A stretch of DNA of 58,083 nt, counting the filler, from Diploschistes diacapsis (taxonomy: Eukaryota), in assembly GCA_023645945.1 (NCBI GenBank). It is 7 parts of 7 records of this genome, joined end to end, with 100 filler letters (N's around TTAATTAATTAA, not from the genome) between each part and the next. Parts side by side here need not be neighbours in the genome. Positions count along the whole stretch, not along the records: positions 24,991 to 33,203 come from JALAIB010001183.1; 6 more parts are not named here. One strand, 5' to 3'. The notes beneath the pieces are model-generated. The model had not been told where the DNA came from. It made no database searches and was given only the letters and a program-made list of their open reading frames with translations. Below are positions 1 to 58,083 of the stretch, in pieces. How positions within the stretch are numbered: the first letter of the stretch is position 1; the number at the start of each line of letters is the position of its first letter. The position numbers and the translations under genes were made by a program.

Positions 1-262
1 GGAGGAGGGAGCGAGGGCAGCAGGGCGCAGGCTATGGGGGGTCGATGACTGGAGTAGTAGTGAGCTACGGGCCAAGTGAGGGAGGGGGGGCGGAGCTTGT
101 GCATACTTCAGGTTGCGGGTGAGTAAATCTTGATAACGCCAGATTCAGAGCTGCACTGATGGTGATGAGGAGGAGGATGATGATAACCCTGCCTGTCTAT
201 CCGGAAAGAAAGACGCCATGCTTTCGCCAATAAAATAAAAAGAAGCTACGCATTCGACGATG

Positions 263-266
263 CGCC

Positions 267-299
<33 letters not shown>
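263..299. repeat. Compound (CG)n(AG)n microsatellite
   Basis: cgcccgcgcgcgcgcgcg followed directly by about ten ag units. Confidence 0.9.
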
Positions 300-1537
300 A
301 ATCTCATCCCGATGCTTGCAGAAACTTCTGCGCTCAAGCCTCAACTAACGCCCCCCCCCCCGTCCCCCTCCTGGCCGTCGTTTGCGCGCCGCGTCATTAC
401 GCTCTCTCGTGAGCCACTTTCTGCTCGGTTCCTCCTTTCCCACCCGCGCGGGTCGCCCAACACCTGCAGTCACGCGCCGTCGACGTCGTCTCCGTGTCCG
501 GGCGGATGAAGAGCGCCGACTGTTGCCCCGGGCCTTCGGCCATGAAGCGCTGCATGGGGCTGGAGCCGGCGGAGGGCTGGGCTGCGTTGGTTCGGGGATT
601 GGGCCCGGTGGATGAGCATGCCGGCCTGCCCTGAAGGTTGAGAAGCGGGCCGTGGTAGGGGCATGTGTGCGCCTGTTGTAGGAGGGCTTTGGCTTGGTTG
701 GGGGGGAGGTAGGGGGACGTCTCGTATTTGGGGCTGTGGGACATGTTGTGGGAGATGGCCTTGAGATGGATGTTGCTGGTTGAGCAGTGCTATGGGGGGA
801 CAGGTTGTTGGTGATATGTGGGGTGATTTGGTGAAAACTTGGAGGAGCGGTTGTGGGGAGCCTGGCCGGGACAGGAAGAGTAGATATGGAGTGCTCTTGG
901 CAAAGGCCGGAAGACTTATATGGGTAGGAGCGTAGCAATGGAGAGAGAATCGATGCTCCTTGCTGGAGAAGTCAATGGGATGGAGAGGGGCTTCTTATAG
1001 ACATTTCCTCGTAGCGACACAGTGCAATACATCGTTCATGGCTGGTTCAAGGCAATCAGAAGGCAGTTGTTTCTCGGCTGGCTTTACAGAAGATGCTTTG
1101 AATTGAGACGATCTCAAGGTAGCCGATTGTCGGCTACCTTGAGAAGCAGAGAGGGTGGAGTGGCAGTATACTTTTGTGCGTCTCGTCCGAAACATGATTG
1201 GACCGTCTACTTTTGTCAGTGAACGTCATTGGTCATTGGCTAGCAGAATAGGCCGGGGGTACCAACCCTTTTGTGCCGTCATGCGGTATTCATAGCCGGT
1301 TCGGCGATTTCAGAGATATTCTTGCCTTTCAAGATGCTCCGTTGCAACAAGATTTCGCCTCTCGAAAGTAGCTGAGGTGGGTCAGTGGCCTGTGCGTTTC
1401 TCACTTCTGATTGGGTAGTATACTTTGTTTAAGTAGTAGTTCTTAGGTGCTTTCTAGATGGTTTCGTAAACACCCAGTGACAACTGACGCTGCTTTTGAT
1501 GGGCTTTAATGCTCCACTTGTCATTTGCATATCATAT

Positions 1538-1570
1538 CCATCAACCATCAACCATCAACCATCAACCATC
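1538..1570. repeat. (CCATCAA)n 7-bp tandem repeat
   Basis: About 4.5 copies: ccatcaaccatcaaccatcaaccatcaaccatc. Confidence 0.85.
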
Positions 1571-1794
1571 GGCTGTGTGGGTCAGAATATACTTACAGTG
1601 CCTACCCTTGTCTCGCTGTTCAATTGGCCACTTCTCATCCCTCTGTCCTACCCCGCTCCACGGTGAGGCTTCAAAAGAATAACTTCTATTATAGCCGTTT
1701 TCCTGCTTTCTCGTCAATTGTTCTTTGCCTGCTTTGCTCTTCTCCCTTCTTGTAACTTCTCCTGTCTATTTCATTACGTCCCCTCGTCCAAAGG

Positions 1795-4465
1795 ATGGAT
1801 GGCTTGGTGGAGCGCAATGACACTGTGACCCAGCAGCTGCTTACAACCCCATTTGATAAGAAGTGGGAAATCTTGAAACCCGAGATCGAGAAGCTCTACT
1901 ACGGCCATGGCCTCGAACATATAAAGGAAACGATGAAACTCAGTTACGGATTTTCTGCCAAGTAAGCCATAGCTCTTGGAATTCAAGCTTTCGTTGCTGA
2001 TTTGTCATTGCAAGTGACGCTCAATACAAGTACCATTTCAAGAAATGGGGGGTGGAAGAAGAGTACCTTCTCGGAGAAGAAGTCGGCAATTGTGAAGATT
2101 GTACAGCGTCGGGCAGATGCTGGCAAGCTTACTCGCGCGACACTTCATGGCAAAGAGATAGACAGAAAGAAGCTTCGCCGGCATCTTAAAGACGCTATAA
2201 GACGAGATAGGGCTTCAATCTCTACCTTTCTGACCCACGAGCTAGATCGATCTTCAATAAGCTGCTTCGGTCCAAATTTGATGTTCGGCAACAACCTGTA
2301 CGTCACCTTGTACATATCTATCAGATTGACTAATTAAGTCGCTTCCCAAGCTTCTTCAACCGGAGCGTAGCTTCCGAGGTGGAAATAGAATCAGATCGTG
2401 GCATCTCATCGCCAGCCGTTATGGTAACATCACCCTTAGGAGACCTACAGGTGCATACTCCATCCGGGCAATTTGCAGAGGAGAAAAGCGATGCCCCGTC
2501 ACCACTGACGCAAATCCGAAATGAAAAACAGGCTCTTGACTGTGTCCGTATGTTTCTGCAGGGCTGTTACGATGAGCTAGCTAGATCACTGTCTGAGGAA
2601 GAACGGAGGTCAGTATCCCCAATGCTCAGCGAGGAACACACTTTAATGCAAATTAGTATCATCTCAAATTAGCTGCATCAATTTCGCTTCTTTGCCTTCA
2701 AGTCAGCAAACCACTGGGGCCCGTGGTCCGTACTCTTGGACTGCCTCCCAGCTGCGTTTTCCAGTTTCTGGTTCACCACATTCTTCAATCGCTACAAGCC
2801 CCATTGCTCATGGTAACCACATGATAGATCGTGCAAGTGAACGGCATGCAACTCATCAAAAGCGACGCACTTTACCAGTGCCGCCTTCACTATGTCGATG
2901 GAGCGTTCATTGTTCTCGGGATCAATTAGTATACGATCTTGATGAAGATGCAGCCATTGCAGGGCTTGACCTACGTGATCGCCAGGGAGAAGATCCTGCC
3001 GATCAAAGCACTTGGAAGGACTGGCCATCCGAATGGAATGATCGCTCTTTCCCTCATTGTCTAGTCGAAGGCATAGCGACGAATCGTTTCAGCACTATCA
3101 ACGGCTCTGACTTACCAGTTGCACTCCCAGAGGTCTTCCAGAGGGAGGAAGCAACCAAAGCACTTGGTACAGAGGCTCTTGGTTTTGCCATCATGGCAGG
3201 AAGTCCCTACCTAGTTGAGCAGATCTTAAAGAATAATGGATTGTTCTCAAAGGAGACTTCTGAAATCCATGCTTTTGATCCAACGACATCTTACTTGGAC
3301 GGATCCAAAGCATGCTGCCTTATTCTTGGTTCTCTTTGTGCATCTTCATTGCAAAGGCTAGCGCTTCCGAATCGTCTGGACCACAGTCCATTCGACAATC
3401 TGATGCTTACAATACTAAGATCCAACACCTCGCTTGCGCCAGACATGGTGGACTCCGCTTTCAGAGGGCAGAAAAGGTTTCCGGGCGAAGAAGTTGATAT
3501 ATGCGGCCGCTGGGATGCTGGGTCTGAATGTTATCGTCAGCTTCTTGAGTTGGGCATGCCTTCAGTGCCACTAGAATGGAAACACAAATTCTGCCACACG
3601 TCGATACAGGTTATTTGCTACAGCATTCGTATGCTTGTGGGGAAGTGGCCCAGATTTTTGGCAAGTGAATCCGGCTTATTTGTCCGACATTGTGACAATT
3701 GTGGTCTCAAACTGAAACTTTCACCACTTCATATACTCATACTGATCATACTGAGCCTAGTGGAATATGGCTTCCAAGACGAGGACCGGTTTGGCATGCT
3801 GGCAGTCCCTTTTGTGTTTTATCGAAGAGTACAGCCGTGTTCCCGCGCCATTGGCCGGGTGATATGTATTCATGTGACTGGTTTCCCCTTTCGTATCTAC
3901 TTTCAAGTCTTTGTTGATGGGGAGAACGTGGCGACAGATTGCTGCTACCATGAGCGTGAGCGTTGTTGAATTTGCAAATTCTTTGCCAAAAGAGCGGGTG
4001 AGTCAATGGTCAGACAGGGTCAAGCGCGGGTGGAACATAATTTGGCACGTCCTCGATCTCTCTGATCTACAGCACATGGAAGCTGAAGAGTGTGACGTTT
4101 GTTTCGAGTATAATTCCCCAAGAATGGTCACTGATTTGACAATACTTGGCGGTGCTGTAGAAGCCGAATGGTTGACTTACAGACGGCTTAGCAACTCTGA
4201 CCCCTGGATATCACGAGATTTCGACATGGAAGCTGTGCTAAAAAGCCTAGAAGCAGGAACCGGCTTGTCTGCCGGGCCCATGACGGATATACCCTTAATG
4301 AAACACCTTTGTCAGTGTGGCTGGTTTGCCAAAGACTCGTTCTTTCCAAGGGCGGAAGATGTATGTCGAGACTACATATCAATTCTAGGAGACAACTATG
4401 ATATGATGCGGATACAGTCACCACCTCCAGACCGTAAAGACCTTTTCTGGCGCTTCACTGAATAA
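1795..4465 (+). pseudogene. Clr5-domain protein, disrupted (probable pseudogene)
   Basis: ATG 1795 reads ..KKWEILKPEIEKLY..MKLSYGFSA, then intron 1962-2014, then QYKYHFKKWG: a Clr5-like N-terminus. Continuity needs a frameshift in G6 (2047-2052), bypass of TAG 2670-2672, and further shifts near 2720 and near 3955. Confidence 0.7.
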
Positions 4466-5191
4466 AGAAATACAGGAAAGGCACTCCTCCATTTGGTCAT
4501 CAGCTTTTAACTAGATGCAATGATATTATCCGTACTATTGCAGAGGTTATGGAGGTTACTGTTCCTATCATACGCTTTACTTACATGGATTGGCATGACA
4601 AGGAAAAGTTAAGGGTGAGGTACTTTGGCGTCCCCAAGCGTTTCAATCGCGGAGAGATTATCTTGAACACATGCATACCTTTAGCACCTATTGAGCGGTT
4701 GCCCGGGCTAGTTGACCTCAGGCCATTAGAATAAAAGTTAATTACTAAAGCATTATGATCGCTTTGAATGTTCTAGAGCAATTCGTTAGTATGGAGATAT
4801 ACACTAAAGCGCTCGAGATACAGAATGTGATAAGCGTCGGAGGAAGGATAAAGTAAGTTCCGACGCGGAGACTTTCCGGCTTCGGTGGTGGGACGGAGTT
4901 CAACGGAATACATGATCGGGTAATCAGTGTCGAGCTCCGTCAGCTCCCGCCACTCAAAGGAGGGTCAGCTCGGGGCCTGGCGTCTGTGAAGATCAGGAGG
5001 GGAAACGAAAACCTGGATGTGGGCATCGTGAACTGCCTATCACAAAAGCACTGACTGGTATTCAAGCTGCCTGACGGATGTCGAGAACATGAACCCTGAC
5101 AAATGCACGCTTAAGTATGGGATGCCGCTGAAGTCTATAAAAGACTCCGCGAGCCCAATTCGATTCGACATACTTGTGAACCTCGGACAGG

Positions 5192-6515
5192 ATGACCTCA
5201 ATAAAGCCCTACCAAATAGCTGTACCCCAGGAAAAGCTCGAGAGGCTGAAGCAGAAGCTTGCCCTTACTGACTTCCCAGATGAGCTGGATGATTCGGGCT
5301 GGGACTACGGCAGCCCGTTGGCAGAGGTCAAAAAGCTCGCCACATACTGGCAGACAGACTTCGATTGGTCGAAAGCGCAGAAGAAGCTGAATGAATTGCC
5401 TCAGTTCACAGTTCCGGTTTTTGTGGAGGGTTTTTGCACGCTGGACGTCCATTTCGTGCACCAACAGAGCGCTGTCAAGGGTGCTATTCCCTTGCTATTC
5501 TGTCATGGTTGGCCTGGGAGCTTCGACGAGGTCGCTAAGATCTTGCCGATGCTCGTCGAGGGAGGAGCAGACCATCCTGCTTTCCACGTGGTCGCTCCCA
5601 GCTTGCCAAATTTCGGTTTCTCTGAGGGGACAAAGAAGGTATGTGCTGTCCTGATAACTAAGAGCGTTTTGTTTTGGTGCGTTAACAAGGCTTCAGAGAG
5701 GCTTTCGAATCAAGCAACATGCTGAAGTTTGCCACAAGTTGATGCTTGCTTTGGGCTATACGGAATATGGTACTCGTTCACAGATTATTTGGACGACCTT
5801 GAGTTAATCGAATGGTTCAGCTACTCAGGGCGGGGATATTGGATACAGCGTAACACGCCATATGGGTCTTCTATACCCGACTTCATGCAGGGCCTCTCAT
5901 ACCAATTTTCCAAGGCCAAATCGTCCCAAGCATCTCGAGGGCGCCTTCGCCTGGGTCGAGTACAAGAGCAAATTCAACGCACGGCAGCAAGCCGATCAAG
6001 AGCGGACGGAGTGGTTCGCCGAGAAAGGCAGAGCCTACAACGAGCTCCAGTCCACCAAGCCGCAAACGCTGGGTTACTCACTGACAGACAGCCCTGTGGG
6101 CCTGTTGGCTTGGATCTATGAGAAGATGCACGATTGGACAGACCATTATGCATGGACGGCGGACGAGATACTAACATGGGTATCGATCTACTGGTTCTCT
6201 ACAGCGGGGCCGGCCGCCGCGCAGAGAATCTACTACGAGAGCCATAACGATCCAGATCAGATGCGTGGAAAGATAAACGACTACATTCCGGACGTGAAGC
6301 TCGGAATATCGCGCTTTCCAAAGGAGTTGATCATCTCGCCCAAAGAGTGGCAGAAGACGTTGGGACCTGTAGTTCTCGAGCGCGAGTACGATCATGGCGG
6401 TCACTTTGCTGCTTGGGAGAGACCGGATGCCCTTGTCGATGACCTGAGGATGATGTTTGGCAGGCATGGAGGCGCATTTGGAGCGGTGAGTGGGAGGAAT
6501 GGATTCGAGGATTGA
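5192..6515 (+). CDS. Microsomal-type epoxide hydrolase (EHN domain + alpha/beta hydrolase)
   Basis: Exons 5192-5638, 5697-5769, 5821-6515 join in frame. HGWP oxyanion motif, TQGGDIG nucleophile motif, GGHFAAWE catalytic His. Confidence 0.95.
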
Positions 6516-7724
6516 GAGTCGGTCGAAATGAATGTATCAGATAGGTCGCAATGATTGATTCCTTTTGTCAAAGCTTGCATGGCCAATGCTGAGTACATCG
6601 AAATTAACTATTATGCAAAACCGTTGCGGCAGCCTTTCCAAAGAGGAGAGAACACCGAGCTTCTGTGAATCAAAGTATTTTGCCTCTGTATCAGAAGTCG
6701 CATAAAGCAGTTCCGAGCATAACAGTACAAGAGTAGAGCATTCATTCCCACACACCAAGCACCAAGGTGACGTTGCTTTCCTTCTATTCTGTAACAGTGC
6801 CAAGGGCCGATCGAACCCTTTTGGGGTATGGACAAGCGAGATCCGCACTTCAACTGGACTCTGAATGTCACCCAGGGAAAAGGACACGCAGCTGCTCTGT
6901 GAGGCTCTCTGGATCTGAACGAAATTTGTCGTTCTCTCTCTCCCTCTCCGTCACACTTCCCAACGAGAGAAGCCCCAGTTTCCCTTTTTGGTTCGGAGAA
7001 GCCATAGTGCTTTGCAATTCCCATCTTTTCCCCTTATCACTCCACTACACTGGAAACGTCCTGTTGTGATAGACAGTGAGACAGTGAAGCAAGACTGCGC
7101 GGGCGTCACCGCCTTCCCCCTTACATAGCCTTCAACTACCAACAAGGCCCCTCCGCTCGACATACCATCGACCACATGACAACTTTGGGACGTTCTCGCT
7201 TCCTGCAGCAGAGCGGAGTGCCTCCGATTCGGCAAGTCCCACATGGCTCCTAGCCGGTGCTTCACCCTCTCGGTTCCAGTCATTATAGCGTCTTTCTTGT
7301 TCCTAATGCCTCCTTATTTTCCCTAGCTCTCTTGATTTAGTGCCTGACGGACCCCCAATGCAAGATGCATGGCAGTTATGATACGCGTGGTCCAACAGTG
7401 TCATTGCCTCTTGGCAGAGCATGGCCACTGTTTCGTTAAGCTCGCGTACTATTCTTCCAAGGGTTCCCCTGTTGATCCTGGCGATCATGTATGCGTGCAG
7501 GCATGCTGCCGTGCAGTTCGTCGAGAGCAGATGGAGAAGTACAAATACAGTGGATCCCATCCCCTTCAACGACTATCCTTCCAGCTACCACTATTTGCTA
7601 TCCTGCAACAGTCCATTCATTCCTTTCAAAAAGCCACAGCAGCCAGCTTTTCCTGTTACATTCTCTCCTTTAACAACCCACTTTTTCTACCAAACCACCA
7701 CAATCACCACAACCAACAACAGCC

Positions 7725-8199
7725 ATGAAGTTCCTCTCCCTCTCTCTCTTTGCCCTCACCGCCCTCACCGCCCCCCTCCAATCCGACCCCCTCTCCGCCC
7801 GCGACGCCCACATCGCCAACCGCGCCGTCGCCATGGAAGCCGCGATCGGCCAGCTGCACAACCTGCAGTCCTCGGGCTGCAGCGTCATCAAGTGCGTCGT
7901 GGCGCTCGCGCCCGCTTTCGTCGGCTGCGCTTCGGCGGCGGCGGAGGAGTTCATCAACCCCATCGCGGACATTAGCTGCATTGCCGCGGCGTTGAACGAC
8001 GGCGTTAATCCGGTACGCTTGGTTTTTCACCCCCCCCCCCTTTTTTTTGGGAGGTGGAAGGTGGAGAAATGTGCTAACGTGTGTGTGCGAATAGCCCAGC
8101 TCGTGCGTGACGTGCTTCGACGACCTGAAGAATGGGACGGGACTGGGGCTGAGGGACGTGCCGGGCGAGAAGAGGAAGATCTATTTGCCCCTGCCCTAG
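7725..8199 (+). CDS. Small secreted 6-Cys protein, Cbp1-like fungal calcium-binding protein family, 130 aa
   Basis: Signal peptide MKFLSLSLFALTALTA. Exons 7725-8012 and 8095-8199 (GTACGC..GCTAAC..TAG intron). Cys spacing C-x4-C-x10-C-x16-C-x14-C-x2-C. Confidence 0.75.
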
Positions 8200-8236
8200 A
8201 GGGAGGGCTTGCGGGATGGGAAGGTGGAGTTTGTGG

Positions 8237-8336
8237 NNNNNNNNNNNNNNNNNNNNNNNNNNNNNNNNNNNNNNNNNNNNTTAATTAATTAANNNNNNNN
8301 NNNNNNNNNNNNNNNNNNNNNNNNNNNNNNNNNNNN
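8237..8336. other. Artificial contig spacer
   Basis: N44-TTAATTAATTAA-N44, with stops in all six frames. Confidence 0.98.
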
Positions 8337-10843
8337 CGCAAGCTCTCCCCTTCGTCTCGACTCCCCCCCTTCTCAAGCACCGTGCGCCGATACCTCCTGC
8401 CTTCCTTGCCATCCATCGGATCCCGCGCGAACACGCTGTAGAACATATCCGCGCTGTACACCTGGCTCGCCAGATAGCCGTAGTAGCCCGCGTCGTACCC
8501 GCCCATCAGGTGCCCGAAGGTCGCTTCGCCGTGCGACCAGCTGTCCTGCGGCACGGCGCCCTCGAGCGGGACGATGGAGCGGCGGAGCGAGTTCCAAAGG
8601 GTCGTCACATCGAGGGCGGCGGCCGCGTCATGCGAGGAAGGGGTGTGCACGGCCATGTCGTACAGGCCGAAGTGCAGCTGCCGGAGGGTGGAGAGAGCGT
8701 CGTTGACGTGCTTGGTGGCGATTAGGGAGGTTATGAGGGAGGAGGGGAGGTTCGTGGGTGGTGGGGATGCGGTGGCGGTGGCGGTGGTGGAGGAGGTGTT
8801 GGATGAGGTGGATGAGGTGTTGGATGAGGTGGATGAGGACGAGGATGATTCTTGCCAGGTGGCGAGGTAGGCGGGCGAGAGGGACGAGTAGTGCTGGCTG
8901 AGGGATTTGAGCTGCGAGGGCGTCCAGCACCAGTTCTCGAGCATTTGGCTCGGGGCTTCGACGAAGTCTTGCACCACACTCGTGCCGTGGAAGCGGGCGT
9001 AGGTTGTGCGGCCGACGAGGTCGTGGATGCCGTGGCCGAGTTCTGGAGATGAGTTGAAGGAGTTAATTGGTGGGGAGATTAGAGGGGAAGTTGATCGCTT
9101 TGTAAGAGAGTGTGGGATAGATGGGAGGGGACGTTACTCACCGTGGAAGAGGGTCACTACTTCGTCGTGCTTGAGGAGGGAAGGCTTCTTGGCGCTCGGC
9201 TTGCTGAAGTTGCATATAAGAGAGGTTGCTGGGTAGTGCCGTGTGCCGTTGGCGGACGAAAAACCAGGTTGCATGTTGAAGTTCGCTGCGTGGCCAAATC
9301 TTTTCAATGGTCAGTGCTTCCGAACGACTAAAACACCCCTGCGCTGCACTTACTTGCCCAGACGCGGATGCAGGTCTGTGTAGAGGTAGCCCACAAAGCC
9401 GCCGCCCTCACCCTCATCATCCCAGACACTAAAGAGCTGCACATCCTCGTGCCATACGATATCGTCTCCTTTACCTGTTGGTGAAATCGCCGCCCTGTCC
9501 TCGCCCCTGACCTCAACAAATTTTAAGCCCAGCAGCTCCTCAAAGATGTTGAGCATCTTAGCCAGTGTGGTCTGCAGCGGAAAATACTCTGATATCCTCT
9601 GCTGGTCGACCTGATAATCCCTCTCGAGCTGTATGCGGGAGTAATAGCGGTGGTCCCAGACATAGTAGTTTCCGTCAAACTCCTGGCCTTTCGATTCGAG
9701 ATCGCTCTTCTTGAGCTGCCTCAGCACGTCAAGCTCTTTCTCGGCGATGGGGGTTAATCTCGTGCGAAGGTCCCCCAAAAACTCATCCACGCTGTTGGGG
9801 TCCTTTGCCATCTTATCTTCGATCCTGAACGCTGCGTGAGTCGGATAACCAAGCAACCTTGCTGCCTCGTCGCGAAGAACGATGGCTTGCTTGAAGAGGT
9901 CCACGTTGTCCATACACTTGTTCTCGTTATGTATGGCGAGCGTCTTCCTCGTCACTGCGTTCGCGGCGTACTTGAGCACAGGGAACAAATGCGGGTATTT
10001 GTACGTGAGCCTCAGCTTCCCGGCGTGCTCGCCCTCCCCCTTTTCAAGGTCATCGACGACCTCCTCCGGTACACCGTCGAGCTCCTCTTTCGAGAACCAC
10101 AGTCCGCCGCTTTCTTCATTCAAGTTCTTTTGGAACTGGATGGAGAGCTGCGAGAGCTTCATCTTGATTTCCCGAAACCTATCCCTCTTGGGTCCAGCGG
10201 GTAGGTTAAGTCCGTTCTGGATGTACCCCTTCCGCACCTTCTCCAAGAACCTCTGCTGCTCCGGCTCCAAGTTTTCCTTGTTCTGAAACACCGCCTCTAC
10301 CCGCTTGTATATGTCCTCCCTCATCGACGATTCAATGCTGAATTCGTCCAGCATCTTGTCTGCCTCGGTGGATGCATCACGCAGCTCCTTGTTCGCCGAC
10401 ACTGCCTGGTAGAAACCTAGGATATGTGATGACAGAGACATTGAGTTCTCGTCTTGTGCGAGTTCCTCCGGGATGTTCTTGAAGTTGGCATTATCCGGCT
10501 TTACGTCCTTGGCGAGACTATCTTGTAAACTCCTTGACTTCTCGATAATCTTATTCGTATCCGCAACAATAGACTCTTTGGTTCCCGTGAAAGTGGGAGG
10601 AGCCTGGGGAGGCTTCATGAATGTTGCCTGGGCCATTGCGGAAGACGCCGTCGCATAGGTCTTGAATGGGTAGACGGTTGCGGATCCTGCAGCAGGTCTG
10701 AGCACAAGGGGTCGAACCTGGTTGTTGAAGAGATCGAAGAGACGGGTGGAGTAGCGAAGTGGGTAGGCCAGGATGAAGAACACACCGATGAATAGTAAGA
10801 TAGCAAAGAAAGGAACCCTGGAGCAATAATGAGCGGCTAGCAT
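8337..10843 (-). CDS. PRD1: M3 family metallo-oligopeptidase (thimet oligopeptidase/saccharolysin), 3' end cut by contig edge
   Basis: Exons 10843-9354, 9299-9142, 9042-<8337. Zinc motif TLFH|ELGHGIH across intron 2, DFVEAPSQMLENW, GHLMGGYDAGYYGY. Second ATG at 10636. Confidence 0.92.
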
Positions 10844-11485
10844 GAAGACTCGTGATCTGCGTTCAGGATGTACATTGTCCGATGCGGCAGAATATAGGAA
10901 GAAGTGATCCTTCCCCGAGCCTTTCCGCTGATTGGTTGTACGACTGTGTAGGCTCGATGCGCCCTATTACGGGTTAGCGTCGTATGGTAACCGCTTCCTC
11001 ATCTCATACTTCGTCCAGTCTACTTCTGTAGGACACGATCTCAAAATACAATTCGGCATATATTCACTTTCAAATCTCCAATTACAAACAACGAGGATTA
11101 GTATGATATCACTTACTTAGAGAGAGAGAGAGAGACCTCTGAGAGGCAACTCGAACAAACATCGAGCCTGAGAGATATTCCCTCTGGGAGGGCCCCAAAA
11201 TGGGTCCACAAAATGATGATAACTATTGGCTTCGTGCGTTGGCGGGCCTTCCTTGATGGTTGAAGAAATCTACCATAGTACTTGCTGGCAATGACATCCA
11301 CAGCTCCCGGGGTTGTGGAAAATTTGCCTCACAGATGTAATATTCCAGAATATAGCATGATATCCTCTGGCTTATGGCACCATGCTAGGCCCCAACAACT
11401 TGATGGACTCGTGCCAATAGTCTCATGAGTCCGTGCATATCTCTCATGTTCTATACGTTGTTAATTTACAATTAGCTAGCATGCC

Positions 11486-13557
11486 TCATGAAAAGTCTTC
11501 ATCGTAGCTCTCGTCGTTTTTCAGTTGCAGCGTACTACCAATGCTTTCCCGCGCCTCTTCCATCGGCTTCAACACCGGGCTCATTGCAACCCGCGGCCTA
11601 CTCTTGAAAATCGTCTCGTAGTCGGCGTCGAGTTCCGTCCCGTCGAACGCAGAAGCGCTGGTCGGCTCGGCTTCAGGAATATTTTTCATTGGGGTCTGGA
11701 ATTGGTTGGCCGGGTACGCACTCGAAAGTCGCGCTTTGGTCGTCCTTGCGTTTTCGGTTGGCTTCACGGAAAAGGCCATGGCAGACAGGGATTGCCTCGT
11801 CCTCTCTGCGAGGCTACGCAATGGTACGGGTGTTTGAGGACCCGAGTCCGCAGAATTGAAACGCGGCTGGCTCGGTCTGGCATACTCCAGCTCAGGTGAT
11901 TGAGCTACCGGTCTAGGTTGACTTATGCCGGCCATGGACATCCGCGTACGCTCTGCAAGAGATGGTAGGTATTTCACAGGTGATGGTTGTGCATTGAGCA
12001 CAGAAGCTACAATGTCATCCACTGCATGGCCGTTCCTTTCCCAGTTTGGGAGTTGCTGAGTCGCATTATAGTCGCTGCCCATACCACTATAGACATCTTC
12101 ATCCGAGGTTTTGAAAGAGACACATGTCGAGGTCTCGCGAACAGTATCCTCGAAATCATCTGCGTCTCCATGGACATCGTACCGACTAGATGGTCGGGAT
12201 GTTTGGCTGGGCGTTGTTATTCTTGCACTTGTATTCGCAACGGGTCGTCCAAAATTGTTTGCATGCCTTCTGAAACTCAGTGGGGTGTAGACAGCTTCAC
12301 TCTGCGAGCGATTATGGCCAGATCTGTGTCTAACGGCCTCTAGAGGGGGATCTTCTGCATTAGTTAAAGGCTGTGAGTTCATTCGCTTCCGGGAGGATCC
12401 GGCGGTAGGGGTAGCTGTAATAGCCGCAGCTTTGGGACCAAAACCATAACGCTGAACTTTAGCAGGAGGCACGTTTTCTATCATCTCATGTTGGGGCATG
12501 GGTTGGGTTGTATGCGCCTTGTTCAGCAAGTCTTCACGAATCGCCCTCAACTGCTCGAGTCTCGTTCGTTGGTTCTGCACTTGATGTTCGAGGCTCTGAA
12601 GCAAGCTATTATTCTTTTCCGGTCTAATAGCATACAAAGTATCGTTGCAAGCATGATTCCACACATCAATGAAAGGCCTCTGCAAAAGCGCTTTCTGAGG
12701 CCGGTGCTGATCGCTGCGCAAAATGAGATCGACCCACTCGGGGTCACCTTTCCAGTTTTCCATCAGGTGCTTCCTCAAACGATCCAAAGTTCTCTTGGGG
12801 ATTCTCTTTCGGGAAATTTCAGGGAAATTCAATTCTGTCCCTGCTGTTCTTCGATCCAATTCTTGCTCTTTCGAAAGAAGTAGCCTACCGAACTTGTGCC
12901 ACCGACGGTCTAGGGTCTCCCTATCCCGTATTTTGAAGGAGAAGGACGCTTTATATGCCAGCAGCAGAGAGGCCGAAAATTCTTGGTCAAACGTAGGTCT
13001 GACCAGTAATTTCTTTGCCATAGAGCAATCTTTGCCATCGTTTTCAATGGCTTTTAGAAGGACGGCCGTAGAGAAGATTGCAAGAAGCTCTTCAAACTTT
13101 GGTCCGTTGCAGTCGTCAAACATAGTCTTACGAACAGATATCTCTTTCCCAAAGAAGCCATCATGCTTAAGCTCGTTGAGACGCTTGCCGAGAGCAGCGC
13201 GCAACAAGCTAGATTGCTTAGGCTCCAAGGGAGGAAAGTAGAGACTTAGATTCTGCATGCCCATCAATAAAGGTTGTCATGAGAAAGAAGTGACATCACG
13301 ATGGGGTGTCTCACAGTCTTTGTTTCTTTTGGCTCTAAAAGCTCGAATAGTTTGTAAAGAATCCAAGCAGCTGCATAGCATCGTTTGTTCAGGTTCTGAT
13401 TCAGATTGCGGACGGTGTCGCTGCCAGAGAAGGTCGTTGGAGTGATTTGTGGCCAATCAAACTCCTCGTCAAAGTCCAACAGTCGTAGATTTTTGACTAA
13501 GAGGTTCCCAGGCTGACCTGTCTGCGCTGTTTTTGACGATATAGCCGGTTTGCTCAT
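11486..13557 (-). CDS. HAUS augmin-like complex subunit 6 N-terminal domain protein
   Basis: Exons 13557-13315 and 13252-11486. NLRLLDFD..DWP, LYKLF..FPPLEP..S.LLRAAL, RKTMFDDCNG.KFEELLA motifs, and a disordered C-terminus ending IFKSRPRVAMSP. Confidence 0.8.
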
Positions 13558-14016
13558 GGCGGTTCATACCCGTGTTTGTCTAGCAACCGGTACTCATTGT
13601 CATGAGCCAATCAAGGACGAAAGAAATTTGAGCTTCGGCAATCATAAGAATTTGCTATGAGCCCATGAGCAGGTTGATAAATACCATTCAGCTCCTCGCA
13701 ATGAAAGTACCCCTATCGTTCGTTGTGTCCAAGATCAACACCAAGCGAACCCTGAAAGTAAACAAGAGCCCCCGCCTAGCGTTATCTACCCGATAAGGAG
13801 TTGGCCCGAGACAACCCGCCCGGAGACCATTACGCTGGAATCCCCACCATCTTGGTTGCAATGTTTACCATTCGATCGCTTCACCGATATCCTAATATCT
13901 GCTTTCCTCTGCATGTTTCCACCATTATCCCATGTACTCCACTTAGCCTACATACCCCTAGATGTAGCTTTATGCTGCGGAACTTCGGCTCCAGCAGCAA
14001 ACCGGGAACGACAGCA

Positions 14017-14879
14017 ATGACGGAGCCAGTATCTGGGTCGAAGGCTGGATTGGCTAGCGGCACGAGCACACAGGAGCAGAATGGATCACTGACATCGTCG
14101 AACGAGTCCAAAGTTTCGGTTGTGCCTCGGGATTGGTCTCTGGAGAAAGGTTCACAAGTTTGTTGTCTGGGATTAGGTCTATTTTGCTAACAGAGCTTTC
14201 AGCACTCAAGGATTTCTCCATAAAAGATCCTGCCAAGCCACCCGAATCCCCTGTGGCATTCTTCCACGTGCTGTCGCGTCTCAAGACTACGAAGCGTGAA
14301 GGCTGGCGACGGTTCGGCATCACGGATGGCGAATCGATTTCCGACCACATGTACCGAATGTCGATCATTACCATGTTTGCTCCGCCGTCACTCAAAGATA
14401 GAGGCATCAACATAGCGCGGTGCACGCAGATGGCAGTGGTGCATGACATGGCCGAGTCCATAGTCGGAGACATTACTCCAAAGGACAAGGTCGCAAAGGA
14501 AGAGAAGAGTAGGCGCGAAGAATCGAGCATGACATTTCTAACCACCAAGCTGTTAGGTTCTGGCACGAATGAGATCAACGGAGCAGGGAAGGAGATCATG
14601 GACCTGTGGTTGGAGTACGAGAACAGCGAAACGCTCGAATCTCAGTTCGTCCACGATGTCGACAAGCTCGAACTGCTGTTGCAGATGGTGGAATACGAGC
14701 GCAAGTACAACAGACAGAAAGACTTGGGAGAGTTTGCCTACGTGGCCGACCGGATCCAGCTTCCAGAAGTGCGGGCTTGGGGCGCCGAAATCATGGAGGA
14801 GAGGAAGAAATTCTGGGGTGCTGAGGCCTTTGACCATCTCAAGGGACACGAGCAAGCTACTCGGCTTCTGAATGGGTAG
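14017..14879 (+). CDS. HD-domain 5'-deoxynucleotidase (HDDC2/Ygk1-like)
   Basis: Intron 14150-14202 gives DWSLEKALK. Motifs LKTTKREGW, ESISDHMYRM, VHDMAESIVGDITP, DVDKLE. In-frame upstream ATGs at 13861 and 13972 are alternative starts. Confidence 0.88.
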
Positions 14880-15297
14880 GAGTGGACGGATTGAGCACTT
14901 GGCTTTTAGCATGGCGTACACAGGAAGACTCGGAGTTTGCTTGGAGGTTTCAGCACCAAATCCGTAGACATGGCAATGATACCCTACACAGCTAGAATTT
15001 GGAACAGCATACCTAGATATGTGGGCATACAACGGTGATGACTGTTCCATAGTTACCACTGATAGTGTTAGACTTCCGGAGTCAGTCCGAAGCCCTCACT
15101 CCCAGTATCTCGCCATTAGCCCAACGGAAACCTGTATTGACATTACTGTGTTAAGCTCCTTCTCGAAGCTCCCATCTTGGCAGTCTTTTGCTCTTCCGTC
15201 ATCGTTATTGCCGCAAAACGTGCTCGAGACTGGACGCCGATTGGCCCACTCCCGCAGAAAGACCCGCAAAAAGAACGATGAAAAGCTGCGAGACCTA

Positions 15298-16564
15298 CAG
15301 TACTAGTCCAAAAGTAATGGTCCCTCGGTTAAATCGGTGCAAATAAACAATAAATATCTACTATTATTTCTACAATAATGTTATCATATCGTCGTTTGAA
15401 GCTCTAGGAGCGCTCTGAGCTTATAGGCGCATATAAATCAAATATTATCCTGAAAAATACAGCCAATAGACTAAATATTCCTTATTCTACAACCAAAAAG
15501 ACAATAACAAAGGTTTTAGAGCGTGATAAAGACCAAGATAATCTAAAACGCTCCGGAAGACCTCGAACAACGTCCGAAAATCAAAAAAATAGGCTTTATC
15601 GAACGGCCAGACGCCATCCAAAATCTAAATAATCTAAATTATTCGATATCTCGTCTATCAGTAAAAATACAGTGCGCCGAAAATTCCGCGATATCGACCT
15701 CTTTTTTAAAAAATATAGGATACGATGGAAGCCACATTTAGAACCTAAAGATGCGGAAAAACGCCTGAGATATTCTCGAATACACCGAACTTGACGCGCC
15801 GAGAATTTTGCTAATATTTAGTTCACCGACGAATACTCCATAACAATAAGAAGTAATAAAATACGAAAATAGGTATAGAGACATATAAGAGAACAATAAC
15901 TTCCCGATCATTTAACAAAAACGATTAAAAACAAAAAAAGCATCATACTTTAGGCTAATATAAAAGCCGATAAACGCGTCGTATAATATTTTTTCGAAAA
16001 TTATTACACAAATAGACGAAATATTACCGCCGAGGTTTATTATGTTTTACTAAGGGATATTTTGCCCTAAATCTACGAACCTGGGCAAGGTTTTTTGCAA
16101 GATAATATTTTTATACACACTACAAACGCTACTAAAACGTTTTTAGAAAATTTCGACGTCTAGGTTCTCGATCATCCATTATATAATCCAGATTTGAACG
16201 TTATAGAGCATCTTTAGCCTAAATTAAAAAAAAAGGTATTTCGGCTTCATCCAAAGCTTAAAACAATACGTAGAAACAAGAACAATAAGAAATAGGCTTT
16301 AAAAGCTGCTATTATCGAGACATTTAATCAAATTACGACAGATAGGAAATAGGATTTGCTTGCTCGATTAATCTACTCGATACCTACGCGAATTCAGGCT
16401 GTATACGACGCGCAGGGGTAGCAAACAAAGTATTAATAGATACTACGAATAAAAGGCATCAAAATGATCTAAAAAGCGCATTTGTAGGACATTATTTGGG
16501 TGCGCATCGCATCTCCAAAGTTGGTGATGTCTACTATAATTTAGGTAGGGACCATTACTTTTGG
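15298..16564 (+). mobile_element. Tc1/mariner (DD34E) DNA transposon, RIP-like degenerated, right end cut by contig edge
   Basis: TA|CAGTACTAGTCCAAAAGTAATGGTCCCT left TIR. Perfect 18-bp inverted copy at 16547-16564. Relic motifs RSGRPR (15549), FTDE (D 15828), LQDN (D 16101), PDLNVIEHL* (E 16206, 34 residues after D2). Many stop codons. Confidence 0.9.
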
Positions 16565-16664
16565 NNNNNNNNNNNNNNNNNNNNNNNNNNNNNNNNNNNN
16601 NNNNNNNNTTAATTAATTAANNNNNNNNNNNNNNNNNNNNNNNNNNNNNNNNNNNNNNNNNNNN
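16565..16664. other. Artificial contig spacer
   Basis: N44-TTAATTAATTAA-N44. Confidence 0.98.
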
Positions 16665-16871
16665 AGCGCTATCCCACTGAGCCAAAAGACTAACACAATG
16701 CTTTCAGGAACCCCGAAGCACTGTTTCCCTATTACACTATATGTAGGTGCGTGGCTGTGGCAGCAGGGGGACCTGAACCCCAGGGCGCACCTTTGGGCGT
16801 TACAAAAACTTAGTGCCACTGCCTTTATTTGCGGCCGATGTTCGTTCTCATAAGATCCTGTTCCAAAAAAT

Positions 16872-19025
16872 ATGGACGACGAGTCTCCTGTTCATCTTCA
16901 AGGCTTTGGGGAGTTCTTTCAGCACTTAAATAGTGCTGCTAAGGCAGTTTTACCTAGACGGTCGAGGAGATATGCTAAAGTTATTGCCCTGCTCCTCCGA
17001 TGGGAAGATGATGACCTGGGTACTCAACAGGAGCTCGATGATCTTGGGGACGTCTTCAGAGGCATATACAACTATCAGACCGAACAATACTTGATACCCT
17101 CGCTTGGTTCGACGAACCAACTAGAGTACAAACTTACCGATTTTCGAAGAGCATACGACAGCGAGGCCAATCTTTTGATCCTCTACTATGGAGGCCACGG
17201 CGGTCTTGAGCGGCAGCCAAATCGCCCTAGCAGGAGCATCTGGACCGCCAAAAGTCAGGGCGGTTCATCTTTGATCTGGTCTGATTTACAGGGCATTCTA
17301 GAGCGGGCGAATTCCGATGTGGTCTTCATCTTGGATTGTTGCTTTGCTGCTACCGCTTCAAGAGGTGCAGGAGCGAAAGAGGGTTTATGGGCTTCTAATT
17401 CAGAATCGACGACTACGGGCGTCAATAACAACTCCTTCACACGCAATCTCATTGCGGAACTCACGTCTCTTCATACAACGCGATTCAATATCGCTATCCT
17501 CCATTCGCGGCTTATGGCGAGATATCGTCGACCAGGAAATCACCAACTGCTCACGGAGCCTTGGTATTCGTACCTTGGTAATGAACTGGTGCCATCGGTG
17601 GAGCTTACTCCACAACCTGCTTCAGACAACAGCAGCGTGAACATCGAAATGCCTAATGTAGGCTCGGAGGACTACCCACAGCCACCAGCATCGTCTACTT
17701 CGGATCACACATCGATTACCATTGACGAGCCCACAACAGAAACGCTTGTGTTATTAGCAGTCCGACTTAAGAGCCCAAATGAAGTTCCTCGGCTTGTATC
17801 GTGGCAAGACTGGTGCCATATCCTCGCGCCTGATGATATTGAGTCAGTCCATGCTCTTGGACGTCTGCAATCAAGTGATTTGGTAAGGCTGGAGGGTTAC
17901 TTCATGAGTCATTCGAAGCTCATTCTGGTATCAATGCCCATTTTCCTGTGGGACAGACTCCCTCCAAGCCCTGCATATTCCTTTATCAGTTTTATCAAAT
18001 CCCCAAATCTTTATGTATCTGATCCAAGTCGTCGTTTAGAGCAATATTTTAATATCGTTCGCAGCCGTGTGGACCTCAAAGGGGCTGATCTTTCAAGACT
18101 TGACACTTTTGAATCTGACCAACTTGAATCTGACCAACAGCCTTATGAGGAGCTCCTCCATAGCCCTGCGATTACTAAATGGAGTCCTGCATCCAATTTA
18201 TGGAATGATGGTCGCTTGGTAGAAGCCGCCGACACTGAGGAGAAGGTGCTGGGGCATGGTTCGCTTCACGAAGGACACCTGAACTTTTTAGGCAGCATTG
18301 ATTATGGCTCCATTATTTTGAGGAACCACATGCTATCGGAGGCTGCAATGTTACTAGAGCAGCAAAACCTACACCAGACGACTAACCTCCTTGGTAGAAC
18401 TGCAGACTCGTGGTCTAACACAAGCGATTTAGCTTCATTATATTGGGCGGGGCGCCACTATCAGGCGGCAGAACAACTCACAAATCATAGTATCCAAGTT
18501 AGAAAGCGTCAATTTGGAGATAATGATCGTCTTTCACTAGACCTTGAGGCTAATCTAGTGCCAATATTATGGAAGCAAGGACGTTGGAAGGAGGCGATAA
18601 AGGAGGGAGAGACGATTGTTTTCAAAGCCAAAGGCCTTTTAGGCAATGGACATCCTTCTACGCTTGCTAGTATGGCTCTACTGGCTGCTATTTACCGAGC
18701 CTCTGGTTTATTGTCAGAAGCAGGAGCTGTGCTGCAGGAGCTAGTGTGGATGAGGGAGGGATTACTGGGCATGGAACATCCGGACACATTCAAAAGCATG
18801 ATACTGCTCAGGTCAGTAATCAGTGATGAGGCTCTGAAAGTCACAGAAGCCCAAGCACCTGCTTCAGAGCCCAAGGACCGCTCAATAAATCTTAGATTCC
18901 AGACACCACTTTTACAAACGGTAGCAGAGGAAGACAATAAGGTTCCCAGGCTGATACCCGAACAAGGGGCAGATATCAATCCAAAGAATGATATGGAGCA
19001 GGTTAAGAGGAAAAACGGCGGTTGA
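16872..19025 (+). CDS. Caspase-like (clan CD) protease domain protein with C-terminal TPR repeats
   Basis: 717-aa uninterrupted ORF. LLILYYGGHG and VFILDCCFAA His/Cys dyad motifs. Kinesin-light-chain-type TPRs (LGNGHPSTLASMALLAAIY, LGMEHPDTFKSM). Confidence 0.8.
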   Translation: MDDESPVHLQGFGEFFQHLNSAAKAVLPRRSRRYAKVIALLLRWEDDDLGTQQELDDLGDVFRGIYNYQTEQYLIPSLGSTNQLEYKLTDFRRAYDSEANLLILYYGGHGGLERQPNRPSRSIWTAKSQGGSSLIWSDLQGILERANSDVVFILDCCFAATASRGAGAKEGLWASNSESTTTGVNNNSFTRNLIAELTSLHTTRFNIAILHSRLMARYRRPGNHQLLTEPWYSYLGNELVPSVELTPQPASDNSSVNIEMPNVGSEDYPQPPASSTSDHTSITIDEPTTETLVLLAVRLKSPNEVPRLVSWQDWCHILAPDDIESVHALGRLQSSDLVRLEGYFMSHSKLILVSMPIFLWDRLPPSPAYSFISFIKSPNLYVSDPSRRLEQYFNIVRSRVDLKGADLSRLDTFESDQLESDQQPYEELLHSPAITKWSPASNLWNDGRLVEAADTEEKVLGHGSLHEGHLNFLGSIDYGSIILRNHMLSEAAMLLEQQNLHQTTNLLGRTADSWSNTSDLASLYWAGRHYQAAEQLTNHSIQVRKRQFGDNDRLSLDLEANLVPILWKQGRWKEAIKEGETIVFKAKGLLGNGHPSTLASMALLAAIYRASGLLSEAGAVLQELVWMREGLLGMEHPDTFKSMILLRSVISDEALKVTEAQAPASEPKDRSINLRFQTPLLQTVAEEDNKVPRLIPEQGADINPKNDMEQVKRKNGG

Positions 19026-19895
19026 AGCAGTACCTCTCTATCATCGCTCATCCAATAGATTGTACCCTGATTCTTTTTGAACACTATGCCTACTATAGTA
19101 AACGAGGTGGATATCCACTCGCTAGAACGAATAAACCAATTAGCACTCAGTTTGGACCGTAGTTTTTGTGCTTCCTGATTTCTCAGTAGAACTGAGATCA
19201 AAACCTTCTTACCTGCGGGCTATATGGACTATGGTTTTGCAAGGTGGTGTACATTTCAAATCCTCATTACAACCTTCAGCGCGGTATAACTGCTAAGAAC
19301 TTTGCTTTACCGAATGCTTCTATTGGCCCCGTTCAAGAGTCAAGCCAATGATGACGCAGCTTGCAAATGCCTAGAGGTAAAGAATGGGAACGCGATGAAG
19401 GCTGTAAAGAAGCTGTCCGAGAGTAGGCAACAGTGACCTGTAGGTATTAAGGCCGACTGGTTATGGTCGCGATCAAGCACGTTCTGGAGATAAGAGTCTG
19501 GTGTGCGGGCGCGGGGAGCGAACGAAATCCGTAATGAGGTTAACTCCGTCTATATGGAAGGCACATCAAGTATTAACAGATTAGGGGGGCCATCGGAGGT
19601 CTATTACACGGGCGAGAGCGAGGGTCTATGAGGTCTAAACTACTGTTATGGGGGCCTGAATAGCTTCAACATTCACGAATTTACGACTATTGTTTTACTG
19701 GTCCGTGACGTACGCTATTGCTACTAGCGCCAGTCCAACAATTAATATGCCTCCTACTATGTCGAAGTCCGGCGCCTCGAAGTGTATAAGTACCTTCTCC
19801 AATCCTGGTGAGCTCTCAGCGAAACTCCCAACGATCTAGTGGAGTCGGCATATTGTGAGATTTTTGAACAAGCTACACCTCCTTTTTTTTAGCAA

Positions 19896-20801
19896 TTGGA
19901 AAGGAGAGCCTGTTGTCTAAAGATCATCAATTCTAAAAAAAAACTTTCTTCAAAAAAGGACACTCTACTAACTTACACACAACCTTCTACCATATCCCGT
20001 TGTTTTCAACGCGATAAAGACTGCTGGGCTATTGTGACGGGCGCCAGCGACGGCATTGGTCTAGGCTTCGCCAAAGATCTAGCCCACCGAGGCTTCAACA
20101 TCATTCTCCATGGCCGCAACAAGCAGAAGCTGGAAGGTGTCGCTGAACAGCTGGCCGAAGCGTATCCAAAAATGCAGACGCGGATCTATATTGCAAATGC
20201 ATCGTCGCTCGAGGGAGATGGATACTTTAGGGATCTTCTAGACCCTATCAAAGACCTATACGTAACGGTTCTTGTCAACAACGTGGGCGGAATTCCGAGT
20301 CCGGTGAAGACTTTCGCATATCTGCAAGACACCACACCCGAGAAGATTGATGCGATTTTCAACCTGAATGCTGGCTTCACCACGAAGATCACGAGGGCGG
20401 TTATACCTACACTTATCAAGAACGAACCCAGCGCCATACTCAACCTTGGATCGGCCGCATCCCTAGGCCTGCCGATGCTTTCGATCTACGGCAGCGCAAA
20501 GGCTTATCTCATGACTCTTTCGGAATGTTTGCAGAACGAGTTCATCAAGCAAGGCAAGGATGTCACGGTACACGGACTCATGGTCGGGTCTGTGGCTACC
20601 AACCTCAACGGTCTCCCGCCCTCTTTCTTCACTCCAACGTCAGAGGTTATGGCGAAGTCAACACTGCGGAGAGCGGGGAAAGCTCCGGTGGTGATGTCGG
20701 GATTTTGGCGCCATGGTTTACAGGCAATAGCGTTGACAATTTGGCCTCAGTGGATACGGCAGCGCCTGTCGATCACTATTTTGAAGCAACTAGAGGGATG
20801 A
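19896..20801 (+). CDS. Short-chain dehydrogenase/reductase (17beta-HSD/ketoacyl-CoA reductase-like); 5' end unresolved
   Basis: WAIVTGASDGIG, LVNNVG, catalytic YGSAK. No in-frame ATG before the Rossmann motif (the ORF track starts at TTG). Confidence 0.8.
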   Translation: MERRACCLKIINSKKKLSSKKDTLLTYTQPSTISRCFQRDKDCWAIVTGASDGIGLGFAKDLAHRGFNIILHGRNKQKLEGVAEQLAEAYPKMQTRIYIANASSLEGDGYFRDLLDPIKDLYVTVLVNNVGGIPSPVKTFAYLQDTTPEKIDAIFNLNAGFTTKITRAVIPTLIKNEPSAILNLGSAASLGLPMLSIYGSAKAYLMTLSECLQNEFIKQGKDVTVHGLMVGSVATNLNGLPPSFFTPTSEVMAKSTLRRAGKAPVVMSGFWRHGLQAIALTIWPQWIRQRLSITILKQLEG

Positions 20802-21373
20802 ATGCAAAAGGGTAAATAGGTGTTTTCTTGAGGGTGACTTTGTTGTGCAGAGCCGTCACACTTGGTTTGAGCGGAGCATGAACAAGATTGTCACGCACCT
20901 GCAGCGTGTCGTTCCTGGCCCAATACTCGAAAGGCCGCTTCTTTGAAGATCCAAGCGCGGTGGAGGTTCTATCGCGACTTGTGTATGGTGGTAGAAGAAG
21001 CACAAGCTGGTCGAGGCCCGTGCAGTTATGTACGCATTGTTCCATCTTGCATTCCGTCAGCAATATGAGATGGTGTCGATGCTTGCTTGTATCAAAGGAT
21101 GCTTCCATCTCAAAGCCTACGATTGGTGAGAAGTTCCAATCTGGCCTCTCGTCATCTGTTGACGGAACCCCATAATGACATCCATGCATATATGAGACAC
21201 CTCGAAAGGATGAAGCACGCGGTGAAGGCCTCGTGCCCTCTAGTGCACCAAGCTTGGTAATCGATGAGTCGACGCACGTGGCAAGGGATCACTTCCTTCA
21301 AGGCTAGGTCACGGCCCATGTTTGGACGATTAACGGTTAATGTGAGTTAATCATTAATCGATTAAATTATACA

Positions 21374-21536
21374 ATTAACCGGCGATTAGTCGGACCGATT
21401 ATTTATTTTAATATTTATGCAGTATTTATGCAGTTTTATGCAGCTGTTATGCAGTTGTTATGCAGTTTTTTTCCTTTCCATTATTTACGCGATCATTGAT
21501 AAATAAAGTATTCGGCCCGATTAATCGGTGATTAAT
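21374..21536. repeat. Imperfect ~36-bp inverted repeats flanking five TTATGCAG-core tandem units (MITE-like relic)
   Basis: 21374-21409 matches the reverse complement of 21501-21536 at about three quarters of positions. 10-11-bp units at about 21412-21465. Confidence 0.6.
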
Positions 21537-22032
21537 CGGCCAAGGTGACGGGAGTAACTAACTAATGGCAGAAGTTGTTGTGTTTGTGTGTCAGAACTTC
21601 AAGTTGGAAGCATTATGCGAGCTAGATCTACCCCGGACTAGCGCCTGAAGTTGAAGCTTGGCACTGGCCTTGCCATCGATAACGCGCTTGGGCTGCAACG
21701 TCAATGCTAGACAGCTTCAGAAAAGCGACTGGTTTCTTCCGTGGGCTCGAAGCAGATGCGACTAATCCATCTGCTACAATACCATCCGGCCAATCCAATG
21801 TTCCTGCACCTCCTGCGAAGAACGGACAGATGCTTCACTCAAGGAACCTTCCTCCGTGCGCATTGATCTTCAGGAGCTGCGCCTCTTCTATACACATCGT
21901 AGCAATGCAAGTTAAGTCCTCTCAAATATGGTTTTATGACTCGTCTTTTTAATTCTCCCTACTTGGTGTGCCTTCTTGAAGGAATGTTTTCTGTTTTCCT
22001 GCGCAGAATATCCATCTCTTTGCCTTAGCTTC

Positions 22033-24385
22033 ATGTCAACGTTTTGGATACCTTGGCGGGCTGTCAAGAAGAGATCGACTCCAAGCTCTCGGACCTTCTC
22101 AGGGAACTTCAGCAATTCCTATTCTCTACCTCCCGGTAGCGTATATACAAAGTCGGCAACTTACAACTATGAAGAAGGGTAATCTGCGTCTTTGGTCTTC
22201 GAGTTTTTGCAATTTGTCTGACCATATATGCAAGGTCTGTATCGTCTACGTCAGGAATATCTACACCGACAGAGCAGCTCTTGTCTACTTTTGGGAGAAT
22301 AGAGATCTCTGCCGATGCATTGGACAGGGATCTGAAGCGGCGCACTTTGTGGGAACGTCTTACGAAGCGTCGGGCTGTCCTACGGGCGCAAGTAGGGTTA
22401 ACATTTATCGTTCTTCTAATCAACATCGTTTGGACCATCGTCGCAAGCTACACGTACGGTTCTCAAAATGGAATTGGGACAATCTTCACCGGTGATTGTG
22501 GGAAAAGCCAGCTGCTTAATGTCTATCTCCACATTGCGATCAACATTCTGTCGACACTACTTCTTGGGATCAGTAACTACTGCATGCAGCTCATCTCCGC
22601 CCCCTCTCGGGAGGAGATCGATCGCGCACATGCCCGCAAGACATGGGTCGACGTCGGCGTCCCAAGCGCGAGAAACGTATGGAAGCTGAACCTCAGCAAA
22701 AAGATAATTTGGTGCGGATTCGCAATCACGAGCGCCACGCTACATCTATTTTGGAACTCTGCCGTGTTTTATTCTTTTCCAACGTACCAGTACCGTGTGG
22801 CTGTTGTAACTTCAGACTTCCAATACATCAACCAGGCCTGGCCATCGTACGGTGGCTACGAGTTCGAACCATTGAGGCAATCGGCTGCTGGACTGGAGCT
22901 TCTCCAACCCGCGGACTGTATCAACCGTTACATAGAGCCGTTGAACGCGGGTAGAGACGTCATTGTTGTTACGAACCGAACAGCCGCGGAAAACTCCAAT
23001 AGTACTCTCATTGCCTCGACTGTGACTGGTGGAACGGTTTGGTATTTCGAAGAATACTGGATCTGCTCAAGTACGGAGATCTACAATGCGATCATACCTG
23101 GTGGATGTACCACAGATGTCGTGGACAAATTCGTTTCGAATTGGACCGTCGCCTCCGAGACTGGACTTCATCTGGGCAAAGGCTCTGTTGCTGTCGACTA
23201 CTGCCTAAGCGCCGGCATGAACGATTCTCAAGACCAATGCAGTGTGGGATTCAGCACATATATCATGACCATCGTGATTGCTATGAACGCGCTCAAATGT
23301 GCATTCGTGCTTTTTGTTCACTACAAAGCAGGCAGGTCCAGCGTCATCGGCACACTAGGCGATGCTGTTGCGTCGTTCCTCCAGGAGCCCGACCATAGCA
23401 CGGAACACATGTGCTTAGCGACGAAACGGACTTTCATGAGCAAGGCTGCTTGGCAGCCCCAGGCTATTGAATGGCGGCCCAGCAAGACCCGCTGGATTGG
23501 GGCGACTACCAAGAGACGCTTTGGGGTTACGATGGGAATGTAAGTACCCCTTCGCAACACCCTTCAAATGCAACTAAACGTTCTAGATACGCTGCCACAT
23601 TCATTGCGACTACTGGACTAATGATCGCTGGTGTCCTTGGTCGAGTCCGAGATCACAGGAGCATCGCCATCAGCTCCCTAATCTCACAGGGGCTAGGAAA
23701 CCTGGACCCCCAAGAACTTCTTTCGAACGCTAGTCGCGGTGCTCCCACAACGCTGCTAGCCACGGTCGTCATGGCCAATTCGTTCCAGGTTCTGTTCAGC
23801 TGCCTATACTACATGTACAACAGCGTTCTTAGCTGCATGCTCGTAGCACTGGAGTGGTCGCGATACAGCGTCCGCAAAAGGCCTCTGCGAGTCTCCAATC
23901 CGACGGGCGCGCAGCGCTCCTCTTACTTCCTCACGATACCCTTCCGCTACGACATTCCTCTCTTGGCAGCATCAAGTCTTCTCCAGTGGCTGGTATCACA
24001 AAGTGTGTTCCTGATAAGGATCAACAACTATGATCCCACCGGTACCAACACGCTTGTGAGCCAGAGCAGCCGCATTGGTTTCGCACCCATCGGGATCATC
24101 GCTTCGTACTTTTTGACCTGGCTGATGTTCCTCGCCTTGCTTCTCCTTGCTTTTCTCAAGGTCTACCCGCAAGGCGACAAGGCCATGCCCATGGCGTCTA
24201 CATGCTCTGCGGCCATTAGCGCATCATGCCACAGACCGCCCGGCGACTACGATGCGTGGCTGCTGCCTGTCCAGTGGGGGGTGACGCGGAGCCGGGCCGA
24301 TGAAGTCGAGCAAAAGCCCGGTCATTGTTCCTTCACGACTGCGAGGGACGTGTCGCCGCCGATTGAGGGGAGATTCTATGCGTGA
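22033..24385 (+). CDS. DUF6536-like multi-pass membrane protein
   Basis: Exons 22033-22178, 22235-23539, 23587-24385 are phase-compatible. GDC..LHIAINILSTLLLGISNYCMQ..APSREEIDRAH..W.DVGVPSARN, QRSSYFL.IP.RY, CSAAISASCH, GHCSFT. Confidence 0.8.
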
Positions 24386-24890
24386 ACGGGGGTTGAAGCC
24401 TGGCTGGGTGGGGCTAGTGGATTCGATGAGAAAAAAAGTTTATTGCGCTTTCCCAGCTGCAAAGAACGTGTCGTCACGCCACTATTGCGTGGAGGGAAGG
24501 CTTTATGTGTAACGAATTCAATTAACGAGTCTAAAACAAATGAATGAATCAATAATTCTAAAAAAAAACTTTTACGATACAAGTCAGAGAACCATGCATC
24601 CATGCCAAAGAAGTTGGCATGCCAGTCACGCACCGCTGGCGACATTGATAACCGCTACAGCCTCCCCCGTCAGTCACAACCCCCAACCTCTTTTTTTCCC
24701 TCGCCATCGTAGTCTCCTTTGCCTGACCGCCATATCAGAGATGATCTCCTCACTGCCATCACCACCAACAAACCTACAATCCCAACGTATCAGCCTCCAC
24801 CCACACCCAAAAAAACAACAATGGGTCCCAGCCCTCACCATCATCCTCAATCTCCCTCAAAATCTGCTCCACACCACCCCTCTCATACCC

Positions 24891-24990
24891 NNNNNNNNNN
24901 NNNNNNNNNNNNNNNNNNNNNNNNNNNNNNNNNNTTAATTAATTAANNNNNNNNNNNNNNNNNNNNNNNNNNNNNNNNNNNNNNNNNNNN
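24891..24990. other. Artificial contig spacer
   Basis: N44-TTAATTAATTAA-N44. Confidence 0.98.
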
Positions 24991-25324
24991 GGATAGGGTC
25001 AATAAGGGAGTTTTGACAGGTGACGCGTAGGCTCTAGCCTGTCTGGCTTCTTCCCCCAACCCTCAAGAAGAGGGCAAGGAAGTTGTGCCGGGTACTGCGA
25101 GGTGATTTTTTCTTCCGAACAGACTCACATCTTCAATATTGCTGCGGAGCTTTCATTCAGTAAGTGTGCGCAGAAAGGCGACAGCGAGCCTCAGAACATT
25201 GGTCGAGAAATCCAAAATAGTGCATAGATTCCCTCTACCTCTCGACCTCGTACGTACGTGGCTCTTAGCCTTAATCCTCGATACTTTGAGTCCCTGTCCC
25301 GGACGTTCCTCCTTTCGCCATCTC

Positions 25325-25390
25325 GCGGCTTGTGGGCTTGTTGGCTTGCGGCTTGCGGCTTGTGGCTTGTGGCTTATGGCTTGTGGCTTT
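25325..25390. repeat. Degenerate (GGCTTGY)n 7-bp tandem repeat
   Basis: About nine units: gcggcttgtgggcttgttggcttgcggcttgcggcttgtggcttgtggcttatggcttgtggctt. Confidence 0.85.
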
Positions 25391-25567
25391 TTCGATTTCT
25401 ACGTGGAAGATCAGCGCTTTTCTCGGACTCCTCTCCGGCCCTTTTCGGCTTTTCGGCTTTTCTGCTTTTCTGCCCCGGATGCGCGAAAGCTTGGCAAACC
25501 CTCCAAACTCTAAGCGCGGATCCTATCGTCAGAATGAGGTAATGGTCATTTCTTCCATAATTGCTTG

Positions 25568-25640
25568 CAGATACACATGCAGATACAGATACAGTACAGT
25601 ACAGTACAGATACAGATACAGATATAGATACAGATATACA
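25568..25640. repeat. (CAGATA)n/(CAGTA)n microsatellite
   Basis: cagatacagatacagtacagtacagtacagatacagatacagatatagatacagata. Confidence 0.85.
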
Positions 25641-27044
25641 CTACAGATAGAGTTGCACTACTACGCTGTCCCTTTCGTCAGCCCCCGGCTTGAGGGGCAC
25701 TCCTTGGTGCACAGCGTTTTGAGTCCGAGTATAAGGCCGAAGATGCACTTTGGCTTGTGATTGGGTGGGCAAAGGAGGAAGCGAATGCTGGATGCACTCC
25801 CGCTACAGGGTCTGAGTGTGAAGGCTTCTCATTTCTCGCTTCAGGTTGTGGAGGGTTTGTGCGAGGTGTTCGCCTCATGGTGTACAGGCATCGGATATGC
25901 TCGTGTTCATTTGGCTGCATGGGTGCGTGCAAGTATGTGTATGCGCGGACCGGGTCCGTGATCCTTAGCCTGTTTCCCCTCTACTCTTTGTCCAAAACAA
26001 GCCATGTCCTGTGCTTGCGAAAAGTCTGATTCCTAGGCATGAAAGCTTCTGCGTTACTTTACTTGGACGACATGAAAAATGCGGGCATGGCGGATGCGTT
26101 TGGTGAAGGATGGACCCTGTTTTATAGAGGCTCCCCCAATGCTCAATTGGAAGAGAAGCGGAGCTTCAACAACTCTTTATGGCGTCTGATTGATGTCGCA
26201 CAGAGGGGACAAACCCACAGTGAAGCTCTGATGAACATCACAACTTCAAAGCTGTCCCATGGTCACAGTCCGTTGCCGGGTCATAGGCTCAGGGAGTCAA
26301 GCACTTGTCAACAAAGAAGGTATCCACACAGCCTTTCATCTCAATTTCCAGGGCGGCGATTGACCTCGGGGTGCCGGAGAGTAAGTAGATACAACTACTT
26401 AAAGTGGATTATTTTTGACATGGTGACGAAGCAACCTTCGTGTGCTTCCTTGCCTATCTAGACGCGGATAGTAGTGCTTACTCTGGTATGCTTGTAATCG
26501 ATGCCAAGGATCGAAGACGATGTTTTGTATTATTGTTTTTGGAAAGAAACAGAAAAAAGGATTTCTTTGACAAGTGGAAGTCTGGACAGAGGTACCAGTG
26601 ACAGTGAGGGAACCGTGGCATGGAGGAATAGGTATCTAGTAAGTAGTAAGTAGATACACTCTGTAATGAAGGAAATAAAAGGTCCATAGTTTTTTTTAGC
26701 TTTCTCTCTCCTGCCCAGTGTGTCCCGCTGAATCAAGCTAAACCCACTCACAACTCCCCGCTATCCTCAACTTGCACACTGCTCGCTCTCGTACTTCCGT
26801 ACTCGTTTTTCTCTTTTTCTTCCCCTTCCCCTTCCCTCTTCCCTCTTCTTCACTCTTTAAAAACCCCCCAGCATCTACACGCATCTTCGTTCGAGGCAGA
26901 GGTAGCCGGTGTATACTGTCGGTTGTTTTGATCCCGTTCCTCCCTGTTCTTAAGCGTCGCCGGTGTTCTTGATTTCTTGATATCGACTCGGTACTTCACC
27001 TTTGGATTTCCGTCCCGCCTGTTACTATCTTCTTAAACAAACCA

Positions 27045-27808
27045 GTAAGTGAATCAAGTTTTTTTTCCTGCCTGTAAACCGTCCGCGGTGAAGACTCGGC
27101 CTCGACTGGACGTCGCCCGATCGCGATTTCACCTCCCAAAGGCATGGTGCATGCGACAACCTCCTAATCTGGCAGTTGTGCTATAGTCATCGCAAAGCTC
27201 TTCATTGAAGGGCTGTGGTGGTTGGTGTCTGCTGCACCAGGATTTTCCATTGCGTTGACGAGCCGGAGCATGAACTTCGGAACCGATCAAGCTGTCGCAT
27301 CGCTTTCGGGAGGGAATGCTGCCATTAGGTGCATGCTGCCGCCCTTTGAGCTCATTGCGCCGACACTCCGTCGATGCGCCCACGCAATCCCAGACAGCTG
27401 GCTGACTCTTGTTGAAACAGAAACTGAAGTCTATCAGCATTTCTCGAATCCAACAACACGCGCTGCTAGCCTTACGCAAGCGCTGCAAAGGAAGAACACC
27501 GGGCTTGTTTGCAAGGTCTCCGTCAAGCAGTGCTAGCCACGAGCATCTTCGAACCCTCTTCGAACCCTCTCTATCGAAGATAAGGTTTTGTCTCGGAAGT
27601 TGAGCTGCACGAAGCTCTGTAGGATCATAAAAGTTTGTAATATCACCGTGTGTTTGCTTGTGTCCACGTCAACAGCTGCTTAGGTATGTCACACGCAACG
27701 ATATTTGCTATCTTCTTTTCCATTCACCATACTCTTTGTGCAAACCATATGGTCATCCTCCCATCATCATGATAATGTACTAGGACTAACTGTACTCATC
27801 TTCTACAG
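27045..27808 (+). other. Probable long 5'-UTR intron of NAM8/NGR1
   Basis: GTAAGT donor at 27045 downstream of a pyrimidine-rich tract (about 26780-26860). ACTAAC branch and CAG acceptor at 27808, about 200 nt before the ATG. Confidence 0.55.
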
Positions 27809-28009
27809 TCGGCCTCTTAACAGTTATTCCAACTTGCGCCGCCCCCCGCGTACTATTCAAGACTTGAAACCCCCCGCGCGTACCTCAACATTAGAACTCC
27901 CTGCGGATAGTCTTAATATATTTGAATCCGACTTCCGAAAAGTATTCATTGCGGTATCGAAGCTCCGCTTTTACCCCAGTTCTTGTTCTTCACTACTACA
28001 ACGTTCAAG

Positions 28010-29572
28010 ATGAGTTTCCAAGCTTACGACCAGAACCAAGCTCAATCCGGGCCTCCTCCAGGAGCTCAAGCCCCCCAACAGCAGCAGGAGGGTATGCAAG
28101 GTCAGCCGGGCATGGACGGCTCTCAGCAAATGTTCCAAGGTGGTGGACAAGGCTCCGATGGCGCCTCAGCTGGCGGTCAAGGGAATGGCGATTCAAAGAC
28201 TACTCTTTGGTAAGTGAATACTCCTGAGATCGTATTCCGTTGGGAGCGCCGTATAATTTTGCATACAACAATCTACCCAGTCGCAGCCGTTTACTCTGAT
28301 TGCCGGTCAGTCGTTGCTGTTTCATGAAGGATATGACCGCCATCGGTGCGCATCCGGCTAATGTTGACACGCACAGGATGGGCGAACTTGAGCCTTGGAT
28401 CGATGAAAACTTTGTACGCTCCGTGTGGTACGGCATGGGCGAACAGGTCAATGTCAAGATGATTCGCGATAAGTTTTCTGGGTACGCCTCTTCTACCCCG
28501 CTGATCTTTGTGTACTCGCGTTTAACTCGTGCTTGCTGATTATAGTAGCAACGCCGGTTACTGCTTCGTCGACTTCCCAAACCCTGCCGCAGCTGCCAAA
28601 GCTTTGAGTCTCAACGGGCAACCGATACCAAACTCGAGCCGTCCCTTCAAATTGAACTGGGCTTCTGGCGGAGGCTTACAGGATCGAAGGTGAAGCCCCT
28701 CTTCATACCTCTTTCAAAGTCACATGTTCAGAAGAATATACGCTAACATGACTATCATTTTCCACAGCCGCGAAGAGCGTCCCGCTGAGCACTCCATCTT
28801 CGTTGGTGATCTCGGGCCCGAAGTCAATGAATTCGTTCTCGTATCTTTGTTTCAAAACCGTTTTCCTTCATGCAAATCTGCCAAGATCATGACCGATCCC
28901 ATCACCGGCGTTTCTCGTGGCTATGGCTTCGTTCGTTTCTCCGATCAGCAGGACCAAGAGCGTGCTCTCAGGGAGATGCAGGGTGTCTACTGCGGCAATC
29001 GTCCTATGCGCGTCTCAGCTGCTACCCCAAAGACCAACCGGCAGGGCGGAGCTCAGCAGAGCGGTCCGATGAACATGCCTGGGGGACAGCCGGGGCCAAT
29101 GGGCGGCATGTACGCCATGGGAGGAGCACCGATGGGTTACTACGGACAGCCACAGCCGATGAATCAATTCACCGATCCCAACAATACCACCGTCTTTGTC
29201 GGCGGCCTGTCCGGCTACGTCACCGAGGACGAGCTCCGCTCCTTCTTCCAGGGCTTCGGAGAGATCACCTATGTCAAGATTCCTCCCGGAAAGGGCTGCG
29301 GCTTCGTTCAGTTTGTGCAGCGTCATGCTGCAGAGATGGCGATCAACCAGATGCAAGGTTATCCCATCGGCAACTCTCGGGTCCGTCTTAGCTGGGGCCG
29401 CTCTCAGAACAACTCCGGGCCTGCCGGCACTCCCTATCGTCCAGCGCCTCCTCCACCCGTCTACCCATCCATGGGCATGCCACCTCAACACAATTTCGGC
29501 AACTACGCTCCTATGAAGGTACATGATACCCCTTTGAGATTGTCATACGCTGGCTAACAATCTTTACAGTAA
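28010..29572 (+). CDS. NAM8: Three-RRM RNA-binding protein of the Nam8/Ngr1/Csx1 family (short isoform)
   Basis: Exons 28010-28209, 28377-28481, 28546-28689, 28768-29518, stop TAA 29570-29572. TLWMGEL, AGYCFVDF, SIFVGDL..RGYGFVRF, TVFVGGL..KGCGFVQF. Confidence 0.92.
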
Positions 29573-30193
29573 GGCAATGTTTCTTCTCAATCGGGTTGCA
29601 TAGCGTGGCGTCCACATTCTGCCTTTTGCTTGGTTTGACTCGGGAAGTGCTACGTTCTCATACCCCATGTTCGAAGAACTGCTTGACGGTGGTCGCCTGC
29701 TTTTCGTCTGGGTTTGCTTGCTACGATAACGAAGACGCCACGACAGTGATACCAACGTTGGTGCCAGACGAGCTTCACGAAAGAAACTCGACGGCCGTCG
29801 GTTAGGATGTGTGCCCTAGTTACTTTATTCAGGGCTTGCAGATTCGTTTCCTCCTTGTCCAACATCCAATTTGCTCATACTATGCGGTCAATTTCCTGGA
29901 CGACCACTTTACGCTTCCAGTACTGAGTCTGGAAGGGGCTAGCTAGCTGGCCCCGTGGCGGTGAAGGTAACTCTGGCAGTAATGTCTTGGTCAATGGCTT
30001 GTACTGCTAGCTAGTCTGCGAGAGATAGAACCACGTGCATTTAATGTCTTACAGAAGCACCTGAATGTGTGATTGAAAACCTGAGTCTCATTCGCGTTAT
30101 TTTACTTCAACAGCCTTTCCTAGCCCTCCCCTGCTCTCTTACAATTATCACATCCTTCGAGTAACACATAGCTAACCATTGTATAACCCGCAG

Positions 30194-30401
30194 TTCTTAT
30201 GCCGTCCACAACCACTTGGCCAACAGAGCCGAGCTCGCAAATGCCCAAGGCCCGCCTGGTGCTTTGAGTCCGAGCGCAACTGGCCCGACCCAAGGCATGT
30301 CCCCGGAGAGCATGAACGAAGCCTTTGTCGCGCAACGCCAGGCGGTCAGCGACCGCCTCGAAGCCGAGAGCAGAGGTCATGACAGCGTCTTTGCGCAATA
30401 A
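30194..30401 (+). CDS. Predicted alternative terminal exon of NAM8/NGR1 (68 codons plus stop)
   Basis: GCTAAC branch 30171-30176 and CAG acceptor 30191-30193. Open frame SYAVHNHL...SMNEAFVAQRQAVSDRLEAESRGHDSVFAQ*. Phase 2 matches the donor formed at G29518. Confidence 0.65.
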
Positions 30402-31042
30402 AATAGGTGGTATATATGAGCGTACTTTGCAGTGGGCAAAAATGGTAACTTGTCTCGCTTTCTGTCAGTCAGAGTGCCTCAGCTAGTACGTTCGGCCAGC
30501 GAGGCGTTTGTGGTGCGATGGGGGGTTTGTCGGTCTCGAGGTATCTTCAATCGACAGCTTAAAAAAAATGCAAACGTTACTACTCTCGAACCATGGCCCA
30601 TCTGGTGTTGAAGCGGCAACGTCTACTCGAGCAGGGCAGATACAGTGCCATACTATACCTAGTGCATCCCGGTGCCTTCGTTTGGCTTATGTGCCTGTCC
30701 ATCTGTCACAAAGAACATTTTTTGACCTCAACTTCACGCGTATTCTAGCCAACCGGGCAGCTCCATACAAATGCCCTAGTTTCCATTCTCTCACAATCCA
30801 TCGGTGATGTTATGACCCTCTGCAGCCGAGTGGCGAAAACGCTGGCTCTTTCCCCCTCGCCAAATTTCGACAAAAAGGGCAAGCGCCTCACATCGAAGTT
30901 TGTTTTTTATGGGGGTCTAAGATTCTATTGTTTCCTCTTCATTATTCTACATTTTGCTTCTTCAAATTACTCAGTCATTGGTCGAGTGAACATTCCGTTA
31001 GCGAAACAGCTTTGGAGAGGCCAATCCTCGAGCAACTGGAAG

Positions 31043-32929
31043 ATGAGATACCTTAGTTGGGATGTTCTATTGTTCCCGGCGGAATCTCGAGTGCCGATCC
31101 AGGAATTCAAAACTGCCTGCTATGCCGTCGTAGATTCAGAGATAATGGACGGTCAAAATGGCAGGTACATCCGGGAGATTCGCTGGAGAGCTTGTACTGA
31201 CATATAATTCTAGACTGTGACCGTCAAATACCCGTCCTTACCTCCTTTACCGCCAGCCAAGGGTTTGGCACTCCCTTCAAGGTCTCGATACATACATGGG
31301 ATGTGCCTGAATTCAGCAAGGATCTTCAAACCATGGCTCAGCATGACAAAACTCCCTATCACGAGGCTCGGGTAATAATTGATGGCGTCTTGGTAGCGTA
31401 CGTGAGCCACGAATTTGAAGGTTCACGCTGAGCTTAAAATCAAGCAGCTGGATGATGCTTGCATCTCCCAGTTCATATCCGCGGATAATAGGTGATTGGA
31501 TCCCTCGCGCCTGTAAGCACACGCATTACTTACAAAATCAGATACTGGCTACCGTAAGCCAACCTTCACCGATAGCTAAAAGCATTCGCCAGTGCATTGA
31601 CGAGCATAGGAATGACGAAGACAGGCTCAAAGGATGTCCTACGCTGGCCTGCCTTTCAGACCGAACAGCTCGCGCGTACCTACTGGAGTGCTGGAGAGAA
31701 CATGGGCCGCATCAAGGTGACTATAGCTGAAGGATATGCCAAGGATGGAGAACACTCGCGCTTTGTAAGGACTAGGAATGTAGTTACTTTCTCCTTTCAA
31801 CATGCTCCCCTAAGTACGTATCAGAACCCGGGGGAACGATCGATAGGGTTAATACGATATAGGTATCCTAGAAAACAACAGCATTGCATGGCCGAACAAA
31901 GACATGTGGCTGCCAATGTTGCCAAATACGACGGGGCTAATGTCACCCTACAAGTCAGAGCATACGCCTACAGACTTTGAGCTTCATTCTCATTCTCCAT
32001 TTCCACATATCGACTTTTCGACCCTCATCTCGAAGGAGCAATCCACGTTTGGCCGCGCTACCAATAGCCTCGAGCATTCGATGCCTCCACCTCCTTTGCC
32101 TTCGCATATCCAACAAAGACACGTCGCTTGGGGCAGCCCCGATCTTGCGAACGATCCCTTTGTTGACTCGAAGCCAACGTTGCCCAAGGTCGTGGATGTA
32201 CCTTCCATTGAGTGTAATTATGCCGACGGCGACAATGCTCTGGTTCCGTCGTTTGCGAAACCAAAATCTAGTTTTTTGGACAAGAGCTTCCTCAGCCTTT
32301 TGCCCCTGCAGACGCGATGGGAAGAGTCACTGCAGCGGCCAACATCTCAAAAGGGGGGTCGGTCGAACAACCTAGATCTAACCAGGCTGGGGGAAGTCGG
32401 CGAGGACAGCACTCTTCCCGTGTCTACGAATGTGGATTCGGTACGAACGACTCGTAGTTTTGCACCAAATTCGCAGACGGTCTTTAGCCTCCCAGCTACC
32501 GGTCACAGTCTTTCGAAGTCGAGTGCTGTTGACAGCAACGGCAGGAAGCTCCCGAGCGCGGATACAGTAATCAGGTCCCTTGAAGACGACGATCCATGTA
32601 GGCAAGACGGTCTGGCTCGGCCGCAGATCCGCCATGATCTTGAGCTTGGAAGGAAGGAGCAGCCTGCGAGTTTCGAGGCACTAGAGGTTCTGGGAGAGCT
32701 TCACACAAACCGGTTGTCCTTTGACTCTCCTCAAGCCCCGAACAGAGGAATAGAACGCCACAACATAGGGTCAACGCCCAGCAAGCTCGCGGGCGAGAAG
32801 AGAAAGAGAGGAGCCGGTAGCTACACCCGTCCAAGAAGGAGTGCATCGGTAAATTCGACACCATCGTCCACCAGAAAGAAGGGGAAGGTTGGAGACGGTA
32901 TCGAGAATCGGCCGCTGGGAACTCAATGA
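31043..32929 (+). CDS. Conserved fungal hypothetical protein with disordered C-terminus
   Basis: MRYLSWDVLLFP..VPIQEFKT, PFKVSIHTW, GRIKVTIAEG, FSFQHAPL|SILE..IAWPN..MW. Approximate introns 31161-31213 (GC donor), 31398-31447, 31492-31541, 31554-31609, 31814-31862. Confidence 0.7.
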
Positions 32930-33203
32930 GCTGAGAAAGGACGATAACAGGCCCGCTACGGGTCTGGACTGAGTTGTAGAAGAATGGCTCGAACTTGCAC
33001 AAAGTTGCCCCTTTTTAGAGCTAAAAAAACAATATAAGAACTTACACGCGGGCTGGCAATTTCAAAAGGACCCAGATAACTTGGCCCCTTTCTCTTAGCT
33101 TCTTTTGCGTGCCCTAAGCTGCAGCAGCATTCTCAGTTAGTACCGTCTACGTTGTTCTCTCTCGGAAGCAGCTATGACTTCTTGCACCATCGATCATGTA
33201 ACA

Positions 33204-33303
33204 NNNNNNNNNNNNNNNNNNNNNNNNNNNNNNNNNNNNNNNNNNNNTTAATTAATTAANNNNNNNNNNNNNNNNNNNNNNNNNNNNNNNNNNNNNNNNN
33301 NNN
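33204..33303. other. Artificial contig spacer
   Basis: N44-TTAATTAATTAA-N44. Confidence 0.98.
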
Positions 33304-34919
33304 AAATTCAACTATTAAATACGTAATTATTTTATACGTATGTTTTTTTTATAATCTTGCTCGAGTAATAAACTCCATTCTTTCTTTATATATAAGAATA
33401 ATCCGACCGTCCTCGTCGTATAAATACAAGCCCTTTTGATCAAAATTCCCCCGTAATCTTATTTTACATAACTTTTGCCCCGATATAAGGTTTGCTTTTA
33501 GTCTAGATATATACATTATATATCCCAAATATAAAACGCTATTACCTTATTTCAACCTAACTTTCCTAATATAATCTAAATAAAGTATTCTTTCCCCGAT
33601 TTTGATTCGTCGTCTTCAAATAGGAGTCAGGTTTTTAAGCAGATATAGCTGGTTAGTTATATATAATGAAACGCCGGTATTACCGATTCATTCAATAAAA
33701 ATAATCTTACTTTTAATAATAACGTTTTTAGCTGTATTATTAACTTTATTATTATATAATTAAGGTTTAGATTCAGGTTTAGATTTTAAACTTTTTGAAC
33801 TTTTATCGTTTAAACCTTCTGTATTATAAGCGCGCTTGTTCTTACTTTTCTTGTCGCGGATGTTTCGGGATTCTTTTCTTTTTTCCCGCTTCTTGTCTTT
33901 TATTATAATGACCATTTGTTTAAACTCTTTAGCGAGTTTATATTATATTACGCGATGGTTATTATTTCTATAAAATTGACATCCTTTTATTGAATTAGAA
34001 TGGCGGCGTCGTCTTTTGTCGGATCGTTTTTGGGAACGGGAATCTTTAGGATGTTATAATCTATCATAACGTAGGAAATATGTTATAATCTTTTTTATCA
34101 GTTTATCTTGCTTATTGATAAGCCTATTAAACTATTTATCGAAATCGATATTGATGGATAAAACATTATCGATTTACGTATTAATAACGTCGATAATAAT
34201 TTCGTAATTAAGCGATAATATAGGCTGGCCGTTGCGTGCCACGGTTACTGACACGGACATTACCGCGAAAATTTTCTCGGCACGGATACTGATACGGATA
34301 CTGCACTGCAGTGAAAGCACTGACACGGATATTATAACAAAAATTTTCTCGGCACGGATACTGACACGGACACCGTAGCAAAAATTTTCTCGGCACGGAT
34401 ATTGACACGGACACTGTACTGTAGTGAATCTATTGACACGGACACTACGACTAAAATTTTTAAAACACGGACATTTTTACGGATATTATATTATAGTGAA
34501 AATACGGACACGGATATTATAATTAAAAATTTTAAAACACGGATACTTCTACGGACACTATACTGTAGTGAAAGCACGGACACGGATATTACGGCTGAAA
34601 ATTTCAAAACACGGACACTGCCACGGCCGTGTCCGTGGCACGGACACGGCCGTGTCAGTGTCCGTGACGGCCAGCCTAATTATAATCTTTAAAAATCGAA
34701 ATTCGTATAAAAAAAACTAATATATTTAAAAATAAAAGTCGTTCGAAGAAGATCGGATTACGCGTACGACGCTATAATAAATATAATTAATTCGGGCATA
34801 ATACGTGAATTTACGAAATAAAATCTATAATTTTTAAAAAAGATATTAATAATTATAACTTGTATGAATCGAAAAGAGTGTCCGCTCGCTATAAGTGTCC
34901 GCTCGCTATGCATATACGT
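33304..34919. mobile_element. AT-rich RIP-like decayed transposon, probably pogo/Fot1-like; one TIR visible
   Basis: TpA-rich, CpG retained. Ends in gtgtccgctcgctataagtgtccgctcgctatgcatatacgt|TA (34878-34921): an ACGT-terminated TIR with an internal 17-bp direct repeat and TA target. Confidence 0.6.
34221..34678. mobile_element. Non-autonomous MITE-like element with internal CACGG repeats, nested in the older transposon
   Basis: Perfect 12-bp TIR TAGGCTGGCCGT (34221-34232 and 34667-34678). More than 20 (A/G)CACGGA(C/T)-like motifs within AAAATTTT-containing units. Confidence 0.75.
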
Positions 34920-35363
34920 TAAATAACTAAAAAACTCAAATATATCGAATGTAGAGCCATTCCGCCACACCAACATCCTACGCCGCACGCTAAAATAAAT
35001 GACCGCAAATATTTCGGTCAGAATAACTGCGCCCCAATATTAGGTAGCTACTTGGCAAACTTCCACTCCTGCGCTCTTTACTACTAATTCCCTTTCTCAT
35101 TCACTTGTTTAGAATGTCAAAAACACCCGGTTACAGTGAAACTAATATCAATGTCTCGTACCCATAGCGCCCCATTAATCCAATTTGCCACTCCTGCAAC
35201 AAGCACGCGAGTGGTGAATAGATGCTGGTGCAACCCAAGCACGGGGATGACTACTAAGAACGTGCATGTTTGGCAAAGAAAGAAGGAGCAGATCTTCAGG
35301 AATAGAAAGCCACCGGGAGCTGGGCCGATTACGAAGCGAATACGATCTCCGTTAGGACCAAAA

Positions 35364-36713
35364 ATGCTTGCTCAGGTCATCCAGGCTCTAACGACCCATT
35401 CATGTCAATTCCGAGTCATCCCAAACCTTGTTGATCCTGAAAGCCGGGCAACCGCAACTATCGTGGGCAATGCAGTAGCAACCGCCACAATGCTGTTCTT
35501 TGTGATTGCCCGAATGTACACAAAGTTATGCATCTCAAAGGTTGTTGGCTGGGAAGATTGTTCGCGCAAAACTTCTTTCCAACTTACTGCGCGTGCACTC
35601 ACAATTGTCTTTTGGGCTTTTGTGCCATAGCTGCTATCATGGCTATAGGATATATGGCGATGATCGACTACGGTAAGTTGTTGGTCCATTTCTGTGTCGT
35701 CGTTAGCTAAAGCTTCAGTTTTCCACGCTGGCTTGGGCGCACACCAGTGGGATACGCCTGTCTCAGTTCTCTTGAATAAAACGACAGTCAACGTGAGAAG
35801 TCCTATGGGCAGACCGAATCTCTTCACTGATGCCGTATAGGTCTTACGAGCACTAAATTATACTTATGGGCCTGCCATGATCTTCGCGAAGCTAAGCATC
35901 TTGCTGCTTTATTTATAGCTCTTCAAGATCAACCGCGTCATCCGGGCTTTGATTTATTTCATAATAGCTCTCACAGTTGTTCTTTACATCATTGCTACCT
36001 TCCTAGAAATTGGTCTCTGTCCTTCGCCGGATCCGATTGCATACTTTACGTGCTCTAGCAAGCTAACTCCCTTGGATATCGCGGTCAGCGCTGTCAACAT
36101 TTTTAGTGATTTCTACATATTGGCTATTCCGATCTTCGTGGTCTCAAAGCTACAGCTAACACAGAAGAGAAGGGTGGGTCTGATAGCGGTTTCTTGACCG
36201 GATTTCTGTAGGCATCTCATGCTTGATCCCTCGAGATCCATCTTGTGCAGATTGGAAAACACTAACGTATGATAGAACCTACATCTCGAGCATCCTGGGC
36301 ATCGTGTATAGAATTGCGATACTCAACACCAACGATACCACCTGGTACCTGTCGCCACTTCTGACATTCACGTGAGATTGTGAGAGTCCCTTCAAGACGA
36401 CCAAGCTCGTAGAACTAGGTTCCTTGAGCTCAATATGGCCATTATCATTGCTTGTCTTCCAACTTTGCCAGCTCTCTTCCGAAAGATCAAGCCTACTGCA
36501 GTCTACACAATATTCCGCCATCTTCGAAGCGGCTCACAAACTCGAGGAGCGAAGTGGAAAGAATCTAGCGAGAAACAGAGTGGCAGAAGTCGAGAAAAGC
36601 CACTTGTCGTTCACAAGACTCCCAAAGTGCCGCCTAATAGGAATGACATAAGTAAGAGTGAGAGCAACGACGTCCAGCTGTATGAGCTACAAGAGTCTGC
36701 ACAAGTTGTGTGA
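35364..36713 (+). pseudogene. Fungal rhodopsin-domain (Pth11-like, no CFEM) membrane protein, disrupted
   Basis: FVIARMYTK..GWED, AKLSILLLYL*LF (TAG 35916-35918), SDFYILAIPI..LQL..KRR, frameshift near 36190, IIIACLPTL. Confidence 0.78.
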
Positions 36714-37866
36714 AACAACCGTCGCCATACCGAGATGGCCATTGCTATTGAAGCATGGATTTTGGCATTGGCTAGGTCAGCCGGGAATTTCTCATGTGGC
36801 TGAGTTGAGGGAGCTCGAAAGCAGAATGCAAACCTCAAACGCACCGTAAACTTCGGTGGACAATAAAAAGTTACGATTTCCCGAAACATGGCCCCTTAAA
36901 AATGTGGGCTGCATCGCTAGCACTGATCTTCAAGTAAACACCGGGCTGACTTGGCGCTCGAAGTGGCGTGGGCTTACTTAAGCCTTTAATTCCCAAATAT
37001 CACTTGTTACGAGCATCTACGGTCTTAATATAACAATCGCTCGAGAAGTGAGGAGCCTATTCCCAACCTTTAGAGCGAGCTCGGCTAAAATGAAGCGGCA
37101 GGAGTGAGCCCCTGACTCACCCTTCTCTGCCACGTGCCCTACTCTCCGACAGATTGGGTGACCGGAGGCTTTGCTGGTCTGACCAGTTAATACCATCCAG
37201 GCGCTGCAAGGTATAAGAAAAAGCAATGCAGTTACGCACCCAGGTCATCTTCGACAATGCTGGACCCCACTTTAAACCGGGAAGGTGGTGAAACATCTAA
37301 GATGCTCACCATACCGCACGCTGACTTGCATGACTGTTCGAGCTCGGGCATTCCCATAAGTGCTCGATTGGCACCGTCCTGACAGCTGACAGCAGACCTA
37401 GCTTTCCCAATACCACCCCACGACGTATCTTTTTAGATACTCTAGACCTTGGATAAGGCAGCATAATGCAGATATACCCATACGGCATATATACCCTTGC
37501 CTCAAACGATGTTGAGTTTTCATACAACATTATGCCCTGGTCATCTCTAAAGCTATAAATCTTTAAAGGAAGCCAGCACCCTTCTCACTGGGTAACAATT
37601 AGCAATGGAAGTCGTAGTAACCACAGAGTCGGACAGCGAACGGAATTAGAAACTCTCGCAAAGTTTTGCCACACGTTCGAAGACCGGAGCCTTGATTTCG
37701 AGGAGAGGAGAGGTGCGAAAGATCCCACAGCTCTTGAAAATTCAGTTGAAAATTGGATCGCTTGATCAACAGCCAAGGGGCACAATATGAAGTATCTGCA
37801 CATGGTACTAAGAACTCTGTTTCTTCCGCTCCGAATATTCTCCTAAAACTCTTCTTCACCCCAATC

Positions 37867-39774
37867 ATGACTGATCAGGACGTTCAGGAACCTCGTTTCT
37901 CTATTATTAAGGAGACAACAAAAGCGCCCATACAGGAGAAAACCCAAACTCCGGCAGAACCCACCGGCAGCACTCACGACAGTAAGGAGCAAAAAGAGCC
38001 AGACGACGGCATCGAAATACCGTCACGTCTCAAGAGATAGCGCTTAGGGATTATTGTCGTGTCCCTCTGCTTGGGCACTTTGCTCGTGGCATTAGACACT
38101 ACCATTATTTTTGTCGCAATTCCTAGGATATCGGCCTCGTTTCAATCTCTCGAAGATATTGGCTGATATAGCTCGGCGTATATCCTCAAAATCATGGCCT
38201 GTCAGGCTCTAAGGGCCAAGGTGTACAAGTACTTCAGAGTCAAAGTAACGTACCTGATTTCCATCACCATCTTCGAAGGTATCATTCCCAACCCCCTAGA
38301 AGACCTACGTGGATTCATCGTCCGCTAACCGATCTTAATTGGCTCGATCATATGTGCCAGTGCCCCAAACTCGCCAACTTTTATTGCAGGTCGTGCAATT
38401 GCAGGCATCGGCAGTGCAGGCCTTTTTCAAAGAGCATTATGTATCATAACTCTTTTCGATGTCTTTAGATAAGGGACCTCTCTATATAGGAACTATTGTG
38501 AACGTCTTCGGGATTGCCTCTTACCTGGGTCCTATACTCGGCGGTGCGCTGGCTGATTCGCTGAACTAGAGATAATGCTTTTGGATATACGTGAATTTGG
38601 CATCATTGCCAAACGGGGTATGCGCTAACAAATACTAGAAATGTGCCTTATGGAGGAGCGGTTTTACTCTTGCCTCCATTGAGCATAGACTCGGCGAGAG
38701 AGCCACTATACCGCTAAAGGATTAAAGGATTATGCGCAAGCGCTCCATCTAGGCGGCAGCAGGATTCCTATTCTTTAACCAGATGGCACTCTATACGGTA
38801 AGCAAGATACAACGTCCTTTTCATAAGACTAACAGAAGTTCAGAATTGCTTCTATCACCCCTTCTACTTCCAAGCAATCCAAGGGATATCAGTGATTACA
38901 ATTGGAGTCCGTTTTCTGCCGTTCTCAATCATATAGATCTTTGCGGTCGTCCTTGCTGGAGCAGTAGTGTCAAAGATTGGTCAATATGTAAGTTTCTCTT
39001 CTCCTGTGTTGGTCTATTGTAGTGTAACGCTAAAGTATTATCTTCCAAGATCCCTCTCATTATACTTGGAAAAGTGATTTGTTGCATTGGCCATGGCCTT
39101 CTTACTACCATCACCTTAGGCAGCCCGCCAGCCATATGGATTATCTATCAGATGATTACGGGAACTTAAATTGGCATCACAATGCAACTTTCCGTACACT
39201 GCTATTCAAGTAGTTTTGAGGTATGAATTCGCCTTATCTTCATAGCGGAGCCAAAAATTCTGATATCACGTAGCGAAGAGGACGCGCCGATTAGGAACGG
39301 TAAGCTCCAGTCAATCTGAATATGGGAGATTGGCTCATTTCGCTGGTTTAGGTATCGCAATACTCGTGGGACAGCTCGGTGAATAAGTACTATCGTCCTC
39401 GTATAGGGCCCCGAGTTACACTAATCTATATCCACTTGTAACGCGATTGCAGCAACAGCGGGTCAAAGGCCATTTATCAACACAATTCTCGAACAAGTAC
39501 CTCAGCGCGCGTCTGCTGTACCCGCACAAGGAGTAGTCAATGTGGGGCCATCGAACCTGGGCTTGCTCAACAAGTCTCCCCAGGTACTTGAAGCTCTCTA
39601 GCTTGCAGTTGTGAAGGCGCTCGACAACACGCTCATCCAGTCGCTCTGAACATGGAGTTTCTGAATATAAAAATCACGGCCAGACAGAGGAAAAGCGATC
39701 GCCAGGTGCAAGCCGAGAAGCTGGTTGGCATACCTAAGAGTGATGAGCCGCGCGTAAATCTACCGGTAGTCTAG
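37867..39774 (+). pseudogene. MFS drug/toxin efflux transporter (DHA2-type), heavily disrupted
   Basis: LVALDTTII.VAIP.I..F.SLEDIG*Y.SAY, GRAIAGIGSAG, LN*R*CFW. Stops at 38038, 38164, 38567, 38573, plus frameshifts. C-terminal MEFLNIK. Confidence 0.85.
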
Positions 39775-41377
39775 AGTCGTGACCTTAGTACCCGATCAGA
39801 CCCTAGTACCCGAGCACGTGATACAATAACAAAACTACAATAATAAATATTTAAAATGAAATATTTCTAAAAGTAATTAATTTAAAGTCTTATAGATCGA
39901 ATCGTAATTACATCTGACCCTATAGATTTACTTAATTATATTTAATCGTTAGCGTCGACGACGCTAGCGCCTGGAAGCTTTTTTAAGATAACCAGCCTTT
40001 CTTTCGCCGGAATTATCTTTTTTTTTTATAATTCCTAATAGTTTAAAGTACTGCCAGTCTTTTTTTTCTAGCCTGTTTTCATTTCTTCTATCTATCTATC
40101 TCGTAAAGTGCTCTTTCTTTCGCTTGACGCGCCTTAGTAATTTTCGTAGAGATAAAAAATTCACTTTCTATAATTATAATGATGCGTTTATGTTTCTAGC
40201 GGTATATCGAGGTCTTTTCAAGCTTTTTATTCTTTACGGTTAGAAGCGTAACCTTCGTGGGGACTTTTTTCATCGTTTTAATTATTTTAAGGAAGCTTCC
40301 GGGCACTTTAAGCTCTTATCGAAAATCTATAGTTAAAGTTTTTTAAAAGATTTATCTCTCGGAAAGCTCGAGGCGTCGTAAATAAAATATAACGAACCAT
40401 AAAGGCGTTATAAAGATCATCGACGGCGTCGGGCGTTTTAGAAATTGATTGATAAAATTAAAAGACTCGATATCGGCTTGTTTTTACTCGGCGCGAGCGT
40501 CCTTAATAATATAATTATTTATTCGAACGTTAGTAAGAATCTTCAGAAAAAAACATTTATTAATATAAATAACGTTATTTATAATAACGTCTCGACTCTT
40601 TTCTTATAGATATGCGTAATTAGGCTAATAAATTAATATTTAAAATGAGAAGACATAAGAAATATACGTCGGTAAATATACTATTAGAATTTTTCTGTCC
40701 GTTACCTCGTATAACAACGATAGCAAGAGATGGTTCTAGTAGGCGTCCGTAAATATGATCCTTTAGGGCTGCGGTGAACGTAGTCTGGAAGCGTTATCGA
40801 AATGAAGAAGTTCTTAAAAACGTCTTAGAAACGGACGTAATATCCTTAATATCGCGACGTCGACTTTCTTGTTTAAAAGAAAGTTATTTAGATTATACTT
40901 AATTCTGGATATCTTTTTAAAAACCGTTACGGCTAGTAACGGTTTAACTAACGCTAATTATTCGATTCGGGAATATTTAAAATTTCCGTCGTTAAGCTTT
41001 TAAATATTACGATAGGAATAAAAAATCTTTTGGTTTATAAACCCTTTATATGCCTCGAGAGGATATTTTCTTGCTCAATATTTGAAAACTACTGCGATTC
41101 ATAGTTAGTAAATTTTCGAAAGCGATCATCAAGTTTATCGTAAAAGAAGGGAAAAAAGACGCCGTTATGTTAAACTATTTGGTAAAACGATAACGAAAGA
41201 GATCGAGTTTTCGCTTCGATAAGAGCATTTTTCATTATCGAGAGTATTTAGGTTTAAATTAGCCAAAAAAATATATGGAGGTTATAATGGATAAAAAAGG
41301 GAAAGTTTTTTCGGGTGTAAAAAGCGCTTATGTATGATCGGTTATTAGGGTCCGCTCGGGTTCTATGGTCACGATTC
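39774..41377 (-). mobile_element. pogo/Fot1-like (Tc1/mariner superfamily) transposon, RIP-like degenerated
   Basis: TA-flanked ~45-bp imperfect TIRs (gagtcgtgaccttagtacccga.. versus ..tcgggttctatggtcacgattc) with an internal direct repeat. AT-rich interior. Minus-strand relic ILIVYLPTYISYV near 40620-40690 resembles the DDE_1 LPxHTSH motif. Confidence 0.75.
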
Positions 41378-41509
41378 TACACCTTTTAAGAAGAAACAGA
41401 TTTCCGTGTTTCAGCTAAATATAAACCTTCAAACCATATTATCGAACTTATAGACGGAATGATCCTCAAATTTAAAAATCTTTATTAATTATTAGTTATA
41501 AAACTGAAA

Positions 41510-41609
41510 NNNNNNNNNNNNNNNNNNNNNNNNNNNNNNNNNNNNNNNNNNNNTTAATTAATTAANNNNNNNNNNNNNNNNNNNNNNNNNNNNNNNNNNN
41601 NNNNNNNNN
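41510..41609. other. Artificial contig spacer
   Basis: N44-TTAATTAATTAA-N44. Confidence 0.98.
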
Positions 41610-42414
41610 GGTTTTGTGGTGGATTTTGCGTTCAAGCAAACTGGTGTAGGTTGGGTATCTATCTGTGGGCAGATGACTCCTCCTCCGCAACAAGTTGGTG
41701 CTACTGGGGAGAACAGCGACCAGAGGTCGGAAATAGATATTTAGATCCCCCGAAAGGACACACGCGCCAATGAAGCTTGCCTTCACGTAGCCTTCGACGT
41801 AAAAAGGAAACAAAAGGTAGGAGTGACATGGGTCTAGGAGTAAGTCATATGCCATTCGGATTATCAAGTCCATATCACACGCTGACCCAAACAGCTCCCC
41901 GAGTACACAAAAGAAACCTTTATCTGTACGTGATAAAAAACATGTGCTCTAAACAAGCTGGAGCAACAAGCTCGTATGTTTTCAAGCCTCCCTTCCCCTT
42001 TCCTGCTGGACATCTCCTGTCTCCTTCCCTTCACCCTTCCCTCCCCCCATTTCCCGCCATTTTCCTGAATCCCCCACGTCAAGACGGTTCCCTACCGCCC
42101 CCTAGCAACTCTCCGAACAAGCAAGAGGAGCCTCGCGACTCAAAGAAGTATAATAGCGGGCAGGCGTGTACCAGTACACGTAGAAGTGAAAAGGCCGCAT
42201 GGGACACGTCGCTCGTGCCGTAAAACATGGAACATGCATCATGTACAGAGTAAATAGTCCCCCTGAGCGAACAGTCAACTAAAGAAAGCCCGGAGGGTTT
42301 CAATATCAATCAACAAGCAGGCCGAGTGATAAAGAGCATTACGCTGTTTTTCTGTCGAAGCGAGGATGAAGTGAAAAAAGTGTCCAAGCGGTAACAAGTA
42401 GTCAAGAAGACTGT

Positions 42415-45400
42415 TCAGAAGAGCATAGACCTCGACTTCGCCCTCCGGTCCGTTTCGGTCAACTGTGCCCTTTGCTCCCTCACCACGACCAGGGGGAGAG
42501 GCTTGTCCGCACTGTTTGGCCTGCGCGGCGCCGGCAGCTGGCTAAACGGCCTGCTGTAGGAGATTTTCTGTGGGCTTCCATGCCCCTTTGCAACAGCGTT
42601 AGCAACGCTGTGCCCAGCCGTCGCCCTCGCCACGCTCTGCGAATGCGAATATCCCTGATGTTTAGCCGGCGTGTTCGGCGCGCTCTTCATGGCCGTATGA
42701 TTCTTCTCCGCCTCTCCCCTGCCACCTGTACTTTTCCCCGCCTTCGCCGCCACCGCCTTCTCTCGTTTCAGCACTATGTCCGTCCAGCTCCGGCTGCTCT
42801 TGACATCCTTGCCGACCACCTCGGCAAGAGCCTTCATCCAACCTTCCTTGTCCGCCGTACTGTCGGCATAGAAGTCGATAATCTCTCCATTCCCGAACTT
42901 GACTCGGAACCCTTCCTCAACGAACATGTACCCTTCTTCTTCGGCTGCAAAGGCTGAGCGCCGGCGGTGTCCGCCCTTGCCGGTAACTTCCTTCTGGACG
43001 AGGGAGGACTTATCATCGACAAGTTTGGAGGCCTTAGCGAGGTTGATGGTTGCGCGGGGCTGGCGCGTAGCTTCGTGGTAGGCGGTAAGCTTGGAACCCT
43101 GGAGACGGAAGAAGCGGCGACGCCAGTACTATGGTATATGTTAGCGAGTGAATACCTGGAGGGGAGGAGCTAGGCTTACAGGACAATCGCCCCCTTGCTG
43201 GCTGAGATGGCCCTCCCAGCTCTGTTGCGACGTCCGCTCTGCGTCTTGAAGTTCGCGCACGCAGGCGTTCATGCTTTTTGGCATATCCTCGTCTGTTGCT
43301 TCCTTTGGCTTTGGGACGTACAGAAGCTGAAGCTCAAGTTTGCCGATCTTGTAGGGAGCCTTCCGCTGCACGCCATTCAACATGCTTCTGCCACTCTTGG
43401 AGCTTCCAACCGTTCGGCCCTCTTCTACCGCCCATTCATTGAAGCAAGGAATGTCGACGGTATATGGCCTGCCATATGCCCGGGTTTCGTGGTCTTTGAG
43501 GGAAATATAAGCTCGGGCGAAACTTCCATCTTTATTCACTAGGTTGTGCAAAAGGTCCCATGCACTTGGTTGCTTACGCTTGGCTGCTTCAGCTTCCAGT
43601 TGCTTTTGTCGGGCAACCCGCTGCGCCTCTTCTTGTTGCTTGAGCTCAAGCTCCTTCCGCTTCTTGGGAGAGGCAAAGACACGGCTAAAGGTTGATTGCT
43701 TGAGCTTCGGTACCTTGGTGGGAGACTCAACGATGGGTTTCACGGATTTAGGCTCCTCGAGCTTGGTAGCCAACGTCAGCTGAAATTCGAGATCATTGAG
43801 CACAACGAGTTCGAATTCCTGCCCAATGGGCGCAGTCATGCCGAGCTCTAACCAGGCTGTTGTGACACAGTGAAGCCCATTGTCTAGAGTCAAACAAAAG
43901 TACGATCGCTCGCCTATGATTATTGTCAGTCAAAACCAGCGGAAGATCCAATGGCTCTGTTTCTTACCTCTTGGAAGTGGAAGGTCGAGGTCTTTAACAC
44001 CGACTACCTTGACGAAGAGACGGCCTCTTTCAGCGCCGTCTTGGAACTCTTCAAGTTCTGGAACAGTATCCGATTCGGCAGCTGCATTATCGACGCTACT
44101 GGCAACATTGCTAGTCCTCCCTGGTAGCGGAGGGACAGAACCATTCGCTGCTACTGGTCGCTTCATGGGACTGCCACCGGACTGACGAATGCTCCTTCGT
44201 CGGATCTTACCGTTCCAAGGTTCTGTTGTCCACGTCGCACTTGCCTTGATCGGAGAGTTACCAGCTGATTTGGTCACTCGCGGCTGTAGCTTGGGAACTT
44301 CGTCCTTGTCATTGGAAGAATCGTGCGATGCGCTGCTCGCAACGATGAGCTTCGTGTTTTGGCGCATGAGGTATCCTTTCTGTTTACGGAAAGTTAAGTT
44401 AGCAACAGGATTCAAATGGAGCTGGAAGTTTTGTGCATCTGTTGCATCTTGCGAAGGTTGCTGTGTAAAACTTAAGAAAGAGGCGAACGGCACCTTCTGT
44501 GCTTCTAGAAGCCTGTCGAACTCTTTGTCCAGGCCAAGCGAAAGCCTTTCCTCGTTATCCTCAATAGGAACCTCAAGCTGAACGAGACTACTCTTTCTCT
44601 TTACCTGTCGCCCTTCTCCTGCATCCACCGGCTGCTCTTGGCCTTCAAAGAAGCTATCACCCTCAGGAATCACCGAAGGCCGATTCTGGTGTTTCTCGGG
44701 AACGGGAGGAATTGGTGGGCGGTCACCGCTAACCTTGCGTCTAGTCTCTGCCATTGTTTGGAGGTCGGCAGGAGCGAGAGATGGCCTGGTCTTCAATCTG
44801 CTCCCTGGAGCTTTAATTGTAGCAGTGGGCTCTGGAACAGCAGAGGCTTCCTCTTCCTCCGATGCATCCCTGATTGGGTGACGAATGACTGAGTCAGGAG
44901 TGCTTTCTCGGTCGTCCTCGTCCTCGTAAGCCAGGTTGTTGAGCTGATCAATGGGTGTGGATGGACGCTCGAGCATAGCTGACATAGATGGAGTGGCAAC
45001 CTTTTCTTCTTCCTTGTCAACCCGAATGTCTTCTCTCGTAAGTTGCATCTCTTCCCTCGTAGTTTGCACCTCTTGTCTTGTAATCTGTACTTCTTCCCTC
45101 CGAGTTAATATTTCCTCGCTCTTGGATGGCTCCTGCACTGGCGGAGAAGGGGTCATATACTGTGAGAAACTTTCGCTAAAGTCCAGTGCAGCAAATTGAG
45201 GGAGAGACATGCGGTTCTGTCCTTTTTCCTCTTCAATTGTTGTATGGACTTGAGCCTGCGAAGCTCGTGGAGTAGGCGGAGAATCTTCTTCTGCTAAAGG
45301 TGCATTGAACTCTGGCACTCCATTGATGTCGGTGGAGTAATGGCTTTCGTCATCATCATCCTCATATGGGGGATAACCGTTGCTCAAAGACGATGACACT

Positions 45401-47316
45401 AGTTCATGACGGTACATCTCTGGAATGGCGTACTGATCGACCTCACTCTCCTCGTCTTCTTGCTTGATAATTGTTCCATCGTCAGCCATCATTGGTAGAG
45501 GGCGGTCTTCCAATGACGGGATCGGGACATCCGGATCCAATGTGTCGTCTGCTGTAGGCCGCTCGGGGCTTGGGCTTGGACGGGGAGAAGAATATGAGTA
45601 GTCGTCTGCATGGTTTTGGCTCTTGACCTTTCGGAGAATAGACTCTCGCTTAATCATCTGAGGAAGCTGAATCTCCATTTCCTCCTCGCCTATCTCGGCA
45701 TCCTCATCTTCATGTATCCTGAAATCCATATCTGTTTTGCCTAATACTCGGTCAGGACTAGAACCTGCGCGTCGCAATCGCCTCTCGCGCTGTTCTTCTG
45801 CGGGCGATTTGGCAGCTGGGGACTTCTCTTCGTCTTGCAGCATCATCAGACGCAGCCTATCTTCAAGAGACATTGAGGAAGCGCCGATGCCTTGCAGTTC
45901 AGCTTTGGAGATTGAGGCCGGCCTTGGTGGTGTAGGAAAATTACGCTGGGCAGTGGCGACGCGCTCAGCAGTAGCTTGCAAGCTGCTGTTAGATGCGGAC
46001 CTTTCCCGAGTGGCACCGAGGGCAGGTGGAGGAGGCAAGGGAGGTAGAGGCCGAGACTCGCCATTGGAGGTCCTAGAATCACTTCTTGAGAGTGCACGCA
46101 CCTCCTCGGCCTGTGGTTGGATAGTCTCGGTTGGGCTGGGCTTTCTGGTCTCAAATGGATCTTCAAAAGTCGAGGCAAGGTCATCAGTCGCCCTGTCCGG
46201 ACTCATGAACCTCCAGTCCTCAGGAAGCACGACTGGAGTTTTGTCAGTATCTTCGAGGGAGGCATCGAAGCTTTCGTCGGCGCCTCCGTTCATTGGATAT
46301 CCGAACTCTCCACTCTCTTCATCATCTTCTTCTTCTTCATCTCCAATAGACTCGTAGCTTCCTTCTCTAGAGCCTGAAGCAACCGAAGACGGATCAGGTG
46401 TTGTCATTTCGTATTCGTTGACTTGCGGCGGAGCAGCATCAAAAGTCACGCTCTTGGCATGGCGATGGAGACCTCTGCCTGGCGGGAGCTCATGGCCATA
46501 ATTGTCCTCGTCTTCCGACCAAGTGCCGCTCTCGGGATCAAAGGTACGCCCATAACGACTGTTCTTGGAGAGTGACGACTTTGTGGGGGAAGGTTGGTTG
46601 CGCGTGGGCGACTTCTGTGGCTCACCCGGGACAAGCTCCGACTCTGGAGATTTGAAGGAATTCGCTAGGGGAGACCTTAAAGCATCCGACACGCAGACAT
46701 CCGAGGGTCGACCCCAGAGGTTGCTAGACTGCGCATTAAGGGAACGCCCAGCAGCGAGTGGACGTTCCACGAGTGGTGCAGAGGTCGGATCGTACTCTTG
46801 CTTCTGCTCACGGGCAAACATACTGCTGTTCTTGACACGCGAGGCGCGCTTTAAGTTCTCAATGGAGGAGCGCTTGGATGGAACGGGCGATCCGTCTCGA
46901 GGATCACGGTTCTCACGAGTCGGAGATACCGAGTCGCGGTTCTGCCAGTAAGCTCTAGTGTTGTTTGGTGAGAATGGCGAGTTGTTGAACTTGGATGCGA
47001 AGGGAGAAGAATCAAAAGGAGACGAGTCAAGGAACGATTTCTATGGACTATTAGCTGGATCTGTGCTGGACCTTAAGAGGGTAACATACCTTTGTAGCTT
47101 GGTTGAAGCTTGGAGAGTTGCGCCTGCGCTCCATGGGATTGATCTCAGATAATGGTCGAGGACTCACTCCATTCGCCTTGGTTGGTGACGATGATGGAGT
47201 ACCCTTGTTGATACGTAGAGGTTGAATCTATCTTGCTGGTAAGCATTGCACGGCTTTGCGTTGTGCCCACGGACGGCAACAAGGACATCGAGGAGGCTAC
47301 TCACAGTTTGCGCCAT
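42415..47316 (-). CDS. BUD4: Bud4/anillin-like septin-associated protein (DUF1709-type region + PH domain)
   Basis: Exons 47316-47305, 47227-47090, 47040-44494, 44379-43968, 43913-43180, 43128-42415. RHAKSVTFD, GRLFVKVVGVKDLDLP, LDNGLHCVTT, WEGHLSQQGGDCP|YWRRRFF, IIDFYADS. Confidence 0.9.
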
Positions 47317-47879
47317 TGTGACGACGTCTTGCAATTGTCGAGCTCACTAGGAGCTATACTTGTAAGGAATGCTGACCTATGTGAAGCTTGGTATGAGCTT
47401 GTGTACGACGCCGCCGCGTGGGCCACAACACCACGTGCGACGCGATACTGAACGAATGTATTCCACTGCGATGGCAGACGCCCTTCTTCGACTTCTTCAC
47501 CGACACCGCTTACACAAAACCCTTTAGCGAATACTTTGAGAGCAGAATGCAAGGCGAAGTGCGTGGTTGAAGGAGATTGGTGAGGAGTATTCTGGTGGTG
47601 GAGGAGGTGTTGAAGTACTATAGCTCCTCCTCCTGCCGCGGGACCTTATTTTTGTTTGCACTAGTCTGTGTTTCTACGGCAACAGCACTATCCGATATCA
47701 CAGTCAAAACCGGCTTAGCTCCAAACCCGCGATTTCGAGGGTAAAGGTTTCGGATATATGAAACATCGGAGTTAACTTGCAAGCAAACCTCCGTCTGAAA
47801 GGAAAATTAACGTTTTTTCACGTCTTGGGGTACATGTAGCTTCAGCACACGGGCTAGTATACTGAATTAGTGAATAGCC

Positions 47880-49814
47880 ATGTCACAGAACAGTCGCCGC
47901 CCTCTCTGTGTCTTTTGCCAACATGGTCTCTTCGCGCGAAAGCCGAACCAGAGCTTGGCCTCTCAACAGCAGGGGCGCTTTATGGCGCAAATGCAGAAAC
48001 GAAAACCGGCTAGGATGGTGTTGTCAGAGAGCGTGAGAGCACCAAGAGCGCAGCCTACACTGAGGTTGAAGCCTAATACTAAGCGCGAACGGGGGCCTTT
48101 CGCAGCAATGAATACGACCAGGGTGCCTCGGGACTTGAAACCTATTAACCATGACCAACCTCGTCTTCGAGATTCGAGTGGCAAAGGCACGGATCAAAGG
48201 CAGCGAAAAAGAAATGACGAGACATTCCATGCGCTCAAGATGCAGGGGCAACTAAGTGTAGTGTCTTACGGACACCGCAACGCCCTTAAGGAGGAGATAT
48301 CAGAGATTGACTCGTTCGCAAAGTTCGATTTGTTGCCCGTGATTCAAGAAGCTATCGAACCACAAGCGCTCGCTGGACAGGAAGAAGCTGCACCCACTCC
48401 GATACAGCGCATTGCTATCCCAGCTTTAATTAATCAGCCGCTTGGTCGACGAAAGAAGAGGACATTCTCAGATGCTGGAGATGGCATGGAACAGTTTCTA
48501 TTGGCAGCTGAAACCGGCTCCGGCAAGACGCTAGCTTATCTTCTCCCAATATTACACAGTATTAAACGGACTGAAATGCTCGAATCCGAACATGAAGCCA
48601 AGCGCAAGGCCACATCTATCCTCAAAAAGGCAAAAGACCCTTACTACGTTGAGCCCCCACCCCTCGACGACCGCAAGCACCCAACCTCTGGCCGCCCCCG
48701 CGCCATCGTTCTCCTTCCCACATCCGAGCTAGTCCATCAAGTCGCTCAACTTGTGCGCTCGATGGCCTACAAAGTCAAGGTCCGTTCCAAGGGCATCTCC
48801 GCCGCCGACCCGCCCCACACCATCCGTCGCCGGGTCTTCTCCGAAGACGGCATCGACATACTCGTCTCGACTCCTCACCTCATCCAAGCCATTACAGCCT
48901 CAGACCCCAACATCCTCTCCCGCGTGCGTCACCTCGTCATCGACGAAGCCGACTCCCTCATGGACCGCTCGTTCTCGCGCGTCGTACAGCCAATAATCGA
49001 CAAGTCCGCCTCCGCTCTGGACCAGCTCATATTCTGCAGCGCCACCATCCCTCGATCTCTAGAGAACCATCTCCGCCATCACTACCCTGATATCCGTCGT
49101 CTCGTCACCCCTGCCCTGCACTCCATACCGCGCCGCGTGCAGCTTTCCGTTGTGGACATCGAGAAGATACCCTACCAGGGCAACCGCAATCTCGCCTGCG
49201 CCGACGCAATATACAACATCGACAAGCTCAAGCACGAGCCGGTCCCGGGGCAACCAGACAGTTTCAGCATAAACCGCGTGCTAGTCTTTGTCAACGAGCG
49301 CGAGAAGTCGACGGAGCTAGCAGAGTATCTGCAGAAGAAGGGCATAGACGCAGTGGCGTTCAACAGAGACGCAACGGACGAGCGGCAATCGGAGATACTA
49401 AAGGAATTCACAGCCCGGCCGCCGCACATGAGCGCCCCGCAGTCCTCCGCGGCCGAGGCGCAGGCAGAGCCGGAGCAGCCCATCGCCACGGCCGCCGCAT
49501 CCAGCCCAGGCCGCGAAACCGAGCCCACCTTCGCACAGGCCACCACGCCCTCCATGACCGAGCCGACGCTCGAATTCCTCGCCGTCAAACCGCCCGCCAC
49601 CGAGCCCCTGCGGCAAACGCACCGCGTCAGCTCCTGGCGCGACGCGCCCGGCATCCGGCAGCTGAAGAACGTCAAGGTGCTGGTGTCGACGGACCTGCTG
49701 TCGCGGGGCGTGGACACGCTGGCGGTGCGGCACGTGGTGCTGTACGACGTGCCGCACACGGCGACGGACTTCATCCATCGCCTGGGGAGGGTGGGCAGGA
49801 TGAAGATGAGGGGG
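47880..49814 (+). CDS. MRH4: Mitochondrial DEAD-box RNA helicase, 3' end cut by contig edge
   Basis: Q motif PTPIQ, LAAETGSGKT, LPTSEL, IDEAD, CSATIP, STDLLSRGVD, HRLGRVGR. Arg-rich N-terminal presequence-like region. Confidence 0.88.
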
Positions 49815-49914
49815 NNNNNNNNNNNNNNNNNNNNNNNNNNNNNNNNNNNNNNNNNNNNTTAATTAATTAANNNNNNNNNNNNNNNNNNNNNNNNNNNNNN
49901 NNNNNNNNNNNNNN
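49815..49914. other. Artificial contig spacer
   Basis: N44-TTAATTAATTAA-N44. Confidence 0.98.
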
Positions 49915-50273
49915 GCTCATGGCCAACCCCTTACTCCTCCCCGAACCCCCATTCCCGTTCAGATCCTGGTAGTAGATCGCCTTCCTTGTCGGCCGGCGGT
50001 CCGCGCGGAACAGCGCCTGGTACGTCGGCAGCGCGGACACGATGACGGCGACGCACGCCTCGGCGATGTCGTAGGCGGCCACCTCGGTGAAATCGGTGGT
50101 CTGCGCGACGGATTTCACGTTGCGCACGATGTCCAGCGCGATGATGATGATGCCGATGCTGAAGATCAGCGCGAGGCCGAGTTTTTGCGCGGGGCGGACC
50201 TTGAGCGTGCGGAGCATCCAGAGGGGGAGGACGAGGACTGCGTGGGGAGAGAATTGTGTTAGATAAGGTAGGA

Positions 50274-50309
<36 letters not shown>

Positions 50310-51073
50310 GACGCGGGCGCTTACTGGCTACATCGGTGGCGACGCTCATGGCGCAGAGGACGTCCGTCGAGCGGATGCCGTAGGCCAGGATAGAGGGGGA
50401 GTTGCAGACCACTGCTTCTGCGTCAGCGCCCCGTGCCACTCCCAACTAGACAAGGCAGGCAAAGGCGGCGGCGGGGCTACTCACTGAAGTTATACGCATC
50501 GGCCGTGTCGCCGCACGAGGTCAGGATGTTGAGCACGAACCCGACCCACCAGCCCAGCACGACGAAGACGAGCACGCCCCACCAGGCGCGCATGAAGTTG
50601 GCGTTGATCTTGAACAGCTCGCGGTAGAACAGCATGAAGGTGAATTTGACGAACCAGGTGCTGACGAGGAACATGGAGATTAGCGCATACTGGTAGCGCT
50701 TGTCGCGCGTCCACAGCACGATGGCGGCCGCGGGCGAGATGGGCGTGCCCAGCCCACGCTCCACGTCCGTCAGGAAGAAGGCATCCGGGTACAGCAGCTG
50801 GAAGGCGATGTTCATGCCAATCAGCGCCAGCAGGGCGATCAAGTGCGTGCAGTCGTCCCACAACAGCTTGCGCTTGTACCACCATCGGATCGCGTACCGG
50901 CCGAAGGAGATGAGTATGGTCAGGGCCGTCATTATCCAGGTGTAGACCTGTTCGGCACCGTCGTCGTCAGTCAAGTGGCCCCTTTCCACTTCGCGGAGTA
51001 ACGATGCCTCTCTTACCTCTATGCCCACGAGGGTCAGTGCCGGCGGCGGCACGGCGGCAGCAGCGGAACTCAT
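49915..51073 (-). CDS. Fungal rhodopsin-domain (Pth11-like, no CFEM) integral membrane protein, 3' end cut
   Basis: Introns 51016-50948, 50484-50418, 50324-50238. GRYAIR..LLWDD, WFVKFTFMLFYRELF, TDVA|ILVLPLWML..L.V...KL, AVIVSALP. Confidence 0.82.
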
Positions 51074-52700
51074 GATTGCGATGACGGCGTCGTCGTGGAT
51101 CTCGCTAATACCGTTCTACAAGGGAGAAGGCTGCACAACGGTAAAGAAAGACTAAAGGAACGAACGAATGGCGAGAAGGACCAATAATAATAACAATAGC
51201 GACCGACTAGAAACCAAGAGAAAGGAGAGGTGGGGAGATATCGCAATCGCTCCGCAGGACCCAACTCAACAACGAACATGATAAAGAGGGATGGATAAAG
51301 CAAACCGCAACCATGCAACCGCCCCAAGGGGCCGGCGAGTTGTCTCACGAGAAGAGCCAGACGCGGCGGAGTCGTATAGCGCTATAATGGCATAATCCGC
51401 AAGCTTACCAATTTGATCCTTCATCAAACCAAGCCAACGATCACGCCCATGACAAACGACCTAAGAGAAAGCCCATTAGATAGGGAAGTTGCTCCTCGTT
51501 CTGGAAGGAACGCCGTCGAGCCAAGACGGTTGTAGATACGACCGTACTACATACAACCATACAGAAAATGGGGGAGGGTAGCGACGCATGAGATTCAACG
51601 GCACTAGGATGTCCTGAATTGCGAGTTGTACCATATTTCCAGCTGCCCCTTGGCGCAACACGCTCTCCTATCGTATAGGCTATATGGTAGACATCGATGG
51701 TATATTGGTACAATTGTATTTGCCCCCCTCGGGCCCCGAGTACAAGAAGTCAACGTTCCTCCACGCTGGACACGCTGCTTATGCAAGGTTATCAAGGCTA
51801 TAAGTTAGAACTCGCCAATAAGCGTGCTGGGTGCAGGTTGGCTGTCTGGAATGGAGGGGGCCTGCACAGCCTGCAGCAACGTGTTCGTGCGATGGCCCCC
51901 ACCCCTCGACACCCCCTTAAGTGATTGCCATACCATTTCTAATGCGGACAATGGAATGTCAGTCACGAGGAGCAGCGTAGTAGTAGCAGAGCCGGCACTT
52001 CCCACCACCCACTATGTTCTTGGGGGCCAGTTTAGTCAAGCATATGCCGAACGTGTTTCTGCAGGGTCAAAAAGGAATGCTGGATAGTGTTCGGCTTTTA
52101 AAGTACCTTGTGTGGTTGCATGCATATATGATGCGCCACCCAAGCGAGTCGCTTTGGCATCTTCCGTCCCTGAAAGAGCACGGTCACGAGGTTGAACGTT
52201 CTGCATTATTCAACCTGAGCCGAGCAATGCGGAGTCAGAAGAGAAAGAGTCTTCCAAGACCAGCAACAGCAACAGCAACAGCTCCGCCTCCAGCTGGTAC
52301 TGTAAGCCAATTTCCCACTCACGGTCCGAAAAAGCGGATATTCGGGAGGCAATCGGATACCGGTTCCTCCGGCTCCAGACGTCCTGGATATTCCTGACCA
52401 GGTCGCAAACCGCGGATGGGCGACAGGAGGCCCAGCGCCAATCCCCCGCAGACCCGAACTCCATCTGCGAGGGAAGGATAAGGTTAAGAGCGATGGAGCT
52501 TGGATGGGACGCGATGCGATGCGCGCCATTGTGCCATCGCGCCATTCATATAACGTATGGCGAGTATAAGGTTGTGTGGTCGATAGCCGATGCGAAACCT
52601 CTCCAGCAATACCTCTTTCATTATTAGGCAAGCAATAAGGCAATCAGGAGAAAACCCGTCTCGTCTCTTTTCCGCCTATCCCTATTCTCACATCCCAAAA

Positions 52701-53618
52701 ATGGCAACAACGATGAGCGATGTTCCCCCTCCAGCGACAGCTGCCACCGCCACCGCCACCGCCACCGCCACCCAAACCGTCCGCCAAGACGGCGAGCACT
52801 ACTTCCTGCAAGAATCCAGCACCGAAGTCGAACGCCTCTCCCACCAGCACGACGTGATCCACGCGCACATGGGCTCGCTGATCCTCGCGCCCATGTCGCT
52901 CTCGCAAGCGAACCTGCACATCCTCGACTCGGCCACCGCGGACGGGCACTGGCTGCGCGCCGTCGCCGCCCAGCTGCGAGCCCCCTACTCGCTCGTCGGC
53001 ACCGACATCGTCCCCTCCTACTTCCCCTCCCGCGCGCCCCCGCACACGGAGCTGGTCGTCCAGGACATCGCCTCGCCCTGGCCGCCGGCGTACCGGGGCC
53101 GCTTCGACCTCGTGCACCAGCGGCTCGCGCTGCCGGGGTGCGGCCAGTATCCGATGCGCCGGGCCGTCGACGCGCTGGTCGGCCTGGTCAAGCCGGGCGG
53201 CTGGATCCAGCTGATCGAGGCGGACCACTCGGGCCCCGCGAGCGAGGGGCCGGCGATGCGCGACTCGTTCGGCCTGATCAAGCAGCTGTTCCGGGGAATG
53301 GGGGTGGAGGATGGCTACGCACGCGAGCTGAAGGGCTGGCTGCAGGACGCCGGGCTGGAGGGGGTGGAGGAGCGGGTCTTGGACGTGAGGCTGGGCGCGG
53401 CGAACTCGGACAAGGACCTGGCGCGGAAGGGGACCCGGAGCTTTGTGCTGGCAACGACGGGGCTGGTGCAGGTGGCGCGGGGGGCGCCGACGGGCTTTTC
53501 GCCGGAGCAGTTGGACGGCATTGTGCCGAGTATGGAGAAGGAGTTGAATAATGTGGGGGGCATCCATAGGTTGTACTGTGTTTGGGGGCGGAAGCCTTTG
53601 GCCAAGGGGGAAGACTAA
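52701..53618 (+). CDS. Class I SAM-dependent methyltransferase (secondary-metabolism type)
   Basis: EVERLSHQH, ILDSATADGHWL (variant motif I), LVGTDI, FDLVHQRL, LVKPGGWIQLIE. Intronless. Confidence 0.88.
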   Translation: MATTMSDVPPPATAATATATATATQTVRQDGEHYFLQESSTEVERLSHQHDVIHAHMGSLILAPMSLSQANLHILDSATADGHWLRAVAAQLRAPYSLVGTDIVPSYFPSRAPPHTELVVQDIASPWPPAYRGRFDLVHQRLALPGCGQYPMRRAVDALVGLVKPGGWIQLIEADHSGPASEGPAMRDSFGLIKQLFRGMGVEDGYARELKGWLQDAGLEGVEERVLDVRLGAANSDKDLARKGTRSFVLATTGLVQVARGAPTGFSPEQLDGIVPSMEKELNNVGGIHRLYCVWGRKPLAKGED

Positions 53619-53760
53619 CCCCTAACATGCAGGGGAAGCGTGTGATGCACAGAAGCTTGTTCGAAGTTACGTTTGATAAGGTTATTATTGTATTATCGTT
53701 GGAGTTGAAATCATCGTTTCTCTTTGTAATGTATGGAAAAAATCTATTCGACCTCCATGC

Positions 53761-55545
53761 TCAGTCATGAGCACCAGTTCTCACTACCTTTTCTGCATCC
53801 GACTCTCGCTTCTTGCCATCTTCCAGACCATACTCGGTCTGAAGCTCGGTTCTTAGTTCCACATGCCTTATGGCAAACACCAACAAAAATCCCAGGAGCG
53901 CAAATCCAATAGCCACTTCCCACACGGGCTTCAGGGCCTCGGTGTAGACGTTGAGCACCTGTGCTCGGACATTGTTCGGCAGCGACGTGATATAGCCGCC
54001 GGTCGCGTAGCCGTACGCTTGTCCATTGACGAGCAGCGCACGCGTGCCGGAGTCGCTGATTTCGTTGATATGCGCGTTGAATTGGTTATTGAAGACAATC
54101 GACGGAATTGTAACACCCCAAACGAAGCCGAAGCTGCGAAGAAAAGCGTATGCTCCAGTGGCCGCAGCCACGTCTGACTCTTGGAGCGAAGCTTGGATGG
54201 AAGGTAGAATCGTCGTCATCACAAAGCCGAGCCCAAATGCTTCAATGATCTGGAAGCAGACCCAAGCTGCACGGTTCGATGTCGAGTTCAGAATCGAGAA
54301 GAGGCCCACGCCAATCGCCATGGCCCCAAAACCACATGCATAGAGCCGACGGTATCGGCCAAACTTGGTCATGAGACCTCCAGAGATAATTGCGAAGGGG
54401 ATGAGGAAGCAATTTAACGGCAGAATGTTGACGCCTGATACTAGCGGTGATGCACTCAGAACTGCTTGAAAGTAGATTGGAAGATAGTAAACGATCCATT
54501 CGAGAAGCATGGCGGCGTCGAAGGCGAGAAGGTATCCAACGAAGGATGTGCGGTTAGTAAACAGGCGCGGCGGCATGCTCGGGTTCTTGCAAAGCGGTGA
54601 GGCCTCGTAGATGTGGAAGCTTGCCCATCCCACGAACCCCAGTACGATGGGCACGATAACGTGATAAGAGCCCCAAGGAAAGACGTTTCCGCCGAAAATC
54701 AAACCCAGCAGGATCGCAGTAATGGAGGAGATGAAGATAAAGCTTCCAATCCAGTCGATGCGCGCTAGGGCAGCCACCCACGTGTCCTCCTGCTTGTGCT
54801 TGACCTTTAAGAACAGCGCCATGGCTACCAGAGCGGAGCCTGCGATAGGCAGGTTGATCCAGAACACCCACCTCCAGTTCGCTTGTGCAATGGCTCCCCC
54901 TAACAAGGGCCCAATAGTCGTTCCGATGCCAGCAGTGGAGAGCATGATTCCGAGATATTGACCTCGCTCACGCATCGGCACGAGATCACACGTTATCAGG
55001 TCGACCAGCACGAATATCCCTCCGGATCCCAAGCCTTGCACCGTCCGCCCACCAATCAGCATCGCAGTACTGTTGGCTCCTCCTCCGATACCACTCCCCA
55101 GTATGAACAGTCCCACAGATATCAACATGGGCCATCTCCTGCCGAATATGTCTGAAAATTGGCCTACAAGCGGCTGGACCGCGGTAGACGCCAGAACGAA
55201 CGAGTTGGCGATCCAGACGTACTGGCCCTGGCCGCCGATCTGATTATTGACTGTAGGAAGGGCGGTGGTGATGATTGTTGAGTCGAGAGCCGAGGAGAAA
55301 GAGACGACACACATGGAAGCAAAGACGAGCCAAAACTGCCAGCTGTGCTTCGTTTTTGGCGGCGATTCTTCCGTCTTCGCCTCAGGTTTTCCATTGTTCT
55401 CGGTCATGGTATTTGCGGCAGCTTCGATTGCCGCTGTGTTTTTCATAGCGAGATCATTTTCGGAAGACAGAACTTCGCTGCTAGTATTCTGAGCCTCGAC
55501 CTTTGGTCCGATTTCGGTCGAGCTGGCTTGGTTTCTCTCCATCAT
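53761..55545 (-). CDS. MFS efflux transporter (DHA2, 14-TMS type)
   Basis: 594-aa intronless ORF. ALDSTIITTALP, SDIFGRR, GRTVQGLGSGG, WRWVFWINLP. Confidence 0.93.
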   Translation of the reverse strand: MMERNQASSTEIGPKVEAQNTSSEVLSSENDLAMKNTAAIEAAANTMTENNGKPEAKTEESPPKTKHSWQFWLVFASMCVVSFSSALDSTIITTALPTVNNQIGGQGQYVWIANSFVLASTAVQPLVGQFSDIFGRRWPMLISVGLFILGSGIGGGANSTAMLIGGRTVQGLGSGGIFVLVDLITCDLVPMRERGQYLGIMLSTAGIGTTIGPLLGGAIAQANWRWVFWINLPIAGSALVAMALFLKVKHKQEDTWVAALARIDWIGSFIFISSITAILLGLIFGGNVFPWGSYHVIVPIVLGFVGWASFHIYEASPLCKNPSMPPRLFTNRTSFVGYLLAFDAAMLLEWIVYYLPIYFQAVLSASPLVSGVNILPLNCFLIPFAIISGGLMTKFGRYRRLYACGFGAMAIGVGLFSILNSTSNRAAWVCFQIIEAFGLGFVMTTILPSIQASLQESDVAAATGAYAFLRSFGFVWGVTIPSIVFNNQFNAHINEISDSGTRALLVNGQAYGYATGGYITSLPNNVRAQVLNVYTEALKPVWEVAIGFALLGFLLVFAIRHVELRTELQTEYGLEDGKKRESDAEKVVRTGAHD

Positions 55546-56353
55546 TTTTGGCTGTCATGCTTTTATTTTCCAGTAGTCAGCACTGCCAGGATTCACATCC
55601 CTTGGGGAATGTGTATTCGACACTGAAAAAGAGGAAACACCAGCAACGTTCCCACTAGAACCGCACTCGAAAACTGACACGAGGCCAGAATATCTTGAGG
55701 GTCCTTAGAGATAAAAAAGAGGAAAACTACCCCTCGTATAACAAAGCAGCTAAACCCAAACACAAGGGACTTTTACAAAGCACACCAAGCATCCTGACGA
55801 CGTCGGATCAATCGGAGTCAGATGCGAGAGAGTGTGTGTGTGACTGACAGTTTTTGCAGCATTCGCTGTGGGAGCTCCTTACATACTGACTGTATTATAC
55901 CTAGCAGCATCCTACCTTACCATGCCTATACAATAATACGCAGCCCCTAGCAGCTTGATCAGCTTGACAAACCAGCAGGCTGCAACCACACAATCATGCA
56001 GCTACTTACACCAGTCACAAAAAGCAAGTTGCCAATGGCTACTTGAGCAGGTCCGGTGGCGTCTGCGCAGCGGTCGATTTAATCTCCGCTATAAGTCAAG
56101 TCAAGCATGCCAGCCTAATGCAAGTGGGCCTCATTCAAGCTCTGTCATTCTCATCCTCTCGGACCCTACGGACCCCGATGTCGCCTTGCTCGGATAGCCT
56201 TGCCTCGGGCTGGCTAGCGATGGATAGCTATAGCCATAGCTATCGGGCTACAGGGGCAAATAAAAACTCCGCATCGCGCACAAGGAAGCAAGCTATCCAG
56301 CGTAGCCAACTAGAGCTAGCGAAGACCTCACTCACGAGTCGAGGGACAAAGAA

Positions 56354-57865
56354 ATGGGCATCATATTCGAGGACGAGCGCACCAAAACAAACCGCGCCCT
56401 AGCAGAGCCCACAGGCTCCATAACGCCCCACATCCTGCTGTGGCTTGTGCAGATCGTCGTCCTCGCCGCGCCCAAATTCCGATACCGCCGCTTCGTCTGC
56501 GGGAGCGCCATTATCGGGCTTGCCGTCGCGTCGCAAATAAATCCGTACTTCACCAAGGATGTCTCGACCGCGCAGCCGTTCACCATCGGCTGGGCCAACT
56601 ACCTCTCGACGCTGGAAAAGGTACTTTTCTCAGGCCCAGGGGAGTGGGAGGGCAGCTTCTGGCACGTCGACCAGCCCGCGCGCGAAGCCACCGCGTACAC
56701 AGCGTTCGGGTTCTCGAAGCTGAAATGGGCGCTCGTGCTGTTGATCAATCTGCGGGGCATACGATGGAATTTCCAGGTCAAGAACGTCCCTAAAGCGCCG
56801 AGGGAGACGAAATGGCAGTTCCTGAGGCGGCAGGCCGTGAACGTGGCATACTACCTGATCATGGCAGACTTGATGGTGCAGCTCGGTATTCGCTTCTTCT
56901 ACACCCTTCCTGACGGCCGTGTGGGGGACATGAACACAAAGTACATCACCCTGCGACACGCGGATTGGCGGTGGGATTTCATCAAGGCCTTTGTATTTGG
57001 CGCAACGCCATACTACATGGTGTGCCTGCAGTACAACATGTTTTCGCTCCCTGCGGTGCTGCTAGGAATCAGCAAACCAGAGGTTCGTCCACAATAGGCT
57101 CAGGAGCACTCCAGGCTAAGCAACTAACATCCCATCCTAGGACTGGCCACCCGCCTTCGGCCCCATCTCGACCGCAACGACCGTCCGACAGTTCTGGGGC
57201 GTATACTGGCACCAGACAGTCCGCAGGGTCCGTCATCTCCCCCTTGCTCCTCCCATCAGTATCCCCCAAGCCGACACACAGCATCCCCCTCAACCAAACA
57301 ACACCCCTCCCAACTCCCCCTCACCACCGCCATTCCTCCCTAGCTTCCAAACTAATCCCCACAGGTCCTAAACTCCTGGACCGGCGCCCTCGTCGACTTC
57401 CTGCGCATCCCGCGCGGCACCAACGCGTCATCCTACACCCAGCTCTGGGCCGCCTTCCTTCTGTCCGGCTGCATGCACGCCAACTCCATGCTCGGCCTGC
57501 CTGCGCCCGCCAACATCACGCGGTCCGAGCGCACGCTCGGCATGCTGCAGTTTTTCCTGTTTCATGCGGCGGCTATCACGTTTGAGGATTTTGTGCAGTG
57601 GGTGTGGAGGGCGCTTGGTGGTGGAGCGGCTGAGGAAGGTGGTGTGCAGGGGGGCAGGAGGGTGGATGGTAAGACCGAGGGGGGCAAGGGTGAGGGATCG
57701 AGCATGCTGAGGAGGTTAGTGGGGTATTGCTGGGTGGTGGGGTGTTTTTGGTACAGCATGCATTTCGCTGCCGATGTGATGCTGAGGATGAGGTTGATGG
57801 AGGAGAGTTTTTTGCCGTTTACGGTTGTTGGGGGGTGGGTGAGGATGTTGCCGATTCCGTCGTAG
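56354..57865 (+). CDS. Membrane-bound O-acyltransferase (MBOAT_2/wax-synthase-like acetyltransferase)
   Basis: Exons 56354-57082, 57141-57227, 57365-57865. NLRGIRWN, DWPPAFG..VRQFWG.YWHQ, AFLLSGCMH, FFLFHAAAITFED. Confidence 0.88.
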
Positions 57866-58083
57866 GCGAATGGGAAGTGAGAGGAGCAGGTGCAGGTTGT
57901 AGGAGCCGTGAGTAGTCAGCAGTCAATGCTGGCATCGGAAGCAAGGTCACAAAGCACCATATCTGAAAACCTCCTCGCCGTCGGCTGTCATGCATTCAAT
58001 TTCCCAGCAGAGCATACCGCAAGAATACTACAAACGCCAATCCATAAGCGACAACCCCATTATCCTCCTTCAAACCCCCTTTC

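Follow-up and report, generated by a model that had tools for sequence, protein, structure and literature searches.

How can a 68-codon frame be joined to a gene that, at first reading, has already reached its stop codon upstream? The window, that is, the whole stretch of DNA analyzed (58,083 nt), is from the Diploschistes diacapsis assembly GCA_023645945.1, and its positions 24,991-33,203 come from JALAIB010001183.1. Exon 4 of the gene at 28010-30401 (+ strand) ends with ..CCT ATG AAG (G29518), GTACAT follows from 29519, and TAAGGC from 29570. Downstream, 68 sense codons run from 30195 and are closed by TAA. Since the split codon takes its third base from T30194, this frame requires a phase-2 donor.

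The gene and its last intervening sequence

The encoded protein has three RRMs and is of the Nam8/Ngr1/TIA1 type. The order RRM1-RRM2-linker-RRM3 was found with Pfam RRM_1 (exon 3, E 1.4e-5; exon 4, two stretches, E 1.2e-34). The label NAM8/NGR1 in the earlier note holds for the family and at the class level only, Nam8 and Ngr1/Csx1 not being told apart. For comparison, we used 80 metagenome loci (50 distinct), to which the last 111 codons of exon 4 showed 91-97% identity. The features are as follows.

28010..28209, + strand: exon 1; ATG at 28010, phase-2 end (..TTLW split TG|G), ORF 27926..28213, collinear with the orthologues
28210..28376, + strand: intron 1, 167 nt; GTAAGT..GGCTAAT..CAG
28377..28481, + strand: exon 2, start of RRM1 (MGELEPWIDENFVRSVW..); agrees with the orthologue consensus
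28482..28545, + strand: intron 2, 64 nt; GTACGC..TGCTGAT..TAG
28546..28689, + strand: exon 3, remainder of RRM1; Pfam RRM_1 match on 28547-28687
28690..28767, + strand: intron 3, 78 nt; GTGAAG..CGCTAAC..CAG
28768..29517, + strand: exon 4 of the long form; RRM2, linker, RRM3 and ..FGNYAPM, plus AA of the split Asn
29518, + strand: G, read directly; ends the exon of the short form (AAG, Lys), and would serve the long form as first nucleotide of the outer donor
29519..29569, + strand: predicted inner intron, 51 nt; donor GTACAT, GCTAAC at 29553-29558 (branch A 29557), CAG ending at 29569
29570..29572, + strand: TAA, read directly; in the joined exons, stop of the short form and bases 2-4 of the rebuilt donor G|TAAGG
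29570..30193, + strand: remainder of the predicted outer intron, 624 nt (625 nt with G29518); donor GTAAGG, GCTAAC at 30171-30176 (branch A 30175), CAG at 30191-30193
29575..29599, + strand: pyrimidine/U-rich tract, CAATGTTTCTTCTCAATCGGGTTGC, just 3' of the rebuilt donor
30194..30401, + strand: predicted hidden terminal exon; T30194 completes AAT (Asn), 68 codons SYAVHNH..DRLEAESRGHDSVFAQ, TAA at 30399-30401

The exons were joined in silico. Removal of the inner intron alone gave the junction ..ATGAAG|TAAGGC.., in which a stop codon and a GTAAGG donor appear at once, and a 400-aa ORF ending in ..APMK. With both splices, a 468-aa ORF without internal stops was obtained (..FGNYAPMN-SYAVHNHL..; junction ..CCTATGAA|TTCTTATGCC..). 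When the visible donor was joined straight to the distal acceptor, the product was frameshifted (462 aa, ..ATGAAG|TTCTTATG..). A single canonical excision would not do the work of the predicted twin intron in the window: the one-step cut shifts the frame, and the contiguous donor is blocked (see below). The conceptual long form (1-468) aligned to residues 1-466 of the orthologue P0052 with 74% identity. As for the donors, GTACAT of the inner intron has two mismatches to GURWGY, with its weakness at positions 4-5, and the rebuilt GTAAGG agrees at 5/6 positions, the mismatch being at position 6.

These results bear out the earlier note, which had placed a 51-nt intron between G29518 and T29570 (correct base for base), had read AAG|TAAGGC as both stop and donor, and had given ..APMN-SYAVHNHL.. 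as the two-step product. The branch point, CAG acceptor and 68-codon phase-2 frame that it described downstream are also present; its distance of about 620 nt is refined to an outer intron of 625 nt including G29518.

In our view, the gene very probably has a [D1,2] spliceosomal twin intron as its last intervening sequence (29518-30193), and gains a conserved 68-residue tail by its removal. The 51-nt inner intron (29519-29569) would be excised, and G29518 would thereby be brought beside T29570, forming the donor G|TAAGG. This donor would then be used with GCTAAC 30171-30176 and CAG 30193 for excision of the 625-nt outer intron. AA29517 would be joined to T30194 (Asn), and the long form of 468 aa would carry the 68-residue C-terminal tail. 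We infer that both reactions occur in D. diacapsis, the inner one first. The splice signals are all present, and the tail is a conserved and selected coding sequence of this protein family. The stop codon after the first splice is an automatic by-product, since any phase-2 GTAAG donor gives xxG TAA G, and it is no evidence of design. It is the conservation described below, and not the window sequence by itself, that argues for a layout beyond chance.

Conservation of the tail peptide

A phmmer search with the tail against 1.84 billion proteins gave 29 matches at E<=0.001, all of them to short ORFs (52-176 aa). In 26 of these, the match reached within 2 residues of the C-terminus. Conservation began exactly at the predicted acceptor. 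Among the 19 aligned sequences that extend upstream of the motif P-Y-A-A-H, the residue ahead of it was Ser (AGY) in 18, as results from an in-frame reading of a YAG|N acceptor. The search with the single sequence found zero matches among longer proteins; a profile search of them succeeded, with 20 full-length matches, all having Pfam RRM_1. They came from Tuber, Morchella, Saitoella, Pneumocystis, Blastobotrys, lichen fungi and further contigs. AP[LMIV]N-[PA].. was found at the junction in 13/20, and also in Orbilia, Arthrobotrys, Lipomyces and P0052. Clean orthologues have AP[LMIV]N-P.A.H and the two-step product of Diploschistes has APMN-SYAVH; the Asn that the earlier note had predicted at the junction is the same residue. 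Its suggestion to search for the downstream peptide was likewise fruitful: the 68-aa peptide is conserved, as the C-terminus of orthologous triple-RRM proteins.

The tail HMM matched the frame in the window with E 5e-32; the 68 codons are intact and the stop is at the conserved position. In relatives, the dN/dS of the tail was 0.02-0.16 (7 pairs with computable dS; 5 further pairs were saturated), values by which the tail is judged to be under purifying selection in the tail-bearing relatives' loci. The Diploschistes tail is the most divergent one seen. It lies on a long branch, and its closest relative, P0003, is 66% identical.

The long form was also found as an uninterrupted ORF in P0052 (466 aa, 2409-nt contig, APMN-PH..) and P0034 (450 aa, 1994-nt contig, APLN-PH..). 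P0052 clustered with the twin-intron loci L015 and L039 (SH-aLRT 85) in a poorly resolved tree (41/71 inner branches open). Relatedness, and not a genomic locus of their own, is what would tie P0052 and P0034 to a twin intron.

Related loci and alternative readings

The tail was found 570-980 nt downstream in 10 distinct genomic loci of the set. In all 10, AAG|GT is followed by an intron of 51-80 nt and YAG|TAAG[ACG] (rebuilt donor GTAAG[ACG]); the outer intron measures 519-916 nt, has a CTRAY branch and is closed by YAG|T. Loci with this arrangement include the Cenococcum-like L019 and, from lichen fungi, L007, L011, L015 and L039. Thus, AAG|gt..ag|TAAG, whose conservation the earlier note had proposed as a check, is kept in every tail-bearing genomic locus recovered. 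Over the 27 distinct loci with this layout, AAG|GT occurs in 25, and AAA|GT in the L035 and L050 clusters. The inner introns of relatives are at the homologous position and have CTRAY branches, and their lengths are mostly not multiples of 3. The outer intron of relatives is conserved to the same degree as the exons. A U-rich tract follows the rebuilt donor in 11/11 tail-bearing loci (mean T 0.42 and Y 0.72; the inner intron has 0.24 and 0.53 at an equal offset). Another canonical phase-2 donor can be reached without a stop in 4/11 loci, none being common to two. The contiguous ..AG|TAAG donor is open only in L011 among the 11, and it is blocked in the window by TAA 29555-29557.

Among the loci with 1400 nt or more of downstream sequence, 13 distinct ones keep the inner intron, and the tail is undetectable in them. 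TAAGC after the acceptor is retained in 9 of these 13; therefore, donor function alone does not explain the conservation of TAAG. Decayed donors were observed in four loci, all tail-less (GTGAAC in L004 and L010, GTGACC, and GTAATC). A sensitive search for the tail on the downstream + strand of the 49 loci without a match (hmmsearch --max to E 1000, and regex) gave a best E of only 0.26. Four contigs with an uninterrupted CDS ending AAG TAAGC.. (L005, L023, L031 and L051) run on for 421-1157 nt, and belong to lineages in which no tail was found. Within related tail-less lineages, the uninterrupted L031 is without the inner intron in comparison with L009 and L017. In genomic DNA of a separate lineage (L069, L077 and L078), the tail is contiguous with exon 4.

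The gene occurs in several evolutionary states: as contiguous CDS, with a canonical long intron (L013 and Tuber-type ORF fragments), with the predicted twin intron, with the inner intron and stop after loss of the tail, and with neither intron nor tail. Two side observations were made in the set. The four contigs L005, L023, L031 and L051 have the form from which only the inner intron is removed, and L043 has an odd 3' end without counterpart in any other locus.

The gene might simply end in ..APMK after an ordinary 51-nt intron, the 68-codon frame being a relic of an ancestral last exon that is no longer spliced in. Named public proteins of many Leotiomyceta do end in ..APMK or ..APLK, the 13 loci above have intron and stop without the tail, the four uninterrupted contigs of relatives end in the same way, and a relic would suit the divergence of the Diploschistes tail. 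Nevertheless, we regard this as improbable: the frame has remained intact over 68 codons up to the conserved stop with its strong profile match, Diploschistes has retained the branch, the acceptor and the phase-2 T, and its rebuilt donor GTAAGG is intact, whereas the four loci with decayed donors are all without the tail. The short annotations are neutral either way, because gene callers cannot model a GG..AG intron. Indeed, the exon-4 translation of L019 equals an annotated 398-aa Cenococcum protein (kept columns), and L019 carries an intact tail 631 nt downstream.

The tail could also be joined to exon 4 by another route, either from another canonical donor (TT|GTCATA at 29542, or the contiguous G29569+TAAGG, in which case the 51 nt would be translated) or by a single non-canonical GG..AG cut. 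A phase-2 GT does exist at 29542, where the frame is still open, and in two cases, L011 and the Pleopsidium gene model P0032, the 51-nt segment can be read through in frame, so that the contiguous donor would be usable in them. In the window, however, the read-through frame meets TAA 29555-29557 ahead of the contiguous donor. GTCATA is a poor donor without counterpart elsewhere, and the alternative donors of the 4/11 loci are at non-homologous sequences. At 51-80 nt, and in most cases with a length not divisible by 3, the inner introns do not fit a retained coding segment, and extra residues would be expected, yet the clean orthologues run from AP.N straight into the tail. GG is not known as a U2-type donor. 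Such a route is very improbable. We give still less credence to the idea that the frame is an independent small gene driven by a promoter within 29570-30193, which is extremely improbable. All 29 phmmer matches are short stand-alone ORF calls, as such a gene would predict, but their N-terminal extensions are unconserved and resemble intron ends, and in the window no ATG is available from the upstream stop (30162-30164) to the point where conservation of the tail sets in. Moreover, the tail is fused to the RRM protein in at least 20 full-length proteins, and in L069, L077 and L078 no intron separates it from exon 4. A-to-I editing or read-through of the TAA was rejected, as the frame beyond the TAA closes after 21 codons.

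A possible choice of C-terminus and comparison with known systems

The earlier note had proposed that the second step is a C-terminal isoform switch, possibly an autoregulated one. Returning to the predicted twin intron, we tentatively suggest, as a possibility that we hold to be rather unlikely, that it acts as a two-step gate. The RNA would either end in the outer intron, giving the 400-aa tail-less protein, or proceed through the rebuilt donor to the 468-aa form with its conserved helix at the C-terminus, and the tail-lost lineages would have the switch frozen in the short state. The RNA of the first step would give the 400-aa tail-less protein, and could be a short-lived intermediate or a working mRNA. 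Hints for the switch are an outer intron conserved like the exons, the U-rich tract, and the retention of the inner intron in tail-lost lineages. U-rich tracts are the kind of site bound by Nam8/TIA1-type proteins, and the balance between the long and the short form may therefore be governed by the protein itself. Conservation of the outer intron at the level of exons suggests that it contains an RNA element not yet recognised. An Rfam scan of 29400-30800 gave zero matches at E<=1. The window does not contain the Clade-II element TTGCACTTTAGCGGGAGTTGGTC, nor do any of the tail-bearing loci within 4 substitutions.

If the twin intron is real, the public protein sets of a conserved splicing/mRNA-binding factor are about 68 residues short across many Pezizomycotina. 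The earlier note had expected that gene callers would miss the exon, and named public proteins do stop at ..APMK or ..APLK; a donor formed only by a preceding splice is beyond what callers can model. The twin intron would also be unusually old and widespread, the states listed above would form a clear evolutionary series within one gene, and a splice-dependent choice of C-terminus is a directly testable idea here.

The protein has three RRMs like Nam8 and human TIA1, and, like yeast Nam8, a tail after RRM3. According to PMC5648754, Saccharomyces cerevisiae Nam8 is a U1 snRNP protein that associates with the U1 snRNP and helps weak 5' splice sites, and its C-terminal tail following RRM3 covers the beta-sheet face of RRM3 in the U1 snRNP. 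The best solved-structure match of the orthologue P0040 was Nam8 (PDB 5zwn chain V and others; E 4.8e-72) over RRM1-2 and RRM3. Unlike this, the tail described here has no sequence match to the Nam8 tail or to any solved chain: the P0040 alignment stops after RRM3, and the search of solved structures with the tail gave a chance-level match only (E 0.87). In a weak AlphaFold2 model of P0052 (22 sequences; mean pLDDT 64), the tail is modelled as disordered (pLDDT <50) apart from one helix at 435-455 (about 62), and no confident packing on RRM3 was found.

By the definition in PMC9024468, a [D1,2] stwintron has an outer donor that is split after its first nucleotide by an inner U2 intron (5'-G1|U2RWGY). 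Examples from Pezizomycotina are the lipS stwintrons of Aspergillus nidulans and A. niger, with outer introns of 46 and 57 nt (PMC5639578). As in these, the predicted inner U2 intron here splits G|URWGY, the outer donor would be formed only by the first excision, two consecutive reactions would be needed, and removal in a single step adds one G to the product, with a shift of frame (here computed). In contrast to the lipS outer introns, the predicted one of Diploschistes is 625 nt, about ten times longer, and those of relatives are 519-916 nt. The lipS stwintrons were examined by RT-PCR, the criterion for two reactions in PMC5639578 being a splicing intermediate that lacks the inner intron only; the present twin intron is predicted from sequence. 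Also unlike lipS, it would be the last intervening sequence of its gene, and the first-step product would have an in-frame stop and encode a complete shorter protein. Furthermore, the outer intron is conserved like exons, and the arrangement spans several classes and is not species-specific. The stwintron papers searched, which do not include those of 2013 and 2015, do not name this gene as a host, and one supplementary file of PMC9024468 gave zero matches.

In animal recursive splicing, a long intron is removed stepwise, and the first ligation regenerates a donor at the new junction. The predicted pathway is similar in both respects. It differs in that the animal donor (AG|GTAAGT) is wholly downstream, whereas the first G of the donor here is the end of the upstream exon, so that this exon would be one base shorter after the second step. 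In composite terminal exons, splicing competes with polyadenylation, as for secreted vs membrane immunoglobulin mu. If the short form is a real mRNA, the present locus would resemble them, since ending in the outer intron or splicing on would set the C-terminus.

Gene structure and the probable terminal twin intron

A triple-RRM protein is encoded by four exons on the + strand of the window (28010-29518). Yeast Nam8 was the best solved relative of its orthologue P0040, a database protein (E 4.8e-72); the alignment covers the RRMs only.

Features of the gene
28010-28209, +, exon 1
28210-28376, +, intron 1 (167 nt, phase 2, donor GTAAGT, branch CTAAT)
28377-28481, +, exon 2
28482-28545, +, intron 2 (64 nt, phase 2, donor GTACGC, branch CTGAT)
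28546-28689, +, exon 3 (Pfam RRM_1, E 1.4e-5)
28690-28767, +, intron 3 (78 nt, phase 2, donor GTGAAG, branch CTAAC)
28768-29518, +, exon 4 (Pfam RRM_1 twice, E 1.2e-34)
29519-29569, +, inner intron (51 nt)
29518 and 29570-30193, +, outer intron (625 nt)
30194-30401, +, terminal exon (the tail)

Phase 2 is common to the three upstream introns and the outer intron.

The earlier note had proposed a [D1,2] stwintron, in which the inner intron lies between donor nucleotides 1 and 2 of the outer intron, followed by a hidden terminal exon. All of the cited bases were present: ATG AAG/GTACAT, GCTAAC at 29553-29558, CAG to 29569 and TAAGGC from 29570; distally, GCTAAC at 30171-30176, CAG to 30193, then T30194, 68 codons and TAA. 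The observation in the window was thus confirmed. Removal of the inner intron joins G29518 to T29570 (rebuilt donor GTAAGG).

Products joined by script
Long form (both steps): 468 aa, junction ..FGNYAPMN-SYAVHNHL..
Short form (inner intron alone removed): 400 aa, ends ..APMK
One-step splice 29518^30194: 462 aa, frameshifted

Conservation of the tail and its predicted junction

Sequence comparison indicates that the downstream frame is a real exon. In a phmmer search of 1.84 billion representatives, the 68-residue tail gave 29 matches at E<=0.001 (best 4.7e-19). All were 52-176 aa long, and the match finished at most two residues from the C-terminus in 26 of the 29. Conservation starts at S-P-Y-A-A-H, the preceding part being unconserved; 19 aligned sequences reach upstream of the motif, and 18 of them have Ser (AGY) directly before P-Y-A-A-H. 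Since a YAG/N acceptor reads in this way in the tail frame, the short proteins seem to be last-exon ORFs called in unannotated fungal DNA. Among longer proteins, a tail profile found 20 matches, all with RRM_1, from Tuber, Morchella, Saitoella, Pneumocystis, Blastobotrys, several lichen-fungus MAGs and unnamed contigs. A junction-region search with the database protein P0034 added proteins of Orbilia, Arthrobotrys, Drechslerella, Lipomyces and Savitreella, and P0052. The phmmer matches and the tail-bearing RRM proteins bear out conservation of the peptide across fungi. Between tail-bearing loci, tail dN/dS (Nei-Gojobori) was 0.09, 0.16, 0.05, 0.02, 0.04, 0.10 and 0.16 in the seven computable pairs, dS being saturated in five more. 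Therefore, the tail is translated in species with the twin-intron layout.

Clean orthologues read ..FAP[LMIV]N-[PA][HNYQ]A.H.. at the junction (13 of the 20 profile matches, plus more from the junction-region search), and two-step splicing in the window gives ..YAPMN-SYAVH... Because the former read AP[LMIV]N and the window APMN, the Asn predicted from AA + T is exactly the conserved residue. Lichen-MAG models (P0032, P0036, P0037, P0042, P0043, P0053-55 and P0057) run from ..APMK or ..GPIK through a few unconserved residues into the tail; such junctions are typical of ab initio callers that detect coding potential but have no model for the true intron. Named public proteins (Dothideomycetes, Eurotiomycetes and others) end in ..APMK or ..APLK or extend into the inner intron (..APMKV..), so public gene models do miss the hidden exon.

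Orthologous loci and spliced forms

With the 111 C-terminal codons of exon 4 as query, a metagenome scan gave the best 80 of 339 relatives (loci L001-L080; 50 distinct sequences at 97% identity). Tails were detected with a profile HMM in the three + strand frames.

Layouts of the loci
Class a: AAG/GT (AAA in L035 and L050), short intron, YAG/T[AG]A, window-like; 27 distinct loci, 10 with the tail 570-980 nt downstream
Class b: ..AAG TAAGC.., uninterrupted CDS; L005, L023, L031, L051; no tail found
Class c: ..APLK TAG.., without inner intron; L003, L013, L044
Class d: ..APRQ TAA, intronless; 5 distinct clusters; tail absent within 3 kb
Class e: ..AAMN-PNAHHMH.., intronless throughout, including in long genomic contigs; L068-L080; tail contiguous with exon 4

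The layout was uniform across the ten distinct tail-bearing class a loci (L007, L011, L012, L014, L015, L019, L020, L025, L039 and L041). The inner intron is 51-80 nt and the outer intron 519-916 nt, with a branch CT[AG]A[CT] 15-30 nt ahead of the acceptor. TAAG after the inner acceptor was kept in 10/10, as anticipated, and gives a rebuilt donor GTAAG[ACG] in each. The terminal exon invariably opens with T, which makes AAT (Asn) the split codon throughout. With its signals present, its tail conserved and selected, its layout in ten distinct loci and its Asn matched, the twin intron with a hidden terminal exon is very probably real.

In L013, a CTAAC branch and TAG/T precede the tail, which lies 757 nt downstream; this points to a plain canonical AA/GTAGTT intron or unspliced RNA of one. 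The ..APRQ TAA group (L046, L053-L067, L070 and L072), with neither inner intron nor tail within 3 kb, looks like an end state after loss of both twin-intron parts. In L001, L002, L017, L050 and L054, which include 7-164-kb genomic contigs, the short intron before the stop is kept in an otherwise intronless CDS, which hints at preferential retention. L016, L022, L028, L029, L035, L037, L050 and L054 carry a glutamine-rich in-frame segment (..KVGGQQQQQQQQQQFWSPDASNHQQ, then stop) at the inner-intron position after ..APMK. Transcript-like L037 has lost the upstream intron yet keeps this segment; in the L016/L037 lineage, the inner intron may therefore have turned into coding sequence or be a routinely retained intron.

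Other routes to the tail were weighed by listing all phase-2 GTs reachable from exon 4 without a stop in 11 loci. Seven had none, and those of the other four were non-homologous. A contiguous second donor (last G of the inner intron + TAAG) requires an open inner segment with a length that is a multiple of three. Only L011 has one, which explains the Pleopsidium gene model; in the window, TAA at 29555 closes the frame. The one-step splice yields a frameshift. A separate small gene is unlikely: no ATG is conserved, and every clean model has the tail as part of an RRM protein.

P0052 (466 aa, 2409-nt contig, ..APMN-PH..) and P0034 (450 aa, 1994-nt contig, ..APLN-PH..) are uninterrupted long-form ORFs. 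Since two to three upstream introns are present in the genomic loci of relatives, both contigs would most simply be cDNA. A quick ML tree placed P0052 as sister to L015+L039 (SH-aLRT 85), within a group that also contains Lecanora, Ikaeria, Gallowayella, L012 and L025 (88) and whose genomic members all have the twin-intron layout; the tree is weak overall (41/71 inner branches open, window on a long branch). This indirectly suggests that the long form is made in species with this layout.

Some sample series behave as transcriptomes: the intron of genomic L060 and L063 (>=97% identical) is missing from L053 and its cluster mates, those of L069 and L077 from L068, and the upstream intron of L016, L028 and L029 from L037. 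L005, L023 and L051 come from such series and L031 from another; all four have ..AAG TAAGC.. and extend 421-1157 nt further. The 3' part of L031 aligns to genomic L009 and L017 from just past their inner introns. Thus, the inner intron was spliced and the RNA continues beyond TAA. A tail was looked for in these four lineages and not found; spliced RNA past TAA, as expected of a short mRNA, was seen only in lineages without a detected tail. The stop codon is an automatic result of a phase-2 GTAAG donor, and a plainly retained ancestral canonical intron would yield the same protein ending in K (AAG TAG in L013).

Transcript-like L043 (1512-1560) reads ..APMN and then a different short ending (DAQQQQTYEGAQGV, then stop), with no genomic counterpart in the locus set; its Asn suggests that a second-step-like junction leads to another terminal exon. 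In many tail-less lineages, a 23-nt element, TTGCACTTTAGCGGGAGTTGGTC, lies 30-101 nt past the stop codon and is near-invariant (0-3 changes), in both genomic and transcript-like contigs (L017:2103-2125, L046:1750-1772 and matching places in L001, L009, L031, L038, L042, L051 and L053-L067). Neither the window nor, within 4 substitutions, any tail-bearing locus carries this element, which probably belongs to the 3'UTR of the short-form mRNA.

Outer intron, tail and known systems

Unexpectedly, conservation along the outer intron is exon-like. Its identity in 50-nt windows was 0.56-0.88 (L007 vs L011), 0.58-0.96 (L015 vs L039) and 0.38-1.00 (L020 vs L041; 0.98-1.00 from +50 to +250), as compared with 0.44-0.60 for the inner intron, 0.50-0.56 for upstream introns, about 0.3-0.7 after the tail stop and 0.74-0.96 for exons. 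Parts of it (L020:943-1140 vs L041:610-810; L015:3530-3640 vs L039) are 96-100% identical where exons are 84-96% and inner introns 44-52%; these stretches are more constrained than the surrounding coding sequence. Blocks including TTCTCCGNTTAGCGTT and CTGTACA[AG]CA recur across lichen-type loci, and the equivalent stretch of the window (29400-30800) had no Rfam match. All 11 loci have a pyrimidine/U-rich tract after the rebuilt donor. For yeast Nam8 and human TIA1, the described mode of action is through U-rich sequence that lies downstream of weak donors (PMC5648754). Given this action, the tract and the outer-intron conservation, a regulated second splicing step is plausible; an isoform switch at the twin intron is possible, though less likely than not.

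In an AlphaFold2 model of P0052 with 22 aligned long forms, three RRMs were confident and the tail had pLDDT <50, except for helix 435-455 (about 62), which spans the conserved ..MNE.Y...Q...DRLEA.. motif and might bind a partner. The yeast Nam8 tail is described as covering the RRM3 sheet between Prp39 and Prp42 in the U1 snRNP (PMC5648754). Between the Nam8 tail and the tail described here, no sequence similarity was found.

Stwintrons of the [D1,2] type form an established class. This gene was not found as a host in the stwintron literature searched or in one supplementary file, earlier stwintron papers lying outside the search. The window gene would be a further member, unusual in its terminal position and its conserved outer intron of 0.5-0.9 kb. 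Compared with other [D1,2] stwintrons, the window-type twin intron is also unusual in its wide phyletic spread, and its lineages in repeated loss of the tail with the inner intron retained.
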